Shown here: positions 1 through 64,000 of the stretch, piece by piece
Layout: each line of letters begins with the position of its first letter
How positions within the stretch are numbered: the first letter of the stretch is position 1
DNA from: Minisyncoccota bacterium
GTDB taxonomy: Bacteria; Patescibacteriota; Minisyncoccia; UBA6257
Direction of reading: 5' to 3'
Length of the DNA: 64,000 bases
NCBI GenBank assembly: GCA_028695015.1
Contig: JAQVJR010000001.1
Coordinates: 255,297 to 319,296 of the forward strand
Notes under the pieces: model-generated
What the model was told of the DNA's origin: nothing
Seen by the model: only the letters and a program-made list of their open reading frames with translations
The model's database searches: none
Program-made: the position numbers and the translations under genes

Positions 1-357
1 AAAACAGAAGGTCTTTTACCAATTATAGAAACAAAATGGGCTAATTTAGAAGAAGAAAGAGGTAGTGGTTTGTCTAATGGTTCTTGTGATTTAGTTTTAA
101 TAGCTAATGTTCTTTTTCAAGTAGAAAATAAAGAAAAATTTCTTTTAGAAGCTAAAAGAGTTTTAAAACCAGAAAGTTATCTTGTAGTTATAGAATGGAA
201 TCCTGATAAACTGCCAGCACAAAAACAATTATTGCCTTTTTCAAAAGAAGATGCATTAAACCTAATTGAAAAATCAGGTTTTCAATTAGAAAGAGAATTG
301 TCTTTAGGTATTACTCATTACGGGTTTTTAGCAAAATTACCAAAAGCTAGGGCCTAA
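1..357 (+). CDS. SAM-dependent methyltransferase, C-terminal fragment (5' end outside the window)
   Basis: Frame stays open from nt 1 into the listed ORF 70..357. C-terminal class I methyltransferase-like motif (LVLIANVLFQVE...LKPESYLVVIEW). Confidence 0.45.
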   Translation, partial: KTEGLLPIIETKWANLEEERGSGLSNGSCDLVLIANVLFQVENKEKFLLEAKRVLKPESYLVVIEWNPDKLPAQKQLLPFSKEDALNLIEKSGFQLERELSLGITHYGFLAKLPKARA

Positions 358-369
358 AATATAAAAATC

Positions 370-1683
370 ATGTCTCTAACATCTCATCAAAAAAAAATTG
401 TTTTAATCACTTTTGTTGTTATTTTCTTGATTGCTTTTGTTAGTATTTTTTTTAGAAAAGTCCGCCCACAACCAATTACTTTAGAAATTTGGGGAATAAG
501 AGATGAACCTTTGGTTTTTGAACCTATAATTCAAGCTTACAATCAATCATATCCTCATGTTACTGTTAACTATACTTTAAAAGATGAGAAGACTTATCAT
601 GAAGATCTTTTAAGGGCTTTTGCAGATAATCAGGCGCCTGATATTTTAATGCTTCAAGATAATTGGTTGTCTGTTTATCAAGATAAAATCTATCCTTTAG
701 ACCTAAGTGCTGATAAACATTTTAATGTTTTTGATTTAAAGCAGGATTATTCACCAGTATCCCTGAGTGGGGTAATTGAGAATAATCATTTATTAGGTTT
801 GCCTTTTTATACTGATACCTTAGTTCTTTATTATAACCAGGATATTTTTAAGCATTATAATATAGTTTTACCACCAACTACTTGGGAAGAAATTCTTGAC
901 TTAATACCTATCTTGAGACAAGTAAATCCCCAAGGACGCATTAGCAGAGCAGCAATTGCCTTAGGCTTGGCTTCTAATGTTGAATGGGAAATAGATATTC
1001 TCTCAGCCTTAATGATGCAATATGGTAGTGAAATGGTTGATTTATCTGAAAAAAGGGTAATTTTTGATAGAGCTGTTGAAAAAGGAAATAAATCTATAGC
1101 CCCTGGAGAAGAAGCTATAAATTTTTATACTCAATTTGCAAATCCTTATTCTCGATATTATACCTGGAATGATAATATGGATAATTCAATAATTGCTTTT
1201 AGTCGAGGAGAAGCAGTGATGATGATAGGATATAACCAAGCAAAAAAAATAATAGAGAGGTATAGTCCTAATTTAAGTTATGGGGTTACTGCTTTACCTC
1301 AATTTATTGATGGTTCTTCTTCAAGGATTAATTATGGGCAAACAATGGTTTTATCAGTGCTCCAGTCCTCTCAGCACCAAAAAGCAAGTTGGGATTTTTT
1401 GAAATTTTTTAATCAAAAGAATATTGCTCAATCTTATTTTAATCAAACTAAAAATCCCCCTGCTCGGCTTGACTTGATTAATGAATCTCTTAATGATTTA
1501 GATAGTGGAGTTTTTATTAGGCAACTTTTAACAACTTATAATTGGTATCAATACAATTTTCAAGATATAAAAAAGATTTTTCAAGAAATGATTAACGGGG
1601 TTCTTTTAAAAGGTGAAGAACCAGCAAGGGCCATTGGAACAGCGCGAGACAATATTAATCTTTTTTGGAAACAAAGACAATGA
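370..1683 (+). CDS. ABC transporter substrate-binding protein (family 1, sugar type) with N-terminal membrane anchor
   Basis: 437 aa with an N-terminal TM helix. Overall resemblance to family-1 solute-binding proteins (ILMLQDNWL, YYNQDIF regions). Confidence 0.5.
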   Translation: MSLTSHQKKIVLITFVVIFLIAFVSIFFRKVRPQPITLEIWGIRDEPLVFEPIIQAYNQSYPHVTVNYTLKDEKTYHEDLLRAFADNQAPDILMLQDNWLSVYQDKIYPLDLSADKHFNVFDLKQDYSPVSLSGVIENNHLLGLPFYTDTLVLYYNQDIFKHYNIVLPPTTWEEILDLIPILRQVNPQGRISRAAIALGLASNVEWEIDILSALMMQYGSEMVDLSEKRVIFDRAVEKGNKSIAPGEEAINFYTQFANPYSRYYTWNDNMDNSIIAFSRGEAVMMIGYNQAKKIIERYSPNLSYGVTALPQFIDGSSSRINYGQTMVLSVLQSSQHQKASWDFLKFFNQKNIAQSYFNQTKNPPARLDLINESLNDLDSGVFIRQLLTTYNWYQYNFQDIKKIFQEMINGVLLKGEEPARAIGTARDNINLFWKQRQ

Positions 1684-1738
1684 TTAAATTAAAGAACAAG
1701 ATTTAATTAAATATAAAAAGGATTAAAATAAAAGAAAG

Positions 1739-2575
1739 ATGAAAAATACAAACAAAATAACTCAGAAATTAATTATCTTTTTCCTGATGATTAGTTTTTA
1801 TTGTTTTCCTTTCTTTATTCAAGCAGCTGGGCTAGTTCCTTGTGGAGGACCTTCAGAACCAGAGTGCAATATTTGTCATCTATTACAATTAGCTCAAAAT
1901 GTAGTGTATTTTGCCATAGAAATAGCTTTCTTAATCATTGTTATTTTAATAGTTTACGGAGGGTTTCTTTGGATTTTTTCAGCAGGCAAAGAAGAGAATA
2001 TCAGGACAGGGCAAAAAACAATTTATAATGCTATTATAGGGCTAATAATTATTTTAGCTGCTTGGGTAATTGTTAATACAATATTCTGGTTCCTTATTAA
2101 TTTTACTGGAGAACTTGATTCTGAATATTACACTGGCACTTGGTGGAAAATTGAATGCGAAGAAGTGAAGTCACAGTCCTCACAATCTCCTCAATCTCCA
2201 CAACCCCCGAGTTTTTCTTCCCCTGATCCTGACAGTAATCTTCCTCCCGCTCCTAGCCTTGAGGAGCAAATACAAAGCAGGAAAACTGAAATAGAGCAAA
2301 AGTATTGGGATGTAGCTAGTTATGGTAAATGGGCAGAGGAGTCAATCTATTGTTATGACTATATGGAAGCAGATTGCAAGCAGGCCTTTGGAACAGCTTA
2401 TTGTGAACCAAATTATTATTTAAAAGAAGGTTTTTGTTTTGCCTTGGATTCTACAACTGAGATTTTGCAATCAGAGAGTACAAAAACTGGTTGGACTTGT
2501 ACTTTTGAAAACACAGCAACAAAGCAGCCACAAGGCAAGGCTTTTGTTTATTGTATCCCTTCATATATTCATTAA
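1739..2575 (+). CDS. VirB2/TrbC-like (T4SS pilin-like) membrane protein with Ser/Pro-rich linker and Cys-rich C-terminal domain
   Basis: Signal/TM segment, then a PCGG..C..C motif. Double-TM pilin-like core (IVYGGFLWIFSAGKEENIRTGQKTIYNAIIGLIIILAAW) paralogous to the next two ORFs. Extra ~150 aa tail with an SQSPQSP linker and 8 Cys. Confidence 0.4.
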   Translation: MKNTNKITQKLIIFFLMISFYCFPFFIQAAGLVPCGGPSEPECNICHLLQLAQNVVYFAIEIAFLIIVILIVYGGFLWIFSAGKEENIRTGQKTIYNAIIGLIIILAAWVIVNTIFWFLINFTGELDSEYYTGTWWKIECEEVKSQSSQSPQSPQPPSFSSPDPDSNLPPAPSLEEQIQSRKTEIEQKYWDVASYGKWAEESIYCYDYMEADCKQAFGTAYCEPNYYLKEGFCFALDSTTEILQSESTKTGWTCTFENTATKQPQGKAFVYCIPSYIH

Positions 2576-2594
2576 TCTTAATTAACTTAATAAA

Positions 2595-2978
2595 ATGAAA
2601 AATCTTATTTTTATAATTAGTTTATTAACAATTTTCTTAATAGCTTTACCAGTGCTAGGGCAAGATCTTGTATTTAAAAATCCCTTTAAGGAAATTACAA
2701 CCATTACTAGTTTAATAGAAGCTATAATTAAATTCTTAAAGAGCTTGGCTATAATGGTAAGTGCAATACTCATTGTTTATGCAGGTTATTTATATATGAC
2801 TTCTGCTGGAAATCAGCAAAAGATAGAAACAGCTCAAAAGACTTTGATTTGGGCTTTAGTAGGGATTGGTGTAATTTTAATAGCAAGCGCAATAACTAAA
2901 GTAATTGAAAATGTTCTTGAAGTTGATTTAACAATAGGAAGCAATACAATAAGCGAAGTGAATAAGGTAGATAAATAA
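2595..2978 (+). CDS. VirB2/TrbC-like pilin-like small membrane protein
   Basis: Signal peptide plus two TM helices flanking a short charged loop (ILIVYAGYLYMTSAGNQQKIETAQKTLIWALVGIGVIL). Paralog of 1739 and 3096. Confidence 0.4.
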   Translation: MKNLIFIISLLTIFLIALPVLGQDLVFKNPFKEITTITSLIEAIIKFLKSLAIMVSAILIVYAGYLYMTSAGNQQKIETAQKTLIWALVGIGVILIASAITKVIENVLEVDLTIGSNTISEVNKVDK

Positions 2979-3095
2979 AAAAGATATCTAAAAATATATA
3001 ATGGCATTAGTAATAGGCATTATTTTTTATTGAGTATCTCTTTAAAATTTGTTATAATTTTTAAAGGTCGAATATAATTAATTTCAATAAACAAA

Positions 3096-3452
3096 ATGGA
3101 AAAATATATCGTACCAGTCTTGCTTTTAAGCTTTTTTATTGCTTTGCCTTGTTTTGGTCAACCAACAGTAACCGTGACTGTTCCTCCTGGAACAGCTGGA
3201 GGATTAACCGATATTTGGGCAATATTAACAAAAGTTTTAAACACCTTTTTTAATGTTGTGCTTTTTCTAGCAGCGATTATGATAATTTTTGCAGGTTGGC
3301 AATACATAACAGCAGCTGGAGATCCAGAAAAAGCCAAGAAGGCATTAAATTCTTTGGTTTATGCTTTGATAGGAGTGGGAATAGCTTTATTGGCTAAGGT
3401 ATTAATTTACCTAGTAGCTAATTTCTTAGGTGTAAGTATTACAGGTTTCTAA
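3096..3452 (+). CDS. VirB2/TrbC-like pilin-like small membrane protein
   Basis: Same architecture (IIFAGWQYITAAGDPEKAKKALNSLVYALIGVGIALLA). Third tandem paralog. Confidence 0.4.
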   Translation: MEKYIVPVLLLSFFIALPCFGQPTVTVTVPPGTAGGLTDIWAILTKVLNTFFNVVLFLAAIMIIFAGWQYITAAGDPEKAKKALNSLVYALIGVGIALLAKVLIYLVANFLGVSITGF

Positions 3453-3482
3453 GAAGTAAAAAAAAGATTAAATTACAAATTA

Positions 3483-3509
3483 AAAACTCCGTTTTAAACG
3501 GAGTTTTTA
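3483..3509. terminator. Bidirectional intrinsic terminator (perfect inverted repeat)
   Basis: AAAAACTCCGTTT/TAAACGGAGTTTTT palindrome flanked by A and T runs. Lies between the convergent pilin-like gene and tRNA-Leu. Confidence 0.7.
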
Positions 3510-3517
3510 ATTAATAG

Positions 3518-3603
3518 GGTGCCGCGGGGGAGATTTGAACTCCCACAGGGAAAACCCTAATAGGTTCTAAACCTATTGCGTCTGCCAGTTCCGCCACCGC
3601 GGC
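3518..3603 (-). tRNA. tRNA-Leu(UAG), no encoded CCA
   Basis: Reverse complement folds as GCCGCGG acceptor, anticodon loop TTTAGAA, long variable arm, T-arm GGGAGTTCAAATCTCCC. Confidence 0.8.
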
Positions 3604-3605
3604 TT

Positions 3606-4001
3606 TTATTCCTCTTCTATTTTTAAAGTTTTCTTTTTGGTTTTAATTAATTTTGGCAAATAGATACTAAGCAAACCATTTTTGATAGAGGCCTTAGCTT
3701 TATCAGCATTTATTTCTTGGGGCAAGATTAAGGAACGGGAAAAAGGGCCCCAAAAACACTCATTGTAATAAAATTTATCAATCTTATCTTTTCCTTCTCG
3801 GCTTCTTTCTCCTCTGATAGTAATCATGTCATTGGTGATAGAAATATCTATTTCATTTATATTCACACCGCCAATAGCCGCTTGAAGAATGAGCTCGTCT
3901 TTAGTTTCACAAAGGTCAATTGCTAATTCGCCTTCTTCTTCTGAAGCTGGCCAAGCAGTTTCTTCTTTGTTAATTTTCTTTGAAATGGTTTTTTCTGCCA
4001 T
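3606..4001 (-). CDS. Hsp20/alpha-crystallin family small heat-shock protein
   Basis: 131 aa. ACD-like core (ITIRGER...FSRSLILP...NGLLSIYLPK). Confidence 0.75.
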   Translation of the reverse strand: MAEKTISKKINKEETAWPASEEEGELAIDLCETKDELILQAAIGGVNINEIDISITNDMITIRGERSREGKDKIDKFYYNECFWGPFSRSLILPQEINADKAKASIKNGLLSIYLPKLIKTKKKTLKIEEE

Positions 4002-4005
4002 AGTA

Positions 4006-4746
4006 TTAAATTATTAATTTATTTTTTGGATTAATGGGTTTTTGAATCTGTTTCAGGATGTCAAATGCCCAAAGAAGGAAAATACAAGTAAAGAATAGGA
4101 CAAGGCTGATTATAAAAATAGCATCACTACCTAGTTTTATAATAGCAATATTAAAGAGCCAATGCAATGAAATACCTAAGAATAGCCCTATGCTTAAATA
4201 TCTTTTTTTATCAGTGACTAAACTTAATGCCCAGAAAAAACCAATAGTTCCTGAGCTTATGGCATGAAGTAAATTAGCGCCAACAAAACGTAAACTTATT
4301 AACTGAAGAGTTGGTAAAAAACTTGCTCCAAGCATTATTTCTTGAAAAGCAACTAATATATTCTCTACTGCCCCAAATCCTAGAGCCAAAACAATTAAAT
4401 AGATCATTGCATCTATTGCTTCATCAAAATACTTGTTTTTTTTCAAAGCTATAGTTGTGGTAAAGAACTTTGCTAATTCTTCTATTATTGCAATGATTAA
4501 ACAAGCAAGAATAGCAACTGGAAAGGACAAAGAGCCTAGAGTATTAATTTTAAATAGTTTTAGTAAATAATTTTCAATAATTCCAACAAAGGGGGTAATT
4601 ATAGCTCCTAATAGAAATAGAATTAAAAGCCATTTTAAAGGCTCTGGTTTATTGATATCTTGCCATAGAAAAAATATTAACCAGAGAATAATAGGCAAGA
4701 GTCCAATAAAGCTTGCTAAAATAAAAGTCAAAATCATTGAGGCCAT
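4006..4746 (-). CDS. PrsW-family intramembrane protease (putative)
   Basis: Polytopic membrane protein with EELAKF, FGAVEN, HAISSG and HWLFN motifs resembling PrsW signatures. Confidence 0.5.
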   Translation of the reverse strand: MASMILTFILASFIGLLPIILWLIFFLWQDINKPEPLKWLLILFLLGAIITPFVGIIENYLLKLFKINTLGSLSFPVAILACLIIAIIEELAKFFTTTIALKKNKYFDEAIDAMIYLIVLALGFGAVENILVAFQEIMLGASFLPTLQLISLRFVGANLLHAISSGTIGFFWALSLVTDKKRYLSIGLFLGISLHWLFNIAIIKLGSDAIFIISLVLFFTCIFLLWAFDILKQIQKPINPKNKLII

Positions 4747-6902
4747 TGAGTAATTATTAAGAGATTGTCTTTTTTGTTTTCATAATGAGGTAGTTTTTGC
4801 CAAATAGCTTCAGTAACAAATGGCATGAATGGATGTAGCATTTTTAAGCAATCTTTCAGAATTATATCAAGGATATATTGAGCTTGTTTTTTATCTTGAT
4901 TATCTTTAATCCTGTTTTTCATTTCCTCAATTATTTTATCAGCAAAAGTGTGCCAAAAATAATGATAAAGGGCTTCTCCAGCTAAAGAGAATTTAAAGTT
5001 TTCTAAGTTTTTTGTTATCTTTTGTTTTGTTTTCTTAAAGGCAATTAATGTCTTTTTATCTTTTACATTAAGTGTTGGTTTTTTACCATCATAATCATTT
5101 AAATTACTAATAACAAAACGAGAGGCATTCCATATTTTATTAGCAAAATTACGATAACCTTTGATTTTTTCTTCTGAAATAACAATATCATTACCAGCAG
5201 TATTACCTATAATTAAAGCCATTCTTAAAGCATCAGCTCCATAAACATCAATTACAGCTAAGGGGTCAATAACATTACCTTTTGATTTTGACATTTTTTG
5301 TCTATCTTTATCTCTGACCAAACCATGAAGATAAACATATTTAAATGGAATTTTCCCAGTATAGTAAATACCTAGGATAATCATCCTAGCAACCCAGAAA
5401 AATAAAATATCCCAACCAGTTTCCATTATGTCAGTAGGATAAAAGGTTTTAAAGTCTTTTGATTTTAACCCTTGGTTGCCAAAAAGAGTAGCATAGGGCC
5501 ATTGACCTGAAGAGAACCAAGTGTCTAAAACATCAGTATCTTTTTTTATATTCTTGCTTTGACAATAAAGGCATTTCTTAGGGATTTTATCTATTTGTAT
5601 AAAAGATTCTTTGCAATCTTCGCAATGAAAGGCAGGAATAGGAATCCCCCAACGGATTTGACGGGAAATATTCCAGTCTTTAATATTATTCATCCAATGG
5701 AAAAATACCTTTTCAAAGCGAGGGGGAATTATTTTTATCTCTCCTTTTTTTACAGCATTAATAGCTAAATCGTTTAAAGACTTATTTTTCTTTGGCAAGG
5801 GTTTAGTCATTGCTATAAACCATTGATCCATAATCATTGGCTCTATTCTGGAATTACATTTATAACAATGTCCTACTTGATGAACATGCTCTTCTTTTTT
5901 AACTAAAGAGTCACTAGCTTGTAAAATTGTTATTGATTTTTCTCTGGCTTGAGAAACATTAAGTCCAGCTAAAGGCCCAGCTAATTCATTAAAATAGCCG
6001 TTAAAATCCAAAGTCTCTCTTGTTTCTAAATGATGTCTTTGTCCAATTTCAAAATCTAAAGAATCATGGGCTGGAGTAATTTTTAAAGCCCCAGTACCAA
6101 AATCAATTTCAACATCCTTATCAGCAATTATAGGAATTTCTCTTTTAGTGATTGGTTCGATAACAACTTTATTAATTAATTTTTTATATCTATTATCCTT
6201 AGGATTAACGGCTATAGCTGTGTCTCCAGGAATAGTTTCTGGTCTGGTAGTAGCCACAGTAATCCATTTGTTTCTTTCTTCTTTTAATTTGTATCTTACA
6301 AAATAGAGAAAATCTTTTTGTTCTTGATATTTAACTTCTAATTCAGAAAAAGCGGTTTTATGCTTAGGGCAATAATTGACAATTCTTTTACCTCGATAGA
6401 GTAATCCGTCTTTCCACAATTTCTCTAAGGTTTGATAAACAGTTTTTTGAATATCCTCATCAAGAGTAAATTTTTCCCGAGACCAATCACAAGAAGCTCC
6501 TAAGAGCTTTAATTGATATCTGACAATTTTTTTGTTTTTTTGCGTATATTGCCAAACTGCTTTATAAAACTCATCTCGATTCATCTCTAAGCCAGATTTC
6601 CCTTGCTTTTCTAATTCTTTTTCAAAAACTACTTGGGTTTCAAATCCAGCATGATCAGTGCCTGGAAGCCAAAGAGTTCTTTTGCCTCTCATTCTTTGAA
6701 AACGAATCATCAAATCTTGCAAAGTAACAAAAACACCATGGCCAATATGTAATGGTGCATTAGCGTTTGGCGGAGGCATAATAATGCAAAAAGGTTTGCT
6801 TTTTTTATCAAAAGGTAATTTATCAGGATTAAAAAAGCCTGATTTTTCCCAAAGCTGGTAGATATTCTTTTCTGTTTTTTGATGTTCGTAAACCTTATCC
6901 AC
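4734..6902 (-). CDS. valS: Valine--tRNA ligase (short form)
   Basis: PPPNANAPLHIGHG (HIGH) and KMSKSKGN motifs. 722 aa, lacking the long C-terminal coiled coil. Confidence 0.85.
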   Translation of the reverse strand: MDKVYEHQKTEKNIYQLWEKSGFFNPDKLPFDKKSKPFCIIMPPPNANAPLHIGHGVFVTLQDLMIRFQRMRGKRTLWLPGTDHAGFETQVVFEKELEKQGKSGLEMNRDEFYKAVWQYTQKNKKIVRYQLKLLGASCDWSREKFTLDEDIQKTVYQTLEKLWKDGLLYRGKRIVNYCPKHKTAFSELEVKYQEQKDFLYFVRYKLKEERNKWITVATTRPETIPGDTAIAVNPKDNRYKKLINKVVIEPITKREIPIIADKDVEIDFGTGALKITPAHDSLDFEIGQRHHLETRETLDFNGYFNELAGPLAGLNVSQAREKSITILQASDSLVKKEEHVHQVGHCYKCNSRIEPMIMDQWFIAMTKPLPKKNKSLNDLAINAVKKGEIKIIPPRFEKVFFHWMNNIKDWNISRQIRWGIPIPAFHCEDCKESFIQIDKIPKKCLYCQSKNIKKDTDVLDTWFSSGQWPYATLFGNQGLKSKDFKTFYPTDIMETGWDILFFWVARMIILGIYYTGKIPFKYVYLHGLVRDKDRQKMSKSKGNVIDPLAVIDVYGADALRMALIIGNTAGNDIVISEEKIKGYRNFANKIWNASRFVISNLNDYDGKKPTLNVKDKKTLIAFKKTKQKITKNLENFKFSLAGEALYHYFWHTFADKIIEEMKNRIKDNQDKKQAQYILDIILKDCLKMLHPFMPFVTEAIWQKLPHYENKKDNLLIITQWPQ

Positions 6903-6930
6903 GGTTTCAGAATTATTTTTATAAATTAAC

Positions 6931-8034
6931 CTATAATCTTAAATTAGCCATTGCTTCAATTTTTTTCCAATCCCAAGTTTTTTTTGGGCCATAAACATAT
7001 TGGAAAAAGCTGGCAAGTGCTACCATTATAGCATTATCAGTAGTGTATTCCAATAAAGGAGTTAGGAATTTAATATCTAAATTTTTCTCTTTTAATTTGT
7101 TTTCAAATTTTTGTCTTAATCTTAAATTAGCTGAAACTCCTCCAGCTAAAATAATGGATTTTGTTTTAAATTCTTGAGCAGCTTTAAGAGTTTTCTCTAC
7201 TAAAACATCAGTAATAGCTTCTTGAAGTTCAAAAGCAAGCATTGAGGCTAATTTCTTTTTTTTATTTGAAAAATTAATCTCTTGAGCTAAATAAAGAAGA
7301 GCGGTTTTTAATCCAGAAAAAGAAAAATCATAATCTTTGGTATGCATCATTGGCCTAGGTAGGGAAATATCTTGTAGTTCTGATATTTTTTCAATTACTT
7401 TAACTTGTTCTGCTATTTTAGCTATATTTGGTCCGCCAGGGTATTCTAAACCCAAAATACGAGCTCCTTTATCAAAACATTCACCAGCAGCATCATCTCG
7501 GGTTTCACCAATGATTTTATAATTACCGAATTTTTTAATATGGACTAATTGAGTATGGCCACCAGAAACTAAAAGACAAATAGCAGGGAATATATTCTCA
7601 TAATCATTAATTGAAAGTTTATGGCTTTTATTATTTTCTGGTAATAAAAAACTAAATAAATGTCCTTCTAAATGATTAACACCCATAATAGGTTTTTCCC
7701 AAGCCCAAGCTAATGTTTTAGCAAAATTAACACCAATTAATAAAGAAAGAATTAAGCCTGGTCCTTTAGTAACAGCAATAAGATCAATTTTAGAAAATTC
7801 TTTTTTAGAACCAAAGGCTTGTTGTAAAGATTTTTTTAAAACAAAAGGAATATTTTTTGCATGTTCTCTACTAGCTAGCATTGGGACAACGCCTCCGTAT
7901 TCTTTGTGGATTTTAATTTGACTAGAAATAACATTACTTAGGGGCTTAATAAAAAAACCGGCCTTGGTTTTTTTAGCTTCTAAAATACCAATAGCCGTTT
8001 CATCACAAGAAGTTTCTATTCCTAAAATTATCAT
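6931..8034 (-). CDS. tsaD: tRNA N6-adenosine threonylcarbamoyltransferase TsaD
   Basis: MIILGIETSCDETAIGI N-terminus, Kae1/Gcp family. Confidence 0.85.
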   Translation of the reverse strand: MIILGIETSCDETAIGILEAKKTKAGFFIKPLSNVISSQIKIHKEYGGVVPMLASREHAKNIPFVLKKSLQQAFGSKKEFSKIDLIAVTKGPGLILSLLIGVNFAKTLAWAWEKPIMGVNHLEGHLFSFLLPENNKSHKLSINDYENIFPAICLLVSGGHTQLVHIKKFGNYKIIGETRDDAAGECFDKGARILGLEYPGGPNIAKIAEQVKVIEKISELQDISLPRPMMHTKDYDFSFSGLKTALLYLAQEINFSNKKKKLASMLAFELQEAITDVLVEKTLKAAQEFKTKSIILAGGVSANLRLRQKFENKLKEKNLDIKFLTPLLEYTTDNAIMVALASFFQYVYGPKKTWDWKKIEAMANLRL

Positions 8035-8058
8035 AATAAAATGATTGGCAGTAAGAGG

Positions 8059-8133
8059 TGGCGCTAATGGGATTCGAACCCATGTTCCGGGATTGAAGGC
8101 CCCGTGTCCTAGGCCAGACTAGACGATAGCGCC
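8059..8133 (-). tRNA. tRNA-Glu(UUC)
   Basis: Reverse complement: acceptor GGCGCTA/TAGCGCC, anticodon loop CCTTCAA, T-arm ATGGGTTCGAATCCCAT. CC but no full CCA. Confidence 0.8.
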
Positions 8134-8162
8134 AAAGCTTAATAATAATAACAGATAAAGAA

Positions 8163-8888
8163 TTATTTAACAAGAACCATCTTTACAGCAACTCGCTTTG
8201 AGGCTACACCCACAGGCCAGCAACTTTGAAGAACGAGAATTGTTTCCTCATTGCTTGGTGGAAAGATTGTTTCTGTGGTCTCTGAGCCTTTAGGCCAGGG
8301 GATAAAAATTTTCTTATCGACAAATTCAAAAACTAAAGGTTGTTGTTCCCAGAAAATATAGATTTGGTCACCAGTATCTAATTCATTTAATAAAGAAAAA
8401 ACTGATTTATAATTACCTTTTTCCCATGGATACTGGGAGCTATGACCAATAATAATAGAATAGCCTTGGCTAGGATTAGTAGATCCTGGATAAAGCACCA
8501 CTCCTTTTTTAAGTTCTTTGTAAATTAAATCCAAATCAGGAGTTTTTACAGTAATGATTGGGGCTTTAATATTGAATTTTGGTAATTCAATAATATTTAC
8601 TTCATTTGCCTCTTCAGGAATAGAAGGCAAAACAATATTCTCTATTTCAGTTGGAGAAAAAGAAGGAAAAAGAAAATTATCCATAGAAGGAACTAATCTA
8701 TTTTCTTCAACAACAGGGATCTTAGTTAAGAATTTTGGAGTACGAAATAATTCACTTTGGAAAAGATGAGTTGTTTCTTGGAATTTATAATTAAGCCAGG
8801 CAGGAAAAGCACTACCATTAAATACAAAAAAAAGACTAACAAAAAGGAATAAAAAAACCAATAATGAAATTTTTATATCAGTAGTCAT
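8163..8888 (-). CDS. Sortase family transpeptidase
   Basis: N-terminal TM. LPKFNIKAPII, GVVLYPGSTNPSQGYSIIIGHSS (His), VLQSCWP (TLxTC-like Cys) and a downstream Arg. Confidence 0.6.
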   Translation of the reverse strand: MTTDIKISLLVFLFLFVSLFFVFNGSAFPAWLNYKFQETTHLFQSELFRTPKFLTKIPVVEENRLVPSMDNFLFPSFSPTEIENIVLPSIPEEANEVNIIELPKFNIKAPIITVKTPDLDLIYKELKKGVVLYPGSTNPSQGYSIIIGHSSQYPWEKGNYKSVFSLLNELDTGDQIYIFWEQQPLVFEFVDKKIFIPWPKGSETTETIFPPSNEETILVLQSCWPVGVASKRVAVKMVLVK

Positions 8889-8890
8889 TT

Positions 8891-9958
8891 TTAATAAATC
8901 ATTAAGCTCCCAATAATGCTTTCTAATTGAAAAGTGAAAAATGAAATTCCTAAAATAATAACAATTAAGCTTCTAAGAACTAATTCAGAAATACCAATAT
9001 CAATAGATTGTCTTTGCAAGACAATACCAAATAACATTATTAAACCAAAAGAGATTATGAAAACAGCGATAATTCTATTAATAATATCTATTTGGTTTCT
9101 AGTATTGTTGTTTATTTTATTTAAAATATTTTGTTGTTCTAATAATACTGTTGCCACTGGTATTTCTGGCTCAAGTTGAACAGGGCTTTCTTCTTGAGTA
9201 GTTCCTACAGGAATAGTTGGCTTGCTTGATGTAATCTCGGTTATTTCAGGGGCTGGTTGTTCTTGTTCAGCTAAAACTTCACTAGGAGCTTGCTCAGAAG
9301 GTTTTTCTATGTGTTGTTCTGGAGGAATCACAGTTTCTTTTTCTGGGATTGTTTCTGGTTCTTGTGCTAAAGCTATTGGCGTTGAGGGTTGGTGTTTTTT
9401 AGTGCCAAATAATTGAACCACTAAGATTCTATTAATCCCTTCTTTATTAAAATCACCAGAGATAACAGCAATACCCATTTCCTGATAGTTTTTATTTAAA
9501 AGATTATCTCGATGGCTAGGAGAATTAAACCAACCTTTTATAACTTCTTCACTATCTAAGAAATTCATTGCTAAATTCTCTCCTGCATAATAATAATCAT
9601 ATCCAGCTTTGTCTATCCAAAACCAAGGGGAAATTCCTGCAGGACTAAAATGACTAAAATAAGAATGTTGCAACATATCTTCTGCTTTGTATTTCGCAGC
9701 TTGATTTAATAAAGAATTTTCTAAAACTGGCGCTAAACCACTTTGTTTTCTAATGTCATTGGTTAATTGGAAAATTTCCTGAGCGCTTACATCAGCAAAA
9801 AGAGAAGATTGTTTTACTAAAATAAGGTTAAAACTAAAGATAACCTTGACTAATAAAAATAAAAGAATAAATATGGAAATAGCCCGATCACTTAAAATAC
9901 CGGGGTGAAAACCATTTTCTTTTGTAGGCCAAAACCAATTTTTTATTCGTTTAAACAT
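8891..9958 (-). CDS. CAP (SCP/PR1-like) domain protein with N- and C-terminal membrane segments and Pro/Glu-rich linker
   Basis: YFSHFSP...YYYAGENLA...HRDNLL...YQEMGIAV motifs typical of CAP/YkwD domains. Confidence 0.55.
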   Translation of the reverse strand: MFKRIKNWFWPTKENGFHPGILSDRAISIFILLFLLVKVIFSFNLILVKQSSLFADVSAQEIFQLTNDIRKQSGLAPVLENSLLNQAAKYKAEDMLQHSYFSHFSPAGISPWFWIDKAGYDYYYAGENLAMNFLDSEEVIKGWFNSPSHRDNLLNKNYQEMGIAVISGDFNKEGINRILVVQLFGTKKHQPSTPIALAQEPETIPEKETVIPPEQHIEKPSEQAPSEVLAEQEQPAPEITEITSSKPTIPVGTTQEESPVQLEPEIPVATVLLEQQNILNKINNNTRNQIDIINRIIAVFIISFGLIMLFGIVLQRQSIDIGISELVLRSLIVIILGISFFTFQLESIIGSLMIY

Positions 9959-10103
9959 TTTTCTAAAATTGATATTTTACTCTTTTTAATTATATAGAAT
10001 AAATTGATTAATTCAAAGAAAGATTAATCCCTGAACCGATATATTTTAAATTATACCATATTTTACCAAGACTGGCAATAGTAAGTTAATAAGTATTTAA
10101 ATG

Positions 10104-10132
10104 AAAAACCCGTTCATTTATTGAACGGGTTT
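10104..10132 (-). terminator. Intrinsic terminator for the 10139..10483 gene
   Basis: AACCCGTTCA-TTTAT-TGAACGGGTT hairpin. On the minus strand it is followed by a T-run. Confidence 0.6.
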
Positions 10133-10138
10133 AAGTTG

Positions 10139-10483
10139 CTACCAATATGTAAAATACAAAGTATTACCACCAGGATTTAAGTAGATATGCTGCACATGTG
10201 AAAAGCATGGGCCGCTATCTACTACGTATACTTTAACCATCTGGTTGCATGGCAAATTTTCGAATCGAATATTTGGAGAATATTCAAAATCGATGTATTT
10301 GCCAGTGTTTTGATCATTAAGGTATACATATCCGTATACATTGCTGGTATATGTGGCAATAACAGTCAAACTACATTTAGGGGTAGGTGACGGACAGGTA
10401 ATACAGGGACCACAACAGTAGCACCCATTTAAACAAACCAAGCTAATAAAAATAATTATTAACAAGACAGCTTTATTTTTCAT
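10139..10483 (-). CDS. Small secreted Cys-rich (lipo)protein
   Basis: Signal peptide ending LNGC followed by CYCCGPCITCP. 114 aa, no recognisable domain. Confidence 0.35.
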   Translation of the reverse strand: MKNKAVLLIIIFISLVCLNGCYCCGPCITCPSPTPKCSLTVIATYTSNVYGYVYLNDQNTGKYIDFEYSPNIRFENLPCNQMVKVYVVDSGPCFSHVQHIYLNPGGNTLYFTYW

Positions 10484-10551
10484 TTCAGCTCAATTCCTTT
10501 CTTTCTAATTTTTTTTTATTTAATATTTAAAATTGTCAAAATGCTAAACAA

Positions 10552-10580
10552 ATTATAACTATAAAATTATAATTTGTCAA
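10552..10580 (-). promoter_or_regulatory. Sigma-70-type promoter (TTGACA-17-TATAAT) driving the 10139..10483 gene
   Basis: Minus strand reads CTTGACAAATTATAATTTTATAGTTATAAT. A-rich RBS precedes the ATG at 10483. Confidence 0.5.
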
Positions 10581-10613
10581 GTCTACTTAATAATCTTATA
10601 CTAAAAGTTTAAT

Positions 10614-10694
10614 AAAAAAATGCTGCCACCTATTGAAGCAAGCTTCTCTAAGTGACAGCATTCTCAGTATAACAAATGGAAAATATTTGTCAAG
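10614..10694 (-). repeat. Copy A of the promoter-hairpin-U-tract module (also the likely argS terminator)
   Basis: Minus-strand sense: CTTGACAAATATTTTCCATTTGTTATACT-GAG-AATGCTGTCAC[22-nt loop]GTGGCAGCATTTTTTTATTA. About 85% identical to copy B at 56199 in the flanks and stem, with a divergent loop. Confidence 0.55.
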
Positions 10695-10709
10695 TCTTTT
10701 ATTTTAATC

Positions 10710-12446
10710 CTAAATTTCTTTTAAAACTTGAATACCTAATACTTGTAAACCGTTTTTTAAAACCTGGGTAATGATTTGTAAAAGATTTAATTGAGCTTGA
10801 AGGCGATTTTTATTTTCTTCTTTAAGCACCGGGACTGATTCATAGTATTGATTAGATAAATCAGCAAGAGATAATAAATAAGTAGCTAAATAATTTGGTG
10901 CATATTTTTCAGCGCTTAATTCTATTATTTCTGGAAATTCAGATAATTTTTTAATAAGTTGAATTTCCAAAGAACTATTTAATAATAAATAATTTGGTTT
11001 AATGTTTTTAGTTTTTTTAGCTTTAACAAGAATTTTATTTATCCGAGCATAAGTATACTGAAGATAAACACTAGTGTTTCCAGAAAAATCAAGCATTTTA
11101 TCCCAGTCAAAAACAACATCAAGGGCACGAAATGATTTTAAGTCATTAAACTTTAAAGCACCAAGGGCAATAACTTGAGCCAATTCCTCTTGTTTTTTTA
11201 ATGGCCAGTCAGTTTTTTTCTTTTTAACTATATCCAAAGATTTTTCAATTGCTTCATTAATTACTTGATCTAAGGAAATTAACTCACCTTCTCTTGTAGA
11301 AAACTTTTTCTTTTCCGTTGATAAAACTAAGCCAAATTTTACATGAGTTAATTCAGTTTCTTGTTTTGGAAAAAGTATTTTTGCTAAAGTAAAAACTTGT
11401 TTAAAATGCATGTCTTGTTCATTGCCAACAACATAAAGAATTTTTTCTGGTTGGTATTTTTTAAAACGATAAGAAATTAAAGCTAAATCACGAGTAAGAT
11501 ATAAAGAAGCTTCATCTGATTTTTGAATCAGGGCTGGAGGTAGGCCATATTTTTCTAAAGGAATAATTATGGCTCCTTGGCTTTCTTGGGTCAATTCTTT
11601 CTTGTGCAAGGAATCTATTAAAGGAAGGAGATCTTTCTCAAAAAAACTCTCACTAATAAAAAGATCAAATTTAATATTTAAAAGGTTATAGATTTTTTCA
11701 AATTCTTTTAAAGATTCTTTTTTAAACCAAAGCCATATTTTTCTATTTTCTTTATTGCCTTGTTCTAGTTTTTTAAATTCTTGTTGGCCAAATTTTTCTA
11801 ATTCTGGATTCTTTTTTAATTCTTGATGGAATTTTCTGTATAGATGAAGAAGGGTAGTAATAGGCGCTTTTTCGATTTCCTTTTTATTGCCCCAGAGTTT
11901 ATATGCAGCAATTAATTTTCCAAATTGAGTTCCCCAATCACCAAGATAATTCCAGCGAATTACTTGATAACCTAAGCATTCATAAAGATTAGCTAAAGAT
12001 TCACCGATAATCGTTGAACGTAAATGCCCTATATGCATTGGCTTGGCAATATTAGGTGATGAATAATCAATAATAATTTTTTCTTTTTTTCCTTTTTTAG
12101 AAAAACCAAAGGATTCTTTATCTTTAAAAATTTTCTCTAATTGTTTTTGAATAAATATTGGATTAAGGTAAAAATTAATAAAACCATTTCTGGCTATTTC
12201 GATTTTTAATATCTTATTTGGTAATAGTAAATTCATTTCCTTTACTAAAATTTCAGCAATTTCTAAAGGAGATTTTTTAATATCTTTGCTGATTAAAAAA
12301 GCAATGGTAGTACTATAATCTCCAAATTGTTGAATAGTAGGAGTTTCCAAAGGAATGTCATTAATAGATAACAGGGGCCAATTGTTCTTTTTAGCTATTT
12401 TTTTAAAAGATTGATGAATATATTTTTTAATTTCTGATTTGAGCAT
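10710..12446 (-). CDS. argS: Arginine--tRNA ligase
   Basis: SSPNIAKPMHIGHLRST class I HIGH motif and C-terminal DALR-like region. 578 aa. Confidence 0.85.
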   Translation of the reverse strand: MLKSEIKKYIHQSFKKIAKKNNWPLLSINDIPLETPTIQQFGDYSTTIAFLISKDIKKSPLEIAEILVKEMNLLLPNKILKIEIARNGFINFYLNPIFIQKQLEKIFKDKESFGFSKKGKKEKIIIDYSSPNIAKPMHIGHLRSTIIGESLANLYECLGYQVIRWNYLGDWGTQFGKLIAAYKLWGNKKEIEKAPITTLLHLYRKFHQELKKNPELEKFGQQEFKKLEQGNKENRKIWLWFKKESLKEFEKIYNLLNIKFDLFISESFFEKDLLPLIDSLHKKELTQESQGAIIIPLEKYGLPPALIQKSDEASLYLTRDLALISYRFKKYQPEKILYVVGNEQDMHFKQVFTLAKILFPKQETELTHVKFGLVLSTEKKKFSTREGELISLDQVINEAIEKSLDIVKKKKTDWPLKKQEELAQVIALGALKFNDLKSFRALDVVFDWDKMLDFSGNTSVYLQYTYARINKILVKAKKTKNIKPNYLLLNSSLEIQLIKKLSEFPEIIELSAEKYAPNYLATYLLSLADLSNQYYESVPVLKEENKNRLQAQLNLLQIITQVLKNGLQVLGIQVLKEI

Positions 12447-12461
12447 TTTTATAACGAGTAT

Positions 12462-13235
12462 TTAAATTAAAATTAAAATACCAAGGATTAATAAGTAAAA
12501 AGAAAACCAAAAGAATTTTCCTTTTTGCAATATCTTGGATAAAACTTTTAAGCTGATAATTCCAATAATAAAAGCAATTAAAGTTCCTAAGGCGTAAAGA
12601 AGATAATTGTTTTGTGCTTGTTGCATTAGGCTTGGTACTTGTAAAACAAAAGCGCCTAAAATAGCAGGGATTGCTAAAAGAAAAGAAAACTCATAAGCAG
12701 TTTTTGGTTCTAGTTTTCTAAATAAACCAGCAGTAATTGTCATTCCAGATCGAGAAATACCAGGAAATAGCGCTATTGCTTGAGCCATGCCTATTATTAA
12801 AGCATCTAGGGAAGAAATATTTTCTATATCAATTTGATTTTGTTGATCCTTTTCAGAGAGTTTGTTTGCAAATCTAGTTAAGAAAAGAAACAGAGCAGTT
12901 ATTAAAAAAGCAAAACCAATAAATCTTAAAGAACTAAATTTAGTTTCAATAAATGATTTGAAAAGCAAACCAAAAATTGCAGCTGGTAAAGTGCCAATAA
13001 TAAGTAGTTTAATTATTTTCCAGTTTTTATTTATAATAATTGCTTTAATGTCTTTGTAGAATATTACTAAGATAGCACCTAAAGTACCAAAATGCAGTAA
13101 GATATCAAAGGCAATAGAAGATTCTGGTAATTGCCAAATAGTTTGAAGAACAGCTAAGTGACCAGAACTAGAAACAGGCAAGAGCTCTGTTATTCCTTGC
13201 ACGATGCCCAAAATAATTGTTTGAAATAAATTCAT
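12462..13235 (-). CDS. uppP: Undecaprenyl-diphosphatase
   Basis: GITELLPVSSSGHL signature, polytopic membrane protein. Confidence 0.8.
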   Translation of the reverse strand: MNLFQTIILGIVQGITELLPVSSSGHLAVLQTIWQLPESSIAFDILLHFGTLGAILVIFYKDIKAIIINKNWKIIKLLIIGTLPAAIFGLLFKSFIETKFSSLRFIGFAFLITALFLFLTRFANKLSEKDQQNQIDIENISSLDALIIGMAQAIALFPGISRSGMTITAGLFRKLEPKTAYEFSFLLAIPAILGAFVLQVPSLMQQAQNNYLLYALGTLIAFIIGIISLKVLSKILQKGKFFWFSFYLLILGILILI

Positions 13236-13247
13236 AATATTATTAAG

Positions 13248-13320
13248 TCGGGGTGGTGGGATTTGAACCCACGATCTCAGCGTCCCGAACGCTGCGTGTT
13301 AGCCTCTGCACTACGCCCCG
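13248..13320 (-). tRNA. tRNA-Pro(CGG)
   Basis: Reverse complement: C1-G72 acceptor (one mismatch), anticodon stem CAGCG/CGCTG with loop TTCGGGA, T-arm GTGGGTTCAAATCCCAC. No CCA. Confidence 0.7.
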
Positions 13321-14810
13321 TTGTTTACATAGTATTTTTTCTTAATTTTTATTTCCTCTTCTTCTAAGAGATTTTGATATTTTTCTTCAGCAATTTTTCT
13401 TTTTTTAATCAATTCTTTTTCCGGTAATTTTATTATTTGTTTAGCAATTTTCTCTAAATCTTTCTTATTGTTTTTTTTAGGATCATCCAAGACTTCTTCT
13501 AAGAGAATGCTTAAAACAGCTCCAATCTTTGGTCCTGGTTGTAGTTTTAGGTTTTTAATAAGATCATTGCCATTTATTTTTAAAATCTTTAAAGAAGGTT
13601 GATTTCCTTCTAGTTCTTGTAAAACTTTTTCTACACGAAAAAGAAAATGGCGTAAACGAAAAGGTAAGGCTTTAGGACATCCAGAACCAATACGGTCTGC
13701 TTCTCTTACTTGGGCTAATTCTTGGATGTTTTCTTTCCCAACCTTGACTAATAATCTTCGGACCGCAGCATCAGTAGTAATTTCTGGATCATAAACAAAT
13801 TGATGGTAGCGAATTAGCTTAAGAGTTTTTTCTGAAATAGATTTTGGGAATTTTAGTCGATTAAAGATTCTAGCTGAGATTTTAGTTCCCACCCATTCAT
13901 GATTATAAAAAGTAGAATCTATTCCCTCGCCCTGCTTAACCTGAGGTTTACCAATATCATGGAATAAGCTGGCTAATTTCACTTCTAAACTAAAATCTTT
14001 CTTTGCTGCATAATCCAAAGAACGCCATAAATGTTCCCAAACAGTATAAATATGATGTTTATTTTGAGTAACCCCTATTGATTCTTCTAATTCTGGAATG
14101 ATTTCTTTTAATAGATTAGTTTCTTTTAATAACAAGACTCCTTGAGCAGCTTGTCGAGTATTAATAATCTTAATAAATTCATCACGAATTCTCTCCTTGG
14201 AGATAAAAGACAAAAGTGAAGAATTTGCTTTGATAGCTTTTTGAGTCTTAGGTTCAATTTTAAAATTCAATTCGCAAGCTAAACGAATAGCTCGCATTAA
14301 TCTTAATCCATCTTCTTGGAAACGATTTGCTGGATCTCCAACTGTTCGGATAATCTTGTTTTTTAAGTCTTTTTGTCCATCATATAAATCTATAATTTGA
14401 AATTTTGGTTTTTGGCTTTTAGAGGTTTCAATTCTTAAAGCTATAGCATTAATAGTAAAATCACGACGGCAAAGATCTTCTTCTATTGTTTTTGCAAATT
14501 GAATCTTGTCCGGATGTCTTTTATCAGTGTATTTTCCTTCTTTTCGGAAAGTGGTAATTTCTATTATCTTTAAAGTTGGGTCTTTTGACCTTGTTTTTAC
14601 TGCTATGGTACCAAAATTATTCTCATACAAACTATCAGGAAAAATTGCTTGAATTTGTTCAGGTAGGGCATTAGTGGCAATATCCCAATCTTTAGGTTTT
14701 TGAGCAGGATGAATAAGCAGGTCTCTGACACAGCCACCAACAATATAGGCTTCAAAATTAGCTTTAGTAAGCTTTTCTAAGATGTTTAAAATTTCTTTAG
14801 GGATTTGCAT
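13311..14810 (-). CDS. cca: CCA-adding tRNA nucleotidyltransferase with C-terminal HD domain
   Basis: GGCVRDLL head motif (pol-beta superfamily) and LFHDIGKP HD motif. Stop overlaps tRNA-Pro by a few nt. Confidence 0.7.
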   Translation of the reverse strand: MQIPKEILNILEKLTKANFEAYIVGGCVRDLLIHPAQKPKDWDIATNALPEQIQAIFPDSLYENNFGTIAVKTRSKDPTLKIIEITTFRKEGKYTDKRHPDKIQFAKTIEEDLCRRDFTINAIALRIETSKSQKPKFQIIDLYDGQKDLKNKIIRTVGDPANRFQEDGLRLMRAIRLACELNFKIEPKTQKAIKANSSLLSFISKERIRDEFIKIINTRQAAQGVLLLKETNLLKEIIPELEESIGVTQNKHHIYTVWEHLWRSLDYAAKKDFSLEVKLASLFHDIGKPQVKQGEGIDSTFYNHEWVGTKISARIFNRLKFPKSISEKTLKLIRYHQFVYDPEITTDAAVRRLLVKVGKENIQELAQVREADRIGSGCPKALPFRLRHFLFRVEKVLQELEGNQPSLKILKINGNDLIKNLKLQPGPKIGAVLSILLEEVLDDPKKNNKKDLEKIAKQIIKLPEKELIKKRKIAEEKYQNLLEEEEIKIKKKYYVNNGA

Positions 14811-14889
14811 AATTACGGATTTTTCATTATAATTAAAAAACTAAAGATTCTTCTTTAATCATAGAGCAAAACACTCTATTTTTCAATGA

Positions 14890-14963
14890 GCCCTCGTGGT
14901 GTAACTGGATAACATTTCTGTCTTCGGAACAGAAGATTGCAGGTTCGACTCCTGCCGAGGGCA
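14890..14963 (+). tRNA. tRNA-Arg(UCG)
   Basis: Acceptor GCCCTCG/CGAGGGC, anticodon stem TCTGT/ACAGA, loop CTTCGGA, T-arm GCAGGTTCGACTCCTGC. Confidence 0.75.
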
Positions 14964-14968
14964 CAGAT

Positions 14969-15039
14969 GCCCCTATAACTCAACGGCAGAGTAGTGGCCT
15001 CTTAAGCCATTAGTCCAGGTTCGAATCCTGGTAGGGGCA
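14969..15039 (+). tRNA. tRNA-Lys(CUU)
   Basis: Acceptor GCCCCTA/TAGGGGC, anticodon loop CTCTTAA, T-arm CCAGGTTCGAATCCTGG. Confidence 0.75.
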
Positions 15040-15049
15040 CGACCATTTT

Positions 15050-15131
15050 GGAGGAGTGGCAGAATGGTAATGCGCCAGTCTTGAAAACTGGTGCCCGTAA
15101 GGGCTTGCAGGTTCGAGTCCTGTCTCCTCCG
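15050..15131 (+). tRNA. tRNA-Ser(UGA)
   Basis: Acceptor GGAGGAG/CTCCTCC plus G73, anticodon loop CTTGAAA, long variable arm. Confidence 0.8.
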
Positions 15132-15146
15132 CTTATTTTATTTATT

Positions 15147-16625
15147 ATGAAAAACAAAGGCATACAATCAGGCTTAATTTCCCGTCCCCCAGTTATTGTG
15201 GTTTTGGGTCATGTTGATCATGGAAAAACTAGTCTTTTAGATTATATTAAAAAAACAAAGATTGTTGATGAAGAAACAGGAGGAATTACTCAGCACATAG
15301 GAGCTTATGAGATAGAGGTTGATAAACATAAAATTACCTTTATTGACACTCCAGGACATGAAGCTTTTTTTAAGATTCGTTCTCGTGGAGCTAAGGTTGC
15401 TGATATTGCAATTCTAGTTGTTGCTGCAGAAGAAGGTATTAAATTACAAACAAAAGAATCTTTTGATATTATTAAAAATGCAGAAATTCCTTTTATTGTT
15501 GCTTTAACTAAAATAGACAAACCTACAGCTAATTTAGAAAAAGTTAAAAATGAATTAAGTGAATTAGGTATTTTGCTAGAAGGGCGTGGCGGAGATGTGC
15601 CTTGTGTTGGAGTTTCTTCAAAAACTGGAGAAGGGGTTGATGAGCTTTTAGAATTAGTGATTCTTTTATCAGAAATGCAAGAACTAAAAGCCAATCCTAA
15701 TAATGCAGCCTCAGGCATTGTAATAGAATCTCATCTGGATCGTTTTAGAGGCAATACAGCCAGTTTGGTTATCACTGATGGTACTCTTTACTTAAGGGAT
15801 GAAATCATAGTAGGAAATGTTTCAGGTAAAGTAAAAATATTAGAAAACTTTAAAGGGAAACCCATAACAAAAGCAACCTTTTCTGCACCAGTAAGAGTGG
15901 TAGGGCTTGAAGGATTGGCTCCAGTTGGTGAAATCTTTTACGCAGGAAAAACAGAAGTAGAAATATTAGAGCCTATTAAAGCATCTAGCCTGATTATTAA
16001 AGAATTGGGTGATAAAGATTCTGAAATTGAAATTCCTTTAATTATAAAAAGTGATATGGTTGGCTCAGGCGAAGCTTTGGAGGAAATTATAAAACAAATT
16101 GGTATAGATAATAAATGGCTTTTCTTGCTTTTTAAAAATGAAGTTGGTGATATATCTGAAAATGATTTTAAATTAATTCCTTCTAAAAATGCTTTAATTA
16201 TTGGTTTTCGAGTTAAAAGAAAACCTGAGATTAGTAATTTATTATTAACAAGAGATAATTTGTATTTAATTGAAGGGGATATTATTTATGAGATTAAAGA
16301 TAAAATAGAAGAAATAATAAAAAATAAATTTATAGAAAAACCTACAGAAGAAATTCTTGGTAAATTAGAAGTTTTAGCTATTTTTAATCCTATCAAAGGC
16401 AATCAATTAATTGGTGGCAAGATAATAGAAGGTAAAGCTCAAGGCAAAAATACTTTTTTCTTAGTTCGTAATGAAGAAACAATAGCTCAAGGAAGAATCT
16501 TAAATTTACAAAAAAATCGAATAGAGGCTCCAGAAGTTAAAACAGGAGAAGAATGTGGGCTTTTAGTTTCTTGTTCAAAAACCATAGAAGAAACAGATCA
16601 ACTTGTATTTTTTAGAAAAATTTAA
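15147..16625 (+). CDS. infB: Translation initiation factor IF-2 (short form, no N-terminal domain)
   Basis: G domain VLGHVDHGKTSLLD...DTPGHEAF...TKIDK. The listed ORF start at 15048 is a TTG inside tRNA-Ser, so the real start is taken as ATG 15147 (MKNKGIQS). Confidence 0.8.
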   Translation: MKNKGIQSGLISRPPVIVVLGHVDHGKTSLLDYIKKTKIVDEETGGITQHIGAYEIEVDKHKITFIDTPGHEAFFKIRSRGAKVADIAILVVAAEEGIKLQTKESFDIIKNAEIPFIVALTKIDKPTANLEKVKNELSELGILLEGRGGDVPCVGVSSKTGEGVDELLELVILLSEMQELKANPNNAASGIVIESHLDRFRGNTASLVITDGTLYLRDEIIVGNVSGKVKILENFKGKPITKATFSAPVRVVGLEGLAPVGEIFYAGKTEVEILEPIKASSLIIKELGDKDSEIEIPLIIKSDMVGSGEALEEIIKQIGIDNKWLFLLFKNEVGDISENDFKLIPSKNALIIGFRVKRKPEISNLLLTRDNLYLIEGDIIYEIKDKIEEIIKNKFIEKPTEEILGKLEVLAIFNPIKGNQLIGGKIIEGKAQGKNTFFLVRNEETIAQGRILNLQKNRIEAPEVKTGEECGLLVSCSKTIEETDQLVFFRKI

Positions 16626-16639
16626 TAAGATAAACTTGT

Positions 16640-16711
16640 GGCGCGGTGGCGAAGTGGAAACGCTGGGGTCTGCAAAACCTCGATGCGAGGGTTCGATTCC
16701 CTCCCGCGCCT
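16640..16711 (+). tRNA. tRNA-Cys(GCA)
   Basis: Acceptor GGCGCGG/CCGCGCC, U73 discriminator, anticodon loop CTGCAAA. Confidence 0.8.
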
Positions 16712-16778
16712 CAAGAAGAAAATATATAATTCCTAGAAAATTTACGTATTCTTTACCTTAATTATTAAGATATAAAAA

Positions 16779-16862
16779 GCCCAGGTGGCGGAATCGGTAT
16801 ACGCAAAGGACTTAAAATCCTTGGCTTGTATAAGCTTGTGGGTTCGAGTCCCACCCTGGGCA
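16779..16862 (+). tRNA. tRNA-Leu(UAA)
   Basis: Acceptor GCCCAGG/CCTGGGC, anticodon stem AAGGA/TCCTT, loop CTTAAAA, long variable arm. Confidence 0.8.
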
Positions 16863-16863
16863 C

Positions 16864-16891
16864 TAAAAAAACCCGGCTTTTGCCGGGTTTT
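16864..16891. terminator. Bidirectional intrinsic terminator
   Basis: AAAAAAACCCGGCTTTTGCCGGGTTTTT. Lies between tRNA-Leu (+) and the 3' end of the 3D-domain gene (-). Confidence 0.7.
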
Positions 16892-16907
16892 TGTTTTCCT
16901 GATTTAA

Positions 16908-17441
16908 TTAATAATTTAAAATCTCAATTGTGGTTTCTTGGATTCCAAATTCTTGAGCTGAGGCTCTATCTGGAAACCAGATATCAACTCTATCATCTCC
17001 AAATCGTGAATTCATCCTGTCTTCAACTATAAATATCTTATCACCAAAGATTTCTGGAATTCTTACCTTAGTATTAAAAGATAAGAAATTAGCAGCTAAA
17101 ACTCCATCATAAACATGAGCACCAGAAGCAGTGATAAAAGGATCACCGTCTGTTTGGTCTGGAGTTGAAGAATAGGCTGTGGCATATACTTTTTTAACTT
17201 GAATTAATACTGGAGTATTAATTGGAGTAAAGAAAGTATTATTAGAGATGTAATAAGGATCAATTTCTTCTTTTGCAAGATTGTTTGTTTCAAGATCTTG
17301 TTGGATTGGTTCATTTATGCCTTGTTGAATAGTCATAAAAGGAGAACCTTCAACTAAAAATCTTGGCCAGAAGCTTATTAGACTAAAGAATAAGATAATA
17401 GCTAATAAGCCTATTTTAGACGATTCATCACTATTATTCAT
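16908..17441 (-). CDS. 3D (MltA/YuiC-like) domain cell-wall-associated protein
   Basis: N-terminal TM. TAYSSTPDQTDGDPFITASG...DRMNSRFGDDRVDIWFPD motif typical of the 3D domain. Confidence 0.6.
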   Translation of the reverse strand: MNNSDESSKIGLLAIILFFSLISFWPRFLVEGSPFMTIQQGINEPIQQDLETNNLAKEEIDPYYISNNTFFTPINTPVLIQVKKVYATAYSSTPDQTDGDPFITASGAHVYDGVLAANFLSFNTKVRIPEIFGDKIFIVEDRMNSRFGDDRVDIWFPDRASAQEFGIQETTIEILNY

Positions 17442-17465
17442 GATTTTTGTTAGTTTGCGTATTAA

Positions 17466-17485
17466 AAAACTCCCTTTTTGGGAGA
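17466..17485 (-). promoter_or_regulatory. SD-sequestering hairpin in the leader of the 3D-domain gene
   Basis: Minus-strand TCTCCC-AAAAA-GGGAG followed by TTTTTTAATC-ATG. GGGAG is the only SD-like sequence before the ATG and pairs with CUCCC. A TTGACAAAT box lies ~40 nt upstream. Confidence 0.4.
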
Positions 17486-17646
17486 TAACTGACTTTATTT
17501 TATCATACTATGATTATTTGTCAAGTTTTCAAATCCAAGTTTAAATTTTAAATTTTGTAATAAATTTATTTTTTAAATCCGTTTTTTTATTCAAAAGTTG
17601 CTTTTTGAATTACTTTTAGATAAACTTAATATAAATTATATCTTAA

Positions 17647-17734
17647 GGAGGGTTGGCTGAGCGGTCCAAAGCAGCGGTTTGCTAAACCGTGGTCGTCTAA
17701 AAGCGACCCGTGGGTTCGAATCCCACACCCTCCG
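17647..17734 (+). tRNA. tRNA-Ser(GCU)
   Basis: Acceptor GGAGGGT/ACCCTCC plus G73, anticodon loop TTGCTAA, long variable arm, T-arm GTGGGTTCGAATCCCAC. Confidence 0.8.
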
Positions 17735-17800
17735 CATTTCATTAATCAGATTTAAAATTTAAACTTGAGCTTAAAAATAAAAAAAGATGAATTAAATTGC

Positions 17801-17826
17801 AAAAACCTCTCAATGAGAGGTTTTAA
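17801..17826 (+). terminator. Intrinsic terminator after tRNA-Ser
   Basis: AAAAACCTCTC-AATG-AGAGGTTTT. Confidence 0.55.
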
Positions 17827-17878
17827 AGTTCAAGATTGATTTTATTAAGGGATTGTGATAATATAAAAATACAGAGAT

Positions 17879-18142
17879 ATGTTAAACACAAAACAAAAAG
17901 AAAAAGTTATTAAAGAGTTTGCTACTCATAAAAAAGATACAGGTTCTCCTGAAGTGCAGATAGCTTTATTAACAAAAAAAATACAATTACTAAGCAAGCA
18001 TTTAAAAGAACACGCCAAAGACTATCATTCAAGGAGAGGTCTTTTAAGCATGATTTCTGAAAGAAGAAGGCTTCTTTCTTATCTAAAAAAAACCTCAGTT
18101 CGTCGTTATAATAAAATTGTAAAAAAGCTAGAGCTAAAATAA
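17879..18142 (+). CDS. rpsO: 30S ribosomal protein S15
   Basis: 87 aa, [14 protein letters not shown]...[17 protein letters not shown]15 signature. Confidence 0.9.
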
Positions 18143-18176
18143 ATGCTGTTTGATAGTAATTTTAAAAATATTTTTT

Positions 18177-18743
18177 ATGACAATCAGGAATAAAAATCAA
18201 CGAGTAGTGGTTTTGATTGATGTGCAAAATCTTTATCATTCTGCAAAGAATCTTTATGGGGCGCGAGTAAATTTTAAAAATCTTCTTTTAGAAGCTGTAT
18301 CTGGTCGTCAATTAATCAGAGCAATTGCTTATGTAGCAAAAGCAGATGAGCCAGGCGAGGCTTCTTTTTTTGATGCTTTAGAAAAATCAGGCATAGAGGT
18401 AAGAGTTAAGGATCTTCAGGTTTACCCTGATGGGACAAAAAAAGGAGATTGGGATGTAGGCTTCGCCATTGATGCTGTTAGATTGGCTTCTAATATAGAT
18501 GCTTTTGTTTTAATAACTGGTGATGGTGATTTTATTCCTTTAGTAGAATATTTACGAGCCTTGGGTAAATATGTTCAAGTTATGGCTTTTGGTAAGACAA
18601 CCTCATTTCATTTAAAAGAAATTGTTGATGAATATTTAGATTTAGATTCAAAATCAGATTATTTTCTTTTAACTCCTTCTAAAAAAGAAGGTTTTTATAA
18701 GAAAATACCAAAAATCATTAAAACAACATTAAAAAGTAAATAA
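18177..18743 (+). CDS. NYN (LabA-like) domain protein, predicted PIN-like RNase
   Basis: VVVLIDVQNLYHS...AYV...WDVGFAIDA...ITGDGDF acidic-residue pattern of NYN/LabA domains. Start taken at ATG 18177 rather than the listed TTG 18150. Confidence 0.55.
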   Translation: MTIRNKNQRVVVLIDVQNLYHSAKNLYGARVNFKNLLLEAVSGRQLIRAIAYVAKADEPGEASFFDALEKSGIEVRVKDLQVYPDGTKKGDWDVGFAIDAVRLASNIDAFVLITGDGDFIPLVEYLRALGKYVQVMAFGKTTSFHLKEIVDEYLDLDSKSDYFLLTPSKKEGFYKKIPKIIKTTLKSK

Positions 18744-18766
18744 TTGAATAAAGATTTTTAAGATAT

Positions 18767-20902
18767 ATGGCAATAATTAAAAAACAGTTTTCTGTAAAAG
18801 CAGGAGATAAAACAATAAATATTGAATTTTCTAATTTGGTTGAACAAGCTAATGGTTCAGTTATGGTAAAAATGGGTGAAACCATTGTTCTGGCTTCTGC
18901 AGTAATGGGAACTGAAGACAAGGCAGATTTAGGTTTTTTTCCTTTAATGGTTGATTATGAAGAAAAATATTATGCAGTGGGTAAGATTTATGGCAGTCGT
19001 TTTGTTAGAAGAGAATCACGGCCTTCTGAAATAGCTATTTTAAATGGCCGTTTAATAGATAGAACTATTAGGCCTCTTTTTTCTCAGCAAATGAGAAGAG
19101 AGGTGCAAGTAGTAGTGACTTGTCTTTCTATTGATGAAAAAAATGACCCTGATATTTTAGGCATTATTGCTGCTTCCTTGGCCCTGGGTGTTTCTAATAT
19201 TCCCTGGCAAGGACCAGTAGCTGCTACTAGAATAAGTTGGTCAAAAGAAAATGGCTTTATAATAAATGCTGAATATGAAGAAAGAGAAAAATCTGATTTT
19301 AGCATTACTATATCTGGGCCAGATAATTTAATTAATATGCTAGAAGCTGAGGCAGATGAAGTGCCTGAAGATATTGTTAAGCAGGCAATTAAAATGGCTC
19401 AAGAGGAGATTACAAATTTGAATAAACAATTAGAAAAGATTATTAATGAAGTGGGGGTAGCTAAAGAAGAGGTAATGATAAAAGAATGGGATTTAGGACT
19501 AGAAAAAGAAATTGAAAGTTTTACAAAAAATAAATTAGAAACAGTTCTCTATCTCAAAAGCAAAACTGAAAGAAATACTCAGCTTGATTTATTGAAAACA
19601 GAATTAATAGAATATTTAGAAGCTAAAGATTTTTCACCAGAATCTTTAAATGACTTAAATTCAATTCTTGATGAACAAATAAACAAGATTATTCATCAAA
19701 ATGTTTTAGAAAATGAAAAAAGACCTGATTTAAGAAAATTAGATGAAATTAGGTCTTTAGAAATGGCAATTGATATTTTACCTCGACCTCATGGTTCAGC
19801 TTTATTTATGAGAGGTGAAACTCATGTTTTATCAGTAGTAACCTTGGGTTCGCCAGGTGATGTTTTGCTTATGCAGGGAATGGAAGTAACTGGTGAAAAA
19901 AGATTTTTGCATCATTATAATTTTCCTTCATATTCAGTTGGAGAAATTGGTCCTTTGCGCGGTCCTGGGCGAAGAGAAATTGGTCATGGTGCTTTAGGAG
20001 AAAGAGCTCTTTTTCCCATAATTCCCATACAAGAAGAATTTCCTTATACAGTAAGGGTAGTTTCTGAGATATTGTCTTCTAATGGCTCAACTTCAATGGC
20101 TGCCACTTGTGCTTCTTCTTTGGCTTTAATGGCTAGTGGTGTCCCAATCAAAGAACATGTTTCTGGCATTGCCATGGGATTGATGATAGATGAAAAAGGA
20201 AAGTATAAAATCTTAACTGATATTCAAGGCCCTGAAGATCATTATGGAGATATGGATTTTAAAGCCGCTGGTACTAAAAATGGAATTACTGCTTTACAGA
20301 TGGATGTTAAGATAAAAGGATTAACTGAAGATATTATTGCAGATGTTTTAGATAAAGCTAAAAAAGCAAGAGAATTTATCTTAGAAAAAATGAATCAAGT
20401 AATTCCTGAGCCAAGAGAAAATCTTTCTCCCTTTGCTCCAAGAATATTTACTTTAAAAATCAAAAAAGAATTAATTGGTTGTCTTATTGGGCCTGGTGGT
20501 AAAGTAATTAATAAAATAATTGAAGATAATGATGTTTCCATTGATATTGAAGATGATGGAACAGTTTTTGTTACAGCCCCTGATGAACAAAAGGCCGAAG
20601 CAGCTATTAAAGATATTAAAGAGGTTACCAAGGAATTTACTGCTGGAGAAGTAGTAAAAGGTAAAGTTATTCAAATTAAAGACTTTGGGGCGATTGTAGA
20701 TTTAGGAGGCACTAAAGAAGGATTGCTTCATATTTCTGAATTAGCTCCCTGGCATGTTAATAAAGTAGAAGATATAGTTCGTCAAGATGAAGAGCTAGAT
20801 CTAAAAATAAAAAAGGTTGAGCCTAATGGAAAGATATCTCTTTCTTTAAAAGATATTCGTTATTCAGAAGAGGATAAGGATAGAAAGAAAAGATCCAATT
20901 AA
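18767..20902 (+). CDS. pnp: Polyribonucleotide nucleotidyltransferase (PNPase)
   Basis: Two RNase PH domains plus KH (IGPGGKVINKI) and S1 (GEVVKGKV) domains. 711 aa. Confidence 0.9.
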   Translation: MAIIKKQFSVKAGDKTINIEFSNLVEQANGSVMVKMGETIVLASAVMGTEDKADLGFFPLMVDYEEKYYAVGKIYGSRFVRRESRPSEIAILNGRLIDRTIRPLFSQQMRREVQVVVTCLSIDEKNDPDILGIIAASLALGVSNIPWQGPVAATRISWSKENGFIINAEYEEREKSDFSITISGPDNLINMLEAEADEVPEDIVKQAIKMAQEEITNLNKQLEKIINEVGVAKEEVMIKEWDLGLEKEIESFTKNKLETVLYLKSKTERNTQLDLLKTELIEYLEAKDFSPESLNDLNSILDEQINKIIHQNVLENEKRPDLRKLDEIRSLEMAIDILPRPHGSALFMRGETHVLSVVTLGSPGDVLLMQGMEVTGEKRFLHHYNFPSYSVGEIGPLRGPGRREIGHGALGERALFPIIPIQEEFPYTVRVVSEILSSNGSTSMAATCASSLALMASGVPIKEHVSGIAMGLMIDEKGKYKILTDIQGPEDHYGDMDFKAAGTKNGITALQMDVKIKGLTEDIIADVLDKAKKAREFILEKMNQVIPEPRENLSPFAPRIFTLKIKKELIGCLIGPGGKVINKIIEDNDVSIDIEDDGTVFVTAPDEQKAEAAIKDIKEVTKEFTAGEVVKGKVIQIKDFGAIVDLGGTKEGLLHISELAPWHVNKVEDIVRQDEELDLKIKKVEPNGKISLSLKDIRYSEEDKDRKKRSN

Positions 20903-20979
20903 GGTTGACTTTCTTTTTCATAATATTATAATAAATACAGGTGAGAACTCACTGATAAAATTTTAAATAATTTAAAAAC

Positions 20980-22230
20980 ATGCCTGAAAATTTTAATCTT
21001 AATCAAAATACTTATCCTCAAGATTATCCTAAAAAAGAGGATGAAGGGATTCCTAATTTACAAACAAATCTTGACCCAGGAGCAAGTCAATTTCCTCAAC
21101 AACCTTATGAACCTTTGGCAGGAGGACAAACAGATTCATTTCAACAACAAGCACCAGATCAATTTGCAGCTACAGGGCAGCCATTAGGTCAGATGCCTTC
21201 TGATCCTTTAGGGCAACAACCGCAACCGCAACCAGAGTTTTCAGGGCAGCAACAGCCAGAGCCTTTAGAAGGCTCTCTTCCTAAAGACCCAGAGCCAAAA
21301 TTTACACCACCTCCTTCAAATGTTTTTATTAGAACTTCAGAATCAGATTTAGAAAGAATTAAAGCTGAAGGAGGTACTATGCCAGGCATAGAGCCAGATA
21401 TAGCACCACCTCCTTTTTCTCCAGACATGCCTGGTACTGGATTTCAAGAAATACCAGAAGGCCCAGCTTCAACTCCTAAGAAAAGTAATTTAGTTCCTTT
21501 ATTAATAATTGGGATTTTAGTTATTGGTGCTATTTTATTAGGCTATTTCTTTTTATGGCCTATGTTAAGAAAAGAAAAAGAAGTTTTGCCTATAGAATTA
21601 GAAGAACCAACAACAACAACTACAACAATAGCTTATTCACCTTACCCTCAAATTAGCGGTCCTTTTCAAAAATCTATTGTGGATATAAGTATCTCTGGTG
21701 AGATAGTAAAAGAAGCTATCCATGACATAGCTCTTTCTGAGATAGCTTCACCTAATACTTTTAAGGTTCTTATTCCCAAAACTCACAACGATCCTTTAAC
21801 AAATGAAGAGGTTGTTCTTTCTTTAATTTCTGAATTGCCAGCTAGATTACATCCTTATCTTTTAGCTCGCAAATATTTAGTTTATGCCTATTATGGAGAA
21901 GTTAATCCTTCACTTGGTTTAATTATTGATATAGGTGCAGAAAATAAAGAAGAAGCAAAATCAGTATTTTTGTCTTGGGAAAAGAATCTAGGTATTTTAA
22001 AAGATCTTCAAAATTTGTTTTTGGTTAGTGTGCCTACAAAAAGAGATTCTAAAGAATTTCAAGAAACAACCAATGCTGGAGCAGAGATTCGTTATTTCGC
22101 ATATTCGGGTGAAGAAGTAGCTATTAGTTATGCTTTTTTTGACCAATATCTTGTTTTGACTTCATCTTTAGAATCAATAAATAGTGCAATTTCTCATTTA
22201 GGAGGTGCTACAGAACCAATTTATCCATAA
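20980..22230 (+). CDS. Hypothetical bitopic membrane protein with Pro/Gln-rich disordered N-terminal half
   Basis: Low-complexity QQP/PEP repeats, single TM (LVPLLIIGILVIGAILLGYFF), ~220-aa C-terminal domain with no recognisable motif. Confidence 0.3.
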   Translation: MPENFNLNQNTYPQDYPKKEDEGIPNLQTNLDPGASQFPQQPYEPLAGGQTDSFQQQAPDQFAATGQPLGQMPSDPLGQQPQPQPEFSGQQQPEPLEGSLPKDPEPKFTPPPSNVFIRTSESDLERIKAEGGTMPGIEPDIAPPPFSPDMPGTGFQEIPEGPASTPKKSNLVPLLIIGILVIGAILLGYFFLWPMLRKEKEVLPIELEEPTTTTTTIAYSPYPQISGPFQKSIVDISISGEIVKEAIHDIALSEIASPNTFKVLIPKTHNDPLTNEEVVLSLISELPARLHPYLLARKYLVYAYYGEVNPSLGLIIDIGAENKEEAKSVFLSWEKNLGILKDLQNLFLVSVPTKRDSKEFQETTNAGAEIRYFAYSGEEVAISYAFFDQYLVLTSSLESINSAISHLGGATEPIYP

Positions 22231-22269
22231 ATTGCTTTTAAGTTTAATTTAAGTTAAGATGGTATTGCT

Positions 22270-24078
22270 ATGAATAAATTAGCAAAATCTTTTGTTTTTA
22301 TTTTTCTTATCTTTTTAAGTCTCTCGCTCATCTTTTCTGCAATGAGCGGTCTTGTTATTACTCCAGAAAAGATCAGCCTTTCAGAAGCCATTCAGGTTTT
22401 AAAAGAAGAACGACCAACAGAAGTAATTCTTTATCCAAATAAATTTGAAATTGTCCTTAATGAAGAAAAAACTTTTACTGCTGAAAGAGAGCCTAATGTA
22501 TCTTTTTCTGAAACTCTTCAGAATTTTGGTTTTTTGCCAGAAGAAATATCAGCTCTTAATATTGAAGTTAAAGGAGAGGGTGGCCTAGCTTTTTTCCTAT
22601 CAGTGATTTTACCAATTTTATTACCAGTTATTATCTTGGGGTTTCTTTTGTTTTATTCTTTCCGTCGAGCCAATCAAGGGGCAATGCAAATTTTCTCTTT
22701 TTCTCGTTCAAATATTAAATTATTTGCTCCAAGCAAAGATGGTATTAGTTTTAAAGATGTGGCTGGCTTAAAAGAAGCAAAAGAAGAATTAAAAGAAGTG
22801 GTTGAGTTTTTAAAAACCCCTAAGAAATTTTATGATTTAGGTGCTAAAATTCCCAGAGGAGTTCTTTTAATGGGGCCACCAGGCTCAGGGAAAACTTTAT
22901 TAGCCAGAGCTGTGGCTGGTGAAGCCAGAGTTCCTTTTTTCCATATTTCTGGTTCTGAATTTGTAGAAATGTTTGTTGGGGTTGGAGCTAGTCGTGTTAG
23001 AGATACATTTGCTACTGCTAAAAAAGCAGCTCCTTCTATCTTATTCATTGATGAGATAGACGCAATTGGGAGAATTAGGGGCGCTGGAGTTGGTGGTGGG
23101 CATGATGAAAGAGAGCAGACTTTAAATCAAATCTTAGTAGAAATGGATGGTTTTGATAGAGATACAAAGATAATTGTTATTGCAGCAACTAATAGGCCAG
23201 ATGTTTTAGATCCAGCTTTATTAAGGCCAGGTCGTTTTGACAGGCGAGTGATTTTAGATATGCCAAGCATTAATGACCGGGAAGAAATATTAAAAATTCA
23301 TAGTCGGGGTAAAACATTAGATTTGAGCGTAGATTTAAGAGAGATAGCTGAAAGAACACCTGGTTTTTCTGGTGCTGATTTAGCAAACTTAGTTAATGAA
23401 GCAGCAATTTTAGCAGCAAGAAGAAATAAAAAAAATATTAGCCAGCAAGAATTATTAGATTCAATAGAAAAAGTCATCTTAGGCCCAGAAAGAAAAAGTC
23501 GTCTTTTAACAAAAAAAGAAAAAGAAATCACTGCTTATCATGAAGCAGGACATGCTCTAATTACAGCTTTACTTCCAGGCACTGTTTTAGTTAGAAAGAT
23601 TTCTATTATTGCACGTGGTAGAGCAGCTGGTTATACAATGAGAATGCCTACAGAAGAAAAATACATGAAAACCTACTCAGAATTCTTAAATGATCTTTGT
23701 GCTCTTCTAGGAGGTTATGTAGCAGAAGAAATCAAATTTAAAGATGTTTCTACAGGCGCTGCTAATGATTTAAGAGAAGTAACAGACATTGCTAGAAGTT
23801 TAGTAACTAAATATGGGATGAGCAAGAAACTGGGTCCAATTTCTTTTGGTGAAACAGAAGAACTTGTCTTTTTAGGTAGGGAAATAGCCACAGAGAAAAA
23901 TTACTCAGAAGAAACAGCAGCCAAGATAGATAAAGAAGTTTTGGGTATTATAAATAAATGCTATCAGAAAACTAAAAAATTATTGAAAAAAAATATCAAT
24001 AAATTAGAATTAGTTACTCAGGAATTAATTAAAAAAGAAACCTTAGAAAAGGAAGAATTTGAAGATCTTATAAAATAG
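22270..24078 (+). CDS. ftsH: ATP-dependent zinc metalloprotease FtsH
   Basis: Walker [17 protein letters not shown] region and HEAGHA zinc motif. N-terminal TM. Confidence 0.9.
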
Positions 24079-24083
24079 TAAAA

Positions 24084-24159
24084 GGGCGTATAGCTCAGTG
24101 GTTAGAGCGCCACTCTTATAAAGTGGAGGTCGATGGTTCAATTCCATCTACGCCCACCA
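24084..24159 (+). tRNA. tRNA-Ile(UAU) with encoded CCA
   Basis: GGGCGTA acceptor, anticodon stem CCACT/AGTGG, loop CTTATAA (anticodon TAT). Body closely resembles bacterial tRNA-Ile(GAU) (TTAGAGCGC, GAGGTCGATGGTTCAATTCCATC, CCCACCA). Confidence 0.75.
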
Positions 24160-24160
24160 T

Positions 24161-24234
24161 GGGCGGTTAGCTCAGTTGGTTAGAGCGCGTACTTGACGTG
24201 TATGAGGTCAGGGGTTCGAGTCCTCTACCGCCCA
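24161..24234 (+). tRNA. tRNA-Val(GAC)
   Basis: Acceptor GGGCGGT/ACCGCCC, anticodon stem CGTAC/GTATG, loop TTGACGT. Confidence 0.75.
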
Positions 24235-24297
24235 CCCTAAGATTAAGGATTAGAAATTAACGACATTGTTTGTCGTTAATTTAAATAACAGGTTTAT

Positions 24298-25266
24298 ATG
24301 AGAAAAATCATTGTTGAACAAATTCCTAAGCCTGTGCGCTTGGATAAATACTTAAAAGAAGTAATCAAAGATATTTCTAGAGAGAAAATTGTTTTTTTAA
24401 TTAAGCAAGGGAAGATTAAAATCAAAGATAAAGAAAAGATCAAGCCCAGTCTTTTATTAAAAGGAGGAGAGGAAATTTATTTAGATGATTCTGTTATTCA
24501 AAAAAACAAAGAAGCACCTGTTTTAAAACCATTATCTTTGAGCTTAGAGCCAAAGATCTTGTATGAAAACAATGATTTATTAGTAATAGATAAGCCAGCA
24601 GGAGTTTTAACCCATGCTTCTCTTAGTAATCTTAATTCTCCTTCTATAGCCAGTTGGTTAATAGGTAAATATCCTTTTATCTCTCAAGTAGGTGAAGATA
24701 AGTTAAGGCCTGGTATTGTCCATCGTCTGGATAAAGACACTGCTGGAGTTTTAATTATTGCTAAAAATAATAATTCTTTTTTTTATTTGAAAAATCTTTT
24801 TAAGCAGAGAAAGGTTAAGAAAAGATATGTTGCTTTAGTTAAGGGTGAATTAAAGCAATCAAAAGGAGAGATAGATTTTCCTTTGACTCGTTCTAAAAAA
24901 TCAACAGTAAAACAAAAGGTAGTTGTAAATAAAACAGAAGAGAGAAAAGCTAAGGCAGCGCTTACTAAATATCAGGTCTTAGAAAGATTTAAAGGATTTA
25001 CTCTTTTAGAAATCATGCCAGAAACAGGCAGAACTCATCAAATCAGGGTTCATTTAGCAAGCATTGGTTTTCCTGTTGTTGGTGATAAGCTATATGGCAA
25101 GTTTAAGAAATCTGATAATTTTAATTTATCATATCACTTTCTTCATGCTCAAGAAGTTTCTTTTATTTCTCCTACTGGAGAGAACCTTGTAATTAAAACA
25201 TCCCTACCTCAAGAATTAAAAGAGTTTTTAAATCAATTAAGCAAAACCTCTAAAAAAGTTGCTTAA
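24298..25266 (+). CDS. RluA-family pseudouridine synthase (RluD-like, S4 plus catalytic domain)
   Basis: HRLDKDTAGVLIIAKN catalytic Asp motif. N-terminal S4-like region. Confidence 0.75.
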   Translation: MRKIIVEQIPKPVRLDKYLKEVIKDISREKIVFLIKQGKIKIKDKEKIKPSLLLKGGEEIYLDDSVIQKNKEAPVLKPLSLSLEPKILYENNDLLVIDKPAGVLTHASLSNLNSPSIASWLIGKYPFISQVGEDKLRPGIVHRLDKDTAGVLIIAKNNNSFFYLKNLFKQRKVKKRYVALVKGELKQSKGEIDFPLTRSKKSTVKQKVVVNKTEERKAKAALTKYQVLERFKGFTLLEIMPETGRTHQIRVHLASIGFPVVGDKLYGKFKKSDNFNLSYHFLHAQEVSFISPTGENLVIKTSLPQELKEFLNQLSKTSKKVA

Positions 25267-25314
25267 AGGCCCCTATTTATGCTAAAGTATTACAGATACT
25301 TTTAAATTATTAAA

Positions 25315-25671
25315 ATGACAAATATAAATATAGAAGAAGTAAAGCCTGGAATGACAGTAAGGATTTTCCAAAAAGTTCCAGCTTTTGATAAAGCAAAATC
25401 AAAAAAAACAAAAGATAGCGATAAAGAAAAAACCCAACAAATAGAGGGTTTAGTTATTGCTCGCAAGCATGGCAAAGAAGCTGGAGCTACTATTACTATT
25501 AGAAGAACAGCCAGTGAGGTAGGAGTGGAATGGGTTATTCCAATTGCTTCGCCTCATATAAAAAAAGTTGAATTAATAAGCGCGGCCCGAGTACGCAGAG
25601 CGAAGATGTATTTTCTTAGAGATAAATCCCAAAAAGAAATTCGTGCTAAACTCAAAGAAAGAGTCAAGTAA
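25315..25671 (+). CDS. rplS: 50S ribosomal protein L19
   Basis: 118 aa, VRIFQK...IEGLVIARKHGK...TITIRR L19 pattern. Confidence 0.9.
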   Translation: MTNINIEEVKPGMTVRIFQKVPAFDKAKSKKTKDSDKEKTQQIEGLVIARKHGKEAGATITIRRTASEVGVEWVIPIASPHIKKVELISAARVRRAKMYFLRDKSQKEIRAKLKERVK

Positions 25672-25680
25672 GTTTTTCAA

Positions 25681-25763
25681 GCGCGGGTGGTGAAATGGCA
25701 GACACGCATCCTTGAGGTGGATGTGTCCGTAAGGACGTGGAGGTTCGACTCCTCTCCCGCGCA
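25681..25763 (+). tRNA. tRNA-Leu(GAG)
   Basis: Acceptor GCGCGGG/CCCGCGC, anticodon stem CATCC/GGATG, loop TTGAGGT, long variable arm. Confidence 0.8.
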
Positions 25764-25773
25764 CTGAAAAATA

Positions 25774-26784
25774 ATGTTTTTTTTTGAATCAAAAAAAATT
25801 ATCCAAGTAGTTAAGAAATCAACGCCTTCAATCGTTGCGGTTTTAGTTTCCAAAGAGCTTTCAAAAGTAACAGAAGAAATAGGAGTTGAATTAACTCAAG
25901 GTTTAGTACAAGATGAAAAAGGAATGGTTAATGTTGGAGGTTGTTCTGGTTTTTTTATAACAGCAGATGGATATATTCTCACTAATCGCCATATTGTAGA
26001 AGATGAAGAAGCTTCTTATACAGTTGTTTGGCAGAATAAAACTTACTCTTGTGAAATACTAGCACGAGATAAGGTAACTGATATTGCTATTTTGAAGATA
26101 GATTCTCCAAAAGAAAAGTTTCCTTATTTGAAATTAGGTGACTCTTCTAAATTACTTTTAGGGCAAACAGTAATTGCTATTGGTAATGTCTTAGGAGAAT
26201 TTCAAGACACTGTTTCTCGAGGGATTGTTTCTGGATTATCTCGGCAAATTAAAACTGAAGGTGAGGAGAAAGTTCAGGAATTTTCAGGATTAATTCAAAC
26301 AGACGCCGCTATTAATCCTGGCAATTCAGGCGGTCCTTTAATTGATCTAAAGGGAAAAGTTATTGGTATTTGCGCAGCGGTTATCTTAGGAGTTGAAAAT
26401 ATAGGGTTTGCTATTCCAATAAACGAAGCTAAGAATATTTTGACAGATATTAAAAAATACGGAAAAATATGTCGTCCTAGTCTAGGGGTAAGATATTTCT
26501 TAGTTGATGAAGAAATGAAAGAATTGCATTGTTTGCCTTTTGATTATGGTGCTTTTATTGTATACGAGAGTATTCCTGGTTATGGAGGGATTATTTCAGG
26601 TGGCTTAGCTGAAAAAATAGGATTAAAAGAAGGAGATATTATATTAGAAATTAATGGGAAAAAAGTAGATAAGAAATTTAATCTAGCTCAGTCATTTATT
26701 AATTCTAAAGCTGGGGATAAAGTAAAAATTTCCTATTGGCGTCAAGGAAAAAAAGAAGAATTAACTGCAGAATTAGAATGCTAA
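25774..26784 (+). CDS. HtrA/DegP-like S1C serine protease with PDZ domain
   Basis: Catalytic HIV...D...GNSGGPL triad context. C-terminal PDZ-like region. Confidence 0.75.
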   Translation: MFFFESKKIIQVVKKSTPSIVAVLVSKELSKVTEEIGVELTQGLVQDEKGMVNVGGCSGFFITADGYILTNRHIVEDEEASYTVVWQNKTYSCEILARDKVTDIAILKIDSPKEKFPYLKLGDSSKLLLGQTVIAIGNVLGEFQDTVSRGIVSGLSRQIKTEGEEKVQEFSGLIQTDAAINPGNSGGPLIDLKGKVIGICAAVILGVENIGFAIPINEAKNILTDIKKYGKICRPSLGVRYFLVDEEMKELHCLPFDYGAFIVYESIPGYGGIISGGLAEKIGLKEGDIILEINGKKVDKKFNLAQSFINSKAGDKVKISYWRQGKKEELTAELEC

Positions 26785-26785
26785 T

Positions 26786-28954
26786 TTATTGTTGAGGAGT
26801 CTTTTTAGAAAAATCTTGAAAATTGGCTAATAATAAAGGCCATTTTTTTAATGAAAAATCTTGTTTTAAGATTTCTTTTGCTTCTTGATGGATTTTTTCT
26901 ATAAATTCTTTATTAAGAAGAGAGCTCATGACCAAATCTGGGATACCTGATTGTTTGGTGCCTAAGAATTCACCTGGGCCTCTTAGAGATAAGTCCATTT
27001 CTGCTAAGCGAAATCCATCATGACATTTTTCTAAAATTTTTAAACGTTTAGCAGTTTGTTGATAAGGAGTTTCTGTGAAAATAAAGCAATAGGATTGGTG
27101 AATAGACCTACCAATGCGTCCCCTAAATTGATGAAGTTGAGCTAGACCAAAATGCTCAGCACCTTCGATAATCATAATTGAAGCATTAGGAATATCGATA
27201 CCTACTTCAATAACAGAAGTAGAAACTAGAATATTAGTTTTGTTTTTAATAAAGTCTTGCATAATTTTTTCTTTTTCTTTTGGTAACATTTTCCCATGAA
27301 GCATTCCAACTTTTAAATCAGGAAAAATATCCTGGCTTAATTTTTGATGTTCTTTTTTAACTGCTTTAACTTCATAATTTAGTTTTGTAGATAAATCAAG
27401 AAGGTCTTTTGCTTTTACATCTGAATTTTCAGTTTCTTCAATTCGAGGGCAAATAACAAAAGCTTGGCGCCCTTTTTTTATTTCCTGGCGAATAAATTCA
27501 TAAACTTTATTTTTATTTTTCTCAGTGATAATTTGAGTGATGATTTTCTTTCTTTCTTTTGGTAATTCATCCAAAACAGAAAGATCTAAGTCACCGTAAA
27601 AAGCTAAAGCTAGGGTGCGAGGAATTGGAGTGGCTGTCATTGACAAGAGATGAGGAATTTCTTTTTGATTATCATTTTTTGAAATGAGCTTCTTTCTTTG
27701 CTCAACTCCAAAACGATGTTGTTCATCAACAATTATTAGGCCTAAGCGGCTAAAACGAACATTTTTTTGAATTAAAGCATGAGTACCAATAGTAATAACA
27801 GGAACATCTATAATAGGAGAAGAAATTACTTTATAAAGAGCTTTTTTTGAAATATTACCTTCTAATTCATTGTCATAGATTTTAGCTTTTGAAGAAGTAA
27901 GTAAAGCAATTTTTAAATTAAAAGGAGATAGAAAGCTTTTGAATTTATTATAATGTTGTTGGGCTAAAATTTCAGTTGGTGCCATTAAAGCTACTTGATA
28001 ATTTGATTTTATGGCTAATAGAGCTGCACTCATGGCAACAATAGTTTTTCCTGAACCAACTTCTCCTTCCAAAAGACGATTCATTGGGCTTTGATTTAAA
28101 TTCTTAGCTATTTCCCAAATAGTTTTTTTTTGACAATCAGTTAGGGTAAAAGGCAGGGATTTTACAAACTTTTGAAGCAAAGGAACATCCAAGTTAATTT
28201 GCGGAGCTTTTAAGAGAGAGTTTTTCTTTTTGTTTTTTAAAAGGAAAATCTGGGAAAGCAAGAGTGATTCAAAGATAAATCTTTCCTTAGCTTTTTGAGC
28301 TAAAAACAAAGAAGAAGGAAAATGAATTTGCTGAAGAGCTTGTGGTAAATTCATTAATTTATATTTTTCAATTAAGAAATCTGGTATGGGTTCTTTAAGA
28401 CTAATAGTTGTTTTTAACAATGGTTTTATAAAATAACGCAATGCCCTAGAGCTTAATCCTTGGGTTTCTGAATAAACAGGAACTAAGCGTCCTGTATGTA
28501 AAGTTTCTTTAGGAAGAGTTTTATTTGTTGTTGAAAAAGAAATTACTTCATAAGCTGGGCTAGAGATAATGAATTTTTTTCCTTTTTGGGTTATTTTTCC
28601 TGATAAGGAAACAATAGACCCAATAGGAATATTCTTTTTTAAATAAGGTTGATTAAACCAGATAGCAGTAATTTCTCCTGTTTCATCTTCTATTAAGGCT
28701 TCTAAGATAAACATTTTTTTTCGAAAACTGCGCCTAATATCCATTTTCTTTACAACCCCCCTAATAGAGGTTTTAATATCTGGCTCTAATTCATTAATCT
28801 TTTTAATCTTAGCAAAATCTTCATAACGAAAAGGAAAATACCAAAGCAAGTCTTTAATAGTTTTAATACCTAGCTTTTCCAAATATTTTAAATAACGCGG
28901 TCCAATGCCGCGTATTTTAGAAACTGAATCAGAAAATTTGATAACAGAATTCAT
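26786..28954 (-). CDS. recG: ATP-dependent DNA helicase RecG
   Basis: Wedge domain followed by helicase motifs (GEVGSGKT, DEQHRFG). Start set at ATG 28954 (MNSVIKF) because the longer ORF runs into tRNA-Arg. Confidence 0.85.
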   Translation of the reverse strand: MNSVIKFSDSVSKIRGIGPRYLKYLEKLGIKTIKDLLWYFPFRYEDFAKIKKINELEPDIKTSIRGVVKKMDIRRSFRKKMFILEALIEDETGEITAIWFNQPYLKKNIPIGSIVSLSGKITQKGKKFIISSPAYEVISFSTTNKTLPKETLHTGRLVPVYSETQGLSSRALRYFIKPLLKTTISLKEPIPDFLIEKYKLMNLPQALQQIHFPSSLFLAQKAKERFIFESLLLSQIFLLKNKKKNSLLKAPQINLDVPLLQKFVKSLPFTLTDCQKKTIWEIAKNLNQSPMNRLLEGEVGSGKTIVAMSAALLAIKSNYQVALMAPTEILAQQHYNKFKSFLSPFNLKIALLTSSKAKIYDNELEGNISKKALYKVISSPIIDVPVITIGTHALIQKNVRFSRLGLIIVDEQHRFGVEQRKKLISKNDNQKEIPHLLSMTATPIPRTLALAFYGDLDLSVLDELPKERKKIITQIITEKNKNKVYEFIRQEIKKGRQAFVICPRIEETENSDVKAKDLLDLSTKLNYEVKAVKKEHQKLSQDIFPDLKVGMLHGKMLPKEKEKIMQDFIKNKTNILVSTSVIEVGIDIPNASIMIIEGAEHFGLAQLHQFRGRIGRSIHQSYCFIFTETPYQQTAKRLKILEKCHDGFRLAEMDLSLRGPGEFLGTKQSGIPDLVMSSLLNKEFIEKIHQEAKEILKQDFSLKKWPLLLANFQDFSKKTPQQ

Positions 28955-28957
28955 AAG

Positions 28958-29029
28958 TCCCCCTGCGAGGAGTCGAACCTCGATCACGGGATCCGCAATC
29001 CCGCATTTTATCCATTAAACTACAGGGGG
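28958..29029 (-). tRNA. tRNA-Arg(GCG) (unusual isoacceptor; identity tentative)
   Basis: Reverse complement: acceptor CCCCCTG/CAGGGGG plus A73, anticodon stem CGGGA/TCCCG, loop TTGCGGA, T-arm CGAGGTTCGACTCCTCG. Confidence 0.6.
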
Positions 29030-29123
29030 TTAGGGGCTTTATTATTATATCTAAATTCTCTCTTGAAGGCAAAGCCCTTTATTTTGTATACTATCTGAAG
29101 GATAAAAACTCAATTTTAATATT

Positions 29124-29852
29124 ATGGAATATTACACAACGTTAGCTTTTGTTTTAAAGCAAGAACCAGTTAGAGAGCATGATCGAAATTATACTTTCTA
29201 TACTCAGAAATTTGGTAAAATAAATTTATTAACTCCAGGGGCTAGAAAAATAAATGCAAAATTACCTGGTCATTTAGAAGTACCTTCATTAGTAGAGATA
29301 CAATTTACAGTATCTAAAAAACCTCGCCTCATTAGTGCCTTGGAGAAATTTTCTTTTCCAGTAATTAAAAAAAAGAAAAAACCTTTATTAGTTTCTTTTT
29401 TAATTGTAGATTTAGTAGATAAGCTTACAATTGAAAATCAAATTGAGCCAGAAACCTGGAAACTTCTTTATGATTCTTTTTATTTTTTAGAAGAGAATTT
29501 TGATAAATTTCCTGAAATTGCTGATTTTCTTTGGCTTTATTTTAATGCTAAGTTTTTAGAAATCTTAGGCTTGTTTCCATTTTTAGAAGGTTGTGTTGAG
29601 TGTGGGAAAACAATTAATAACAAGTTTTTTAGTTTTCAAAAAAAGGGTATTGTTTGTCTTCAGCATCATCAAGAACAAGATTGGTCAATAAGTACACAAC
29701 AAAAAAGAATTTTGAATTTGTTATTTAATTCTTCTTTACAACAATTCTTGCGCCGTTCTCAAGTTAATGAGGTTTTAAAAGAAAAAAAATACCTCAAGCG
29801 GTTTTTAGATGAATTTACTTTAGCCATAAAATCAGATATAATAAGTTCATAA
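29124..29852 (+). CDS. recO: DNA repair protein RecO
   Basis: N-terminal OB-fold region and CVECGK...C zinc-finger segment. 242 aa. Confidence 0.7.
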   Translation: MEYYTTLAFVLKQEPVREHDRNYTFYTQKFGKINLLTPGARKINAKLPGHLEVPSLVEIQFTVSKKPRLISALEKFSFPVIKKKKKPLLVSFLIVDLVDKLTIENQIEPETWKLLYDSFYFLEENFDKFPEIADFLWLYFNAKFLEILGLFPFLEGCVECGKTINNKFFSFQKKGIVCLQHHQEQDWSISTQQKRILNLLFNSSLQQFLRRSQVNEVLKEKKYLKRFLDEFTLAIKSDIISS

Positions 29853-29872
29853 TCTTTAAATATTTTAAATTT

Positions 29873-31606
29873 ATGGAGATTAAAACATTTTTTAAAACTT
29901 TTTGGGGAGGCGTCGTTATTACAATTTTAATATTAATCATTGGTTATCTATTCTGGGGATTTTTTAATAGAGGAGGAGTGGATTTTATTTTTTCTGGAAC
30001 TGATGAGGCTAAATCTGGTGAAGTAAAGGAATTTTCTTTAATAGTCGAAAATAAGTCCCGGGTAAAGCTTGAAGAAGCAGAGATAAAGATAAAATTACCT
30101 GAAGGTGTGTTTGCTGTTGATAATCCTAAAGAAAAAGTCCTTACTTTAAAGCTAGAAGAAATAGATTCATTAGCAATGGATAAAAAAGAAATTAGCTTAT
30201 TAATTACTGGAGAATCAAAAACATTAAAAAAAATTGAAGCAGTTCTTGCTTATCGCTCAAAAGGAATTAGTTCTATTTTTGAAAAGAAAGCTGCTAAATC
30301 TGTTTTGATTTCTGGCTCTTCTTTTAGATTAGAGGCTGTTACTTTAAGTCAGGTTTTTGCCGAGCAAGTTTTTCCTTTAGAAATTAATTGGGAAAATCTT
30401 TCTAGCTATACCTTTGATAATGTTGAAGTACGAGTGGAGTGGCCTACAGGTTTTATTTTTCAAGAATCTACTCCTGAAATTTCTACCACAGGGGATAATC
30501 GATGGATATTAGGGGAATTATATCCAGCCAGTCAAGGCAAGGTTCTTGTCAAAGGATTTATGACTGGACAAGCTGGAGAAACAAAAAGAATAATTTTAAA
30601 CTTAGGCATGGTAAAAGATGGAGTTTTTCTCCCTTTAAGCAAAGCTGAAAGTTTCTTAACAGTAATTAAGAATCCTTTAGCTATTTCTTCTTTGGTTAAT
30701 AGTCAAATTAATTACAATGCTGATCTAGGAGAAACCTTAGAAGTTGTCATAGATTATCAAAATAATTATTCTGCTACCTTAAGGAATTTAGATGTTGAAG
30801 TAGTATTAAAAGGTGAGGCTTTTGATTTATCAACTTTAAAGGCTCCAAAGGCAACATTTTTATCAAAAACTAATACATTGATCTGGTCTGGGGCAAAAGT
30901 GGCACCACTTTATTCTCTTAATCCAGGAGAAAAAGGAACCTTAGAGTTTTCAATAGGATTAAAAAAAGATTGGCCAATGACAAGCGCAGTTCAAAAAAAT
31001 GTAATTTTAGAAATACAAACACTAATTAAAAGCTCTAATGTGCCAGAACAGCTAGAGGTGAGTGAGTTACCCCGAGCAGCAACTTTAAATACTATTAAAA
31101 TTAATACTGGTAGTAATTTAGTGATCGAAAGCTATTTTCGTGATGCTCCTTCGCAGATAGCAAATACTGGTAGTTTGCCTTTAAGAGCTAATAATGCTAC
31201 TGATTTTACGATTCATTGGAAAGTATTAAATAGCTTTAATTCTTTAAGAGATGTAAAAATCCGCACGACCTTACCTCTCTGGGTGGAATTCACCAGTCAA
31301 ATTAGTGGTAATTATGGTTCCAATCGTCCAGTATATGATCCTTTAACTCGTGAGCTTTCTTGGCAAATTGATACTATTCCAGCTGGTTCAGGAATTATTA
31401 CTAAAGCTCAAGAACTTATCTTTCAAATAAAAGTTACTCCTTCAACAGCACATATTAATCAGGCAATAGATTTAATAGAAAAAACAACTTTTACAGCCTT
31501 AGATGCTTTTACTGGAAAAAATATTAATTTAAATTATCCAGCAGTTAAATCTATTGAGTTGACTGATAAAACCGTATTGCCAAATGAAGGCATTGTCGGG
31601 TTGTAG
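29873..31606 (+). CDS. Hypothetical membrane-anchored extracellular multi-domain protein
   Basis: N-terminal TM, then ~550 aa of beta-rich repeated segments with no catalytic motif. Confidence 0.3.
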   Translation: MEIKTFFKTFWGGVVITILILIIGYLFWGFFNRGGVDFIFSGTDEAKSGEVKEFSLIVENKSRVKLEEAEIKIKLPEGVFAVDNPKEKVLTLKLEEIDSLAMDKKEISLLITGESKTLKKIEAVLAYRSKGISSIFEKKAAKSVLISGSSFRLEAVTLSQVFAEQVFPLEINWENLSSYTFDNVEVRVEWPTGFIFQESTPEISTTGDNRWILGELYPASQGKVLVKGFMTGQAGETKRIILNLGMVKDGVFLPLSKAESFLTVIKNPLAISSLVNSQINYNADLGETLEVVIDYQNNYSATLRNLDVEVVLKGEAFDLSTLKAPKATFLSKTNTLIWSGAKVAPLYSLNPGEKGTLEFSIGLKKDWPMTSAVQKNVILEIQTLIKSSNVPEQLEVSELPRAATLNTIKINTGSNLVIESYFRDAPSQIANTGSLPLRANNATDFTIHWKVLNSFNSLRDVKIRTTLPLWVEFTSQISGNYGSNRPVYDPLTRELSWQIDTIPAGSGIITKAQELIFQIKVTPSTAHINQAIDLIEKTTFTALDAFTGKNINLNYPAVKSIELTDKTVLPNEGIVGL

Positions 31607-31633
31607 AGAAAATAATAATAAAGAATAAATAAA

Positions 31634-33007
31634 ATGAATCAAAGTGATTTAATGGAAAAAATCATTTCTTTATGTAAAAGAAGAGGTTTTGTTTATCTCT
31701 CATCTGAGATTTATGGTGGCCTAGCTAATGTTTATGATTTTGGTCCCTTGGGTTCGCTTTTAGCTAAAAATATTCGTGACCTTTGGATAAAAAAAATGAT
31801 TCAGGAAAGAGATGATATTTATTTAATTGATGGGTCTATTCTAATGCATCCAAAAGCATGGGAGGCTAGTGGTCATACAGTTGCCTTTACTGATCCCTTA
31901 ATTCAGTGTCCAGTTTGTAAAAAAAGATTTCGGGCTGACAATCTTGAAGGCTGGGTATTAGAAAAGGATAATCAAACAGGAGAATGGGAGATTTTAAAAC
32001 AAGGTAGTTTAGCTTGTCCTGATTGTAAGGGAGAATTAATACCAACGGTAAAAGAATTTAATCTTTTAATGGCAACTGAGGTTGGGGCAGTGGCTGGAGA
32101 AAAAATGAAGGTATATCTTAAAGGAGAATCTTGTCAAAATATTTATCTTGATTATCTACCAGTTAGAGATACAATGGCTGCACAAATTCCTTTTGGTATA
32201 GGGCAAATAGGCAAGGCTTTTCGTAATGAAATTACTTTAGGAAAATTCTTGTTTAAGGTTCGAGAATTTGAACAAATGGATATTCAATATTTCTGTGCTC
32301 CAGAAAATGCAGATAAGGTATATGAAGAATGGAAAAAAATTAGATTAGATTGGTATTTAGAAGATATTGGTTTAAATAAAGAAAGATTACGTTGGAGACA
32401 ACATACCCCAGAAGAAAGAATTTTTTATGCAAAAGATGCTTGGGATATTGAATATAAATTCTTTAATGATTTTGAAGAGCTAGAAGGGGTGCATCATCGT
32501 TCTGATTATGACTTAACTCAGCATGGTAAGTTTTCTGGTAAAACTCTTGATTATTTTGATCCTCAAACAAAGAAAAGATATGTTCCATATATTATTGAAT
32601 GTTCTGGTGGTTTACAAAGGACTTTCCTTTCTGTTTTAGCAGAAAGTTACAGAGAAGAAATGGTTAATAAAGACAAGAGAGTGTTTTTGAAAATGAAACC
32701 AGTGTTAGCGCCATATAAGGCAGCGGTTTTTCCTTTAGTAGCTAATAAACCTGAATTAACTAAAAAAGCAAAAAGTGTTTTTAATACTTTAAAGCCAGAA
32801 TTTATGACTCTCTGGGATGATATTGGAAATATTGGGAAAAGATATCGCCGTCAAGATGAAATTGGCACTCCTTGGTGCATTACCATTGATTATCAGACCT
32901 TAGATGATGATACAGTTACTATTCGTGATCGGGATACAATGAAACAAGAAAGGATTAAATCTTCAGATATTGCCCAATATATAAAAGAAAAATTAAACAA
33001 TGCATAA
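31634..33007 (+). CDS. glyQS: Glycine--tRNA ligase (alpha2 dimeric type)
   Basis: RRGFVYLSSEIYGGLANVYDFGPLG class II motif 1 region and zinc-ribbon insert. 457 aa. Confidence 0.85.
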   Translation: MNQSDLMEKIISLCKRRGFVYLSSEIYGGLANVYDFGPLGSLLAKNIRDLWIKKMIQERDDIYLIDGSILMHPKAWEASGHTVAFTDPLIQCPVCKKRFRADNLEGWVLEKDNQTGEWEILKQGSLACPDCKGELIPTVKEFNLLMATEVGAVAGEKMKVYLKGESCQNIYLDYLPVRDTMAAQIPFGIGQIGKAFRNEITLGKFLFKVREFEQMDIQYFCAPENADKVYEEWKKIRLDWYLEDIGLNKERLRWRQHTPEERIFYAKDAWDIEYKFFNDFEELEGVHHRSDYDLTQHGKFSGKTLDYFDPQTKKRYVPYIIECSGGLQRTFLSVLAESYREEMVNKDKRVFLKMKPVLAPYKAAVFPLVANKPELTKKAKSVFNTLKPEFMTLWDDIGNIGKRYRRQDEIGTPWCITIDYQTLDDDTVTIRDRDTMKQERIKSSDIAQYIKEKLNNA

Positions 33008-34271
33008 GTTTAAATTAACAAAATTCAACAATGGTTTAAAAGTGCTTACAGTTCCTTCTAAAGAGGCACTTTCTTTTCGAGCCATGGTTTTGATAAACAC
33101 AGGTAGTGATTTTGAAAGCAAAGAGAATAATGGTATTTCTCACTTCTTAGAGCATATGTGTTTTAAAGGTACTAAAAAACGTCCTTCAAATTTTGCCATT
33201 ACCAAAGAACTAGATTCTATTGGTGGCTCTTATAATGCTTTTACTGGTTCTGAATATACAGGCTATTATGCTAAAGTAGCAAAGCAAAACAAAGATATAG
33301 CTTTAGATGTAGTTTCAGATATTTTCTTAAATTCTCAATTTCCAGCTCAAGAAATAAAAAAAGAAAAAGGGGTTATTATTGAAGAAATTAATATGCGTAA
33401 AGATGAACCCAGAAGATATGTTTGGAATCATTGGGGGAGATTATTATATGGTAACCAATCCATAGGTCGTTCTATCTTAGGCCCAAAGGAAAACATTATA
33501 AACTTTCAAAAAAAAGACTTTATTAAATACAGGGAATCTCAATATAGGGCAGAATCAACAATTGTTGTTATTAGTGGTAATTTCTCTGAAAAAGAAATTA
33601 TTAAAAAAGTAAAAAAATATTTTCATAATATAAAACCAGGTCAAGGAATAGCAAAAGAAAAGGTAAAGGAAAAACAAAACAAGCCCCAAGTTTTTATAGA
33701 AAATAGAAAAACAGACCAAACTCATTTAGCCCTAGGAGTAAGGGGCATAAACTTTTTTGACAAGAGAAGATATGCTTTAAAAGTTTTAGATACTATTTTA
33801 GATGGGGGAATGTCTGGAATGCTTTTTCAAGCTATCAGAGATAAATTAGGAGTGGCTTATTATGTCAGTAGTGCATTGGTTACTTATTCAAGTCATGGTT
33901 TTTGGGTTGTTAGAGCAGGTATAGATAATAAACGCTTAGAAGAAGTAATCAGAGTCGTTTTAAAAGAATGGGGCAAATTGAAAACAAAAAAAATAGGTAA
34001 TAAAGAGCTAAAAAAAGCTAAAAATTATATTAATGGTAAAGTGGCCTTAGGTTTAGAAAATATCCATAATTTAGCAGAAGGATTTGCTTATGATGAATTA
34101 TTAAGAAAAGAAATAGAAACACCTGAGCAGTATTTAAAGAAAATTAAAGAAATAACTGTTTTTGATATTCAAAAAGTAGCTCAAGATTTATTAAAACCTG
34201 AGTTTTTAAATTTAGCTTTAATTGGCCCCCACAAGAATAAGGAAAAACTAGAAAAATTACTTTATATTTAA
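33000..34271 (+). CDS. M16-family zinc peptidase (pitrilysin-like)
   Basis: HFLEH inverted zinc-binding motif (HxxEH) near the N-terminus. Confidence 0.65.
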   Translation: MHKFKLTKFNNGLKVLTVPSKEALSFRAMVLINTGSDFESKENNGISHFLEHMCFKGTKKRPSNFAITKELDSIGGSYNAFTGSEYTGYYAKVAKQNKDIALDVVSDIFLNSQFPAQEIKKEKGVIIEEINMRKDEPRRYVWNHWGRLLYGNQSIGRSILGPKENIINFQKKDFIKYRESQYRAESTIVVISGNFSEKEIIKKVKKYFHNIKPGQGIAKEKVKEKQNKPQVFIENRKTDQTHLALGVRGINFFDKRRYALKVLDTILDGGMSGMLFQAIRDKLGVAYYVSSALVTYSSHGFWVVRAGIDNKRLEEVIRVVLKEWGKLKTKKIGNKELKKAKNYINGKVALGLENIHNLAEGFAYDELLRKEIETPEQYLKKIKEITVFDIQKVAQDLLKPEFLNLALIGPHKNKEKLEKLLYI

Positions 34272-34272
34272 A

Positions 34273-35313
34273 ATGAATCAAAAACTAGATATTTCTTGGC
34301 AAAGTTTTTTAAGATTTTATATCATCTTAATAGGTTTTATTGCTGCTTGGTATTTTAGGCAAATTATTTTCATTGCTTTATTAAGTTTTATTTTAGCGTC
34401 TTTATTTGAAAAACCTATTGATTATTTAGAGGCAAAATGGAAGAATCGTTGGTTGGCAACTTCAATGGTGTATTTAGCTTTATTAGGTGGTTTAAGCTTA
34501 ATGGCTTTTTGGTTAATCCCTATCTTAAACCAATCAATGCTTGATTTTATAAACCTTATTCCTGCTGAGATAAATAAAGAGTCTTTATTTCGATTATGGC
34601 AAGAATGGCAATTACCAGAATCTTCAGTAGAAAATTGGTTAAGCTTAACAGGTATTTCCCAAGGTCATTTATTTGAATTTTTAAACCAATCTGTTGGTTT
34701 ATTAATTAAGGTTCTTGGTGGAGCTTTTACTGCTTTTTCTGTTTTATTGTTTTCTTTTTTTATTAATACAGAAAAACAAGGAATAGAAAAAACAATTTCT
34801 TTAATTTTTCCAAAGATTTATGAAAATTATGTTATTGAACTTTGGAGAAAAACACGAGGAAAGGTTTGTAATTGGTTTTTTACTCAGCTAATCTTAAGTT
34901 GTTTTGTTGGTAGTTTGGTTTTTATCAGTTTTAAGATTTTAGGCATACCCCAGGCTGAATTATTAGCTACCTTAACTGCTTTATTTGATTTTATTCCTTA
35001 TATCGGCCCAATCATTATTGGGCTAATAGCAACCTTAATTGGATTTAATCAAAGCTTTTTCTTAGGCATTACTGCTTTAATTATTTTTATGGTTATTCAA
35101 GCTATAGAAAGCTTTATTGCTCCTTTATTAAGAGCTAAGACAATGAAGTTAAATCCTTTGATAATTATTATTGCTTTATTAATTGGAGGCAAAACAGCAG
35201 GGATTGCAGGAATTATTATTGCTATTCCCTTAGCTGCAGCCATAGTTGAGTTACTAAGAGATATTCAGAGTGGTCGCTTAGCTTCTTTTATTCCTCAGAA
35301 ACAACTTCTGTAA
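34273..35313 (+). CDS. AI-2E family transporter (PerM/YhhT-like)
   Basis: Eight predicted TM segments. Characteristic C-terminal IAIPLAAAI region. Confidence 0.55.
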   Translation: MNQKLDISWQSFLRFYIILIGFIAAWYFRQIIFIALLSFILASLFEKPIDYLEAKWKNRWLATSMVYLALLGGLSLMAFWLIPILNQSMLDFINLIPAEINKESLFRLWQEWQLPESSVENWLSLTGISQGHLFEFLNQSVGLLIKVLGGAFTAFSVLLFSFFINTEKQGIEKTISLIFPKIYENYVIELWRKTRGKVCNWFFTQLILSCFVGSLVFISFKILGIPQAELLATLTALFDFIPYIGPIIIGLIATLIGFNQSFFLGITALIIFMVIQAIESFIAPLLRAKTMKLNPLIIIIALLIGGKTAGIAGIIIAIPLAAAIVELLRDIQSGRLASFIPQKQLL

Positions 35314-35317
35314 TATT

Positions 35318-36157
35318 ATGATATTTGATTCACATACTCATTTGAATTTAGCTGCTTTTGACAAGGATTTAGAGCAAATAATAGAAAAAAACAAACAAGA
35401 GAATGTTTTTGTTATTAATGTTGGAACTTGTTTAGAAACTTCTAAGAAAGCAGTAGCTATTGCTAAACAATATGAAAATTGTTGGGCCACAGTAGGTTTA
35501 CATCCAAGCCATACTGGTCCAATGAAAGTAGATAAAAATGAATTAAATAAAATTGACTTTGATTCAGAATTTAAAGATCCAGAAGTTTTTGATCAGAATT
35601 TTGAAATTCTTTTACAAGAGCCCAAGGTAGTGGCAATTGGGGAATGTGGTTTAGATTATTCTTACTTAAAGGATTTTTCAAAAAAAGACCAAGAGAAATA
35701 TCAAGAAGCACAAAAAAAAGAATTTAAAAAACAAATTCAAATAGCTAAAAAATATCAATTACCCTTGAGTTTACATGTTCGTAATCTATATGAACAAGCC
35801 CTGTCGATTTTAGAAGCTGAAGAATATAAAGGGCAAGGAGTATTTCATTTCTTTACTGGAAGCTTAAGTCAGGCAAAAATGATTATTGACAAAGGGTTTT
35901 TGATTGGATTATCAGGAGTTATTACTTATTCTTCAGAAATGGATAGGGTAATAGAGATGATACCTTTGGAAAAGATATTAATTGAAACTGATGCTCCATA
36001 TGTAGCGCCAGTGCCTTATCGTGGTCAGAGAAACGAACCTATTTATGTTAGAGAAGTGGCTAAGAAAATTGCTCAAATAAAAAAACTCTCCCAAAAAGAA
36101 GTTGAGAGAGTTACTTTTCAAAACACAGTTAAATTGTTTAAACTTCAATTACAATAG
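35318..36157 (+). CDS. tatD: TatD-family metal-dependent hydrolase
   Basis: MIFDSHTHLN start and GECGLD motif. Confidence 0.8.
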   Translation: MIFDSHTHLNLAAFDKDLEQIIEKNKQENVFVINVGTCLETSKKAVAIAKQYENCWATVGLHPSHTGPMKVDKNELNKIDFDSEFKDPEVFDQNFEILLQEPKVVAIGECGLDYSYLKDFSKKDQEKYQEAQKKEFKKQIQIAKKYQLPLSLHVRNLYEQALSILEAEEYKGQGVFHFFTGSLSQAKMIIDKGFLIGLSGVITYSSEMDRVIEMIPLEKILIETDAPYVAPVPYRGQRNEPIYVREVAKKIAQIKKLSQKEVERVTFQNTVKLFKLQLQ

Positions 36158-37856
36158 GCAAAACCATAGGCCTTCTTTCTGTTTTCTTAAATAGGAATAG
36201 GCCTATTTTATTTCTTAAATTATTACGAATATATCCTTCATTAAATGTATGGCCACTAGTAGAAGAACTAACTATTTCCCTAATTAGTTTTTTAGTTTGA
36301 TTAATTAAATCTTTTGATTCTTTCATATAGACAAATCCTTGAGAGGTAATTTGAGGATCATTTATAAGTAGTCCTGTTTTTCTATCTACTAAGGCAACAA
36401 TAATAAAAATGCCATCAGTAGCTAAAGCTTGTCTGGCCCTAAGAACTACTTCTTTAACATCACCAACGCCTAAGCCATCAACCATAATGTAATTAGCAGG
36501 AACAAATTTTTGAGTGGCTGTTATTTTGTTTTTTGTTAATTCGATTACCTGGCCATTAATAGCCAATACAATATTATTAGGAGCAATACCGACTGATTCA
36601 GCTAATTCTGCATGTGCTTTTAACATTGAATAGTGACCATGGATAGGAATAAAGAACTTAGGCTTAACTAAATTAATCATTGTTTTTAAATCTTCTTGAT
36701 AGCCATGGCCTGAAGCGTGAATATCAAGCATTTTATAATGATAGATTTTAGCACCTTGTTTAGCTAAATTATCTTTTAAGTTTTGAACAGCCAATTCATT
36801 GCCAGGGACCACAGAAGAAGAAAAGATCACAACATCTTTTTTCTGGATTCTAAGATGTTTATGTTGTCGGTTAACAATTCGCATTAAAACCGCCTCTGAT
36901 TCTCCTTGGGCGCCAGTACAAAGAACAGTGAGTTTATTTGGCTCTAATCGGCTTGCTGTTTTCCAATCAACAATAGTGCCTTTCTTAATTGATAGATATT
37001 TTAATTTTTCTGCAATAGCAATATTGGTTTTCATAGAAAATCCTTCAATAACAACCTTTCGATTGTATTTTTCTGAAAGCCAAATTGCTTGTTGGGCTCG
37101 GCTGATTAGTGAGGCAAAAGTTGATAAAATAATCCTACCTTTTGCATCTCTAAAAACAGGGTCCATATTATCCATAATTGTTTTTTCAGAGATAGAATGA
37201 CCAGGGTTTTCAGCTCCAGTTGAATCAGCCATTAAGAGAGTTGTTCCTTTTGAAGCTAAGTCAATAATACGTGAGAGATCAGCAGGTTTATCTGCAATGG
37301 GTTGAAGGTCAAATTTAAAATCTGTAGCAAACATAATCAAGCCAGCAGGACTATCTATAGCCAATCCAAGAGTGTCAGGTATATTATGGTTTAAGTGAAA
37401 AGGAGTAATCTTAAATGGACCTAAGGTGAATTTCTTCCCTGGATGGGTTTCCTGGATATTAAGTTTCTTTAAATTAGAAAAATCTTCTTGCCTTTTTAAA
37501 ATGATTCCTTTGCTTAAGGGAGCAGTAAAGATTGGTGGATAATTGATCTTGTCAATTAGATAAGGAATAGCACCAATATGATCATAATGAGCATGAGTGA
37601 TAACAACTCCTAGTATTTTTTTCTCTGGGTGTTTAGTTAAGTATTCTATATTAGGAATAATAAAATCAATCCCAGGCATATCTTCATCAGGGAATTGTAA
37701 TCCCATATCAACAATTAAAACTTGATTTTGGTATTCAAACAAGGTCATATTACGACCAATTTCTTCCAAACCACCCAAAGGAATAATCTTTAAAGAATCC
37801 ATGGATTGTTTTGTTTTTCTATGAGAAAATTTTTGATGTTTTTTATTTGTAGACAT
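36138..37856 (-). CDS. rnj: Ribonuclease J
   Basis: Metallo-beta-lactamase HAHYDHIGA motif plus beta-CASP and C-terminal domain. 572 aa. Confidence 0.8.
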   Translation of the reverse strand: MSTNKKHQKFSHRKTKQSMDSLKIIPLGGLEEIGRNMTLFEYQNQVLIVDMGLQFPDEDMPGIDFIIPNIEYLTKHPEKKILGVVITHAHYDHIGAIPYLIDKINYPPIFTAPLSKGIILKRQEDFSNLKKLNIQETHPGKKFTLGPFKITPFHLNHNIPDTLGLAIDSPAGLIMFATDFKFDLQPIADKPADLSRIIDLASKGTTLLMADSTGAENPGHSISEKTIMDNMDPVFRDAKGRIILSTFASLISRAQQAIWLSEKYNRKVVIEGFSMKTNIAIAEKLKYLSIKKGTIVDWKTASRLEPNKLTVLCTGAQGESEAVLMRIVNRQHKHLRIQKKDVVIFSSSVVPGNELAVQNLKDNLAKQGAKIYHYKMLDIHASGHGYQEDLKTMINLVKPKFFIPIHGHYSMLKAHAELAESVGIAPNNIVLAINGQVIELTKNKITATQKFVPANYIMVDGLGVGDVKEVVLRARQALATDGIFIIVALVDRKTGLLINDPQITSQGFVYMKESKDLINQTKKLIREIVSSSTSGHTFNEGYIRNNLRNKIGLFLFKKTERRPMVLPIVIEV

Positions 37857-37896
37857 CTTTTTATTATTTAATTTTACTATTTTAAAAATTGTTTAG

Positions 37897-37980
37897 TGCC
37901 TTGAGGGAGATTCGAACTCCCAATCCCTTATGGGAACTAGCATCTGAAGCTAGCGCGTATACCAATTTCGCCATCAAGGC
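37897..37980 (-). tRNA. tRNA-Leu(CAG)
   Basis: Reverse complement: acceptor GCCTTGA/TCAAGGC, anticodon stem CTAGC/GCTAG, loop TTCAGAT, long variable arm. Confidence 0.8.
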
Positions 37981-37995
37981 GGGCTTTATAAAAAA

Positions 37996-39660
37996 CTATT
38001 TTAAAACCCTTTTAGAGTATAAATACCAATTTTCTACATCAGTGAATTTTTCTGAAGGTAGATTAGCATATTCAATGTGATTGCCTTTTACAGATTGAGG
38101 CAAAAGATAAAGATAAAATGGATTGTATAAGAAAATTGCTGGCTTTTCTTCTGCGAGAAGCGTTTGGATATTGCTTAAGTTTTCAAGACGCTTTTTTTCA
38201 TTAAAGGTTTGTCTAGCTATTTCTAAAAACTTATCTAGTTCTTTGTTTTGAAACATAGAGAGATTAAGTCCAGGATCAGTGATTTGAGATGAATGCCAGA
38301 ACGAGTATAAGTCAGGATTTTGACCAACTATTTCTCCAAAAAGAAAAGCTTCATAAGAGCGAGGTTGAATAACTTCTTTTTCCAAAGTCGCTAAGGGCAA
38401 TATTTGTAATTCTACAGAAAAACCTATCTTCTCCCAACTATTAACAAGATAATTAGCTACTTTAATCAATTCTGTATTATGAGGCAAAGAGAGAGTAAAG
38501 CTAATTGGTTCTTCTTTTGCCAATCCTGAAGAATTAATTAGTTCCTTAGCTGCTTCTAAGGAATATTCTGGTATTTTATTAAATTCTTGTTCAGCCCCAG
38601 AACCTAAGAAACCAGGAGTTATTGGCCCGCCTAAGGCAATAGCTTGTTCTTGTAGTATTTCTTTAGTTAGTTCTTCTCTGGAAATTGCTAAATCTAAGGC
38701 TTGGCGAATATTTTCATTTTTAAAGAGAGGATTATTGAAATTAAGAAAGACAGCATAATATCGGGCTAAGATTAAAGAATTAATTTTAATATTTTTTTTA
38801 TTAACAAAAAAATCAAAATCTTCAATGAAAAGGGGAAAGAATCCGTCAATTTCTTTTTTCAATAAACCATTTTTCATTGAATCATAATTATCATAAAATT
38901 TGAAAATGATTTTTGAAATGTAGGGTTTGTTTTTAAAATATTTATCATTAGCCACCAAGGAATAATTAACAATTTTCCCTTTTTCAGTTTTCTCTATATT
39001 ATCAAAGAGATAAGGACCAGTTCCTATAGGTGTGAGATTGTATTTTGCAGTGTTAAAAAAACTAGGTTCAATATCTTCCCAAACATGTTTGGGAATTATT
39101 TTCAAAGTGAGATTTTGGAGAAAGGGTTGGTAAGTGTTCTTAAGATTAAAACGAATAATATTATCTCCGAGTTTTTCTACTACCACTCCTTCCCAATTGA
39201 GTCTCAAAGGGCTTTTTATTTTTGGATTTTGAATTGTTTCAATAGTAAAAACCACATCATCGGCAGTAAATTCAACACCATCATGCCAGAGGATATTATC
39301 TTTTAGGAAAATTGTATAACTAGTTCCATCTTCGTTAATTTCAACTTTTTCTGCTAATGCTGGCTCTAAAGATCCCTGACCATCTATACTAAAAAGACTG
39401 CTATAAATTAATTCACTAATATCGCGCTCACAATCATTAGATTGAGAGAGAACAGGATTTATATAAGAAGGAATTCCAATAGCTCCAAAAAGAAGTTTGC
39501 CTCCTTCTTTTGGCTCTAAAACAGTGATTTGAGTAAGTAAATTACTAAAAAAAACAACAATCCCAATAAGGAGTATTATTAAAAACAAAAAACATAATAA
39601 TCTTTCTTTTAATGTTAAAAGAAACCATTTTTTAAAGAAAGACTTTAAAAGATTTTTCAT
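37996..39660 (-). CDS. ABC transporter substrate-binding protein, family 5 (peptide/nickel type), membrane-anchored
   Basis: 554 aa, N-terminal TM, overall SBP_bac_5 resemblance. Confidence 0.5.
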   Translation of the reverse strand: MKNLLKSFFKKWFLLTLKERLLCFLFLIILLIGIVVFFSNLLTQITVLEPKEGGKLLFGAIGIPSYINPVLSQSNDCERDISELIYSSLFSIDGQGSLEPALAEKVEINEDGTSYTIFLKDNILWHDGVEFTADDVVFTIETIQNPKIKSPLRLNWEGVVVEKLGDNIIRFNLKNTYQPFLQNLTLKIIPKHVWEDIEPSFFNTAKYNLTPIGTGPYLFDNIEKTEKGKIVNYSLVANDKYFKNKPYISKIIFKFYDNYDSMKNGLLKKEIDGFFPLFIEDFDFFVNKKNIKINSLILARYYAVFLNFNNPLFKNENIRQALDLAISREELTKEILQEQAIALGGPITPGFLGSGAEQEFNKIPEYSLEAAKELINSSGLAKEEPISFTLSLPHNTELIKVANYLVNSWEKIGFSVELQILPLATLEKEVIQPRSYEAFLFGEIVGQNPDLYSFWHSSQITDPGLNLSMFQNKELDKFLEIARQTFNEKKRLENLSNIQTLLAEEKPAIFLYNPFYLYLLPQSVKGNHIEYANLPSEKFTDVENWYLYSKRVLK

Positions 39661-39671
39661 TTAAAAAGGAA

Positions 39672-39890
39672 TTAAATCAGAAAAGAAACAATTGCTAAAA
39701 GAATGAATAAAGCGCCTAAAACAATCGTTGAGATGAAAATGGTTTTTTCTAATCCTCTCCGAGTGCCATAAAACTGAGAAGTTAAACCACCTAAAGCGCC
39801 CATACCACTACCTCTTTGTTGAAGAAGGACTAAGGTAATTAGTAAAACACCAACAATAATTTGAAGAATGGTTAAAAAAGATTGACTCAT
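39672..39890 (-). CDS. secG: Preprotein translocase subunit SecG
   Basis: 72 aa, two TM helices with the LLQQRGSGMG...GLT loop typical of SecG. Confidence 0.7.
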   Translation of the reverse strand: MSQSFLTILQIIVGVLLITLVLLQQRGSGMGALGGLTSQFYGTRRGLEKTIFISTIVLGALFILLAIVSFLI

Positions 39891-40243
39891 AATTTATGAA
39901 TTAAAGAATTAAAGATACTAAGAATCATTGAAGCAGCAAACCAAGTTAAAGGTAATTGAATTAGAAGTGAGGCAGTAAAACAGGTGACTAGCTTTAAGAT
40001 AATAATATTAATAACAAAAGAGAAAAGCCCAAGGGTTATCCAAATAAAAGGCAGGAAAATAAGTCTTAAGATAGGCTTGATAAAAAAATTAACTAACGTA
40101 ATAACTAAGGCTAATATTAATAACTGAGAAAAATCTCCCTGAAAATAAAAATCATTCAGTAAATTATTGAAAAGAGCTTGGCATAATAAAATCGCTAAAG
40201 AATTGAAAATTATGCCAAAGAAGATTTTTCTAAAAAAATTCAT
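39887..40243 (-). CDS. Hypothetical small polytopic membrane protein
   Basis: 118 aa, 3-4 TM helices. Stop overlaps the secG start. Confidence 0.3.
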   Translation of the reverse strand: MNFFRKIFFGIIFNSLAILLCQALFNNLLNDFYFQGDFSQLLILALVITLVNFFIKPILRLIFLPFIWITLGLFSFVINIIILKLVTCFTASLLIQLPLTWFAASMILSIFNSLIHKL

Positions 40244-40296
40244 TTAAAGAGAACTTTTAAAGTATACAGTAATAATTTTTAAAAGTCAAAAATTAA

Positions 40297-41928
40297 CTAT
40301 TTTTTAATATTTAATAAAGGTAATAGACTTTGGCCAGTCATTTCTGGGGGAATTGGCAAACCAAATAGTTCTAAGATAGTGGGAGCAACATCAGCAAGCA
40401 TGCCTCCAGCCCATCTTTCAATTTCTGCTATCTCTTTTTCTGTTCGTGGCGCAGAAAGCTTCCAACGAGAATCAATAAGATAAAAAGGAACTAAGCTTGC
40501 ATCATGTTCTGTTTCTATTTCGCCTGTAATAGGATTCATCATTCTTTCTAAGTTTCCATGGTCAGCAGTAATGATTGTAGTGTATTGAAGGTCTAGGCTT
40601 TTTTTAATTATTTTCCCTACTTCTTGGTCAATGATTTTAGCACATTCTATTCCTGATTTGATATTACCTGTATGGCCAATTAAATCAGGGCTAGCATAAT
40701 TAACCAAAATGAATTCATAAATATTTTCTTCAAAAGCTTGAATAAGGCGAGTACTGATTTCCAATGATTTTAAAGCGGGGTAATCTTCTAAGCGCAATGT
40801 TTTTATAGAAGGGATAATTACCCAATATTCCCCAGGAAAGGGTTTTTCTTTAAGGCAATTGAAGAAATAGGTAACATGAGCATATTTTTCTGTTTCTGCT
40901 AGGTGGAATTGTCTTTTGCCATATTGAGAAAGAATTTGTGATAAACAAGCAGTGACTTTTTGAGGTGGAAAAGCAACTTTTACTGGGAATTCTTTTTTAT
41001 ACTCAGTAAAGGTAGCAATTTTTAATCCTGGAATATTTTTAACAGGGAATTCTTTAAACTCAGGCATACTAAAAGCTTCTACTAATTGCCTCATCCTTTC
41101 TTCTCGAAAATTAAAAAATATTATACCATCGTTTTCTTTTATAAATCCTAAAGAATCTGGATTTTGATCTTCTTCAATAATAGCTGGGACAATAAATTCA
41201 TCAGTAATTCCTTCTTGATAACTTTCTTTAAGATAAACAAGTGGATCTTTTATTATCTTACCTTTGCCTTCAGTTAAAATATCATAGCTTTTAGCAATAC
41301 GGCTAAAATTTTGATCTCTATCCATAGCATAAAAACGACCAGCAATACTAGCAATTCTGCCCACATTCTTTTTTTTCATATCTTTCATTAATTGGGCTAC
41401 TAAATCCAAGGCTCTTTTTGGAGGAGAGTCTCTGCCATCAGTAAAAAGATGGAGGTTAACCTTAGATATCTTTAAAGAATTAGCTAAATCTAAAAGAGCT
41501 AATAGATGATTGTATGCACTATGGACAATATTCTCACTTAATAATCCAGCTAAATGCAAGGTGCTGTCATTTTCTTTTACATGATTGGCTACTTCTAAAA
41601 GAGCAGGATTTTGAAAAAAAGATCCATTTTCTATGCTTTGAGATATTCGAACTGAATATTGATATATTATTTGACCGCTGCCTAATGTTAGATGACCTAC
41701 TTCACTATTACCAGCTCGATTAAATGGTAAGCCAACTGCTATGCCAGATGCTTGAAGAGAAAGCATTGGGTAATATTTTTTTATTTTATCTAAATTAGGG
41801 GTGCCAGCTCGATAGATGGCATTAGTGAAATTTTTTTCTCCTATTCCCCAACCATCTAAAATTATTAAACAAATTTTTGAACAAAGACGAGGCATAAATT
41901 TAAAATTATTACCATTAGTATATCTCAT
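40297..41928 (-). CDS. gpmI: 2,3-bisphosphoglycerate-independent phosphoglycerate mutase
   Basis: ILDGWGIG N-terminal motif and ITADHGN metal-site motif. 543 aa. Confidence 0.85.
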   Translation of the reverse strand: MRYTNGNNFKFMPRLCSKICLIILDGWGIGEKNFTNAIYRAGTPNLDKIKKYYPMLSLQASGIAVGLPFNRAGNSEVGHLTLGSGQIIYQYSVRISQSIENGSFFQNPALLEVANHVKENDSTLHLAGLLSENIVHSAYNHLLALLDLANSLKISKVNLHLFTDGRDSPPKRALDLVAQLMKDMKKKNVGRIASIAGRFYAMDRDQNFSRIAKSYDILTEGKGKIIKDPLVYLKESYQEGITDEFIVPAIIEEDQNPDSLGFIKENDGIIFFNFREERMRQLVEAFSMPEFKEFPVKNIPGLKIATFTEYKKEFPVKVAFPPQKVTACLSQILSQYGKRQFHLAETEKYAHVTYFFNCLKEKPFPGEYWVIIPSIKTLRLEDYPALKSLEISTRLIQAFEENIYEFILVNYASPDLIGHTGNIKSGIECAKIIDQEVGKIIKKSLDLQYTTIITADHGNLERMMNPITGEIETEHDASLVPFYLIDSRWKLSAPRTEKEIAEIERWAGGMLADVAPTILELFGLPIPPEMTGQSLLPLLNIKK

Positions 41929-41948
41929 TTTCTAATTTTTGACAAAAG

Positions 41949-41977
41949 ATATTTTCTTGGCTATAATGATTACAATT
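41949..41977 (+). promoter_or_regulatory. Consensus sigma-70 promoter (TTGACA-17-TATAAT) about 300 nt upstream of rny
   Basis: TTGACAaaagatattttcttggcTATAAT. Followed by an ORF-free ~300-nt leader before the rny ATG at 42275. Confidence 0.55.
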
Positions 41978-42274
41978 AAGCCGCACTTATCTAATAACAG
42001 AAATCAAGGCTTAATGTTTCGTAAAGAATTTTAGTCTAAATTGGTACTATTAATTCTCTAGCAGAATAATTCTTGTAAAATAATGTTAAAGTTTATCTTT
42101 TTCTTTCTTAATTGGTTATTTATCTTTCAATTCTTTAGTTTAAGTAATAAAACAAGCTTAAAGAGTTTTTTATTGCTGAGTAATGAAAGAATAGTCAATT
42201 GATAGAGAAAGGAATTTGTTGATTTATTAAACAAGAAAATAGAGAATAATAGGCCTTAACTTAAATAATGGCTT

Positions 42275-43810
42275 ATGTTTAATTTTAATGTTTTTAATGT
42301 CTTTATTGGCATTGTATCTTTAAGTATTGGAGGTTTTCTAGGCTATATTATTCGTCAGAAAATCGCTCAAAAATCATCTGAATCAATTGAATCAAAATTA
42401 AAAACACGAATAGAAAAAGTTCGTGAAGAGGCAAAAAGTATTGTTTTAGAAGCTAGGGAAAAAGCAGCTCAAGTTTTAGAAGAAGCAGAAAAAGAGAAAA
42501 AAGCAAGAAAAACTTTATTAGACAAAACTGAATCTAGGTTATTGCAAAGAGAAGAATTATTAGATAAAAGGCATATTGAGCTTAGTGAAAAAGAAGAAGA
42601 AAATAAGCAGATATATGAGAAAATTCAGTTATTAAAAACAGAATTGGAAAAAATACAGAAAAATGAATTAGATCTATTAGAGAAAATTGCAAAACTTACT
42701 CAGAAAGAAGCAAAAGAAGAATTGATGAAAAAAATAGAAAAGGAAAACAGTGAAGAGGTTTTAAAAGCTCTAAAAAAGATAGAAGTTTCTAGGCAAGAGG
42801 AAATAGAGAAAAAAGCAAAAGAAATAATGATTGGAGCAATTCAGAAATACAGTCGTTCAAATGTTGGTGAAGTAACAACAAGTGTTATTAATTTATCATC
42901 AGAAGATATTAAAGGAAAGATAATTGGTCGTGAAGGTAGGAATATTCGTCATTTTGAAAAATTGTCTGGAGTAGAATTAATAATGGATGATTCTCCAAGC
43001 ACCATAGTGCTTTCAAGCTTTGATTCAGCAAGAAGAGAGATAGCTAAGGTTGCTTTAGAAAAATTAATTCAAGATGGACGTATTCAACCAGCAAAGATTG
43101 AAGAAAAGATAGCTGAGGCCCAAACAGAAGTTAGGGAAAGAATAAAAAAAGCTGGTGAAGATGCACTTTATGAAGTTGGTATCTTAGATTTACCTCAAGA
43201 ATTGGTTTATCTAGTAGGTAGATTGAATTTTAGGACAAGTTATGGGCAAAATGCTCTTACTCACTCAATAGAAGTTTCTTTATTAGCTGCAGCTTTAGCT
43301 TCAGAATTAGGAGCTGATATAGAAATATGTAAAAAAGCTGGTTTACTTCATGATATTGGTAAAGCAGTGGATCAAGAAATAGAAGGCACTCACTTAGAAT
43401 TAGGTAGGAGAATATTGATAAAATACAATATGCCAGAAGAAATTGTTAAAGCAATGCAATCCCATCATGATACTTATCCTATAGAAACCATAGAAGCTGC
43501 AATTGTAAATGCAGCTGATGCAATTTCAGCCTCAAGGCCTGGAGCTAGAAAAGACTCAATTGAGGCTTATCTTAAAAGATTAGCTAATTTAGAAGAAATT
43601 GCCTCTTCTTATGAAGGAGTGGAAAAAGTATATGCTATTTCTGCTGGCAGGGAAGTTAGGATTTTTGTTCAACCAGAAAAAATAGATGATTTAGGAGCTA
43701 TTAAATTGGCTAAGGAAATTGCCAATCGTCTAGAAGAAACCTTGAAATTCCCAGGAGAAATAAAAGTTACAGTAATTAGAGAAACGAGGGTAGTAGAGGT
43801 AGCGAGATAA
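42275..43810 (+). CDS. rny: Ribonuclease Y
   Basis: N-terminal TM, coiled coil, KH domain (GREGRNIRHFEKLSG) and HD domain (LLHDIGKA). Confidence 0.85.
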   Translation: MFNFNVFNVFIGIVSLSIGGFLGYIIRQKIAQKSSESIESKLKTRIEKVREEAKSIVLEAREKAAQVLEEAEKEKKARKTLLDKTESRLLQREELLDKRHIELSEKEEENKQIYEKIQLLKTELEKIQKNELDLLEKIAKLTQKEAKEELMKKIEKENSEEVLKALKKIEVSRQEEIEKKAKEIMIGAIQKYSRSNVGEVTTSVINLSSEDIKGKIIGREGRNIRHFEKLSGVELIMDDSPSTIVLSSFDSARREIAKVALEKLIQDGRIQPAKIEEKIAEAQTEVRERIKKAGEDALYEVGILDLPQELVYLVGRLNFRTSYGQNALTHSIEVSLLAAALASELGADIEICKKAGLLHDIGKAVDQEIEGTHLELGRRILIKYNMPEEIVKAMQSHHDTYPIETIEAAIVNAADAISASRPGARKDSIEAYLKRLANLEEIASSYEGVEKVYAISAGREVRIFVQPEKIDDLGAIKLAKEIANRLEETLKFPGEIKVTVIRETRVVEVAR

Positions 43811-43943
43811 AAACCCTTTACTAAAAGGTTTTACTTTACTTAATTCTTTTGATATAATAAAGAGAATCAAATATTAACTAAAAAGGTCGACCCCCTTTTA
43901 AATAACTTTCATTTAAAAGGAACATTTGTAAAAAATAAATATT

Positions 43944-44216
43944 ATGACAAAAGAAGGATTAATTGAAGCTATTGTTAATAAAATAGGTTGTTCTAAAAAA
44001 GACGCTGCTGAAGCTTTAGAGGCTATCTTAGATACTATTACTAAGGCCTTAGTTTCAGGAGATACGGTTACCGTTACTGGTTTTGGCACTTTTTCTGCTA
44101 GAAAAAGAGCTGCTCGTCAAGGAGTTAATCCTAAAACCGGTGAAAGAATCCAAATTCCAGCTATGACTGTCCCTAAGTTTAAAGCGGGAAAAGGATTAAA
44201 AGATGCAGTAAGATAA
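43944..44216 (+). CDS. hup: DNA-binding protein HU
   Basis: 90 aa, GFGTFSARKRAARQGVNPKTGE arm motif. Confidence 0.85.
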   Translation: MTKEGLIEAIVNKIGCSKKDAAEALEAILDTITKALVSGDTVTVTGFGTFSARKRAARQGVNPKTGERIQIPAMTVPKFKAGKGLKDAVR

Positions 44217-44237
44217 TAAAGGATTATTCTTTGAATT

Positions 44238-44268
44238 TTAAAATCCCAGCTGAAAAAGCTGGGATTTT
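44238..44268. terminator. Bidirectional intrinsic terminator (perfect palindrome)
   Basis: AAAATCCCAGC-TGAAAAA-GCTGGGATTTT between convergent hup and the S1-like gene. Confidence 0.7.
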
Positions 44269-44285
44269 GCTTATTAATTTAGGGT

Positions 44286-45092
44286 TTAGAGATTTTTCAA
44301 AGACAGGGAGATTTTATTGTTTTCAGTAGAGATTATCCTTGCTTCTTTAATCTCTCCTTCTTTTAAAATCTTATCAATATCTTCTGGGGCTGGAGCTGGG
44401 TCTGAAATCTCTGAAAGATGGATTAATCCGTCAATTCCTGAATCTTCTAATTTTACAAAAGCACCAAAATCAACAATTTTTGTAATTTTTACCTTAACTT
44501 TATCTTCTACTTGATAGTTTTTAATAATATTTTTTAACTTATCTTTTTCAACTAACTTTTCTGAAAGGATTAGCTTGTTTGTTGCTTGATCAAAGTCTAA
44601 AACCTTTACTTGAATCTCTTTACCAATAAGAGTTTTTAATTTTTCTAAAATCTCAGACTTTTTTCCTTGCTCAACTTTAGGATAATGCTCAGCTGCTAAT
44701 TGAGAAGCAGGTAAAAATCCTTTAATGCTTTCTGTTTTACCCATTAAGCCTCCAGTATTAGCTTCAAGAATTACAAAAGGAAAGCTTTCATTTTTATTCT
44801 TAAGTTCTTTTATAGTTTCCCACGATTTCTTTCGTTCAAGATTTTCTAAAGACAGTTCAATAAAACCTTCTTCATTATTCCAATCAATGATTTTAACAAA
44901 AACTTTATCTTCAGGAGAAAGGCTTTTAATATAATCTCTAGATTCAAGGAATTCTGGCCCTTGAATAATACCAGTGCCATAAGGAGAAAGATCTATAATT
45001 AAAGATTTTTCTTTTTTTCCTAAAATTACCCCTTCTAAAAGAGAACCAATAAGGGGCAATGAGATTGAGTTGTTTTTTTTCAGTAAAGTCAT
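44286..45092 (-). CDS. S1 RNA-binding domain protein (short ribosomal protein S1-like)
   Basis: Repeated S1-like segments (KVKVKITKIVDFGAFVKLEDSGIDGLIHLSE). Start set at ATG 45092 (MTLLKK) so it does not overlap the tRNA exon. Confidence 0.5.
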   Translation of the reverse strand: MTLLKKNNSISLPLIGSLLEGVILGKKEKSLIIDLSPYGTGIIQGPEFLESRDYIKSLSPEDKVFVKIIDWNNEEGFIELSLENLERKKSWETIKELKNKNESFPFVILEANTGGLMGKTESIKGFLPASQLAAEHYPKVEQGKKSEILEKLKTLIGKEIQVKVLDFDQATNKLILSEKLVEKDKLKNIIKNYQVEDKVKVKITKIVDFGAFVKLEDSGIDGLIHLSEISDPAPAPEDIDKILKEGEIKEARIISTENNKISLSLKNL

Positions 45093-45129
45093 ATGATTAA
45101 AACTTAAAAATATCAATAGTTTTTTAAAG

Positions 45130-45438
45130 TGCCGAGGCGGTGAATCGAACACCGGACGCTTTGCTCTTCCGAATATTCTCTAAATTACTTTAGAGTTTGG
45201 ACTATATCATCACCCTATTTATAGGGGCTGGGCGCTTTGAAGCAAATATTTACTTGCCCCTACTCTTAAAAAAGATAGTCTCTACACCTCCCTATTTGAA
45301 AATTAATTCAATTAGGTTTGGCTCGGAATTGCCCAAGACAATATTTGGGTTTTTCCGATTTCACCCAGTTTGCAATCCATATTACTATGGAATGGCCCAA
45401 AGATTTAGGCAAACGCTCTACCACTGAGCTACCTCGGC
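45130..45438 (-). tRNA. Intron-containing tRNA gene, most likely tRNA-Phe(GAA); exons 45407..45438 and 45130..45169
   Basis: 5' exon (reverse complement) GCCGAGGTAGCTCAGTGGTAGAGCGTTTGCCT. 3' exon GAAGAGCAAAGCGTCCGGTGTTCGATTCACCGCCTCGGCA. Joined, they give a 72-nt tRNA with anticodon stem TTTGC/GCAAA and loop CTGAAGA, plus U20, a GCGUC variable loop and A73 as in tRNA-Phe. Confidence 0.7.
45170..45406 (-). ncRNA. Group I self-splicing intron (IC3-like) in the tRNA anticodon loop between U33 and G34
   Basis: Exon ends in U and intron ends in G. P1: exon GCCU pairs with intron GGGC. P10: 3' exon GAAG pairs with intron CUUU just 5' of the IGS. P2: CCATA-GTAA-TATGG. P7: AGACTAT...ATAGTC. P9: CTCTAAA-GTAA-TTTAGAG. 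GGTGTAGAGACTA and CCGAGCCAAACC blocks match Azoarcus/Anabaena-type tRNA introns. Confidence 0.7.
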
Positions 45439-45545
45439 TTAATATTAAATAAAAAGTTTAGATAACTTTTATTTAATCTTCTATTTTATTATAAAGGTTT
45501 GTGCTGTCTATTCTATCTTATTATTGAAATAAAATCAATTATTAG

Positions 45546-45619
45546 TGGGCAGTATAGGATTCGAACCTATGACCTCATGAATGTAAGTCATGCGCTCTAA
45601 CCAGCTGAGCTAACTGCCC
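45546..45619 (-). tRNA. tRNA-Val(UAC)
   Basis: Reverse complement: acceptor GGGCAGT/ACTGCCC, anticodon stem CATGA/TCATG, loop CTTACAT. Confidence 0.8.
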
Positions 45620-45632
45620 TGTAATTGACAAG

Positions 45633-45705
45633 TGGACCCGAGGGGACTCGAACCCCTGACCTCTACTATGCCATAGTAGCGCTCTACCAACTAAGCTACG
45701 GGCCC
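45633..45705 (-). tRNA. tRNA-Ala(GGC)
   Basis: Reverse complement: acceptor GGGCCCG/CGGGTCC with the G3-U70 Ala identity pair, anticodon loop ATGGCAT. Confidence 0.8.
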
Positions 45706-45799
45706 TTTGTTTGTTAAGCTTACCAACTTTCATTTAATTTTTCAAGAAATATCTTTTTCTTTTTAATGAAGAATGTGATAAGATTTATTTATTAAAACT

Positions 45800-46651
45800 A
45801 TGAAACTTTCTCAAAAAGAAATTGAAAAAATATCTGTTCAAATTCGTGAAGAAGTTATCAAGATGATTTTGAAAGCAGGCTCTGGCCATTGCGCTGGTCC
45901 TTTAGGTGCAGTTGAATTATATACTTCTTTGTATCTTAGTGGCATTTTAAAACATGATCCTCAAAACCCTGATTGGGAAGATAGAGATAGGGTAGTGGTT
46001 TCTAATGGGCATTATGCACCTTTAGTTTATGCTATCTTAGCTGAGGCAGGGTATTTTTCTAAAGAAAAATTAAAAACTTTAAGAAAATTAGGCAGTCAAT
46101 TACAAGGTCATACATATCGTTTATCTTTACCAGGAATTGAAACCTCATCAGGGCCAGTAGGTGAAGGACTATCTCAAGCTGTAGGCATGGCCTTAGGGGC
46201 AAAATTAGATGAAAAGAAATACCAGGTTTATTGTTTTATGGGTGATGGGGAACAAGATTGTGGTAATACTTGGGAAGCTATAATGGCGGCTAATAAATAT
46301 CAATTAGATAATTTAACGGCGATTATAGATAGAAATAATATTCAAATAGATGGATTTACAGAAAAGGTAATGCCTTTAGAGCCTTTAAAAGAAAAATATG
46401 AATCTTTTGGTTGGAAAGTCTTAGAAGTTGATGGTCATAATATTTCAGAAATCATTAAAGCTTTTCAGGCTTCAAAATCTATCTTTGTTAAACCAGTAGT
46501 GATTATTGCGCATACAATTCCTGGAAAAGGGATTGACTTTATGCAATGGGAATATGAATGGCATGGCAGGGTTCCTGATTCTCATCAAGCAGAAATGGCT
46601 TTGCAGCAATTAAGAAATTTAAAAGGTAAAATTAAATCAGAATTAGATTAA
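45800..46651 (+). CDS. Transketolase, N-terminal (TPP-binding) subunit
   Basis: GSGHCAGPLG and GDGE TPP-binding motifs. 283 aa split form. Confidence 0.8.
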   Translation: MKLSQKEIEKISVQIREEVIKMILKAGSGHCAGPLGAVELYTSLYLSGILKHDPQNPDWEDRDRVVVSNGHYAPLVYAILAEAGYFSKEKLKTLRKLGSQLQGHTYRLSLPGIETSSGPVGEGLSQAVGMALGAKLDEKKYQVYCFMGDGEQDCGNTWEAIMAANKYQLDNLTAIIDRNNIQIDGFTEKVMPLEPLKEKYESFGWKVLEVDGHNISEIIKAFQASKSIFVKPVVIIAHTIPGKGIDFMQWEYEWHGRVPDSHQAEMALQQLRNLKGKIKSELD

Positions 46652-46660
46652 TTTAAATTT

Positions 46661-47662
46661 ATGCTTAACCCAGAGATTCAATTTAATCCTAAAATCTTTA
46701 CTAAAGAAATAGAAAAAATTTCTCCTCGTGATGGGTTTGGAGAAGGTTTAGTTTTAGCTGGAGAGATGGATAAAAGAGTAGTTGCTTTAAGCGCTGATGT
46801 GACTGAATCAGTGAGGATGCATTTGTTTAAAAGTCGTTTTCCAGAAAGATTTTTTCAATTAGGTATTGCTGAACAAAATATGATTGGCATAGCATCTGGA
46901 TTAGCAGCCACTAATAAAATACCAGTAGTTGGTAGTTATGCGGCTTTTTCTCCTGGTAGGAATTGGGAACAAATCAGAACTACGGTTTGTTATAACAAAC
47001 AAAAAGTAATTTTAATTGGTTCTCATAGCGGATTAAATGCAGGGCCTGATGGAGCTACTCATCAGGCTTTGGAAGACATTGGTTTAATGAGAGTATTGCC
47101 TAATATGTCAGTTATTATTCCAGCAGATTCTTTAGAAGCGCGTAAAGCGATCTTAGCTGCTGTTAAATATCCTGATTCTATTTATATCCGTTTACCACGG
47201 GAAAAATCTCCTGTTTTTACTACTGAACAAAGTGTTTTTGAGATTGGAAAATCCCAGGTTTTATGGTTGCCTGAAAAAGAAGAACAATTTTCTGGAATTA
47301 CAATTTTTGTTTGTGGCTATTTAGTTTATGCTGCCTTAGAAGCAGCTAAGGAATTAGAATCAGAAGGGATTTTAATAACTGTTATTAATAATTCTTCAAT
47401 CAAGCCTTTAGATACAGAACTTGTATTAAAATGGGCTCAAAAATCAAAAGCAATTATTACTCTAGAGGAGCATCAAATAGCTACTGGTATGGGTTCAGCT
47501 ATTGCTGAGTTTTTAAGTGAAACACATCCTTTACCAATTAAATTTATGGGCGTTAAGGACCAATTTGGTGAAAGCGGTCAGGCAGAAGAATTAATAGAAA
47601 AATATGGTCTTGATAAAAAAGCAATTAAACGGACAGTTAAAGAATTATTAAGAAATCTATAA
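46661..47662 (+). CDS. Transketolase, C-terminal (pyrimidine-binding) subunit
   Basis: GIAEQNMIG...GSHSGL...GATHQ motifs. 333 aa. Confidence 0.8.
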   Translation: MLNPEIQFNPKIFTKEIEKISPRDGFGEGLVLAGEMDKRVVALSADVTESVRMHLFKSRFPERFFQLGIAEQNMIGIASGLAATNKIPVVGSYAAFSPGRNWEQIRTTVCYNKQKVILIGSHSGLNAGPDGATHQALEDIGLMRVLPNMSVIIPADSLEARKAILAAVKYPDSIYIRLPREKSPVFTTEQSVFEIGKSQVLWLPEKEEQFSGITIFVCGYLVYAALEAAKELESEGILITVINNSSIKPLDTELVLKWAQKSKAIITLEEHQIATGMGSAIAEFLSETHPLPIKFMGVKDQFGESGQAEELIEKYGLDKKAIKRTVKELLRNL

Positions 47663-47685
47663 TTTGATTTTTAATTTATATTATT

Positions 47686-48678
47686 ATGTTTGATATTGTT
47701 ACAATCGGATCAGCAACTCGTGATGGGTTTTTTAAAGATATTGATTTTCTGCCTGTTGAGGGAAAATGTTTTATGACCAATCAGGGAATTTGTCTTCCCT
47801 TAGGAGCTAAGATGCAAGTACCACAGGTATATTTTCTTACTGGAGGTAGTGCTACTAATACTGCTGTAAGTTTTGCTCGTCAAGGATTAAAAACCGCTGT
47901 TATTAGTCGTATTGGCAATGATGTTTCTGGAGAAACCATTATTAGGGAATTAAAAAAAGAAAAGATTAATACAGATTTTATTCAAAGAGATAAATTAAGC
48001 CCTACTGCTTATTCAGTAATTTTCTTAATGCCTTGCGGAGAAAGAACAATTCTTTCTTATAAAGGCTGTGCAGAAAAATTATCTTTTAAAGAAATTCCTT
48101 GGAATAAGATAAAAACTCAATGGATTTGTATTGGGTCTTTAGGAAAAGAAAAAAACATTTTAAAAAAGATTATTGAATTTGCAATTTCTAAAAATATCAA
48201 ATTAGCTATTAATCCTGGTTGGCAAGAATTAATTTGGCTTAAAGAACATTCTAAATGGATAGATAAATTTGAGATATTTATATGCAATCAAGAAGAAGCC
48301 GCGTATTTTACTGATATTCCTTATACAAAAGAAAAACATATTTTTAAAAAATTAGATGATTTAGTTAAAGGTATAGCAGTAATGACAAAAGGAAAAAATG
48401 GTTCAGTGATTTCTAATGGAGAGAATATATGGAAAGCAGGGGTTTTTCATCAAAAAGCAATTGATGCTACCGGAGCTGGAGATGCATTTACTTCAGGATT
48501 TATTTCTGTTTTTATTAGGAATAAGAAGATTAATAATAAAGTTATTGAAGAGGCAATTCGAGTTGGAAATGCTAATGCTACTTCAGTTATAGAACATATT
48601 GGCACCAAGCAGGGGATTTTATATAAAAAAGATTTAAAGAAAAGAAAGTTTCAAAATTTAGAAATAAAAAATATTTAA
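47686..48678 (+). CDS. PfkB-family carbohydrate/nucleoside kinase (ribokinase-like)
   Basis: C-terminal DATGAGDAF anion-hole motif and N-terminal GG dipeptide region. Confidence 0.7.
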   Translation: MFDIVTIGSATRDGFFKDIDFLPVEGKCFMTNQGICLPLGAKMQVPQVYFLTGGSATNTAVSFARQGLKTAVISRIGNDVSGETIIRELKKEKINTDFIQRDKLSPTAYSVIFLMPCGERTILSYKGCAEKLSFKEIPWNKIKTQWICIGSLGKEKNILKKIIEFAISKNIKLAINPGWQELIWLKEHSKWIDKFEIFICNQEEAAYFTDIPYTKEKHIFKKLDDLVKGIAVMTKGKNGSVISNGENIWKAGVFHQKAIDATGAGDAFTSGFISVFIRNKKINNKVIEEAIRVGNANATSVIEHIGTKQGILYKKDLKKRKFQNLEIKNI

Positions 48679-48690
48679 TAAGATAAAATT

Positions 48691-49452
48691 ATGGATAATA
48701 AATTCATTCAACCATTTTTAAAAAACAATAAAGCTTTGTTATTAGCTTATGACCATGGAATGGAACTTGGCCCAGAGGCTTTAATTGGTCAAAGCATGGA
48801 CCCAGAATATATCTTAGATTTAGCAGTTAAAGGTGGTTATACTGGAATTATTTTACAAAAAGGCATTGGAGAAAAATATTATTGGAATAGTAAATATCAA
48901 AAGATAATTCCTTTAATATTGAAAATCAATGGCAAGACTAATATTGTACCTAAAAAAGATCCATGCTCTGCTATTACTTGTTCTGTTGAATATGCAAGAA
49001 AACTAGGCGCTAAGGCAGTGGGCTATACTATTTATTTAGGCAGTAGCCAGGAAGCAAAAATGTTATCTGAGTTTGGGCAAATTCAAGAAAAAGCTCATCA
49101 ATTAAATATGGCGGCAATTGCTTGGATGTATTTAAGAGGTTCTTCTATAGAAAATGAATATGACCCTAATTTAATTACTTATGCTGCTAGAATTGGGTTA
49201 GAATTAGGTGCTGATATGATAAAAATTAAATATTCTGGTTCTGAAGAATCATTTAGAAAAGTAGTCGAAGCAGCAGGAAAAACAAAAGTTGTTTTATCAG
49301 GAGGGCCACAATTAGAAGAAGAAAAGTTTTTAGAAATAATAAAATCAATTAATAATGCTGGGGCTACAGGAATTGCAGTTGGCAGAAATGTTTTTCAACA
49401 TCAGAATCCTTTAGAGATAACAGAGAAAATTAAAAAAATACTATTTTCTTAA
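48691..49452 (+). CDS. Class I aldolase of the DhnA/FbaB (archaeal-type) family
   Basis: LAYDHG N-terminal motif and IKIKY Schiff-base lysine region. 253 aa. Confidence 0.6.
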   Translation: MDNKFIQPFLKNNKALLLAYDHGMELGPEALIGQSMDPEYILDLAVKGGYTGIILQKGIGEKYYWNSKYQKIIPLILKINGKTNIVPKKDPCSAITCSVEYARKLGAKAVGYTIYLGSSQEAKMLSEFGQIQEKAHQLNMAAIAWMYLRGSSIENEYDPNLITYAARIGLELGADMIKIKYSGSEESFRKVVEAAGKTKVVLSGGPQLEEEKFLEIIKSINNAGATGIAVGRNVFQHQNPLEITEKIKKILFS

Positions 49453-49462
49453 GATAAATAAA

Positions 49463-49544
49463 GGAGGGTTGGCAGAATGGCATTGCGCTGCTCTCGAAAA
49501 GCGGTGGGTGAAAACCCTTAGAGGTTCGAATCCTCTACCCTCCG
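49463..49544 (+). tRNA. tRNA-Ser(CGA)
   Basis: Acceptor GGAGGGT/ACCCTCC plus G73, anticodon stem CTGCT/AGCGG, loop CTCGAAA, long variable arm. Confidence 0.75.
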
Positions 49545-49568
49545 CTATTGTTTTAATAATATTATAGA

Positions 49569-51023
49569 ATGGAAAAAAACTTTTACATCACGACAACATT
49601 ACCTTATGTAAATGCTGAGCCTCATTTTGGCCATGCTTTAGAATTTGTTAGAGCTGATATCATTGCCCGTTATAAAAAGCTAATGGGTTTTGATGTTTTT
49701 TTTAATACGGGGACTGATGAACATGGTCAAAAGATATGGGAAGCAGCTAATAAAGAAAATGTAAAAATAGAAGATTATATAAAAACAAATGCTCAGAAAT
49801 TTAAAGATTTGCTAAAAGAACTCAATATTTTAGAAGAAATTCATTTTATTAGGACTACTGATTCTCATCATATTAAAGGCGCTCAAAAATTATGGGAATT
49901 GGTGTTTAAAAATGGTTTTATCTATAAAGCTAATTATAAAGCTAAGTATTGTGTTGGTTGTGAATTGGAAAAAACAGATACAGAATTAATAAATAATAGA
50001 TGCCCTATCCATCCTAATTTAGATATTGTAGAAATAGATGAAGAGAATTATTTTTTTAAATTCTCTGCATTTCAGAAGAAATTATTAGATCTTTATTCTT
50101 CACGTTCAGATTTTGTATTACCTCAATCAAGGCTAAATGAAATTAAATCTTTTGTTTCTAAGGGTATTCATGATTTTTCTGTTTCTCGTTTAAGAGAAAA
50201 AATGCCCTGGGGGGTGCCAGTGCCTGGGGATGAAGAGCAAGTAATGTATGTTTGGTTTGATGCTTTAGCTAATTATATTACCACTCTTGGTTGGCCAGAA
50301 GATGAAAAATTGTTTAATAAGTTTTGGAAAAATGGGACACCGACTCAATATTGTGGTCAGGATAATTTAAGACAACAATCAGCTATGTGGCAAGCAATGT
50401 TAATGGCTGCTGAATTACCTAATAGTTATCAAATAGTGATTAATGGCTTTGTTACCGGACAAGGTGGAATTAAGATGTCTAAATCTCTTGGTAATGTTAT
50501 TAATCCTATAAAACTTATTTCTTTTTATGGAGTTGATGCTTTTCGTTATTATGTTGTGCATCATATTCATCCTTGGGAAGGTTCGCCCATTACCTATGAA
50601 TCATTTCATCAAGCCTATAATGCTGATTTAGTAAATGGATTAGGTAATTTAGCTTCTCGAGTTTTAACAATGGCAGAAAGACATCTCTTGGAGCCAATTA
50701 ATATGGTGAAAAATAAATTACCCCAAGAATGGCATCAGAATCTAGAATCTTTTAGAATTGATTTAGCTTGTGATTTTATTTGGGAAAAAATATCTAATTT
50801 AGATAAAAGAATAAATAAAGAAGAAGCTTTTAAAATTTCTAAAACAGATATTATTAAAGCAAGAAAATTAATATCTGAATATGTAAATGAGCTTTTAGTA
50901 ATTACTCAAATGCTAGAGCCAATATTGCCTCAAACAAGCAAAGAGATAGAAAAATATATTAAATTAAATAAAAAACCAGAGGCAATGTTTCCACGAAAAG
51001 AGATGATAAAGGAAAATACCTGA
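49569..51023 (+). CDS. metG: Methionine--tRNA ligase (short form)
   Basis: TTLPYVNAEPHFGHA (HIGH-type), Cys cluster for zinc, KMSKSLGN motif. 484 aa. Confidence 0.85.
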   Translation: MEKNFYITTTLPYVNAEPHFGHALEFVRADIIARYKKLMGFDVFFNTGTDEHGQKIWEAANKENVKIEDYIKTNAQKFKDLLKELNILEEIHFIRTTDSHHIKGAQKLWELVFKNGFIYKANYKAKYCVGCELEKTDTELINNRCPIHPNLDIVEIDEENYFFKFSAFQKKLLDLYSSRSDFVLPQSRLNEIKSFVSKGIHDFSVSRLREKMPWGVPVPGDEEQVMYVWFDALANYITTLGWPEDEKLFNKFWKNGTPTQYCGQDNLRQQSAMWQAMLMAAELPNSYQIVINGFVTGQGGIKMSKSLGNVINPIKLISFYGVDAFRYYVVHHIHPWEGSPITYESFHQAYNADLVNGLGNLASRVLTMAERHLLEPINMVKNKLPQEWHQNLESFRIDLACDFIWEKISNLDKRINKEEAFKISKTDIIKARKLISEYVNELLVITQMLEPILPQTSKEIEKYIKLNKKPEAMFPRKEMIKENT

Positions 51024-51032
51024 TTTTTAGAT

Positions 51033-51779
51033 TCATATTACTCCTTTGGCTAAAACTAAGCCAATAACTCTTTTAGCACCGTTTTGTTTTAAGACTTTGG
51101 CTGCTTCTTGCATAGTAGCACCAGAAGTATAAACATCATCTATTAAGATAATCCATTTGTTTTTTATTAGATGAGTTTTCTTTTTTGAAATTTCAAAGAT
51201 ATTTTTTACATTTTGTTTTCTCTTAATAAAGCTCTGGGTTTTAGCTTGAGGAGGATTATTTTTTATTCTTATTAAAATATTAAGATCTGTTGGAAAATTA
51301 AAATACGAGGCAATGTTTTTAGTTAATAATTCTGATTGATTGAAATTTCTTTGTTTTTGTTTTTTAAAATGAAGGGGAATAGAGATCAATAGAATATTTT
51401 TTTGTTTCAATAATAGGATAGATTTTGTTTTTTCTAGGTATTTAATCATAAGATTAGATAATGGCTTTTGAAGAGAAACAATCCTTTGGTATTTAAAAAC
51501 ATGAATTACTTGTTTTAAGATTGGGTTTTGATAAGAGCTAGCATATCCTAAGACATCAAGAGATTCTTTTCTTGAGCAACAATTTCCTGATAGATTAATG
51601 ATAGTTTTATTGCAATGAGGGCAGATAAAAAAATGATTGATAATAATGCTTTCTTGGCAATTTTCACAAAGAGGATAATGCTGGGTTTCTTTTTTACAAA
51701 AACAACAATACCAGGGGAAAATGGTTTCTAAAAAAACATTCCAGAAAAAAGACAAGAAATTAAAAAAACGGCAGGGCAT
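51033..51779 (-). CDS. comF: ComF-family competence protein (double zinc ribbon plus phosphoribosyltransferase domain)
   Basis: N-terminal CxxC pairs. C-terminal ILIDDVYTSGATM PRTase motif. Confidence 0.7.
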   Translation of the reverse strand: MPCRFFNFLSFFWNVFLETIFPWYCCFCKKETQHYPLCENCQESIIINHFFICPHCNKTIINLSGNCCSRKESLDVLGYASSYQNPILKQVIHVFKYQRIVSLQKPLSNLMIKYLEKTKSILLLKQKNILLISIPLHFKKQKQRNFNQSELLTKNIASYFNFPTDLNILIRIKNNPPQAKTQSFIKRKQNVKNIFEISKKKTHLIKNKWIILIDDVYTSGATMQEAAKVLKQNGAKRVIGLVLAKGVI

Positions 51780-51841
51780 TTTGTTTTGTATTTTATATGC
51801 GATATACTATATACTATATATAGTATTCATATTATACCTTT

Positions 51842-52894
51842 ATGAGAATTTTTAAGCAAAACTTATTTCTAGGAATAGATATTGGCACCACTTCTATTAA
51901 ATTAGTAGAGTTACGGAGAAAAAGTAATAGAATGGAATTAGCTAATTATGGCATTTTAGAAAAATATGGTCATTTAGAAAGAATTAATGACGCTATTCAA
52001 ACTAACAGTTTTAAATTACTTGAAGAAAGCACAGCCTTGCTTTTAAAACAATTAATAGAAAAGGCGAAGACTCAAAATCAAAATGCTTTTATGACCCTAC
52101 CTAGTTTTTCTGGGTTTACTTCTTTAATGGAACTTCCAGAGATGCCAGATAAGGAAATAGCTAAGGCAGTTAAGTACCAAGCAGGTCAATATATTCCCAT
52201 GTCTCTTCATGAAATGACTTTAGATTGGCAGATTATAGAAAGAGAAGCAGGTAAAATCATTTTACTTTTAATGGCTGTGCCTACTGATATAATTCAAAGA
52301 TATATCCGAAGTGCTGAATTAGCCAAAATAAGATTAAAAGGCCTTGAGTTAGAAAATGTGGCTGTTAGTCGATTATTAGGGAAAAAAGAAAAAGGTGCCT
52401 TGGCCTTAATTGATATTGGTGGTAGAAATACTTCAATTAATATAGTGGATAAGGGTAATTTAAGATTAAGTCGCAATATAGATACTGCTGGTGGGGATTT
52501 TACCCAGGTGCTAAGTAGTGGTCTAGGAGTTAGTCCTATGCGAGCTGAGCAATTAAAAAAAGCTTCTGGATTGAATCTTCAAGCAGGAGGCGAGGTAAAA
52601 GTATTAAATCTTCTTATGCCCTTATTAGATGTTATTAAAAGGGAAACAGAAAAGGTAATTGGTAATTATTATTTAAGAACTAAAAAGCAAGTAGAGAAAA
52701 TAATCTTAACTGGTGGTGGCTCTAATTTACAAGGACTGGATGAATATTATTCTCAACAAATGTCATTGCCAGTTATTAAAAGTGATCCTTTTAACTTAGG
52801 GCTAATTTCTTATGATCCAAGCTTGCTTCCTATTATAAAAGAAATTGGTCCTTGCTTGACTAGTGCTTGCGCTGTTGTTTTTAAAGATATATAA
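51842..52894 (+). CDS. pilM: Type IV pilus assembly protein PilM
   Basis: Actin-like ATPase fold start LGIDIGTTSIKLVEL. 350 aa. Confidence 0.75.
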   Translation: MRIFKQNLFLGIDIGTTSIKLVELRRKSNRMELANYGILEKYGHLERINDAIQTNSFKLLEESTALLLKQLIEKAKTQNQNAFMTLPSFSGFTSLMELPEMPDKEIAKAVKYQAGQYIPMSLHEMTLDWQIIEREAGKIILLLMAVPTDIIQRYIRSAELAKIRLKGLELENVAVSRLLGKKEKGALALIDIGGRNTSINIVDKGNLRLSRNIDTAGGDFTQVLSSGLGVSPMRAEQLKKASGLNLQAGGEVKVLNLLMPLLDVIKRETEKVIGNYYLRTKKQVEKIILTGGGSNLQGLDEYYSQQMSLPVIKSDPFNLGLISYDPSLLPIIKEIGPCLTSACAVVFKDI

Positions 52895-52970
52895 TAGATA
52901 TGATAAGATAAAAATAATTTGCTTTTAAAAGAAAAAGAGTTAAAATAAATAGAGATAATAAAATATCAAT

Positions 52971-53531
52971 ATGGTAGATCGAACAGCAATGGAATCTTTA
53001 AAAACAAAAGAACTTCCTCCTACTTGGCCAAAAGGACTTTTGACTTTTTTTATTGTAATTTTTCTCGTTGTCTTAGGAGCTTACTTTGGTCTTAATTTTT
53101 GGAACCAGAATCAAGTTTCAAAACTGGATATTTTAGAAGATGAATTTCAAAACATTAGAAGCAGTTTTAGTATTGATGAAGAACAAAAAGTTGTTTTGTT
53201 TGAAAGGAAATTAAATGCCTTAAATAATCTTTTAAATAATCATATTTATTTTTCTAATATCCTATCTTTATTTGAAGAATTAACTCATCCACAAGTTTAT
53301 TATTCAAGATTAGATTTTTCATTAAATAAGAACTTTATTAGCTTAAACGGCGTTGCTAAAGACCAGGGGATATTAAGTGAAGCTATTAATGGTTTAATTA
53401 ATAATCCAGAAAAAGTTAAGGCAGTTGTTTTAAAAGAAATGCAGATTGATTTAAAAAACCTGGTTAATTTTTCTTATGATATTTATTTCAATCCTAATGT
53501 ATTAAAACATCAATTAAATGAAGGAAACTAG
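52971..53531 (+). CDS. PilN-like bitopic pilus assembly protein
   Basis: Single N-terminal TM then a periplasmic coiled-coil/ferredoxin-like region. Position after pilM. Confidence 0.4.
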   Translation: MVDRTAMESLKTKELPPTWPKGLLTFFIVIFLVVLGAYFGLNFWNQNQVSKLDILEDEFQNIRSSFSIDEEQKVVLFERKLNALNNLLNNHIYFSNILSLFEELTHPQVYYSRLDFSLNKNFISLNGVAKDQGILSEAINGLINNPEKVKAVVLKEMQIDLKNLVNFSYDIYFNPNVLKHQLNEGN

Positions 53532-54069
53532 CAAACAAAATCTAGCTATTTTATTGATAACCATATTAGTGGCGGCAACAATCTTTTTATTTATTCGTTT
53601 TATTCAACCAGCAATCACTGAGTCAAAAGGATTATCTGCTAAAATAGCTGAAGAAAAAGAGAAAATATCTTTGCTTCAAGAATACAAGGCAAAATCAGAA
53701 TCTTTAGTTCAGGCATATTTTGATTTGGGAGAGCAAGTCAATGATATTTATTTGGCCCTACCTGACGATTCACAAACAGCTCAATTAATAGCTACCCTTG
53801 ATGCTATTTCCAAAAGAACTGAAATTCCTTTTTCTTATTTAAGTTTTACAGAGTCAAAGCAGGAAGGTCAGAATTATTTAGAGATTAAAACTAGTTTTAC
53901 AACCACTTATGAGAATTTTAAGAATTGGTTAGCAGAAATAGAAAGAGAATTGAGATTAATTGATTTAACTAGAGTTAATATAGAGGTTGGTCGGGATGTT
54001 AAATCTTCTTTAAACAAATTTGATGTAGAGATGAGAGCTTATTTCTTAAATAATAGTGAGGTAAAATAA
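53518..54069 (+). CDS. PilO-like bitopic pilus assembly protein
   Basis: Single TM plus coiled coil. Overlaps the PilN stop. Position in the operon. Confidence 0.4.
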   Translation: MKETSKQNLAILLITILVAATIFLFIRFIQPAITESKGLSAKIAEEKEKISLLQEYKAKSESLVQAYFDLGEQVNDIYLALPDDSQTAQLIATLDAISKRTEIPFSYLSFTESKQEGQNYLEIKTSFTTTYENFKNWLAEIERELRLIDLTRVNIEVGRDVKSSLNKFDVEMRAYFLNNSEVK

Positions 54070-54084
54070 TTTCATTTAATTATT

Positions 54085-54378
54085 ATGGCTATAGAAGTTA
54101 AGCAACAGAAACAAAGCAATTTAGGAGTATTATTAATTTTTATCCTTATTTTAGTTATTGGTGGTTGGTTTGCTTGGAATTTTTTAAAACCCATAGAGAT
54201 TTTACAAAAACCAAGTATAGAAGATCTACTTCCTGGCTCTACTCATGATCTAACCAGAATTGAATTAAATGTTAATGAGGTTTTTAGCCATCCAGTTTTT
54301 CAAACATTATTCCCTCATGTTATCTGGCCTTTGGAAATTCCACAATTAGGCCGCAATAATCCCTTTGCTCCTTTTTAA
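54085..54378 (+). CDS. Hypothetical small bitopic membrane protein (pilus-operon member)
   Basis: 97 aa, one TM helix, lies between the pilO-like gene and pilB. Confidence 0.3.
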   Translation: MAIEVKQQKQSNLGVLLIFILILVIGGWFAWNFLKPIEILQKPSIEDLLPGSTHDLTRIELNVNEVFSHPVFQTLFPHVIWPLEIPQLGRNNPFAPF

Positions 54379-54440
54379 AGAATATATGTTCTAGATTGAG
54401 CAAAGTTTTAATTAATACATTGTTCATATATTAATATCAT

Positions 54441-56195
54441 ATGGTTCAAGAAGAATTATTTCTTTCAACGCTTATTCAAAGAGGTTTAATAAAACAAAGT
54501 GAAGCTTCAAGTCTTCTTCAAGAGGCACAAGGCTTAGAAAAGAATGTTGAGGAACTTATCAATGAAAGGAAGTTAGTGGATGAAAAGATTCTCGCCCAAC
54601 TTAAAGGCGAGCTTTTTAATTTACCAATTAAGCAATTTACCAAAGATGAAATTATCCCTCAGAGTATTTTGAATTTAATCCCAGAAGACACAGCTCGTTT
54701 CTACAATGTGATTGCTTTTAATAAAGAGAATAATGTTTTGGAGATAGGAATGGTTTATCCAAATAATTTAAAAGCCCAAGAAGCTTTAAAATTTTCAGCC
54801 AGTCGTTTAAATTTAGATCTTAGGGTTTATATCATCACTTTAACTGATTTAAAAAATATCTTAACCCAGTACCAAACCTTTACTAAAGAATTTAAAGCAT
54901 TAGTAGAGGATTTTCAAAGAAGATTTGCCGGAGTACCTAAAAAAACAGCTACTTTTAAATTAATAGACTTAGAATCTACTGCTGGTGCTGTAGCTGAAGA
55001 AGCACCTATTATTAGGCTTTTTGCTTCAATTTTAAAATTTGCTGTGCGCTCTAGAGCTTCTGATATTCATATTGAGCCAGAAAGAAATAAATTAAGAGTT
55101 AGGTTACGTGTTGATGGTAATTTAACTACAACCTTAACATTGCCTTTTGCTGTTCATTCGGCAATTGTTAGTCGGGTAAAGATAATGGCTAACTTAAAGA
55201 TTGATGAAACAAGAATACCTCAAGATGGGCGTTTTTTCTCAATGATAGATGAAAAAGAAATTGATTTTAGGATTTCAACATTTCCTACAGCCCTAGGGGA
55301 GAAGATAGCTATTAGAATTTTAGACCCCACAGTGGGTTTAAAAAGCATTCATGAATTAGGTCTTGAGGGAAGAAATTTGGAAATTTTACAATCAGAAATT
55401 TTAAAACCTTATGGGATGATTTTAATTACTGGACCTACAGGCTCTGGTAAAACAACGACTCTTTATGCATTAATGCAGATTTTAAATCAAGATAAAGTTA
55501 ATGTTATGAGTTTAGAAGATCCAGTAGAATACACTATGGAAGGAATTAATCAATCTCAGGTTTTGCCAGAAATTGGCTATACTTTTGCCAGGGGATTGCG
55601 TCATATGGTGCGTCAAGACCCAGATATTATAATGGTTGGGGAAATTCGAGACACAGAAACAGCAGAATTAGCAGTTCATTCTGCTTTAACTGGACATCTG
55701 GTTCTTTCAACCTTGCATACTAATAATGCTATTGGGGTTATCCCTCGTTTATTAGATTTAGATGTTGATTCTTATTTATTACCTTCTTCTTTAAATTTAA
55801 TGGTTGCTCAGCGTTTGGCTAGAAGATTATGTCCTGAATGCAAGAAAAAGGTCTTGGCTACAGAAAAAGAACAACAAATTATTGAAGAATCTCTATCTGC
55901 TTTATCAAAAGAAGCCAAGGAAAAATTATCTTTTCAAAAACCTTATCATGTATATAAAACCAAAGGCTGTCCAACTTGCAACAATAAAGGGTATATGGGT
56001 AGGGTAGCTATTTTTGAGGTAATGAGAATGACTCCTGAATTAGAGCAAATAATTTTATCTCAACCTTCACAAGAAAGGCTTTTTGCCGAGGCTAAGAGAC
56101 AAGGAATGATTACCTTACAACAAGATGGAGTATTAAAAGCATTAGCAGGATTAGTAAGCTTAGAAGAAATTCTTTCTATAACTTCAAGGTATTAA
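54441..56195 (+). CDS. pilB: Type IV pilus assembly ATPase PilB (GspE family)
   Basis: N-terminal GspE_N domains, Walker A GPTGSGKTTT, tetracysteine CPEC...CPTC zinc motif. 584 aa. Confidence 0.85.
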   Translation: MVQEELFLSTLIQRGLIKQSEASSLLQEAQGLEKNVEELINERKLVDEKILAQLKGELFNLPIKQFTKDEIIPQSILNLIPEDTARFYNVIAFNKENNVLEIGMVYPNNLKAQEALKFSASRLNLDLRVYIITLTDLKNILTQYQTFTKEFKALVEDFQRRFAGVPKKTATFKLIDLESTAGAVAEEAPIIRLFASILKFAVRSRASDIHIEPERNKLRVRLRVDGNLTTTLTLPFAVHSAIVSRVKIMANLKIDETRIPQDGRFFSMIDEKEIDFRISTFPTALGEKIAIRILDPTVGLKSIHELGLEGRNLEILQSEILKPYGMILITGPTGSGKTTTLYALMQILNQDKVNVMSLEDPVEYTMEGINQSQVLPEIGYTFARGLRHMVRQDPDIIMVGEIRDTETAELAVHSALTGHLVLSTLHTNNAIGVIPRLLDLDVDSYLLPSSLNLMVAQRLARRLCPECKKKVLATEKEQQIIEESLSALSKEAKEKLSFQKPYHVYKTKGCPTCNNKGYMGRVAIFEVMRMTPELEQIILSQPSQERLFAEAKRQGMITLQQDGVLKALAGLVSLEEILSITSRY

Positions 56196-56198
56196 ATT

Positions 56199-56276
56199 CC
56201 TTGACAAACTTTTTTCATTTGATATACTATTAATGCTGTCGTTTTTGGCTTGCCAGAAGCGGCAGCATTTTTTATT
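56199..56276 (+). repeat. Copy B of the promoter-hairpin-U-tract module (also the likely pilB terminator)
   Basis: CTTGACAAACTTTTTTCATTTGATATACT-ATT-AATGCTGTCG[18-nt loop]CGGCAGCATTTTTTATTA. Matches copy A at 10614..10694 at about 31 of the 36 upstream positions and in both stem arms. Confidence 0.55.
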
Positions 56277-56286
56277 ACCTTCCCTC

Positions 56287-56315
56287 TTGACAAATCAAAT
56301 CTAAAGATGTATACT
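56287..56315 (+). promoter_or_regulatory. Sigma-70-type promoter (TTGACA-17-TATACT) for the lipoprotein gene 56372
   Basis: TTGACAaatcaaatctaaagatgTATACT, then AAAGGAGCAAAAAGA-ATG with an SD. Confidence 0.5.
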
Positions 56316-56371
56316 TAGAATAGTTTTTAGCACTTTTAAAATCAAAAAATATTAAGAAAGGAGCAAAAAGA

Positions 56372-56818
56372 ATGAAAATGAATAGAATGTTTCTTGTTTT
56401 AATGTTAGTAATTTTTTTACTAACAGGATGTAGTGGTAATGGAGTAATTCCTCCTCCAGTAGAAGAGCCACCAGTAGAGATAATAGAAGAAATAGTTGAG
56501 AGGTTTGTTGGTACATGGCTAAATGTGGATAAAAATACAGACAATGTAACCAAGATTGTTATAGCGGAAATTGATAATTATTTATCTATAAGAGTATGGG
56601 GGAAGTGTCATCCTGATGACTGTGATTGGGGGAAAAAATTTATAAAGAAAAACGAAGTAATGGATGGAGTAATAAAGTTAACTTGGCTGTTTTCAGGAAC
56701 AGAAGTTGTGCAAGAAATTATTTTACTAAATGATCCCAATGGCAGGATTAATGTAAAATACGATTATAATTATTTAGGAATAGAGTCTAATGTAACAGAA
56801 GCAATGTACAAGTCATAA
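56372..56818 (+). CDS. Secreted lipoprotein of unknown function
   Basis: Signal peptide with LLTGC lipobox. Pro/Glu-rich linker. CHPDDCDWG Cys pair. Confidence 0.4.
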   Translation: MKMNRMFLVLMLVIFLLTGCSGNGVIPPPVEEPPVEIIEEIVERFVGTWLNVDKNTDNVTKIVIAEIDNYLSIRVWGKCHPDDCDWGKKFIKKNEVMDGVIKLTWLFSGTEVVQEIILLNDPNGRINVKYDYNYLGIESNVTEAMYKS

Positions 56819-56826
56819 ATAAATGA

Positions 56827-56862
56827 AAAAAAGGGCAAATTAATTAATTTGCCCTTTTAAAA
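56827..56862 (+). terminator. Intrinsic terminator
   Basis: AAAAGGGCAAATTAATTAATTTGCCCTTTTAAAA. Confidence 0.65.
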
Positions 56863-56957
56863 TTCCTTACTCAAGACTTGACCCAATATCTTATAAAGGT
56901 ATAATAAATAGAGGCTCTAAAAGAGAGGTTTTTATAAAATTTATAATAAATAAATAC

Positions 56958-57557
56958 ATGAATAAAAAATACATTATTATATTAGGTTCAATTTTTATAG
57001 TTTTAATAATAGCTTTTGGTTTAATTATATATTTTCAGAAAAAACCACTTGATTTAAGTTTTTATGATAATTTACCCTCGGCAGATAGGTGTGAGAATTT
57101 AATGGAAGATAATGCATTTGCAGTGTGTTGCATGAAAGATGAAAAGTTTTATTCTTGTGCTGAGCGCGAAGAATTTAAGCCTGGGGAAGAAATAAAAATT
57201 TTGATAGATCTTCCTAAATTCCCTGAGGTTGAAATATTTTCTGATTATAATTATGTATGCTTAAGCACAGATATTAATCGTAAAAATACAGAAGGAGAAA
57301 TTATTTTCTTTCCAGAGGAATGCTTTGTTTTCTCTAGAGAATCTTTAGCAGAAATATCAGGGGTTATTCCTTCTGCTGATGAGTGTATGTCATGTAGGCG
57401 CGCACCAAATGATCCTTATGGTATTTTTACTCTATTAAAGATTAATCTATATCCAGATTTTTATAAACAAGTATTAGTAGAAAAAGAAACAGAAGAAGGA
57501 ATAGTTGAAAGTGATGAACTTACGATTTTAAATTTAAAGGCCAAAGTGTCTAATTAA
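56958..57557 (+). CDS. Hypothetical membrane-anchored Cys-containing extracellular protein
   Basis: N-terminal TM. 10 Cys in CxxxxxxxCC / CxxC arrangements. No known domain. Confidence 0.3.
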   Translation: MNKKYIIILGSIFIVLIIAFGLIIYFQKKPLDLSFYDNLPSADRCENLMEDNAFAVCCMKDEKFYSCAEREEFKPGEEIKILIDLPKFPEVEIFSDYNYVCLSTDINRKNTEGEIIFFPEECFVFSRESLAEISGVIPSADECMSCRRAPNDPYGIFTLLKINLYPDFYKQVLVEKETEEGIVESDELTILNLKAKVSN

Positions 57558-57579
57558 TCTAAATTATAAATTCAATATC

Positions 57580-58938
57580 ATGAATAATTTAATAGGATAT
57601 AAAAAGATGCGAGTGATTACTTATTTTTTACTTATATTTTTAATATCATTTTCTGTATTTTTTTATATTAACAATTTTACACAGAATTTATTTGCTGCTT
57701 GTCAAGACGACGGAGCTACTACAACTACTACTACTAAAGCTACTACTACCACAACAAAGAGACAGACAACAACAACGACAAAAAGTGGAGGATGTGGCAG
57801 TGGTGGAGATGATGGAGGAGGTAGTAATGGAGGGGGTTATATTCCTGGCCCTGGTGAAACAGGGAGTTCGCCTAATGGAGGAAATGGGGGTCCGTGCGCA
57901 CCACCTGTTGAGTGTTCAAAGTGGGTGATGTGTAAATACTGTGACGAGCAAGGCAAATGTACATCAGTGAGGGAGTGCGAGAGATGTGATCGAACAACAT
58001 GCATTAATGACTCAACTTGTAAATCAGTTATGAAACAACAAACATATAATCTTTGCTTAAATGGTATTTGCACTCAGGTGTCAACAAATTATGCTGATCC
58101 TTCTGGTTTTTTTCTTACTGATGAATGTTCTAATGTAGGAGGTAAGTGTGATATAGGATGTCCTCGTTATTTAGCTTGTTCATCAACATACAGAACATTT
58201 GTTGATAATCAAGGACAAACTCAAATACTAACAGTATATACATGCGCTAGAAGTGATTTCGCTACGCATAATGAATGCGCCAAACCTTCAGATTGTGGTC
58301 CACAAAGCAGCAGTACAGAGCAAAGCAGTACAATATCATGTCAAGTCTGTAATAATAAACAACAATGCGTAAGGCAGTCTTTTAAAGCTTCTTCATGCAC
58401 AAAAGTAAAATCCCAAGGATATACATTGTGCACTAATAATCAAGATTGCAGAGATGCTTCTCTGCCACCAACTGAAAATGGAGATTCAGAGAATGGAACA
58501 AATGGTAATGGAGGTTATTATATCCCCACATGCTCCATTAACAAATTTGAATTACCCAATCATGTCTGGACAGGAGTTAATTATGAAGCAAAATGGTCTA
58601 CCAATAGTGATTGTAAATGGGGTGAAATCACTTGTAAATTAGGAGATGAAGATTGTGGAGATAATGAAACTCTTAGTGGTGAGGTAACAGTTGGCTCTAT
58701 TGATCATGAAAAGTCTTTCCATATCACAACACCAGGTGTCTATACATATCAATTAAAAGCCTGTTATGACAAAAACAATGAAAATACTTGTGTTACTTGG
58801 GAAGATACTCTTGGTACTGAATTAGACTACATAGAAGTCCAAGCAGTTAACCTTCCTTGGTGGCAAGAAATCATTCCTGTTCTACCTGATAAACTCCAAG
58901 GATTCTTAAGGGGATTGTTTTTAAGTTTTAATAAATAA
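57580..58938 (+). CDS. Secreted Thr-rich, extremely Cys-rich protein (adhesin/toxin-like, unknown function)
   Basis: Signal/TM, TTTTTTKATTTTTKRQTTTTTK mucin-like linker, Gly-rich stretch, then ~45 Cys in repeated CxxxC/CxC knots. Locally elevated GC. Confidence 0.35.
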   Translation: MNNLIGYKKMRVITYFLLIFLISFSVFFYINNFTQNLFAACQDDGATTTTTTKATTTTTKRQTTTTTKSGGCGSGGDDGGGSNGGGYIPGPGETGSSPNGGNGGPCAPPVECSKWVMCKYCDEQGKCTSVRECERCDRTTCINDSTCKSVMKQQTYNLCLNGICTQVSTNYADPSGFFLTDECSNVGGKCDIGCPRYLACSSTYRTFVDNQGQTQILTVYTCARSDFATHNECAKPSDCGPQSSSTEQSSTISCQVCNNKQQCVRQSFKASSCTKVKSQGYTLCTNNQDCRDASLPPTENGDSENGTNGNGGYYIPTCSINKFELPNHVWTGVNYEAKWSTNSDCKWGEITCKLGDEDCGDNETLSGEVTVGSIDHEKSFHITTPGVYTYQLKACYDKNNENTCVTWEDTLGTELDYIEVQAVNLPWWQEIIPVLPDKLQGFLRGLFLSFNK

Positions 58939-58966
58939 ATTTTAAGTTAAATACAAGCTAAAGTTA

Positions 58967-58998
58967 AAATGCATGGGAATTAGTTTCCATGCATTTTG
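58967..58998 (+). terminator. Intrinsic terminator
   Basis: AAAATGCATGGGAA-TTAG-TTTCCATGCATTTTGG. Confidence 0.6.
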
Positions 58999-59018
58999 GT
59001 TTATGCTATAATTTTTTT

Positions 59019-59624
59019 ATGAAAAAAATAGATATAATATTTTTTATTTCAATTTTTATTGTTTCTTGGCTTGTTTTTGGCAAAATGGCTCAATTTTCAA
59101 ATGTTTTTATTCGTTGGGGTTTTGGGACAATACCTTTATTGCTTTTCATTCTTTATCCAATTTTTATAACTTTTAAAAAAAGGGAAAAATTTTCAAAAAT
59201 AGGGCTTACTTTTAAAAATTGGTTAATGGCGATTATTTGGGGAGGAGGGGTAAGCTTGTTTATTATTATTTTAAATAAATATTTTGTGTTTAATGAACCG
59301 TTGGCTTATTTTGATAATTTAGGCATGGGAATTGTTTATTGGGGATTCTTGTCATTTTCCCAAGAAATTTTTTTTAGAGGACATTTACAAACTAATCTAG
59401 AAAAGCAATATGGTAATTATTTGGGAGTAATTTTAGCTGCTTTAATTTTTGCTTTTTGGCACATTACAATTCGTTTCTATCCAGGATGGATGTCATTTCC
59501 TCCATTATTAAAAGTTTTTTCCGTAGGGTTATTATGGGGACTATCTTTTCAAAAAACAAAAAACCTAATTGCTCCTTGTTTGTCTCATTTTTTAGTTGGG
59601 GTTTTTTTAAGTAATTATTTTTGA
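59019..59624 (+). CDS. CPBP-family (CAAX/Abi-like) intramembrane metalloprotease
   Basis: EEIFFRGHLQ (EExxxR) and FAFWH motifs. Start at ATG 59019 preceded by a TATAAT box. Confidence 0.6.
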   Translation: MKKIDIIFFISIFIVSWLVFGKMAQFSNVFIRWGFGTIPLLLFILYPIFITFKKREKFSKIGLTFKNWLMAIIWGGGVSLFIIILNKYFVFNEPLAYFDNLGMGIVYWGFLSFSQEIFFRGHLQTNLEKQYGNYLGVILAALIFAFWHITIRFYPGWMSFPPLLKVFSVGLLWGLSFQKTKNLIAPCLSHFLVGVFLSNYF

Positions 59625-59892
59625 TTTTAAATCTTGCGCATGCTAATGGTGAATACTAATGGTGAGTTAAATAATATAAGAAAACGATTAAATAAATGCT
59701 TTCAAGTAAATAGTCAGGGATTATTTTAATTAGAAAATACAGTAGTTAAAATTTATAATAAACTAAAGGGAGTCATTGTTAAAGAAATAAGAAAAGAGCA
59801 CAAAAAATTAAACAATTGCTTCACAAGGATAGTTTTAAAAAATAATTTTAATTGATTAGGCTCTTATTTGATCAAACCTATCATATTAATTT

Positions 59893-60657
59893 TTAGGTTG
59901 TTCTTTTATTTATTTTTATTAAGATTAAACTACCAATGATTATAATAATCAATGAGGCAAATTGAGCATAGCTTAAAGTGTTATACCATGCGTTACCTTG
60001 AAAAATGAATCCTGTATTATAACGAAAATATTCTATAAAAAACCTAGCAAATGATTGAATGATGCTACCTATCAAAAACAAAGAACCATCTCGTAGTTTG
60101 GTTTTATTGGAATAAAAATAAAGGCACAGAAGAATTATAAAATAACTAAAGGCTTCATATAGTTGTGTAGGATGTCTAAAAAGATTATCTCCCAAAGATG
60201 GAAAATTTATAGCCCAAGGTACGTTAGTAATTATTCCATAACAACATCCATGTAAAAAACAACCAATTCTTCCAATTGCATGACCTGATAATATTCCAAA
60301 GATAAGCGCATCCAGCCATTTTTTTATGTTTTCTTTGTTTTTTCTTAAAAATATAATAAAGGCCAAAGTGCCTATAATAAATGCTCCTTGCCAGCTAAAT
60401 CCTCCTTTCCAAAAATAAAACATTCTTAAAGGGTCTTTGAGATAAAAATTAAGATTTAATAAAACATAGCAAATACGAGCTCCTATAAAGCCACTAATAA
60501 TTGTAACAATTGTTGTATATTTAGCTTTATGGCTATTAAGGTTTTTCCTTTTTGCTTGTTTTAAAAAAACTATTCCTCCGATAGCAATACCCAAAATCAT
60601 AAAAAGCCAATAGAACTCTATAGCAAAATTATTAAATTGAAATAAAATAGGATACAT
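59893..60657 (-). CDS. lgt: Prolipoprotein diacylglyceryl transferase
   Basis: MYPILFQFNNFAIEFYWLFMILGIAIG N-terminus and conserved Lgt H/Y/G motifs. Start set at ATG 60657 to avoid tRNA overlap. Confidence 0.8.
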   Translation of the reverse strand: MYPILFQFNNFAIEFYWLFMILGIAIGGIVFLKQAKRKNLNSHKAKYTTIVTIISGFIGARICYVLLNLNFYLKDPLRMFYFWKGGFSWQGAFIIGTLAFIIFLRKNKENIKKWLDALIFGILSGHAIGRIGCFLHGCCYGIITNVPWAINFPSLGDNLFRHPTQLYEAFSYFIILLCLYFYSNKTKLRDGSLFLIGSIIQSFARFFIEYFRYNTGFIFQGNAWYNTLSYAQFASLIIIIIGSLILIKINKRTT

Positions 60658-60664
60658 GTTTATG

Positions 60665-60748
60665 TGCCTAGGGTGGGACTTGAACCCACAAGGCCTTGCG
60701 GCCAATAGATTTTGAGTCTATCGCGTATGCCAATTCCGCCACCTAGGC
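60665..60748 (-). tRNA. tRNA-Leu(CAA)
   Basis: Reverse complement: acceptor GCCTAGG/CCTAGGC, anticodon stem ATAGA/TCTAT, loop CTCAAAA, long variable arm. Confidence 0.8.
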
Positions 60749-60869
60749 AATTCAGTATTTAGTATACAGTATTTAATGTTTAAAATTCAAGGTTTAAAGG
60801 TTTATTAAAAGCCATTGTTTTGTTATAATGAAGAAAGATTTTAAAATTTAGCTCAATAAAATTGTATAG

Positions 60870-61670
60870 ATGTCAGAAATTATTGCTATTTGTAATCAAA
60901 AAGGAGGAGTAGGAAAAACAACGACAACAATAAACCTAGGTGCTTATTTAGCTGCTTTTGGAAAAAAAGTCTTGTTGATAGATTTTGATGCTCAGTCTAA
61001 TACTACTTCTGGTTTAGGTTTTGATTATAAAAAATTGCAAAAAACAATTTATAATGTTTTAGTTTCTAATAGCCCTTTGGAAGAAATAATTTATAAAACA
61101 TCTGTTTTTGGTTTGCATCTTTTACCAGCTTCACCTGACTTAATAGGCGCTCAAGTAGAATTAGATCATTTTATAAATAAAGAATTTAGGTTAATGCAAA
61201 TCTTATCTCCGATAAAACAGCAATATGATTATTTATTAATTGATTTACCACCTTCTTTAGGAGTTTTAACAATTAATGGATTAGTGGCAGCTGATCAGGT
61301 TTTAATTCCTATTCAAACAGAATATTATGCCTTAGAAGGATTATCTCAATTGATAACAACTATAGATTTAATTAGAAGAAATTTAGAAAAAGATTTACGT
61401 ATTCTAGGGGCCATTTTGACTTTATATGATAGAAGGAATAGATTAGATAGAATGGTTGCTAAGCATATTCGTCGTAATTTCCCTGGATATGTTTTTGATG
61501 TAGAAATTCCAAGAAATGTTAGTTTGGCAGAAGCTCCTAGTTTTGGTAAACCAATTATCCAATACAATTCTTTTTCTGATGGTGCTCGTGCTTATCGTCA
61601 ATTAGCTCAGGAATTAATTAAAAAAACAGAACAATCAATTAATGATAATTTTAGTATAAATAATAAATAA
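60870..61670 (+). CDS. parA: ParA/Soj chromosome partitioning ATPase
   Basis: Deviant Walker A ICNQKGGVGKTTTT. 266 aa. Confidence 0.85.
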   Translation: MSEIIAICNQKGGVGKTTTTINLGAYLAAFGKKVLLIDFDAQSNTTSGLGFDYKKLQKTIYNVLVSNSPLEEIIYKTSVFGLHLLPASPDLIGAQVELDHFINKEFRLMQILSPIKQQYDYLLIDLPPSLGVLTINGLVAADQVLIPIQTEYYALEGLSQLITTIDLIRRNLEKDLRILGAILTLYDRRNRLDRMVAKHIRRNFPGYVFDVEIPRNVSLAEAPSFGKPIIQYNSFSDGARAYRQLAQELIKKTEQSINDNFSINNK

Positions 61671-61688
61671 AAGCTTAAATACATATTT

Positions 61689-62864
61689 ATGGATGAACAA
61701 TATACATTTGGGCAAGGGCTTAGTGCTTTAGTGCCACCTAAAAAAGATTCTCTAGGTAATCAATCAAATGATAATCTGTTTAAAAATCAAGATTATAAAG
61801 AAGCAACTGATGATGCCTTAGAAGAAAAAATCAGTGAGAAAATTAATAATACTTTTAATAATTTTCCTCAAGAGATAACATCACCTTTAAATGGCATTAA
61901 AAAAGATTTTCAAGAAGATTTTCAATCCATATCTACAAGAGAAGATACAGAAAAAACCGATAATGTTTTACAAAATCAAGAAGTTTTAAAAACTAATAAT
62001 ATTTTGCAAGACCAAGAAATTCAAACAGATAAACCCTTGATAGAAGAAAAGATTTTTTACATTGAAGCTGAAAAGATAAAGCCTAATCCTCAACAGCCAC
62101 GAAAACATTTTCCTGAAGAATCCCTTAAAGAATTAGCAGATTCTATTAGAGAATTTGGTATTTTAGAGCCCTTGGTGGTTATTAGGACAGAACAAGATAC
62201 AGCAACTGGAGCTAAGGTTGAATATGAATTAATAGCTGGTGAAAGAAGATTAAAGGCATCTAAAATGTTAGGATTGCCAACTGTGCCAGTAATTATTAGA
62301 AAACCCTTAGAAGAACAAAAAAAGCTAGAATTAGCCTTAATAGAAAATATTCAACGTGAAGATTTAACTCCTATATCTAAAGCTAAGGCTTTTGCTCGTT
62401 TAATAGATGAATTTGGCTTAACTCAACAATCTCTAGCAAATAGAATAGGAAAAAGCAGGGAATCTATAGCTAATGCCTTACGTTTATTACAATTATCTTA
62501 TGAAGCACAAAGTGCTTTAGAGCAAGGAAAAATTAATGAAGGTCATGCACGAGCTATTCTTCTATTTAATAATCCAGAAAAAAGAAGAGTGTTCTTAAGA
62601 GAAATCTTAGCTAAAAATCTCTCTGGTCGTGAGGCCTTAGAATTAGCTCAGCATTATTTAAGTTTAGATAATAGACAAGAAACGGTTTCTCGCAGACGGA
62701 GTATTTCTTTAAATCCAGAAGATATAGAATTAAAAGAAAAACTGGAAAATCTTTTACAAACTCCAGTGATTATTAAAAAGAAAGGGAATCAAGGGGCGAT
62801 TGAGATAAAGTTTTTCTCTCAAGAAGATTTAAATAAAATTTTAAACAAGTTTTTTCCCCTTTAA
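61689..62864 (+). CDS. parB: ParB/Spo0J partition protein with ~130-aa low-complexity N-terminal extension
   Basis: ParB box GERRLKAS, HTH (QQSLANRIGKSRESIANALRLL). Confidence 0.75.
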   Translation: MDEQYTFGQGLSALVPPKKDSLGNQSNDNLFKNQDYKEATDDALEEKISEKINNTFNNFPQEITSPLNGIKKDFQEDFQSISTREDTEKTDNVLQNQEVLKTNNILQDQEIQTDKPLIEEKIFYIEAEKIKPNPQQPRKHFPEESLKELADSIREFGILEPLVVIRTEQDTATGAKVEYELIAGERRLKASKMLGLPTVPVIIRKPLEEQKKLELALIENIQREDLTPISKAKAFARLIDEFGLTQQSLANRIGKSRESIANALRLLQLSYEAQSALEQGKINEGHARAILLFNNPEKRRVFLREILAKNLSGREALELAQHYLSLDNRQETVSRRRSISLNPEDIELKEKLENLLQTPVIIKKKGNQGAIEIKFFSQEDLNKILNKFFPL

Positions 62865-64000
62865 TACATCTTGAATCTTTTTTTTAGTTTCATTCATTTT
62901 TACAAATCCTAACCAAGAAGAAGAAGGCTTTTTGCCTTTTTTTATTACTATTTCCACGATTTCTCCAGATTGTAGATTATAATCCAAAGGAACTAATTTT
63001 CTATTAACTAAGGCTCTAATTGCTTGATTGCCAATATCAGTATGAATTTGATAGGCAAAATCAATAGGTGTGGCTCCATCAGGCAGGTCAATAATATCTC
63101 CCTTAGGGGTTAAGACAAAAATTCTGTCTTTAAAAAAATCTACCTTTAGGGCATTTAGGAAATCTTCTGATTGATAAAAGGTTTTTTGCCATTCTCTTAA
63201 TTGATTAATCCAATAAAAATTCTTAGGAGGACAAAAAGACCTTCTTTTTTTATATCCCTTTGTTTGTTTTGCAGAACTATACAACCAATGAGCAGCAATT
63301 CCCCATTCAGCTTCTTCATCCATTTTCAGGGTTCTAATTTGAATTTCTACCATGCGACCATCTTTAGCAAAAACTGTTGTGTGTAAGCTTTGGTAGCCAT
63401 TTGGTTTAGGTAAGGCTATGTAATCTTTAAAACGCCCTGGTACTGGTTTCCACATTTGATGGATAGCGCCTAAGGCGGCATAACATTTTTCCACATCTTT
63501 CATTATTATTCTCATAGCCACTAAATCATATATTCTCCTAATATCCATTTCTTCTTTTTGAAGCTTTCTCCAAACACTATACAAGTGTTTAGTGCGGAAT
63601 TTTATTTCTTTTGAATTTAAATTATTTTCTTCAAGTTTTTTCTTGGTTAAAGGAATTAAGTTGCTAAGGTATTCTTTTTGTTCTTCTCTTCTTTTGCCTA
63701 ATATTTTACGAGTTAATTTGTATTCTTCTGGGAATACATAAGGGAAAGCCAAATCTTCTAATTGTGAGGCAATATCAGTCATGCCTAAGCGATAAGCTAA
63801 AGGAGCTAGAATATCTAAAGTTTCTAAAGACTTCTTTCTTTGTTTTTTAGAAGATAAAGACCAAAGAGTTTTCATGTTATCTAAACGATCAGCTAATTTG
63901 ATGATAATGATTCTTAAATCTTTGGCCAAGGCTAAAATCATATTTCTAAAATTCTCTTTTTCAGCAATAGTGTCTTCTTGTTGGCTTTTGTATTTAATTT
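62841..64000 (-). CDS. RelA/SpoT-family (p)ppGpp synthetase/hydrolase, 3' part (N-terminus beyond the window end)
   Basis: End of HD domain (IIIKLADRLDNMKTL), synthetase domain (YQSLHTTVF...VEIQIRT) and TGS-like C-terminus. Reading frame stays open to nt 64000. Confidence 0.75.
   Translation of the reverse strand, partial: IKYKSQQEDTIAEKENFRNMILALAKDLRIIIIKLADRLDNMKTLWSLSSKKQRKKSLETLDILAPLAYRLGMTDIASQLEDLAFPYVFPEEYKLTRKILGKRREEQKEYLSNLIPLTKKKLEENNLNSKEIKFRTKHLYSVWRKLQKEEMDIRRIYDLVAMRIIMKDVEKCYAALGAIHQMWKPVPGRFKDYIALPKPNGYQSLHTTVFAKDGRMVEIQIRTLKMDEEAEWGIAAHWLYSSAKQTKGYKKRRSFCPPKNFYWINQLREWQKTFYQSEDFLNALKVDFFKDRIFVLTPKGDIIDLPDGATPIDFAYQIHTDIGNQAIRALVNRKLVPLDYNLQSGEIVEIVIKKGKKPSSSWLGFVKMNETKKKIQDVLKGKKLV

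What the first reader, a model, noticed from the sequence alone, without database searches (positions are those of the whole stretch)
10614..10694. Conserved ~80-nt promoter-hairpin-U-tract module present twice, each upstream of a second promoter and a lipoprotein gene (copy A)
Minus-strand sequence reads CTTGACAAATATTTTCCATTTGTTATACT, then a 10-bp stem AATGCTGTCAC/GTGGCAGCATT around a 22-nt loop, then UUUUUUU. It lies 16 nt after the argS stop. Copy B at 56199..56276 is ~85% identical in the 36-nt upstream block and in both stem arms, but its loop is completely different. Conserved flanks and stem with a free loop argue for selection on an RNA hairpin, not chance terminator similarity. The upstream block is a good sigma-70 promoter (TTGACA-16-TATACT) whose +1 falls at the hairpin base. 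A ~45-55-nt hairpin RNA could therefore be made on its own. In both copies a second promoter (TTGACAAAT-17-TATAAT/TATACT) follows within ~40 nt, and then a gene for a small secreted Cys-containing lipoprotein (10139..10483 and 56372..56818). Candidate interpretations are a small RNA family, a conserved attenuator or insulator module, or a repeated terminator carrying a DNA-uptake-like sequence (ComF and T4P genes are present).
Basis: seen in the sequence. Interest (0 to 1): 0.65.

Follow-up and report, generated by a model that had tools for sequence, protein, structure and literature searches.

The report
Self-terminating hairpin RNA gene family
The two repeats belong to a large, apparently undescribed family of tiny genes in one group of ultra-small (CPR) bacteria: a strong promoter fires straight into a conserved hairpin terminator, so each should make a 40-60-nt hairpin RNA whose role is unknown.

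Summary

The two window copies belong to a family found only in relatives of this CPR bacterium (Paceibacterota/"Pacebacteria"). A covariance model finds 137 copies in 634 kb of related DNA, with at least 5-6 per genome and up to 5 in 11.5 kb.

Promoter and hairpin are inseparable. A scan for the hairpin alone found the promoter at a fixed 4-nt distance in 13 of 13 loci. All 116 promoters of this type are followed by the hairpin.

Three hairpin length classes show compensatory changes (94-98% of cells paired). G·U pairs are frequent, which places the structure in the sense-strand RNA.

Copies persist at the same site across species, for example right after pilB or back-to-back with a 23S rRNA promoter. 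Some sit where no co-oriented downstream gene exists.

Best reading: an independent, multi-copy small hairpin RNA gene that also terminates the upstream gene. The lipoprotein link is a statistical tendency only. The DNA-uptake-sequence idea is rejected. About a quarter of copies carry a perfect DnaA box at about -46, unexplained. No expression data exist, and the RNA's function is inferred.

The parts
10666..10694 (-). Copy A promoter P1: C-TTGACA(10693..10688)-16 nt with TG-TATACT(10671..10666)
   Evidence: 11/12 match, extended -10. The same block lies at fixed distance before every family hairpin.
10621..10661 (-). Copy A hairpin, 41-nt class: AUGCUGUCACUUA-GA-GAAG[CUUG]CUUC-AA-UAGGUGGCAGCA. 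Predicted start at G10659, 7 nt after the -10 and preceded by a pyrimidine.
   Evidence: -27.0 kcal/mol, z -6.8. Covariation in 28 distinct 41-nt members. The start site is inferred, not measured.
10614..10620 (-). Copy A U7 tract; with the hairpin it forms an intrinsic terminator
   Evidence: second strongest terminator-like hairpin in the window
10552..10581 (-). P2 of copy A: C-TTGACA-17-TATAAT, the lipoprotein gene's own promoter. It is context, not part of the family unit.
   Evidence: 12/12. Across the family P2 lies at variable distance and is often absent.
10139..10483 (-). 114-aa lipoprotein gene downstream of copy A (lipobox LNGC); context
   Evidence: no Pfam family. The orthologue keeps an A-type module upstream in L004 and L007 but not in L005.
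10710..12446 (-). argS, whose transcript must end at the copy A hairpin because no other terminator fits in the 15 nt before P1
56200..56228 (+). Copy B promoter P1: C-TTGACA(56201..56206)-16 nt with TG-TATACT(56223..56228)
56233..56267 (+). Copy B hairpin, 35-nt class: AUGCUGUCGUUUUUGG[CUUG]CCAGAAGCGGCAGCA, 16 pairs
   Evidence: Covariation in 15 distinct 35-nt members. An identical hairpin occurs in L005, a relative with 80% ArgS identity.
56268..56273 (+). Copy B U6 tract
56287..56315 (+). P2 of copy B (TTGACA-17-TATACT); context
56372..56818 (+). 148-aa lipoprotein gene downstream of copy B (lipobox LTGC); context
54441..56195 (+). pilB (T2SSE ATPase), whose stop lies 4-5 nt before copy B. 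A module at this position is kept in other genomes.

Best explanation
Each copy is a complete, very small transcription unit. It has a near-consensus sigma-70 promoter (TTGACA, 16-17 nt spacer, TG-extended TATACT or TATAAT). Four bases further on begins a 16-24-pair hairpin capped by a G-CUUG-C tetraloop, followed at once by U5-9, which together form an intrinsic terminator.

RNA polymerase starting at P1 would probably begin at the conserved G of R-Y-G, 7 nt after the -10. It would release a 40-60-nt RNA that is almost nothing but this hairpin plus a U tail. Because most copies sit just after a co-oriented gene, the same hairpin also ends that gene's transcript.

The unit is one member of a multi-copy 'sibling' family confined to one clade of CPR bacteria.

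Shown here: the anatomy, the obligate promoter-hairpin coupling, selection on sense-strand RNA pairing, multi-copy status, and persistence at orthologous sites.

Inferred: that P1 fires, where it starts, and that termination is efficient.

Most speculative step: what the RNA does. It has no single-stranded seed, yet its loop and stem base are conserved. I therefore think it more likely acts by being bound, as a protein-binding or decoy RNA, than by pairing with mRNAs. In about a quarter of copies a DnaA box at about -46 would tie its synthesis to DnaA.
For: Promoter and hairpin are inseparable.
- A genome scan with a pattern that specified only the hairpin found 13 loci in 5 CPR MAGs. All 13 carry the promoter, with 4 nt between the -10 and the hairpin.
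- In 544 kb of family loci, 116 of 116 promoters of this type are followed by a family hairpin. 119 of 121 CUUG-capped hairpins with a U tract have the promoter.
- This promoter type is not found in front of the window's 18 tRNA genes.

The structure is selected in the sense RNA.
- 41-nt class: 98.3% of cells paired, 6 of 17 pairs with changes on both sides, 50 such cells, 0 of 500 shuffles reach this.
- The 35-nt and 57-nt classes give the same picture.
- 72 of 476 cells are G·U, which would be mismatches on the other strand.

The unit is independent of its neighbours.
- Module-hosting intergenic regions are co-oriented, convergent or divergent in the same proportions as all intergenic regions: 68/12/6 against a background of 79%/11%/10%.
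- 24 copies face a convergent gene.
- In L072 and four related contigs the module lies back-to-back with the 23S rRNA promoter, so only P1 can transcribe it. Promoter and hairpin stay intact there, and L171 differs from the others by compensatory changes.
- The hairpin of L005 is identical to window copy B at 80% ArgS identity, while the promoter differs at 7 of 32 positions.

Promoter strength and copy number.
- Only 9 promoters scoring at least 11/12 exist on both strands of the window. Two of them are the P1s.
- The covariance model R1 finds 137 matches of at least 42 bits in 634 kb, clearly separated from noise.
- No Rfam family matches.
Against: There are no expression data, so no 5' or 3' end has been mapped.

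A strong bias also suggests that terminating the upstream gene could be the selected function, with the RNA a by-product:
- Inside co-oriented regions, 63 copies point with the genes and 5 against.
- The stop codon often lies only -4 to +20 nt before the -35.

A perfect hairpin with no free seed is an unusual regulatory RNA. No binding partner or target has been identified.

Conservation of TTGACA, TTTG, TATAMT and RYGCTG in the metagenome set is partly imposed by the search pattern. Pattern-independent evidence for the promoter rests on the 13 genome loci and on extra copies found inside fetched loci.

Presence and orientation next to argS differ among close relatives, which also fits a mobile repeat.
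Confidence: 0.55

Rival explanations
1. A promoter-carrying terminator cassette that works at the level of transcription, not through its RNA. The very stable hairpin insulates neighbouring, strongly expressed genes. P1 either keeps polymerase loaded nearby for hand-over to P2 or modulates termination. The short RNA is a by-product.
For: - 63 of 68 copies in co-oriented regions point with the genes, and many abut the upstream stop codon.
- 35 of 51 copies with a co-oriented downstream gene are followed within about 13-80 nt by a promoter scoring at least 11/12.
- Four of the window's nine near-consensus promoters are P1/P2 pairs, and two more belong to the next genes downstream.
- Downstream genes are enriched for secreted proteins and lipoproteins.
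- Functional interplay of adjacent terminators and promoters has been reported, in the opposite order (bioRxiv 10.64898/2026.08.19.745784).
Against: - It does not explain why the loop (GCUUGC in all but one of the 61 distinct hairpins listed) and the stem base stay constant while the middle of the stem covaries.
- It does not explain why P1 is kept where no co-oriented gene follows (24 copies; the rRNA-divergent locus).
- It does not explain why P2, itself often 12/12, would need help.
Confidence: 0.2
2. A regulated promoter-proximal terminator of the lambda pR'-tR' type. P1 is constitutive and normally yields only the short RNA. A factor that recognises the conserved promoter spacer or the initial transcript makes polymerase read through into the downstream genes.
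For: - The spacer between -35 and -10 is unusually conserved (AA..TTT...TTTGC), also in the pattern-independent genome set.
- The spacing from promoter to hairpin is fixed.
- About 75% of copies have a co-oriented downstream gene.
- A DnaA box at about -46 in 21 of 93 copies shows that some copies carry a factor site.
Against: - Copies are spread over convergent, divergent and co-oriented intergenic regions exactly as the background is.
- Most downstream genes have their own strong promoter.
- No candidate antiterminator gene is linked to the arrays examined.
Confidence: 0.1
3. A selfish or passively spreading intergenic repeat, like REP, MITE or Correia-type elements, that happens to contain promoter-like and terminator-like sequence.
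For: - The family is multi-copy and clustered: 5 copies in 11.5 kb in L095 and 5 in about 6 kb in L157.
- Presence and orientation beside argS change among relatives with 70-93% ArgS identity.
- Copies within one genome share genome-specific promoter variants and upstream flanks.
Against: - There are no terminal inverted repeats beyond the hairpin and no conserved 3' flank or target duplication. The CTTGACAAAT repeat in the window is P2's -35, and it lies at variable distance elsewhere.
- No transposase or integrase was found among the ten array genes searched against Pfam.
- Copies are stable at orthologous sites across species, with compensatory evolution.
- G·U pairs point to RNA-level selection.
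- Local similarity within arrays is explained by tandem duplication of gene plus module.
Confidence: 0.1
4. A DNA-level signal: a DNA uptake sequence arranged as an inverted repeat, or an integron attC-like recombination site.
For:
- Arrays of small genes each followed by a hairpin look superficially like cassette arrays.
Against: - The 8-mer ATGCTGTC occurs 3 times in 64 kb, whereas uptake sequences occur about once per kb (the density figure is general knowledge).
- There are no GTTRRRY/RYYYAAC cores and no integrase in the arrays.
- Pairing is strand-specific, with 15% G·U.
- The hairpin is always tied to a promoter.
Confidence: 0.02

Closest known systems
Rho-independent (intrinsic) terminators
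   Same: A stable stem-loop is followed directly by a U tract. Most copies lie just downstream of a co-oriented gene, and these are the strongest such hairpins in the window.
   Different: Ordinary terminators are not preceded at a fixed 4 nt by a consensus promoter. They also do not keep the same loop and stem base across unrelated loci and species.
Multi-copy 'sibling' small RNA genes, such as csRNAs, Qrr, LhrC and cyanobacterial Yfr2 (recalled from general knowledge; not compared by sequence beyond Rfam)
   Same: Several to many paralogous short genes per genome, each with a conserved promoter and its own terminator.
   Different: Those RNAs have single-stranded seed regions upstream of the terminator. 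Here the whole RNA is the terminator hairpin. No Rfam family matches; the best is csRNA at 21 bits against a threshold of 57.
Lambda pR'-tR' unit (short '6S' transcript, Q antitermination; general knowledge)
   Same: A constitutive strong promoter is followed closely by a terminator. The default product is a short RNA, and there is a conserved element inside the promoter spacer.
   Different: No Q-like gene is known here. The units are multi-copy and chromosomal, and a quarter have no co-oriented downstream gene.
Intergenic hairpin repeats such as REP/BIME, Correia, BOX and RUP (general knowledge)
   Same: Multi-copy, intergenic, hairpin-forming, often at gene 3' ends, and sometimes with terminator or promoter activity.
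   Different: There are no TIR/TSD signatures and no linked transposase. Copies persist at orthologous sites, and covariation with G·U pairs indicates RNA-level selection.
Promoter-coupled terminators (Fletcher et al., bioRxiv 10.64898/2026.08.19.745784)
   Same: Terminators and promoters of adjacent units are packed together and may influence each other. This is relevant to the hairpin-then-P2 arrangement.
   Different: In that work the terminator overlaps the downstream promoter, with the 3' end about 10 bp before the next start. Here the defining promoter lies upstream of the hairpin and fires into it.

Membership tests
Intrinsic terminator | G+C-containing stem-loop immediately followed by a run of U | tested here: met
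   16-24 pairs, -17 to -32 kcal/mol, U5-9 directly after the stem
Intrinsic terminator | Lies at the 3' end of a transcription unit, in the sense orientation | tested here: met
   The upstream gene is co-oriented in 86 of 100 cases. Inside co-oriented regions 63 copies are sense and 5 antisense.
Intrinsic terminator | Actually stops RNA polymerase | not testable with these tools
   Needs Term-seq or in vitro transcription.
Independent small RNA gene | Own promoter at a fixed place relative to the RNA | tested here: met
   13/13, 116/116 and 119/121. This is a sequence-level test only.
Independent small RNA gene | Conserved secondary structure supported by compensatory changes | tested here: met
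Independent small RNA gene | Conserved where no flanking gene can supply or use the transcript | tested here: met
   The locus divergent from the rRNA promoter, and the convergent loci.
Independent small RNA gene | A detectable transcript of the predicted size | not testable with these tools
   No RNA data are available.
Any Rfam 15 family | Score at or above the family's gathering threshold | tested here: not met
   the best are sau-53 at 17 bits (threshold 100) and csRNA at 21 bits (threshold 57)
DNA uptake sequence (DUS/USS) | Short motif over-represented genome-wide, roughly once per kb | tested here: not met
   3 occurrences in 64 kb against 0.9 expected
MITE/REP-like mobile repeat | Terminal inverted repeats and target-site duplication, or a conserved element boundary | tested here: not met
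   There is no conserved 3' flank. The flanking CTTGACAAAT repeat is P2's -35, at variable distance.
MITE/REP-like mobile repeat | Cognate transposase or RAYT in the genome | tested here: inconclusive
   None was found among the array genes examined, but whole genomes were not searched. An IS-like HTH fragment lies next to the L005 copy.
Integron attC | R''/R' core sites (RYYYAAC / GTTRRRY) and a nearby IntI integrase | tested here: not met
   The consensus lacks these cores, and the arrays hold no integrase.
Lambda Q-type antitermination unit | A linked antiterminator protein and read-through transcripts | not tested
   No candidate gene was seen in the arrays. Read-through cannot be assessed without RNA data.

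The most novel reading that the evidence does not exclude
The hairpin RNAs are an abundant effector class that is new for bacteria: double-stranded, 5'-triphosphate, U-tailed RNAs made from the strongest promoters of an episymbiotic CPR cell. They may be partly under DnaA control through the box at about -46. They would act as decoys for an RNA-binding protein or nuclease.

Alternatively, they could be mimics of the 16S rRNA helix-6 (V1) hairpin, whose apex GAAGCUUGCUUC (E. coli sequence, recalled from memory) is identical to that of copy A. A role in the interaction with the host cell is also possible.
Probability: 0.15. Interest if true: 0.8.

Novelty: new variant of a known kind. Interest (0 to 1): 0.6.

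Why it matters
Almost nothing is known about non-coding RNA or transcription signals in CPR/Patescibacteria, which cannot be grown alone.

This family offers three things:
- A clean, testable set of promoter and terminator sequences for these organisms.
- A candidate abundant small RNA with an unusual design, in which the RNA is only a terminator hairpin.
- An unexpected link to DnaA boxes and to the rRNA promoter region.

If the RNA has a partner protein, that would be a new regulatory axis in reduced genomes. If it has none, the family is a natural example of a conserved promoter-into-terminator cassette, and it bears on how compact genomes insulate neighbouring genes.

Tried and rejected
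- Wrong spacer. My first collection pattern had 13 N instead of 12. The viral scan returned only an unrelated phage promoter family. It did reveal a 17-nt-spacer variant in L007.
- Viral contigs hold no true copies. The hairpin-only pattern hit 39 contigs, 36 of them one unrelated phage sequence family, and none is followed by a U tract.
- Leaderless mini-ORF starting at the AUG of AUGCUG: rejected. GUG, ACG and GCG variants occur, the length classes are not in frame, and there is no stop before the terminator.
- Generic promoter type for stable RNAs: rejected. The tRNA upstream regions lack it.
- Similarity of the hairpin to the 23S/5S rRNA of a family genome: nothing beyond 10-mers.
- No 16S gene is present in any fetched locus, so the 16S helix-6 resemblance could not be tested.
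- Relatives at 61% ArgS identity (L187, L188; 21 kb each): no module, and no other promoter-hairpin-U unit. The sample is too small to set the clade boundary.
- Full-text literature searches found no description of this element.

Full report
**What is in the window**

On the minus strand, 15 nt after the argS stop, the sequence reads C-TTGACA-16 nt-TATACT (10694..10666). Four bases further on lies a 41-nt hairpin (10661..10621), followed by T7 (10620..10614).

On the plus strand, 4 nt after the pilB stop, lies the same arrangement:
- promoter 56200..56228
- 35-nt hairpin 56233..56267
- T6 56268..56273

Chance does not explain the pair. The 29-nt promoter block, allowing up to 3 mismatches, occurs exactly twice. 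So does the arm pattern. Neither occurs in any of 100 shuffles.

Both sequences fold as long, nearly perfect hairpins, at -27.0 and -24.9 kcal/mol with z about -6.8. Both have the same apical CUUG tetraloop closed by G-C. The supposedly different loops are stem that differs by compensatory changes. These are the second and third strongest terminator-like hairpins in the window.

A second near-consensus promoter and a lipoprotein gene follow in both copies.

**Origin**

ArgS identifies the organism as a CPR bacterium. Named relatives are "Candidatus Pacebacteria", Paceibacterota and Patescibacteria. The contig is in NCBI assembly GCA_040364315.1. G+C is 31%, and the 64 kb hold 18 scattered tRNA genes.

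**Relatives**

- L004 (93% ArgS identity) keeps copy A in place. Its two stem substitutions are C-G to U-G and U-G to U-A.
- L007 (77%) has the A-type unit directly upstream of the orthologous lipoprotein gene, but far from argS. It also has a third variant on the other strand.
- L005 (80%) lacks it upstream of the lipoprotein operon. It carries a unit whose hairpin is identical to window copy B, convergent with argS and with no gene downstream.
- L189 (70%) also has a unit convergent with argS.

**Collection scans**

The first scan used a pattern that specified only the hairpin (ATGCTGTC..GCTTGC..GGCRGCATTTTT).
- It found 13 loci in 5 CPR MAGs among 185,579 species genomes, with 5 hits in each of two MAGs.
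- All 13 have the promoter, with 4 nt between the -10 and the hairpin.

The second scan used a pattern that specified only the promoter plus RYGCTG.
- All but the clear chance matches carry a hairpin of 35-57 nt with the GCUUGC apex and U5-9.

In 544 kb of family loci:
- 116 of 116 promoters of this type precede a family hairpin.
- 119 of 121 CUUG-capped hairpins with a U tract have the promoter.

Covariance model R1 finds only the two copies in the window. In 634 kb it finds 137 matches of at least 42 bits, well separated from reverse-strand echoes. Viral contigs contain none. Rfam has no matching family. Full-text searches found no description.

**Structure**

Gapless alignments of distinct hairpins gave these counts:

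| Class | Cells paired | Pairs changed on both sides | Cells with such changes |
|---|---|---|---|
| 41 nt | 98.3% | 6 of 17 | 50 |
| 35 nt | 97.9% | 3 of 16 | 9 |
| 57 nt | 94.2% | 6 of 24 | 21 |

In each class, 0 of 500 shuffles reach the observed percentage paired, cell count or covariation score. Slid registers collapse to 30-69% paired.

In the 41-nt class, 72 of 476 cells are G·U and only 8 are unpaired. The pairing is therefore specific to the promoter-sense strand, which means RNA. The base of the stem can also covary: AUGCCG...CGGCAU occurs.

**Context**

Module-hosting intergenic regions number 68 co-oriented, 12 convergent and 6 divergent. That matches the background of 79%, 11% and 10%. 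Inside co-oriented regions, however, 63 units point with the genes and 5 against.

The upstream stop codon is often only -4 to +20 nt from the -35, so the hairpin must also terminate that gene. Where the gap is longer, the upstream gene has its own terminator.

Downstream genes:
- They are co-oriented in about 75% of cases.
- 35 of 51 have their own promoter scoring at least 11/12.
- Their products are enriched for signal-peptide or TM-like N-termini: 30/55 against 156/473, p = 0.003.
- Lipoboxes are also enriched: 7/55 against 8/473.
- They also include ParA, radical-SAM, M16 peptidase and GT2 enzymes.

No integrase or transposase lies in the arrays examined.

**Orthologous persistence**

A unit sits immediately after pilB in the window, L059 and L062, although the downstream neighbour differs.

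In five contigs a unit lies back-to-back with the promoter of a 23S-5S operon. There only P1 can transcribe it. L171 differs from the others by compensatory changes.

**Interpretation**

The simplest account that covers all of this has four parts:
- It is a tiny independent gene for a hairpin RNA of about 40-60 nt.
- It is made from one of the strongest promoters in the genome. Only 9 promoters scoring at least 11/12 exist in the window.
- It ends at its own hairpin.
- The hairpin doubles as the upstream gene's terminator.

The start site is inferred. It would be the G of the conserved R-Y-G, 7 nt after the -10. The function of the RNA is unknown. Its lack of a single-stranded seed, together with its constant loop and stem base, points to recognition by a protein rather than antisense action.

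I rank the rivals below this account, for the reasons given under each:
- a cassette that acts on transcription only
- a lambda pR'-tR'-like regulated terminator
- a selfish repeat

A DNA-uptake sequence is excluded.

**Unexplained**

21 of 93 unique units, from different genomes and hairpin classes, have a perfect DnaA box (TTATCCACA) on the same strand. It ends 6 nt before the -35. These account for most of the 33 perfect boxes in the 544 kb. The window copies lack it.

The apex GAAGCUUGCUUC equals the E. coli 16S V1 apex. I recall this from memory, and it could not be tested because no 16S gene is in hand.

Noticed in passing
window 45130..45438 (-): A tRNA-Phe(GAA) gene is split by a group I intron. 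The 5' exon ends at U33 (45407). The Rfam Intron_gpI match spans 45178..45416 at 93.9 bits. The 3' exon GAAGAGCAAAG... starts at 45169. ARAGORN did not report this tRNA.
   Followed up: partly
window 17464..17524 (-): A near-consensus promoter is followed by a short CUCCC-AAAAA-GGGAG hairpin plus U6, about 30 nt before the ATG of a 177-aa gene. The same leader is conserved in relatives down to 61% ArgS identity (L187, L188, L189, L007). It is a different promoter-hairpin-U arrangement, possibly an attenuator or an SD-sequestering leader.
   Followed up: partly
family loci, e.g. L067 763-771 and 1609-1617; L176 ~10430 and ~14255: A perfect DnaA box TTATCCACA lies at a fixed position (about -50..-42) upstream of P1 in 21 of 93 unique modules. 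These make up most of the perfect DnaA boxes in 544 kb of family DNA. The box is absent from the two window copies.
   Followed up: partly
L072 5991-10230 (also L058, L068, L171, L184): A family module lies divergent from the promoter of a 23S-5S rRNA operon, with about 27 nt between the two -35 boxes. The 23S gene spans 3.7 kb, so it carries insertions. No 16S gene is linked.
   Followed up: partly
window 10050..10078 (-), 56878..56905 (+), 41939..41967 (+), 20905..20932 (+): Only nine sigma-70 matches of at least 11/12 exist on both strands of the 64 kb. Six of them cluster at the two module loci: P1, P2 and the next gene's promoter in each.
   Followed up: yes
L005 5930-6088: A 52-aa ORF with a helix-turn-helix-like sequence, possibly a remnant of an insertion-sequence transposase, lies next to the B-type module that is convergent with argS. 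It hints at local rearrangement.
   Followed up: no
L095 2467-3848 and L067 203-1584: Tandem paralogous genes for small membrane or secreted proteins (178 and 190 aa) are each followed by its own module. This shows that gene-plus-module units duplicate together.
   Followed up: partly

Follow-up and report, generated by a model that had tools for sequence, protein, structure and literature searches.

The window that we analyzed is a stretch of 64 kb from a bacterium of the Paceibacterota/Parcubacteria, within the Patescibacteria (CPR). It has a GC content of about 31% and a coding density of about 90%. The feature of interest is a gene for a tRNA-Ile with the anticodon UAU, which lies just downstream of ftsH and just upstream of a gene for tRNA-Val(GAC) (Table 1). 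tRNA-Val(GAC) starts 2 nt past the CCA of tRNA-Ile(UAU), with a single spacer base (24160) between them. Upstream of ftsH are the genes for a 416-aa hypothetical protein and PNPase. The window also encodes TsaD, a CCA-adding enzyme, ValRS, ArgRS, and MetRS, and there is no gene for IleRS within the 64 kb. A 722-aa class I synthetase at 4734..6902 on the reverse strand, which we considered as a candidate IleRS, is ValRS.

Table 1. Features of the 64-kb window that bear on tRNA-Ile(UAU).
Feature	Coordinates	Strand	Details
TsaD, catalytic subunit for t6A37	6931..8034	-	Pfam TsaD, 284.5 bits
CCA-adding enzyme (PolyA_pol head, RNA-binding, and HD)	13311..14810	-	Pfam PF01743, PF12627, PF01966, PF13735
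ftsH (AAA and peptidase M41)	22270..24078	+	Pfam AAA, AAA_lid_3, Peptidase_M41; ends 5 nt before tRNA-Ile
Sigma-70-like promoter match, TTGAAA-16-TAGAAT	23983..24010	+	Consensus scan, 10/12 positions; inside the 3' end of ftsH
tRNA-Ile(UAU)	24084..24159	+	73-nt body plus encoded CCA (24157..24159); anticodon TAT at 24117..24119
tRNA-Val(GAC)	24161..24234	+	Rfam tRNA, 63.9 bits; ARAGORN 24160..24237
RluA-family pseudouridine synthase	24298..25266		Resembles rRNA enzymes of the RluD/RluC type; has an S4 domain

ARAGORN identifies 24084..24159 on the forward strand as tRNA-Ile(tat), and 24084..24156 is the highest-scoring of the 18 matches to Rfam's tRNA model in the window (79.1 bits, E = 1e-15). 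Read directly, the first part of the gene is GGGCGTA-TA-GCTC-AGTGGTTA-GAGC-G-CCACT-CTTATAA-AGTGG, and the part after the anticodon arm is AGGTC-GATGG-TTCAATT-CCATC-TACGCCC-A-CCA. The sequence folds into a perfect cloverleaf with stems of 7, 4, 5, and 5 bp, a variable loop of AGGTC, and A73 as the discriminator. The anticodon loop is C32-U33-U34-A35-U36-A37-A38, which includes the t6A-type context U36-A37-A38. Both programs and the direct reading agree with a preliminary description of this DNA, which had named the gene as a tRNA-Ile with a UAU anticodon.

That description also considered the body of the tRNA to be typical of bacterial tRNA-Ile. Comparison with 5,426 complete genomes of E. coli by blastn supports this independently of the anticodon: the top match is annotated as tRNA-Ile in 5,426 of 5,426 genomes, with 99% of the length aligned at 78-80% identity, and the body is closer to known tRNA-Ile than to other isotypes. 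The top matches are GAU-type genes whose D-arm, variable loop, and T-arm are near-identical to those of the window's tRNA. The identity pairs for E. coli IleRS, from Nureki's work of 1994, are said to be C4-G69, U12-A23, and C29-G41. The window's tRNA-Ile(UAU) has C4-G69 and U12-A23 and has A-U at 29-41; these identity rules were set for a type 1 IleRS, and the enzyme of this lineage is of type 2 (see below). As to an origin of the body from Ile1 or Ile2, the comparison with E. coli points in opposite ways for the window copy and for its relatives. The window copy is 80.5% identical to the ileT-type (GAU) genes versus 73.7% to ileX, whereas 58 of the 67 members of the Paceibacterota family (described below) are slightly nearer to ileX.

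As the preliminary description had noticed, this is the only tRNA in the window with a full genomic CCA. The other 18 of the 19 tRNAs, which are the 17 others found by ARAGORN and an intron-split tRNA-Phe, lack it, and can do without it because the window encodes a CCA-adding enzyme. Among the relatives, CCA is encoded by 15 of 67 genes for tRNA-Ile(UAU) versus 35 of 203 genes for other tRNAs (Fisher p = 0.37). The encoded CCA is thus real but sporadic in the Ile(UAU) family. Since it is not enriched relative to other tRNAs, it carries no special meaning, and the weight that had been put on it is not justified.

To describe the distribution of the gene, we used FtsH. Proteins identical to the window's FtsH are found on metagenome contigs from biogas and anaerobic digesters. 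Among the species representatives, 'Candidatus Paceibacterota bacterium STE_70' is the closest (96% identity for FtsH), and the next 79 species representatives are MAGs named as Parcubacteria, Paceibacterota, or Minisyncoccia (55-87% identity). In 67 of these 80 species (71 of 84 loci), tRNA-Ile(UAU) is found downstream of ftsH and no more than 1.6 kb away, at a median distance of 144 nt; relative to ftsH, it has the same orientation in 51 of the 67 species and is inverted in 16. Of the 13 exceptions, we set aside 8 in which the sequence downstream of ftsH is shorter than 1.1 kb, which leaves 72 informative species. tRNA-Ile(UAU) is linked to ftsH in 67 of these (93%), across FtsH identities of 55-96%, and is not near ftsH in the other 5.

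The other neighbors of ftsH are kept less often. The RluA-family gene adjoins downstream in 13 of the 67 species and the gene for L19 in 9, and the gene upstream of ftsH varies among the relatives (it may encode an S1-domain protein, a VTT/DedA protein, or hypothetical proteins). A tandem of Ile(tat) with Val(gac) or Val(tac) occurs in about 24 related loci. ftsH is the one neighbor whose linkage to tRNA-Ile(UAU) is lineage-wide. The tRNA is therefore a conserved, ftsH-linked trait of a class-level lineage of CPR bacteria rather than of one genome, which the preliminary description had missed.

The orthologs of tRNA-Ile(UAU) from the 67 species comprise 63 distinct sequences, yet C32-U33-U34-A35-U36-A37 and A73 are invariant in all 67 species. 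In a sample of 20 sequences from the family, 99.5% of the cells pair as the cloverleaf requires; compensatory changes occur at 15 of the 21 pairs, and all 5 pairs of the anticodon stem covary. As a control in the same sample, we slid the partner columns by 1-3 positions, and only 29-46% of the cells paired. Because positions 32-37 are invariant while the stems turn over, we conclude that the UAU anticodon is under purifying selection.

AUA was expected to be frequent in such an AT-rich genome, and it is: across 54 ORFs in the window, 511 of the 1,896 Ile codons are AUA (27%). This usage, at 26.7 per 1,000 codons, fits a "high AUA" genome by the classes of PMC12514573. The main Ile codon in these ORFs is AUU (61%). 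We also used an alignment of 80 FtsH orthologs to ask what AUA stands for. In columns where the window has ATA, the other species have isoleucine in 54% of cases, valine in 20%, leucine in 18%, and methionine in 4%. The ATT columns resemble the ATA columns, while the ATG columns have 51% methionine and 1% isoleucine. Since the ATA columns match the ATT columns and differ from the ATG columns, AUA is not reassigned and encodes isoleucine.

In Firmicutes and Actinobacteria, tilS-hpt sits directly upstream of ftsH. We found no tilS or hpt in this slot, either in the window or in the relatives. More broadly, neither part of the canonical lysidine system, which is TilS (SGGxDS motif, PF01171/TIGR02432) and tRNA-Ile2(CAU), was found in the DNA that we sampled. 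The 64-kb window has no ORF with an SGGxDS PP-loop, and neither do the ftsH loci, which total 1.39 Mb. The window and the 84 loci have 7,735 ORFs that encode 60 aa or more, and a phmmer search of these with E. coli TilS found nothing (best E = 0.045). We also searched with an HMM for the N-domain of TilS that represents three phyla (E. coli, Geobacillus, and Aquifex plus six Aquificae sequences). The target was 14,216 ORFs and included the surroundings of ileS, 1.13 Mb in all, from another 80 metagenomic contigs of the lineage. The HMM detected no TilS, only two MnmA-type paralogs (E = 5e-4 and 0.04). The 10 kb past the left end of the window encode GyrA, a class Ib aminoacyl-tRNA synthetase, an ABC transporter, and four tRNAs, and no tilS. 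In total, tilS is absent from 74 kb of the source organism and from about 2.5-2.6 Mb of DNA from the lineage (ftsH and ileS neighborhoods). As a rough estimate, if tilS were unlinked and its position shuffled, and if the genomes measure about 0.9 Mb, then 2.5 Mb should contain about three copies.

tRNA-Ile2(CAU) is likewise absent from the 74 kb of the source organism, whose 23 tRNAs include none with the anticodon CAU. We considered whether a tRNA-Ile(CAU) might be hidden by the group I intron at 45178..45416 on the reverse strand, and splicing in silico yields tRNA-Phe(GAA). Among the roughly 290 tRNAs of all the loci, CAU tRNAs occur only as one adjacent pair, in a single locus (L145). One member of the pair has the C1xA72 mismatch of initiators. 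The other has U32, as opposed to the invariant C32 of the Ile(UAU) family, so it is most simply an elongator tRNA-Met.

We also consulted the published DRAM/BlastKOALA annotation of PMX_810_sub, which is a bin of 866 features from 'Ca. Yanofskyibacterium' in the Paceibacteria (PMC10936435 Table S2, PMC9600506). It has no K04075 and no PF01171, and it lists two tRNA(CAT) and one tRNA-Ile(GAT). Gene 00091 of this bin has "lysidine" in its name from Prokka, which we disregarded: its top UniRef match is an N-acetyl sugar amidotransferase, no KO for TilS is assigned to it, and it lies between polysaccharide genes. The bin is incomplete, as it also lacks ftsH and tRNA-Ile(TAT). A search of a large protein database with the N-domain of Aquifex TilS matched only Aquificae and is uninformative about TilS in CPR bacteria. 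The KO tables of two comparative papers on CPR bacteria have no entries for tilS, and a TilS from a jumbo phage (PMC8504454) is not CPR-like.

The preliminary description had called this tRNA a decoder of AUA that is independent of lysidine. In its favor, the sampled DNA contains no tilS and no Ile2-type tRNA(CAU), and judging from these searches, the source organism probably lacks both. On the other hand, tRNA-Ile(UAU) and tilS are known to co-occur elsewhere, and the sampling, which comprises two neighborhoods and one window, is partial and non-random, so we regard the loss of lysidine as probable and unproven.

A gene for IleRS is present in one of the ftsH loci (L068), which also has tRNA-Ile(UAU). 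Its product, of 1,200 aa, matches NCBIfam's ileS model with 835 bits, and the models for MupA/MupB score nearly as high. When compared to the sequences in PDB, it has 745-775 bits to 1ILE, which we take to be the IleRS of T. thermophilus, and to the 1,032-aa 8C8U-8C9D group, presumably IleRS2 of P. megaterium. It has about 550 bits to eukaryotic cytoplasmic IleRS, and about 300 bits to 1FFY and 8C9E, which we assume to be the type 1 IleRS of S. aureus and IleRS1 of P. megaterium, respectively. (Both P. megaterium enzymes are treated in the preprint 10.64898/2026.02.03.703510.) The protein has PF19302 at its C-terminus and an embedded histidine-phosphatase domain (His_Phos_1). This architecture is common to the best 120 matches in a database of 5.8 billion proteins, whose names include Parcubacteria, Paceibacterota, Nealsonbacteria, and Patescibacteria, and cultured or enriched relatives have an IleRS with the same architecture. 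Judged by the sequences of the L068 protein and these 120 matches, the IleRS of the lineage is a eukaryote-like enzyme of type 2. The suggestion that a special IleRS might be involved fits with this enzyme, given its type and its embedded domain.

An IleRS that accepts UAU would be expected to be either of type 1, with an arginine at the position of W905 in E. coli, or of the eukaryotic type. In particular, Bifidobacterium and Neorickettsia lack tilS and use a eukaryote-type (type 2) IleRS (PMC3575796), which suggests that type 2 enzymes are permissive for UAU. Type 2 IleRS is also found in about half of bacteria, and tilS is present in most of these (preprint 10.64898/2026.02.03.703510). The enzyme type is therefore not diagnostic of the loss of tilS. 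A functional tie between the embedded histidine-phosphatase domain and the decoding or charging of UAU would be speculative, and we think it is quite unlikely.

Several other readings of these data need to be weighed. The gene might not decode isoleucine codons at all: it might be a pseudogene, it might have another identity and have TAT by chance, or AUA might be reassigned (to methionine, for instance). The one point in favor of this is that TAT tRNA genes are rare in bacteria. But the gene has the top tRNA score in the window; its family shows covariation around an invariant anticodon loop, along with the invariant A73; its top match in E. coli is tRNA-Ile; and the ATA columns are Ile-like, with just 4% methionine. 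These observations effectively refute this reading, and we are nearly certain that 24084..24159 encodes a functional tRNA-Ile that reads AUA. It might do so as a generalist. Unmodified U34 reads whole codon boxes in Mycoplasma and in organelles. If U34 is unmodified here and reads AUU, AUC, and AUA (the concept is treated in PMC13092985), then the tRNA would be a general or sole tRNA-Ile, not a specialist for AUA. This would be consistent with seeing no tRNA-Ile(GAU) in the window or the ftsH loci, and with the lack of MnmE in the annotated relative PMX_810_sub. [quoted passage not shown] The 61% of Ile codons that are AUU are the expected job of a GAU tRNA, and if wobble extended to all four codons of the AUN box, isoleucine would be placed at AUG. 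We therefore consider a generalist to be very improbable.

A weightier alternative is that tRNA-Ile(UAU) works but is redundant: tilS and tRNA-Ile2(CAU) would be kept elsewhere in the genome, and LAU and UAU would both read AUA. Such co-occurrence is documented in Lactobacillus casei and L. plantarum, Cyanothece, and Ferrimonas, and corresponds to the "transition state" of Taniguchi et al. (PMC3575796). Nearly all other bacteria have TilS (PMC12514573), and we covered about 74 kb of the source organism, so tilS could sit in the remainder. Yet no homolog of TilS was found in the 2.5-2.6 Mb or 14,216 ORFs from the lineage, where by the rough estimate there would be about three copies, and the annotation of PMX_810_sub, with neither K04075 nor PF01171, has just the two CAT tRNAs. 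Also, the lineage is genome-streamlined, and 93% of the informative species keep the UAU gene; this strict retention argues against redundancy. Overall, we view a redundant decoder as unlikely, if still worth taking seriously. We favor the reading that tRNA-Ile(UAU) replaces the lysidine system and that the lineage lacks both TilS and tRNA-Ile2(CAU), and we give it a probability of roughly 0.7.

The maturation and use of tRNA-Ile(UAU) might proceed as follows. tRNA-Ile(UAU) and tRNA-Val(GAC) are probably co-transcribed, which could occur by read-through from ftsH or from an internal promoter. A weak candidate for the latter is the promoter-like site about 75 nt upstream of tRNA-Ile (Table 1); the region has 5 such sites versus 8.9 in shuffled sequences, which is not significant. 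RNase P would free both 5' ends, and the single spacer base after the encoded CCA would be trimmed. The machinery that contains TsaD would convert A37 to t6A, a modification that matters for isoleucylation (PMC3575796). The type 2 IleRS of the lineage would charge the tRNA, and U34 would pair with the A of AUA. AUG might be spared by discrimination at the ribosome (as in M. mobile), by competition with tRNA-Met, or by a modification of U34.

As to which modification, the annotation of PMX_810_sub includes MnmA and lacks MnmE, which argues against xm5U34. A pseudouridine at position 34 is without syntenic support for its enzyme, since the RluA-family gene and the tRNA are neighbors in only 13 of 67 species. 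We rejected the window's RluA-family protein as a dedicated modifier of U34 or U36, given this spotty adjacency to the tRNA as well as its resemblance to RluD/RluC and its S4 domain.

A close comparison is tRNA-Ile2(UAU) of M. mobile (PMC3575796). Both cases feature an encoded UAU, an AT-rich and reduced genome, a dedicated decoder for AUA, and A37 in a t6A context, and in both, tilS and tRNA-Ile(CAU) were not found (in our case, in the sampled DNA). The M. mobile tRNA has an unmodified U34, and the ribosome of this species tells AUA from AUG (PMC3575796). However, M. mobile is a single species with a recent loss of tilS, while the trait in Paceibacterota is class-level. The synthetases differ as well: M. 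mobile has a type 1 IleRS with a change from tryptophan to arginine (Arg865) in its zinc-binding domain, while the type 2 IleRS of Paceibacterota lacks the zinc-binding domain. Bifidobacterium and Neorickettsia are more similar in this respect, as they combine tRNA-Ile(UAU) with a type 2 IleRS (PMC3575796). They belong to other phyla, the absence of tilS is known from their complete genomes instead of from sampled loci, and the His_Phos_1 domain inserted in IleRS is an extra of the Paceibacterota. Lactobacillus casei and L. plantarum, Cyanothece, and Ferrimonas also have a bacterial tRNA-Ile(TAT) (PMC3575796), but there it is sporadic, at the level of species, and tilS is present, whereas here it is lineage-wide and the sampled DNA yielded no tilS.

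A laboratory precedent comes from B. subtilis, where the G34U mutant of tRNA-Ile1 suppresses the loss of tilS (Fabret 2011; Kohrer 2014, PMC3919564). As proposed here, a tRNA-Ile body with U34 sustains the decoding of AUA without TilS; the difference is that ours is a natural and conserved gene. The cytoplasmic tRNA-Ile(UAU) of eukaryotes, which has pseudouridines at positions 34 and 36, resembles the tRNA from the window in its encoded UAU and in its pairing with a type 2 IleRS. The eukaryotic gene has an intron, which is needed for the pseudouridines, but the gene in the window has none.

This kind of AUA decoder is already known, from M. mobile and Bifidobacterium. Encoded tRNA-Ile(UAU) was reported from nine bacterial species in 2013 (PMC3575796), and a preprint from 2026 refers to "rare cases" (10.64898/2026.02.03.703510). 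In a full-text search of the literature, we found no paper that links tRNA-Ile(UAU), or the loss of TilS or lysidine, to CPR bacteria or Patescibacteria. What appears to be undescribed is a UAU decoder that is a syntenic, class-level trait of CPR bacteria, along with its combination with an IleRS2 in which a phosphatase domain is embedded. We lean slightly towards a still broader claim: that the entire class Paceibacteria/Parcubacteria, with thousands of species, lacks the lysidine system and reads AUA with the ftsH-linked tRNA-Ile(UAU) and a remodeled type 2 IleRS. The UAU state could be ancestral instead of reflecting a loss, as in the model of Taniguchi et al., in which UAU came before LAU.

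The discrimination of AUA from AUG is a textbook case of the reliance of bacteria on one essential enzyme, TilS. TilS (TIGR02432) is one of the bac120 markers of GTDB. If the lysidine system is indeed missing, then a major branch of the bacteria uses an alternative solution for AUA, and the view that TilS is universal and essential, and that UAU tRNAs are rare, fails for a large share of bacterial diversity. In practical terms, TIGR02432 would be a systematically missing marker in Paceibacterota, and antibacterial ideas that are directed at TilS would not apply to them. Because Minisyncoccus archaeiphilus is now cultured, it should be feasible to examine what a type 2 IleRS and a CPR ribosome do with a modified or unmodified U34. 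Finally, 371 TAT tDNAs from metagenomes are unassigned in tRNADB-CE (PMC3575796), and such genes could plausibly come from CPR bacteria.

The pairing of tRNA-Ile(UAU) with ftsH (22270..24159 in the window, and in L005-L084, the ftsH loci from 80 related species) has been kept although all other neighbours were reshuffled wholesale. Even in 16 of the 67 loci that have the tRNA near ftsH, where it is inverted relative to that gene, the linkage persists. In Firmicutes and Actinobacteria, the gene pair linked to ftsH is tilS-hpt, which includes the gene for the lysidine enzyme. That ftsH is linked to tRNA-Ile(UAU) here and to tilS-hpt elsewhere may be a coincidence or may reflect a shared regulatory logic.

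Just downstream of this pair, we found an inverted repeat that lies 17 nt past tRNA-Val and 16 nt short of the following gene's start codon. The repeat has no T-run, which is why the terminator scan made no call there. A role in processing or termination is possible.

Position 38 of tRNA-Ile(UAU) varies across these loci: 39 species have C there, 24 have A, and 4 have U. By contrast, the abstract of PMC13276492 gives 36-UAA-38 as a strict requirement for the formation of t6A37 in bacteria. Either t6A is made by a different route in this family or many of its members do without it.

The type 2 IleRS of this lineage contains a histidine-phosphatase domain (PF00300, PGAM-like) with an intact RHGE motif. 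The insert lies in the catalytic core and is flanked by two CxxC motifs. It is present in all of the 120 best database matches to this IleRS (120/120; 1,121-1,217 amino acids), and the IleRS proteins of 'Ca. Yanofskyibacterium' and Minisyncoccus have it as well. We found no literature on this insert. Proteins with the insert are often named just "class I tRNA ligase family protein" at NCBI, and Prokka mislabeled the 'Ca. Yanofskyibacterium' gene as "phosphoglycerate mutase GpmB."

Features in the window and in related contigs
Feature	Location	Strand	Details
Type 2 IleRS gene	L068 (ftsH locus with ileS; outside the window) 180..3782		insert at ~aa 518-669
tRNA(CAU) gene pair: initiator and probable elongator	L145 (contig of a relative) 17072..17773	-	
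tRNA-Phe(GAA) gene, intron-split	window 45438..45129	-	intron 45406..45170
Three small tandem ORFs	window 1739..3452	+	precomputed Pfam matches (contig look-up): T4SS_pilin (PF18895)/TrbC
AT-rich inverted repeat, 12 bp	window 24254..24282	+	AAATTAACGACA-ttgtt-TGTCGTTAATTT

The 64-kb window contains 19 tRNA genes, and adding the 10 kb beyond its left end (L086 1..10000) brings the count to 23 in 74 kb. This is an unusually high density: 23 tRNAs is about half of the typical CPR set (~44). Of the six Leu anticodons, only AAG is missing from this set, and a CAU anticodon occurs in none of the 23. In the contig of a relative (L145), the initiator and probable elongator tRNA(CAU) genes form an adjacent pair resembling 00815/00817 in the published Yanofskyibacterium bin (PMX_810_sub). 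This initiator has C33 (loop CCCATAA), not the near-universal U33.

The tRNA-Phe(GAA) gene, which lies immediately downstream of tRNA-Ala(GGC) and tRNA-Val(UAC), is interrupted between nucleotides 33 and 34 by a group I intron of 237 nt (93.9 bits to Rfam RF00028). The 5' splice site directly follows the U of a U-G pair in P1, and splicing in silico yields a perfect 73-nt tRNA-Phe. In seven relatives, the Phe(GAA) gene has no such interruption. The classical group I introns of bacterial tRNAs are found in Leu(UAA), fMet, Ile(CAU), and Arg(CCU) genes.

Near the left end of the window, a gene for a solute-binding protein adjoins the three T4SS_pilin/TrbC ORFs, in keeping with reports of type IV secretion/pilus systems in Patescibacteria.

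Follow-up and report, generated by a model that had tools for sequence, protein, structure and literature searches.

On the minus strand of the 64-kb stretch of DNA analysed here (the window), a tRNA-Phe(GAA) gene is split in two by a group I intron of 237 nt. The 5′ exon (45438-45407; GCCGAGGUAGCUCAGUGGUAGAGCGUUUGCCU) comprises tRNA positions 1-33, its last base being U33, and the 3′ exon (45169-45130; GAAGAGCAAAGCGUCCGGUGUUCGAUUCACCGCCUCGGCA) runs from G34 to A73, the CCA end not being encoded. The intron between them (45170..45406) starts with AAAUCUUUGGGCC, ends with the omega-G at 45170 and carries no ORF; its limits are supported by Rfam RF00028, the ARAGORN boundaries, uninterrupted homologues and the alignment of the intron family. 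In the intron mode of ARAGORN the gene is called as tRNA-Phe(gaa) i(33,237), whether the input is the excised region or the complete window. After joining, the exons form a canonical 72-nt cloverleaf with the GAA anticodon in the loop CUGAAGA, the variable loop GCGUC, the T-loop UUCGAUU and the discriminator A73, and the predicted ligated junction reads ...GCCU|GAAGAG... (or, in longer form, ...UUUGCCU|GAAGAGCAAA...). The Rfam covariance model of group I introns (RF00028, Intron_gpI) matches positions 45178-45416 of the minus strand over its full length (1-253), with 93.9 bits against a gathering score of 50 and E = 7e-23. An earlier note, made from the sequence alone, had described a group I intron in tRNA-Phe(GAA) and the same 72-nt product, and had suggested the covariance search and the ARAGORN intron mode as checks; both returned what it had described, ARAGORN with the same boundaries.

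Directly upstream, also on the minus strand, a tRNA search places tRNA-Val(UAC) and tRNA-Ala(GGC) (45545..45705), and the order Ala-Val-Phe is kept in syntenic contigs of relatives. A second tRNA-Phe was not found in the 64-kb window by ARAGORN, by Rfam or by a search for the uninterrupted anticodon arm that allowed two mismatches, so that within the window the split gene is the only one, and it is possibly the organism's sole tRNA-Phe gene. Elsewhere in the window, neither a group I intron match nor a split tRNA was found by Rfam and the ARAGORN intron mode. A promoter and terminator scan near the gene gave two promoter-like sites upstream of it on the minus strand (45510-45483 and 45538-45510), a number not above the shuffle expectation.

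The exact site of insertion is given by relatives in which the gene is uninterrupted. A search of JGI metagenomes with the predicted spliced anticodon arm (31 nt) returned two contigs (L124 and L125) that show the gene order of the window, i.e., tRNA-Ala(GGC), tRNA-Val(UAC), tRNA-Phe and the S1-domain gene, together with the transketolase side in L125. Their uninterrupted tRNA-Phe is identical to the joined exons of the window at 72 of 72 positions, and the flanking genes of the window and of its syntenic relatives share about 67-76% nucleotide identity. In fact, the uninterrupted syntenic genes read ...GCCUGAAGAGC..., which is exactly the 33/34 junction. Because of the 72/72 identity, the junction is set at U33|G34 and the alternative boundaries that ARAGORN sometimes gives for relatives are ruled out; the insertion of 237 nt between U33 and G34 had been proposed before, and it is borne out by these genes as well as by ARAGORN. 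The relatives provide a natural control, their uninterrupted gene being the predicted spliced product. Of these close lineages, two carry the intron (the window and L043, a Candidatus Paceibacterota MAG) and two do not (L124 and L125).

The insert has the anatomy of a group I intron, with the core P3-P4-P5-P6-P7-P8, the P3/P7 pseudoknot, a terminal omega-G before the 3′ splice site and a P10 pairing to the 3′ exon (all coordinates that follow refer to the minus strand). In P1 (45394..45411), exon UGCCU and intron AA (45405-45411) pair with the guide UUGGGCC (45394-45400), which leaves a U33·G wobble at the 5′ splice site, as supported by the Rfam alignment and by covariation in the family. Overlapping with it, the guide segment UCUUU (45399..45403) can pair as P10 with the 3′ exon GAAGA (45165-45169; G34-A38), a pairing also supported by family covariation. 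P2 is the hairpin UCCAUA-GUAA-UAUGGA (45376..45391; covariation and minimum-energy fold). The 5′ strand of P3, CUGGGUG (45362..45368), has its partner CGCCCAG at 45228-45234 and is supported by covariation; P4 (UCGGAA/UUCCGA) encloses P5 (CCCAA/UUGGG) at 45323..45358, P4 being supported by covariation and both helices appearing in the minimum-energy fold; and P6/P6a is a hairpin with CCUA...UAGG and an inner AUUGAA/UUCAAU stem (45291..45316; covariation, fold). The 5′ strand of P7, GACUAU (45275..45280), pairs with AUAGUC at 45200-45205 in a pseudoknot with P3 and is identified by its invariance in the family. Between P7 and the 3′ strand of P3 lies a 39-nt insertion (45236..45274) for which the fold results give two hairpins, P7.1 (UCUU/AAGA) and P7.2 (GGGGCAAGU/AUUUGCUUC). 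P8 is the hairpin CCCUA-UAAA-UAGGG (45213..45226; Rfam alignment, fold). Finally, P9 is the hairpin CUCUAAA-GUAA-UUUAGAG (45178..45195), found in the fold and covarying in the relatives that have it; it is followed by AAUAUUC and the omega-G. The unconstrained minimum-energy fold of the intron recovers P2-P6, P7.1, P7.2, P8 and P9. Since the Rfam alignment, the helix mapping and this fold are concordant, the assignments of P1, P10, P2, P7 and P9 in the earlier note are correct.

Homologous introns were sought in one genome per species from 185,579 species, with a pattern made of the 3′ strand of P7, 3-33 bases, GGAARA and then a T-arm at the spacing of tRNA-Phe. At least 120 loci matched. In at least 91 further species, a homologous insert of 200-336 nt follows U33 of tRNA-Phe(GAA), starting R-A/U-rich...CUUYGGNNC and ending in G; the number 91 is a lower bound without a denominator, because the scan was pattern-based and the count was taken among the matches listed. 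The names under which these relatives were deposited are, among the matches listed, overwhelmingly those of Patescibacteria, and include Paceibacterota/Parcubacteria, Saccharibacteria, Moran-, Falkow-, Doudna-, Yanofsky-, Wolfe-, Harrison-, Berkel- and Peregrinibacteria, and others. A few intron-positive MAGs bear the deposited names Gammaproteobacteria or Bdellovibrionales. In their tRNA-Phe exons they match MAGs named Falkowbacteria or Patescibacteria at every base, and are one or two bases off the Moranbacteria type; because of the identity, we suspect that both labels are naming artefacts. The closest relative among the matches listed is L043, with 84% intron identity. The Rfam gathering score of Intron_gpI was passed by 13 of 19 sampled loci, the other six being lower-scoring and homologous by alignment.

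Covariation was examined in a MAFFT alignment of 90 distinct sequences, which was not fitted to any structure, and the structure tested against it was that derived from the window sequence. Paired cells amount to 89.0% (n=90), compared with 75.7% in column shuffles (none of 500 reached the observed value) and with 31-54% when the partner strand was slid by 1-3 columns, a control in which the window-derived structure is somewhat favoured. The comparative support is thus far above chance. The U·G at the splice site occurs in all 90 sequences and the omega-G (45170) is invariant in the alignment, in agreement with the earlier statement that the exon ends in U and the intron in G. Two exon-guide pairs of P1 switch between alternatives (CG in 46 and GC in 43; CG in 59 and AU in 31; n=90), and because these switches are compensatory, the guide is seen to track the anticodon stem of each host's own tRNA. 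Another example is P10, with 97.8% of its cells paired (n=90), where the guide has C opposite a G at tRNA position 37 (CG 58) and U opposite an A (UA 31). All six pairs of P2 have changed on both sides (97.4% paired), as have four of the seven pairs of P3 (99.7% paired) and four of the six pairs of P4 (100% paired), and P6/P6a is covarying with 96% of its cells paired (n=90 in each case). Five pairs of P7 (GACUA/UAGUC) are invariant in 90/90 and a sixth occurs in 19/90. The P9 hairpin is found in about 37 of the 90 members and covaries there. The lower pairing of P5 (60%) and P8 (70%) in the MAFFT alignment is probably due to misalignment in length-variable regions. The 90-sequence family has 45 invariant columns, and the window intron is intact at every one of them.

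One variable module of the family lies between P7 and P3′. In about three quarters of the members this site holds a single hairpin of 29-31 nt with a near-invariant loop of 16-17 nt (UGAGUCCCAACAAUAAU), whereas about 19 members, including the window and L043, have instead a P7.1 of 4 bp that is joined through the linker GUA to a variable P7.2. The two-hairpin layout thus occurs in about 18 members other than the window, with different stem sequences. These differences, and those in P9, are ordinary peripheral variation. In the Michel-Westhof classification, subgroup IA has extra pairings, P7.1 and P7.2, between P7 and P3′, and these are the pairings predicted in the window and in its approximately 18 relatives. 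By the proxies used, i.e., profile alignments and the presence of P7.1/P7.2, the window intron would be IA-like. The family profile aligns over its full length to introns labelled IA1 or IA2, with 66-88 bits. On the other hand, it aligns to six IC3-labelled introns in the central core only (about P3 to the 5′ strand of P7; profile positions about 44-140), with 25-44 bits.

The classical IC3 introns (those of cyanobacterial tRNA-Leu(UAA) and tRNA-fMet, and those of tRNA-Ile(CAU)) do resemble the window intron in their anticodon-loop location, small size, lack of an ORF, U·G wobble and omega-G. Moreover, the P4/P6 and J6/7 blocks (CCGAGCCAAG, GGUGUAGAGACU) are common to the window family and the IC3 introns. 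In the IC3-labelled introns, however, a few bases connect P7 to P3′ and P7.1/P7.2 are absent, and their 3′ region (GUCCAGACCACAA...) differs, so that their 3′ half is not alignable to the family profile. Membership in IC3 was rejected on the 39-nt two-hairpin insertion between P7 and P3′ and on the restriction of similarity to the core. The close IC3 resemblance put forward in the earlier note therefore holds for the blocks CCGAGCCAA and GGUGUAGAGACU, which are indeed shared with IC3 introns, and fails at the P7.1/P7.2 insertion and in the core-only profile alignment. Among the tRNA introns of Patescibacteria covered by a recent survey of complete genomes, none was assigned to IC and nearly all were assigned to IA (Nakagawa et al., mSystems 2026, PMC13011429).

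The host tRNA and the site of insertion have precedents. The earlier note gave Leu(UAA), fMet, Ile(CAU) and Arg(CCU) as the bacterial hosts described, and took a Phe(GAA) host interrupted 5′ of the anticodon to be unusual. As reported by Williams (2020, bioRxiv 10.1101/2020.01.27.920355), the four classical host types have been expanded to 21, and Phe is among the hosts listed by Nakagawa et al. (PMC13011429). Specifically, a Phe(GAA) intron at 33/34 appears in Tables 1 and S3 of that survey for the Doudnabacteria genome GCA_016699995.1, detected by the authors' pipeline, by ARAGORN and by tFind (PMC13011429). Since both the Phe(GAA) host and the 33/34 site are listed there, neither is new. 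Given also the at least 91 further species, and the fact that 33/34 is a classical and common site of tRNA-fMet introns, the supposed rarity of the arrangement does not stand.

The published Doudnabacteria intron is a homologue of the one in the window. It has the same host tRNA, U33|G34 site and phylum, and no ORF; its P1 and guide (gaaucuucgggcc, compared with aaaucuuugggcc) and its core blocks are homologous to those of the window; and the family profile, of which the window sequence is a part, gives it 147.6 bits, its identity to the window intron being about 74%. It differs in length (211 nt instead of 237), in lacking the P9 hairpin that the window has, and in its P7-P3′ segment, which forms one hairpin with UGAGCCCAACAAUAAU as its conserved loop instead of the P7.1 and P7.2 of the window. 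More distant is the Patescibacteria tRNA-Asn(GUU) intron at 35/36 (GCA_016700035.1), which aligns nearly over its full length to the Phe family profile with 110.7 bits and has in common with the family the P3′ strand AGCGCCC, the J8/7-P7 region GAUGAGAUAGUCC and the presence of an insertion at the P7-P3′ site. This intron differs in its host tRNA and insertion site, and for that reason in its guide sequence. Its self-splicing in vitro has been reported (PMC13011429), and among the relatives compared here it is the only one with experimental evidence of splicing. A third comparison is with the Phe(GAA) intron at 31/32 of the Elusimicrobiota genome GCA_023213235.1, labelled IA3 in Table S5 of the same survey (PMC13011429). 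Here, too, the anticodon loop of tRNA-Phe(GAA) is interrupted by a group I intron, at a different site and with a different subgroup label; nhmmer gave no match between this intron and the family profile at E ≤ 10, and its global identity is only about 58%, and from these comparisons it looks like an independent insertion.

The anatomy, the covariation and the exact junction are direct observations. It is very likely, in our view, that the locus is a tRNA-Phe(GAA) gene of Patescibacteria (CPR, Paceibacteria-like) that carries, between U33 and G34, a 237-nt, ORF-less, IA-like group I intron, presumed to splice, whose family is widespread in the tRNA-Phe genes of the phylum. Judging by its sequence, the intron is probably functional. 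In the pathway proposed for its splicing, the Ala-Val-Phe tRNA cluster would be transcribed and the intron would adopt its P1-P9 fold, P3 and P7 forming the pseudoknot. A guanosine from outside, seated in P7, would then attack the phosphate after U33, at the U·G wobble of P1, while the 3′ exon would be held by the guide through P10 (UCUUU with G34-A38). The terminal G (45170) would replace the external G in the P7 site, and attack by the free 3′-OH of U33 would join the exons into the 72-nt tRNA-Phe. For this intron we infer catalysis by the RNA, and splicing in vivo may proceed without the help of a protein.

Presence of the intron in some close lineages and absence from others raises the question of its mobility. 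A recent acquisition, by homing with an endonuclease provided in trans or by reverse splicing rather than by old vertical inheritance, would account for an intron found in L043 and missing from L124 and L125 at similar divergence (flanks with about 70-76% nucleotide identity), but loss through recombination with a spliced copy explains this pattern equally well. Moreover, the window intron has no ORF, no intron longer than 336 nt occurs among the matches listed (at least 91 relatives), and the guide co-varies with the host anticodon stem, as expected for long residence; recent mobility is therefore considered unlikely.

Rather improbable is also the proposal that the intron, genuine as it is, is more than a neutral passenger splicing on its own, and that its main role is to gate the supply of tRNA-Phe conditionally or for regulation, or that its splicing in vivo depends on a host protein. 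Nakagawa et al. (PMC13011429) have speculated that introns retained in reduced genomes could be RNA-based regulators, and two further points fit this idea, namely the persistence of the family in many Patescibacteria lineages without a homing endonuclease and the possibility that the gene is the sole source of tRNA-Phe. Closely syntenic relatives, however, do without the intron, which argues against an indispensable regulatory role, and the related Asn and Asp introns of Patescibacteria are reported to splice protein-free in vitro (PMC13011429). A broader scenario, in which we likewise place little confidence, would see the intron as an old and mostly vertically inherited resident of Patescibacteria, kept for a reason, e.g., to make the supply of a possibly unique tRNA-Phe in these reduced genomes responsive to GTP or Mg2+, with a periphery that evolves by module swapping, so that the UGAGUCCCAACAAUAAU-loop hairpin would have been replaced by P7.1/P7.2 in the lineage of the window. 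The breadth of the family, the two alternative P7-P3′ modules and the presence or absence of the intron among syntenic relatives are observations to which this scenario appeals.

That the locus is decayed, a relic of an intron or of a tRNA whose function is supplied by another gene, is very improbable. The view taken here is limited to 64 kb of the genome, and the uninterrupted tRNA-Phe of related lineages makes an intact allele possible in principle. All 45 family-invariant columns and every core helix are nevertheless kept in the window, the exons match the uninterrupted and functional-looking genes of syntenic relatives at 72 of 72 positions, and a pseudogene was rejected on these grounds; in addition, the window has no second tRNA-Phe, and the Patescibacteria genome rows consulted in the tRNA table of Nakagawa et al. 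(PMC13011429) give one Phe gene each. Finally, a different junction or tRNA identity, such as exon 1 ...CCUAAAU with exon 2 AGCAAAG and hence the anticodon AAA, or an intron at 34/35, was rejected and has a negligible probability: ARAGORN does give Phe(aaa) i(37,...) or position 34/35 in a number of family members, and two-base boundary miscalls by such tools are documented (Nakagawa et al., PMC13011429), but the uninterrupted syntenic genes match 33/34 exactly, the P1 U·G and the intron-end G are invariant in 90/90 with 33/34 only, the P10 covariation fits an exon 2 that begins with G34-A38, and the window boundary cannot be slid because the junction bases differ.

The split tRNA-Phe(GAA) gene is of practical significance because default tRNA finders miss it. 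Without the intron mode, ARAGORN reports 18 tRNAs in the window and tRNA-Phe is not among them. A genome of this kind would thus be scored as lacking tRNA-Phe, and its completeness estimate would be lowered; the same point on completeness underestimated through missed split tRNAs is made by Nakagawa et al. (PMC13011429). The locus leaves the knowledge of group I introns and of tRNA genes unchanged. It is one more well-supported instance of a family that is commoner in draft Patescibacteria genomes than the single case of the published complete-genome survey suggests.

An ORF of 76 aa with a TTG start (45197..45427, plus strand) runs antisense to the intron. It had already been judged spurious in the earlier note, and it was rejected as coding here as well, on account of the lack of a Pfam match, the lack of a gene call over the intron in independent assemblies of the same organism, and the composition of the whole family: stop-free antisense runs have a median of 70 aa across the introns, and such long runs, being common to all of the family, are compositional. 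On the sense strand the longest stop-free stretch of the intron is 43 codons, and no homing endonuclease ORF (LAGLIDADG, GIY-YIG, HNH or His-Cys box) is present in the 237 nt, which agrees with the previous view that the intron is not a homing-endonuclease carrier.

The surrounding DNA is cellular, neither viral nor organellar, with the genes of a small low-GC cell. The window has a GC content of 31%, 19 tRNA genes, and genes for iPGM, RNase Y, an S1-domain protein, a split transketolase, a PfkB kinase, DeoC, MetRS and PilM. The same RNase Y protein is found on contigs assembled from SRR8925785, SRR8925753 and SRR8925752. In those assemblies the S1-domain gene starts at the position equivalent to 45092, and for this reason it does not overlap with the tRNA.

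The group I intron of the window's tRNA-Phe(GAA) lacks an endonuclease gene, yet its presence varies between close lineages. Two syntenic metagenome contigs, L124 and L125, carry an uninterrupted tRNA-Phe (L124:1258-1330, minus strand; L125:3423-3495, plus strand) that is in both cases identical to the predicted spliced product of the window's gene; therefore, some close lineages have the intron and others lack it. Diversity has also been found in the peripheral modules of the intron, as seen in a MAFFT alignment of 90 distinct tRNA-Phe introns at position 33/34, that of the window included. The interval between P7 and P3' holds either of two mutually exclusive modules (alignment columns ~360-400): one hairpin whose loop, UGAGUCCCAACAAUAAU, is almost invariant, present in about 69 members, or a P7.1-GUA-P7.2 pair, present in about 19 members, among them the window's intron. 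A conserved-loop hairpin similar to the former has been observed in IA1-labelled tRNA-Asn introns of other phyla. Another example is a conserved insertion in P6 of about 40 nt or more (columns ~215-260 and ~318-340), which starts with AAUCCUUCGCCGGGAGGCUACGGAUUGCAAGCAAGCC... and closes with ...UUGCCUGCCGUAGC, and is common to eight members of the family (L008, L010, L049, L073, L081, L099, L115, and L119); this insertion has the appearance of a distinct structured module. L055 has a different insertion, about 100 nt long, in its P5 loop.

The split tRNA-Phe is also found in MAGs with names from outside Patescibacteria, namely Gammaproteobacteria (L014, L017, L025, L081, L082, L095, L104, and L116) and Bdellovibrionales (L031 and L058). 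The exons of several of these MAGs are identical to those of MAGs named Falkowbacteria or Patescibacteria, and Moranbacteria-type exons differ from them by one or two bases. We suspect that these names are artefacts; the alternative is that the intron family reaches outside Patescibacteria. A further MAG with the split tRNA-Phe, L034, named only "bacterium", also contains a match to the c-di-GMP-I-GGC riboswitch (L034:6807-6897, minus strand; 67.4 bits, gathering score 59).

With 19 tRNA genes dispersed over the two strands of its 64 kb, the window is densely populated with tRNAs for such a genome; the five Leu isoacceptors are all among them. A tRNA-Ile with anticodon UAU (24084-24159, plus strand; 79 bits with the Rfam tRNA model) nearly abuts a tRNA-Val(GAC) at 24160-24237; this anticodon is uncommon because most bacteria read AUA by means of a lysidine-modified CAU tRNA. 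The tRNA-Arg at 28957-29029 (minus strand) has the anticodon GCG, the usual bacterial one being ACG, deaminated to ICG, and this may bear on the presence of TadA in the organism. Finally, a 52-aa "gene" has been called over tRNA-Val and tRNA-Ala in independent assemblies of the same organism (window ~45575-45733, minus strand, corresponding to L121:6301-6459), and is almost certainly spurious.

Follow-up and report, generated by a model that had tools for sequence, protein, structure and literature searches.

Introduction

In enterobacteria, type I 3′-UTR-derived small RNAs such as DapZ and MicL are transcribed from a promoter located at the end of an upstream gene and finish at a terminator that they have in common with the mRNA of that gene. 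They base-pair with the help of Hfq, through a single-stranded seed that precedes the terminator. The lambda PR′-tR′ 6S RNA and the lambda oop RNA come from a constitutive promoter followed by a terminator and are short by-products; phage promoter-terminator units of this kind are single-copy and are coupled to the loading of an antiterminator protein at the promoter. Short hairpin repeats that lie in intergenic regions after stop codons include the Correia elements of Neisseria, REP and ERIC of enterobacteria, and RUP and BOX of pneumococcus. As for ordinary Rho-independent terminators, we know of none that has a consensus promoter ahead of it in a fixed register or that forms a sequence family across paralogous sites and species. 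A study of Shiga-toxin phage describes a promoter followed by a terminator, with a short by-product RNA (PMC7547250).

Here we describe a promoter-hairpin-U-tract module located downstream of a pilB gene. On sequence comparison it is one copy of a hitherto undescribed family that is conserved in structure, occurs in multiple copies and is so far specific to Paceibacteria; we class it as a new family within a known kind, the small hairpin RNA combined with a terminator unit. A full-text literature search found no description of this promoter-hairpin element. Candidate phyla radiation bacteria are ultra-small, have tiny and gene-dense genomes and are mostly uncultured, and to our knowledge almost nothing is known of their non-coding RNAs or of the design of their transcription units.

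The predicted architecture of the module is closest to that of type I 3′-UTR-derived RNAs, with a promoter at the end of an upstream gene and a terminator that would also serve the mRNA of that gene. In contrast to DapZ and MicL, however, the predicted transcript is the terminator hairpin alone and contains no seed (in copy B, 14-17 bp of uninterrupted stem and a loop of 4 nt), the promoter is found downstream of the stop codon instead of within the coding sequence, and the unit occurs in multiple copies; as it has no seed, we do not count it as a member of that class. Like the lambda PR′-tR′ and oop units, the module would combine a strong promoter, a transcript end a few tens of nucleotides further on and a short RNA. 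Unlike the phage units, it is multi-copy, and no antiterminator factor, pause element or phage context was found for it. It resembles the Correia, REP, ERIC, RUP and BOX repeats in being a short intergenic hairpin repeat after stop codons that may terminate or stabilise the upstream mRNA and that is present or absent at orthologous sites. It differs from them in its low copy number, in the lack of target duplication and of terminal inverted repeats other than the stem, in that its promoter points into its own hairpin, not outward, and in its vertical inheritance at pilB with compensatory changes in the stem. With ordinary Rho-independent terminators it shares a GC-anchored stem, a stable tetraloop, a U-tract of 6-9 nt and a position after a gene.

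Results

A promoter, a hairpin and a U-tract follow pilB

The window, by which we mean the whole stretch of 64,000 nucleotides that was analysed, is AT-rich (G+C 31%). On its plus strand, pilB (54441..56195) encodes a type IV pilus / T2SSE ATPase (Pfam T2SSE, E 4e-126, plus MshEN), is preceded by pilM- and pilO-like genes and has its closest relatives in Patescibacteria / Candidatus Paceibacterota (Parcubacteria). The pilB stop codon (TAA, 56193-56195) is followed by P1, a sigma-70-type promoter (56201..56228, plus strand) that matches 11/12 consensus positions and comprises a TTGACA −35 hexamer (56201-56206), a T-rich spacer of 16 nt (56207-56222) with a TG at 56220-56221, and a TATACT −10 hexamer (56223-56228). 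All the parts of a sigma-70 promoter of the extended −10 type are therefore present in P1: a −35, a spacer of 16-18 nt, a TATAAT-like −10 and a TGn. An earlier note on this DNA had set the module 4 nt after the pilB stop; the adjacency is right, and the distance to TTGACA is 5 nt, or 4 nt if a conserved C is counted with the module.

The hairpin of this copy, hereafter copy B, occupies 56232..56269 on the plus strand (AAUGCUGUCGUUUUUGG-CUUG-CCAGAAGCGGCAGCAUU) and begins 3 nt after the −10 and 36 nt after the pilB stop. Its 5′ arm (56232-56248) and 3′ arm (56253-56269) form 17 continuous pairs, G-U pairs included, around a CUUG tetraloop (56249-56252), with a folding energy of −24.5 kcal/mol (z = −6.7 against shuffled sequences). 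The earlier note had recognised the hairpin correctly, but what it read as an internal GGC-TT-GCC sub-stem is an apical UGG/CCA stem capped by the CUUG tetraloop. The hairpin runs into a T-run of six T (56268..56273, plus strand); A56232-33 can pair with the first two T of this run. The 17-bp stem, its −24.5 kcal/mol and the T6 are sequence features of an intrinsic terminator, and this hairpin is the only candidate terminator of pilB.

A 16-nt spacer together with an extended −10 is expected to give initiation about 7 nt past the −10. Because the spacing between the −10 and the hairpin is fixed, the preferred start, a G 7 nt past the −10, would be the first base of the stem. For copy B, promoter geometry predicts a primary transcript of ~39 nt from 56235 to 56273 on the plus strand (5′-GCUGUCGUUUUUGGCUUGCCAGAAGCGGCAGCAUUUUUU-3′), and a transcript beginning at G56235 still folds, with −22.5 kcal/mol.

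Further downstream lies P2 (56287..56315, plus strand; 11/12 consensus positions), in which TTGACA (56287-92) and TATACT (56310-15) are separated by 17 nt and which would be a separate promoter for a small lipoprotein gene of 148 aa (56372..56818, plus strand). This gene, located outside the repeat, starts with ATG at 56372, has a GGAG ribosome-binding site at 56360-63 and encodes an N-terminus (MKMNRMFLVLMLVIFLLTGC) that constitutes a lipoprotein signal with an LLTGC lipobox; homologues of the protein are encoded downstream of pilB at two other loci (L060 and L069). The promoter, hairpin, T-run, second promoter and lipoprotein gene all lie where the earlier note had placed them. Beyond the lipoprotein gene there is a terminator-like hairpin of its own (56829-56858) and, ahead of the next ORF, a third promoter-like site (11/12) at 56878, so that genes here look individually framed by promoter- and terminator-like sites.

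A second copy in the window delimits the repeated unit

Scanning the window for near-consensus promoters located a second module, copy A, on the minus strand (10614..10693), 16 nt past the stop of a gene identified as argS by its Pfam match. Its P1 (10693->10666, minus strand) is TTGACA-16-TATACT with a TG, its predicted +1 is G10659, and its hairpin (10662->10619, minus strand) contains a GA/AA internal loop and a GAAG-CUUG-CUUC apex before the T-run (10620->10614). It is followed by a P2 of 12/12 (TTGACA-17-TATAAT, 10552..10580, read 10580->10552 on the minus strand), the putative promoter of a 114-aa lipoprotein gene (10483->10139, minus strand). Copies A and B have in common the promoter with part of its spacer, the CUUG loop and, in the stem, the nine outer base pairs (AAUGCUGUC / GGCAGCAUU); the mid-stem sequence differs between them. 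The apex (GGAGCUUGCUCC or GAAGCUUGCUUC) can be likened to the hairpin of 16S rRNA helix 6 in Bacillus and E. coli, a likeness that presumably has its simplest cause in a shared G(CUUG)C tetraloop class. The earlier claim that copy B repeats the architecture of copy A is thus borne out by the minus-strand copy at 10693-10614.

The two copies exceed chance. The hairpin pattern occurred twice in the window, against 0.00 expected from 100 shuffles, and a covariance model to which the window contributed no sequence recovered both copy A (65.6 bits, E 4e-11) and copy B (41.6 bits, E 3e-6), which confirms the repeated promoter-hairpin-U-tract module. The same search of the window gave nothing else below E 0.2 and no family hairpin without P1, and the antisense strand of copy B scored 11.4 bits (model R1). 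The window also contains, at 17524->17470 on the minus strand, an unrelated leader in which a promoter, a hairpin, a T-run and a gene follow one another with no second promoter.

We considered whether the similarity belongs to a longer duplicated block that includes coding sequence. This was rejected: the upstream genes are argS in one case and pilB in the other, and the downstream lipoproteins show no homology (E 0.18). A 5′-UTR motif found after P2 in both copies, TAGCAYYTT..AAA, was not enriched either (5 found, 8.9 expected), although it is kept among the orthologues of the lipoprotein unit of copy B. Since the downstream proteins are unrelated and the motif is not enriched, the duplicated unit extends only from the −35 to the T-run (73-80 nt), and any likeness between copies A and B past the T-run amounts at most to promoter consensus and AT-richness.

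The module belongs to a family in which promoter and hairpin keep a fixed register

A metagenome scan with a pattern derived from P1 alone (TTGACAAANNNTTTNNNTTTGNTATAMT) returned at least 124 matches on at least 119 stretches, and more than 30 of the matches listed carry a hairpin of the same family that begins 3 nt past the −10; as loci were sampled by promoter pattern, the conservation of the spacer is partly due to ascertainment. The family consensus is an R-U-G-C-Y-G-U-Y-G... stem, often with a GA/AA internal loop, an apical stem closed by G(CUUG)C, and a 3′ side of ...C-R-G-C-R-G-C-A-U followed by 6-9 U, in agreement with T-runs of 6-9 nt. Three length classes were distinguished: short (like copy B, and without the GA/AA internal loop), standard (like copy A) and long, in which the apical stem is extended. 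Counted from the predicted start, the RNAs would measure 39-63 nt. Loops vary among CUUG, GCAA and UUCG. In 32/32 distinct family sequences listed, position 6 after the −10 is T and position 7 is G.

Among the loci listed, P1 stands in the same register before every intact family hairpin, and it is also present on hairpins found independently of the promoter pattern, through pilB synteny or the covariance model (L006, L007 and L033b). When the hairpin model was run over all loci, it picked up a few further copies that had escaped the promoter pattern. Of these, P1 is intact in L033b, the spacer of L025b has lost 5 nt by deletion, and in L028b promoter and hairpin are both degenerate, so the hairpin essentially never occurs without P1.

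Contigs L086, L090, L100, L033 and L025 carry two or three copies each. Similarity between copies of one genome reaches from some 2 nt ahead of the −35 to the T-run and no further, and the comparison revealed no terminal inverted repeats other than the stem and no target-site duplications. Flanks that share nothing outside the −35 and the T-run, together with 2 copies per 64 kb, set the module apart from MITE-, REP- and Correia-type elements. These observations bear on the reading of the module as a terminator cassette, according to which the hairpin and U-tract are an efficient terminator and 3′-end protector of the upstream gene and the promoter has no function through its product, but either rides along as the 80-nt unit spreads or is homogenised, in the manner of intergenic repeats that bear promoters, or acts only as a polymerase roadblock. 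Such a cassette would suit the near-identical copies of L086, the copies that often lie only 3-18 nt past a stop codon, the choice of the classic extra-stable tetraloops CUUG, GCAA and UUCG, the inverted orientation of one module beside argS (L080) and the patchy distribution at similarly diverged pilB loci (about nine with, six without). A passenger promoter, however, should decay, whereas next to every intact hairpin P1 has kept its exact register, its TG and a match of 11/12 or better, even as compensatory changes altered the stem. Besides the low copy number and the missing hallmarks of mobility, some copies have no co-directional upstream gene to terminate, and none was found in viral contigs (IMG/VR). 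We regard the cassette as possible, though unlikely.

The IMG/VR viral collection gave 0 matches, and an origin of the module in phage was rejected. In Rfam 15, neither copy matched any family at gathering thresholds, including SRP RNA, 6S RNA and known sRNAs; the best sub-threshold match was csRNA, at 21 bits where 57 are required (E 1.2). SRP RNA, 6S RNA or another known RNA was likewise rejected as an identity for the element, which is multi-copy and lacks the motifs of SRP domain IV.

The unit is inherited at the pilB locus

The synteny sample consisted of ten PilB-relative loci from species-representative genomes. Taken together with the metagenome loci, the module follows pilB in the window and in L006, L007, L028, L041, L060, L069 and L086/L090; PilB identity at module-bearing pilB loci is 76-83% for contigs that include most of the gene. 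At pilB loci of similar divergence, the module is present in about nine lineages and absent from six (L004, L005 and L008-L011, all of the synteny set). L007 carries a complete module after pilB, that of L006 is cut by the contig end and has the GCAA loop variant, and in L013 the −35 and the 5′ arm have both decayed. Across the pilB-linked copies the promoter is nearly invariant and differences in the stem are compensatory, for example a G-C pair in copy B of the window and an A-U pair in L041. As judged by comparison of these loci, the unit has been inherited vertically at the pilB locus over a long divergence.

Compensatory changes point to an RNA hairpin of the sense strand

We examined base pairing in 28 distinct sequences of the family. 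Standard pairs were present in 94.3% of cells, and changes on both sides were seen at 11/17 pairs (57 cells). Column shuffles never reached the observed pairing, number of double changes or covariation score (0/500), and sliding the 3′ partner by 1-3 columns lowered pairing to 35-70%. RNAalifold independently predicted the same basal helix. Three pairs never vary: the two G-C/C-G pairs at the predicted 5′ end and, directly outside these, a U-A pair. One pair is a U-G wobble in 19/28 sequences, and covariance-model scores are 60-72 bits in sense and 20-32 bits in antisense, a gap of 40-50 bits. Because the frequent G-U pairs would be A-C mismatches on the complementary strand, and because sense scores exceed antisense scores, the selected object is a hairpin in RNA of the orientation that P1 and the upstream gene share, and not a DNA palindrome.

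The same data make it very improbable that the module works at the DNA level, whether as a site of recombination, a palindrome bound by a protein or a DNA-uptake sequence. The conserved outer arms of the inverted repeat and its place next to pilB, in the context of a competence pilus, could be seen in that light, but apart from the strand asymmetry the spacing between the arms ranges from 4 to ~40 nt. A DNA-uptake sequence was rejected, as the 8-mers of the arms occur only twice outside both hairpins in 64 kb and are not over-represented.

Base pairing also bears on the idea of a leaderless micro-ORF, in which translation of a very short peptide (such as MLSF or MPLF) from an ATG or GTG where the hairpin begins would serve ribosome-dependent control. 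Such a triplet is present at hairpin positions 2-4 in 31/32 distinct sequences listed (one copy has CTG). The start triplet is, however, already explained by the base-pairing pattern, in which A or G pairs with U, and initiation at the optimal position, the G of the ATG, would remove the start codon. The reading frames measure 4, 8, 21 and 23 codons and run through the terminator in both copies of the window. With no conservation of ORF length, the micro-ORF was rejected as barely credible.

The module is separable from the second promoter and the downstream gene

About 22 of the 34 modules among the matches listed start 0-75 nt after the stop of a co-directional ORF. The distance is often 3-18 nt, and the stop codon is overlapped twice. 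Only a divergent gene, or no gene, lies upstream of 5 or 6 of the 34 copies listed; in L084 the divergent gene starts 6 nt from the module. Among the products of the upstream genes are PilB, in about nine lineages, ArgS, membrane proteins, a GGDEF protein and a UDG-like protein; the downstream genes encode lipoproteins, HTH/Fic-like, ParA-like and radical-SAM-like proteins, and others. In L029, L080 and L127 the downstream gene is convergent or no co-directional gene is present. In L080 the module abuts the stop of a convergent argS homologue, in the orientation opposite to that of copy A.

A promoter of at least 10/12 is located within 200 nt downstream of 17/31 copies, compared to 11.6% of random 200-nt windows of the same loci. 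Of the 14/31 copies without one, three precede a convergent gene and in L069 P2 falls just past the scanned stretch; in the remaining copies without P2, read-through from P1 could matter. The P2 unit also occurs apart from the module. In L060 and L069, P2, the 5′-UTR and the lipoprotein gene are conserved at 75-184 nt from the module, and in L008 pilB is followed after 30 nt by a P2-type promoter, the same 5′-UTR and the lipoprotein gene, with no P1 and no hairpin. Since the P2-gene unit is found at a variable distance from the module or without it, P1 and the hairpin are best seen as a transcription unit of their own.

These arrangements were set against the possibility that the module is a leader or attenuator of the downstream gene, with P1 as a second, stronger promoter and the hairpin as a conditional terminator or 5′ stabiliser; a factor or nucleotide levels would then decide read-through from P1, while P2 provided basal expression. 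Most modules are indeed co-directional with the downstream gene, and besides the copies without a strong P2 inside 200 nt, the unrelated leader at 17524->17470 (minus strand) indicates that early terminator-like hairpins are used in leaders of this genome. By analogy with lambda PR′/Q, the conserved promoter spacer could bind a factor. However, the module offers no sequence between start and hairpin that could form an alternative antiterminator structure, nor any RNA upstream of the hairpin such as attenuators and riboswitch leaders have; both window copies are followed by an excellent P2 (11/12 and 12/12), no Rfam cis-regulatory family was found at either copy, some modules have no co-directional gene downstream, and the downstream genes are functionally unrelated. 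Given also that P2 and its gene occur without the module, we consider a leader or attenuator to be unlikely.

The earlier note had proposed a tandem promoter arrangement for regulated or insulated expression of a downstream islet of secreted proteins. The hairpin is indeed placed to insulate pilB from the downstream unit. P1 is not best read as the first of two tandem promoters, since the P2-lipoprotein unit separates from it in L060, L069 and L008, and regulation of a secreted-protein islet is not supported, given the recurrence of the module after and before many unrelated genes. The note's condition that the similarity should not be part of a longer duplicated block did hold, given the different upstream genes, the non-homologous lipoproteins and the −35 and T-run boundaries.

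Discussion

The coupling of promoter and hairpin in a fixed register, the compensatory changes in the stem, the multi-copy occurrence and the separability from P2 and the downstream gene are observed. The transcription start at P1, efficient termination and a role for the free hairpin RNA we infer from sequence features. The explanation that accounts best for these data, to which we assign a probability of roughly 55%, is that the module is a self-contained gene for a hairpin RNA of 39-63 nt, whose terminator usually also ends the upstream gene, P2 being separate.

According to this explanation, the near-consensus housekeeping promoter P1, with its extended −10, would direct initiation at a G, the first base of the hairpin to be strongly paired. 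Transcription would cover the hairpin alone and terminate at the hairpin's own U-tract, and the product, ~39 nt in copy B, would be essentially a blunt stem-loop with an A-U6 tail (A-U6-9 across the family). As the unit usually lies 0-75 nt past a co-directional stop codon, the same hairpin would also terminate the mRNA of that gene, and the pilB and argS mRNAs would end in the same structure as the hairpin RNA. In transcripts coming from pilB, the full 17-bp hairpin and its U-tract would be the sole terminator between pilB and P2, and the downstream gene would be transcribed from P2 as its own promoter.

The free RNA would most plausibly bind or titrate a protein or nuclease whose targets are terminator hairpins and 3′ ends. 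The few single-stranded nucleotides, the absence of an internal loop from the short subtype and the switching of loops make such a decoy more plausible than antisense pairing. The decoy role is nevertheless the weakest link of the argument. Almost no nucleotide is unpaired, which leaves no universal surface for sequence-specific recognition and speaks against a functional RNA, and switching among CUUG, GCAA and UUCG is what would be expected if only hairpin stability matters, which suits a pure terminator equally well.

In a broader form of the proposal, the hairpin RNAs would be an abundant, trans-acting class of terminator mimics specific to Paceibacteria, which would set termination or mRNA stability jointly across the genes that bear modules. 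The RNAs would be identical to the 3′ ends of those mRNAs, and they, or abortive 5′-arm oligonucleotides from the very strong P1, would titrate a terminator- or 3′-end-binding protein or an exonuclease, or alternatively would invade sibling terminators. We hold this to be decidedly improbable. Pairing in trans among siblings through homogenised 5′ arms found no support, as the copies of L025, L033 and L100 differ within the first 3-8 nt. Still more speculative is the analogy between the transcript and a minihelix of the tRNA acceptor type, which would make it a candidate substrate of a tRNA-processing enzyme; the traits that recall a minihelix are the invariant G-C, C-G start, a helix of 10-13 bp, a U-rich trailer and an unpaired A that never varies.

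Should the RNA not be made, or have no role, the module would be a conserved terminator cassette of modest interest. The module also offers a natural combination of promoter and terminator for use as a part, and can mark gene boundaries in the annotation of Paceibacteria genomes. As a self-contained gene it would be a non-coding RNA candidate supported by covariation, with a dedicated consensus promoter, a fixed start and its own terminator, that recurs in many Paceibacteria and is absent from Rfam. If made as predicted, its products would be among the shortest primary transcripts known in bacteria, and one and the same hairpin would be both a gene product and the terminator of a neighbouring gene.

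Conserved sequences around the module and its lipoprotein unit

Downstream of P2, the separate promoter of the lipoprotein gene at copy B (the module that follows pilB in the window), the 5′-UTR (56316-56371) contains the motif TAGCAC(C)TTTAAAA(A)T. This motif is kept in the 5′-UTRs of the orthologues of the copy B lipoprotein unit found at three relatives' loci (L008, L060 and L069). It is not significantly shared with the UTR downstream of copy A, the minus-strand module that follows argS, and it is not enriched within the 64-kb window.

At five relatives' loci (L060, L069, L028, L025 and L086), a conserved stretch, ATACCTTAAAATTAT(A/G)TTAATTAAAATTGATTATT, was also observed ∼0-40 nt 3′ of the module T-run; it is missing from both copies in the window, A and B. 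A palindromic ∼22-mer resembling ATATGGAAGTTGAACTTCCATA occurs on both sides of the pilB-downstream spacer in L004 (∼4755-4900), and single versions lie 3′ of the module in L007 (∼4860) and L086 (∼7340). This 22-mer may represent a different short repeat family.

Two-hairpin variants and other promoter-associated starts

A two-hairpin variant preceded by the same P1-type promoter as that of the module was observed on the plus strand of L077 (5130-5250) and L006 (4750-4807). The first hairpin carries a C(GCAA)G loop and the second a C(UUCG)G loop, the latter terminating in GGCAGCAUUUUUUU of the module family. Only the beginning of the variant is present in L006, at a pilB-linked position, the rest being truncated by the contig end. 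Among the listed matches to the promoter-only pattern, a different putative transcript start, AGATTTACAAATTRATAGTACCCAAATAAAGACTGTGAAGCAGAAAAAGACC..., recurred in about a dozen contigs (L019, L026, L031, L042, L053, L072, L079, L085, L088, L094, L104, L118 and L129), several of which carry a human-gut label. This start is unrelated to the hairpin family of the module.

A group I intron and a tRNA-Ile gene in the window

Rfam identified a group I intron (93.9 bits) on the minus strand at 45178-45416, within a split tRNA gene (flanks ∼45100-45460) whose 5′ exon starts with GCCGAGGTAGCTCAGTGGTAGA and whose 3′ exon ends with TTCGATTCACCGCCTCGGCA. ARAGORN called this tRNA only once the intron was excised in silico, and its anticodon varies with the exact splice boundaries chosen. 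ARAGORN also called a tRNA-Ile with anticodon UAU at 24084-24159. This anticodon is uncommon in bacteria; in most of them, a modified CAU tRNA decodes AUA.

A third promoter-hairpin arrangement

The third promoter-hairpin case in the window, unrelated to the module family, is located on the minus strand at 17470-17524, 5′ of an ORF (17441->16908) encoding a putative secreted protein of 177 aa. Its promoter (TTGACA-16-TAAAAT with TG) is followed ∼12 nt downstream by a terminator-like hairpin, CTCCC-AAAAA-GGGAG plus T6, and the ATG lies 40 nt past the hairpin and T6, with no second promoter between the hairpin and this ATG. The element looks like a leader or attenuator.
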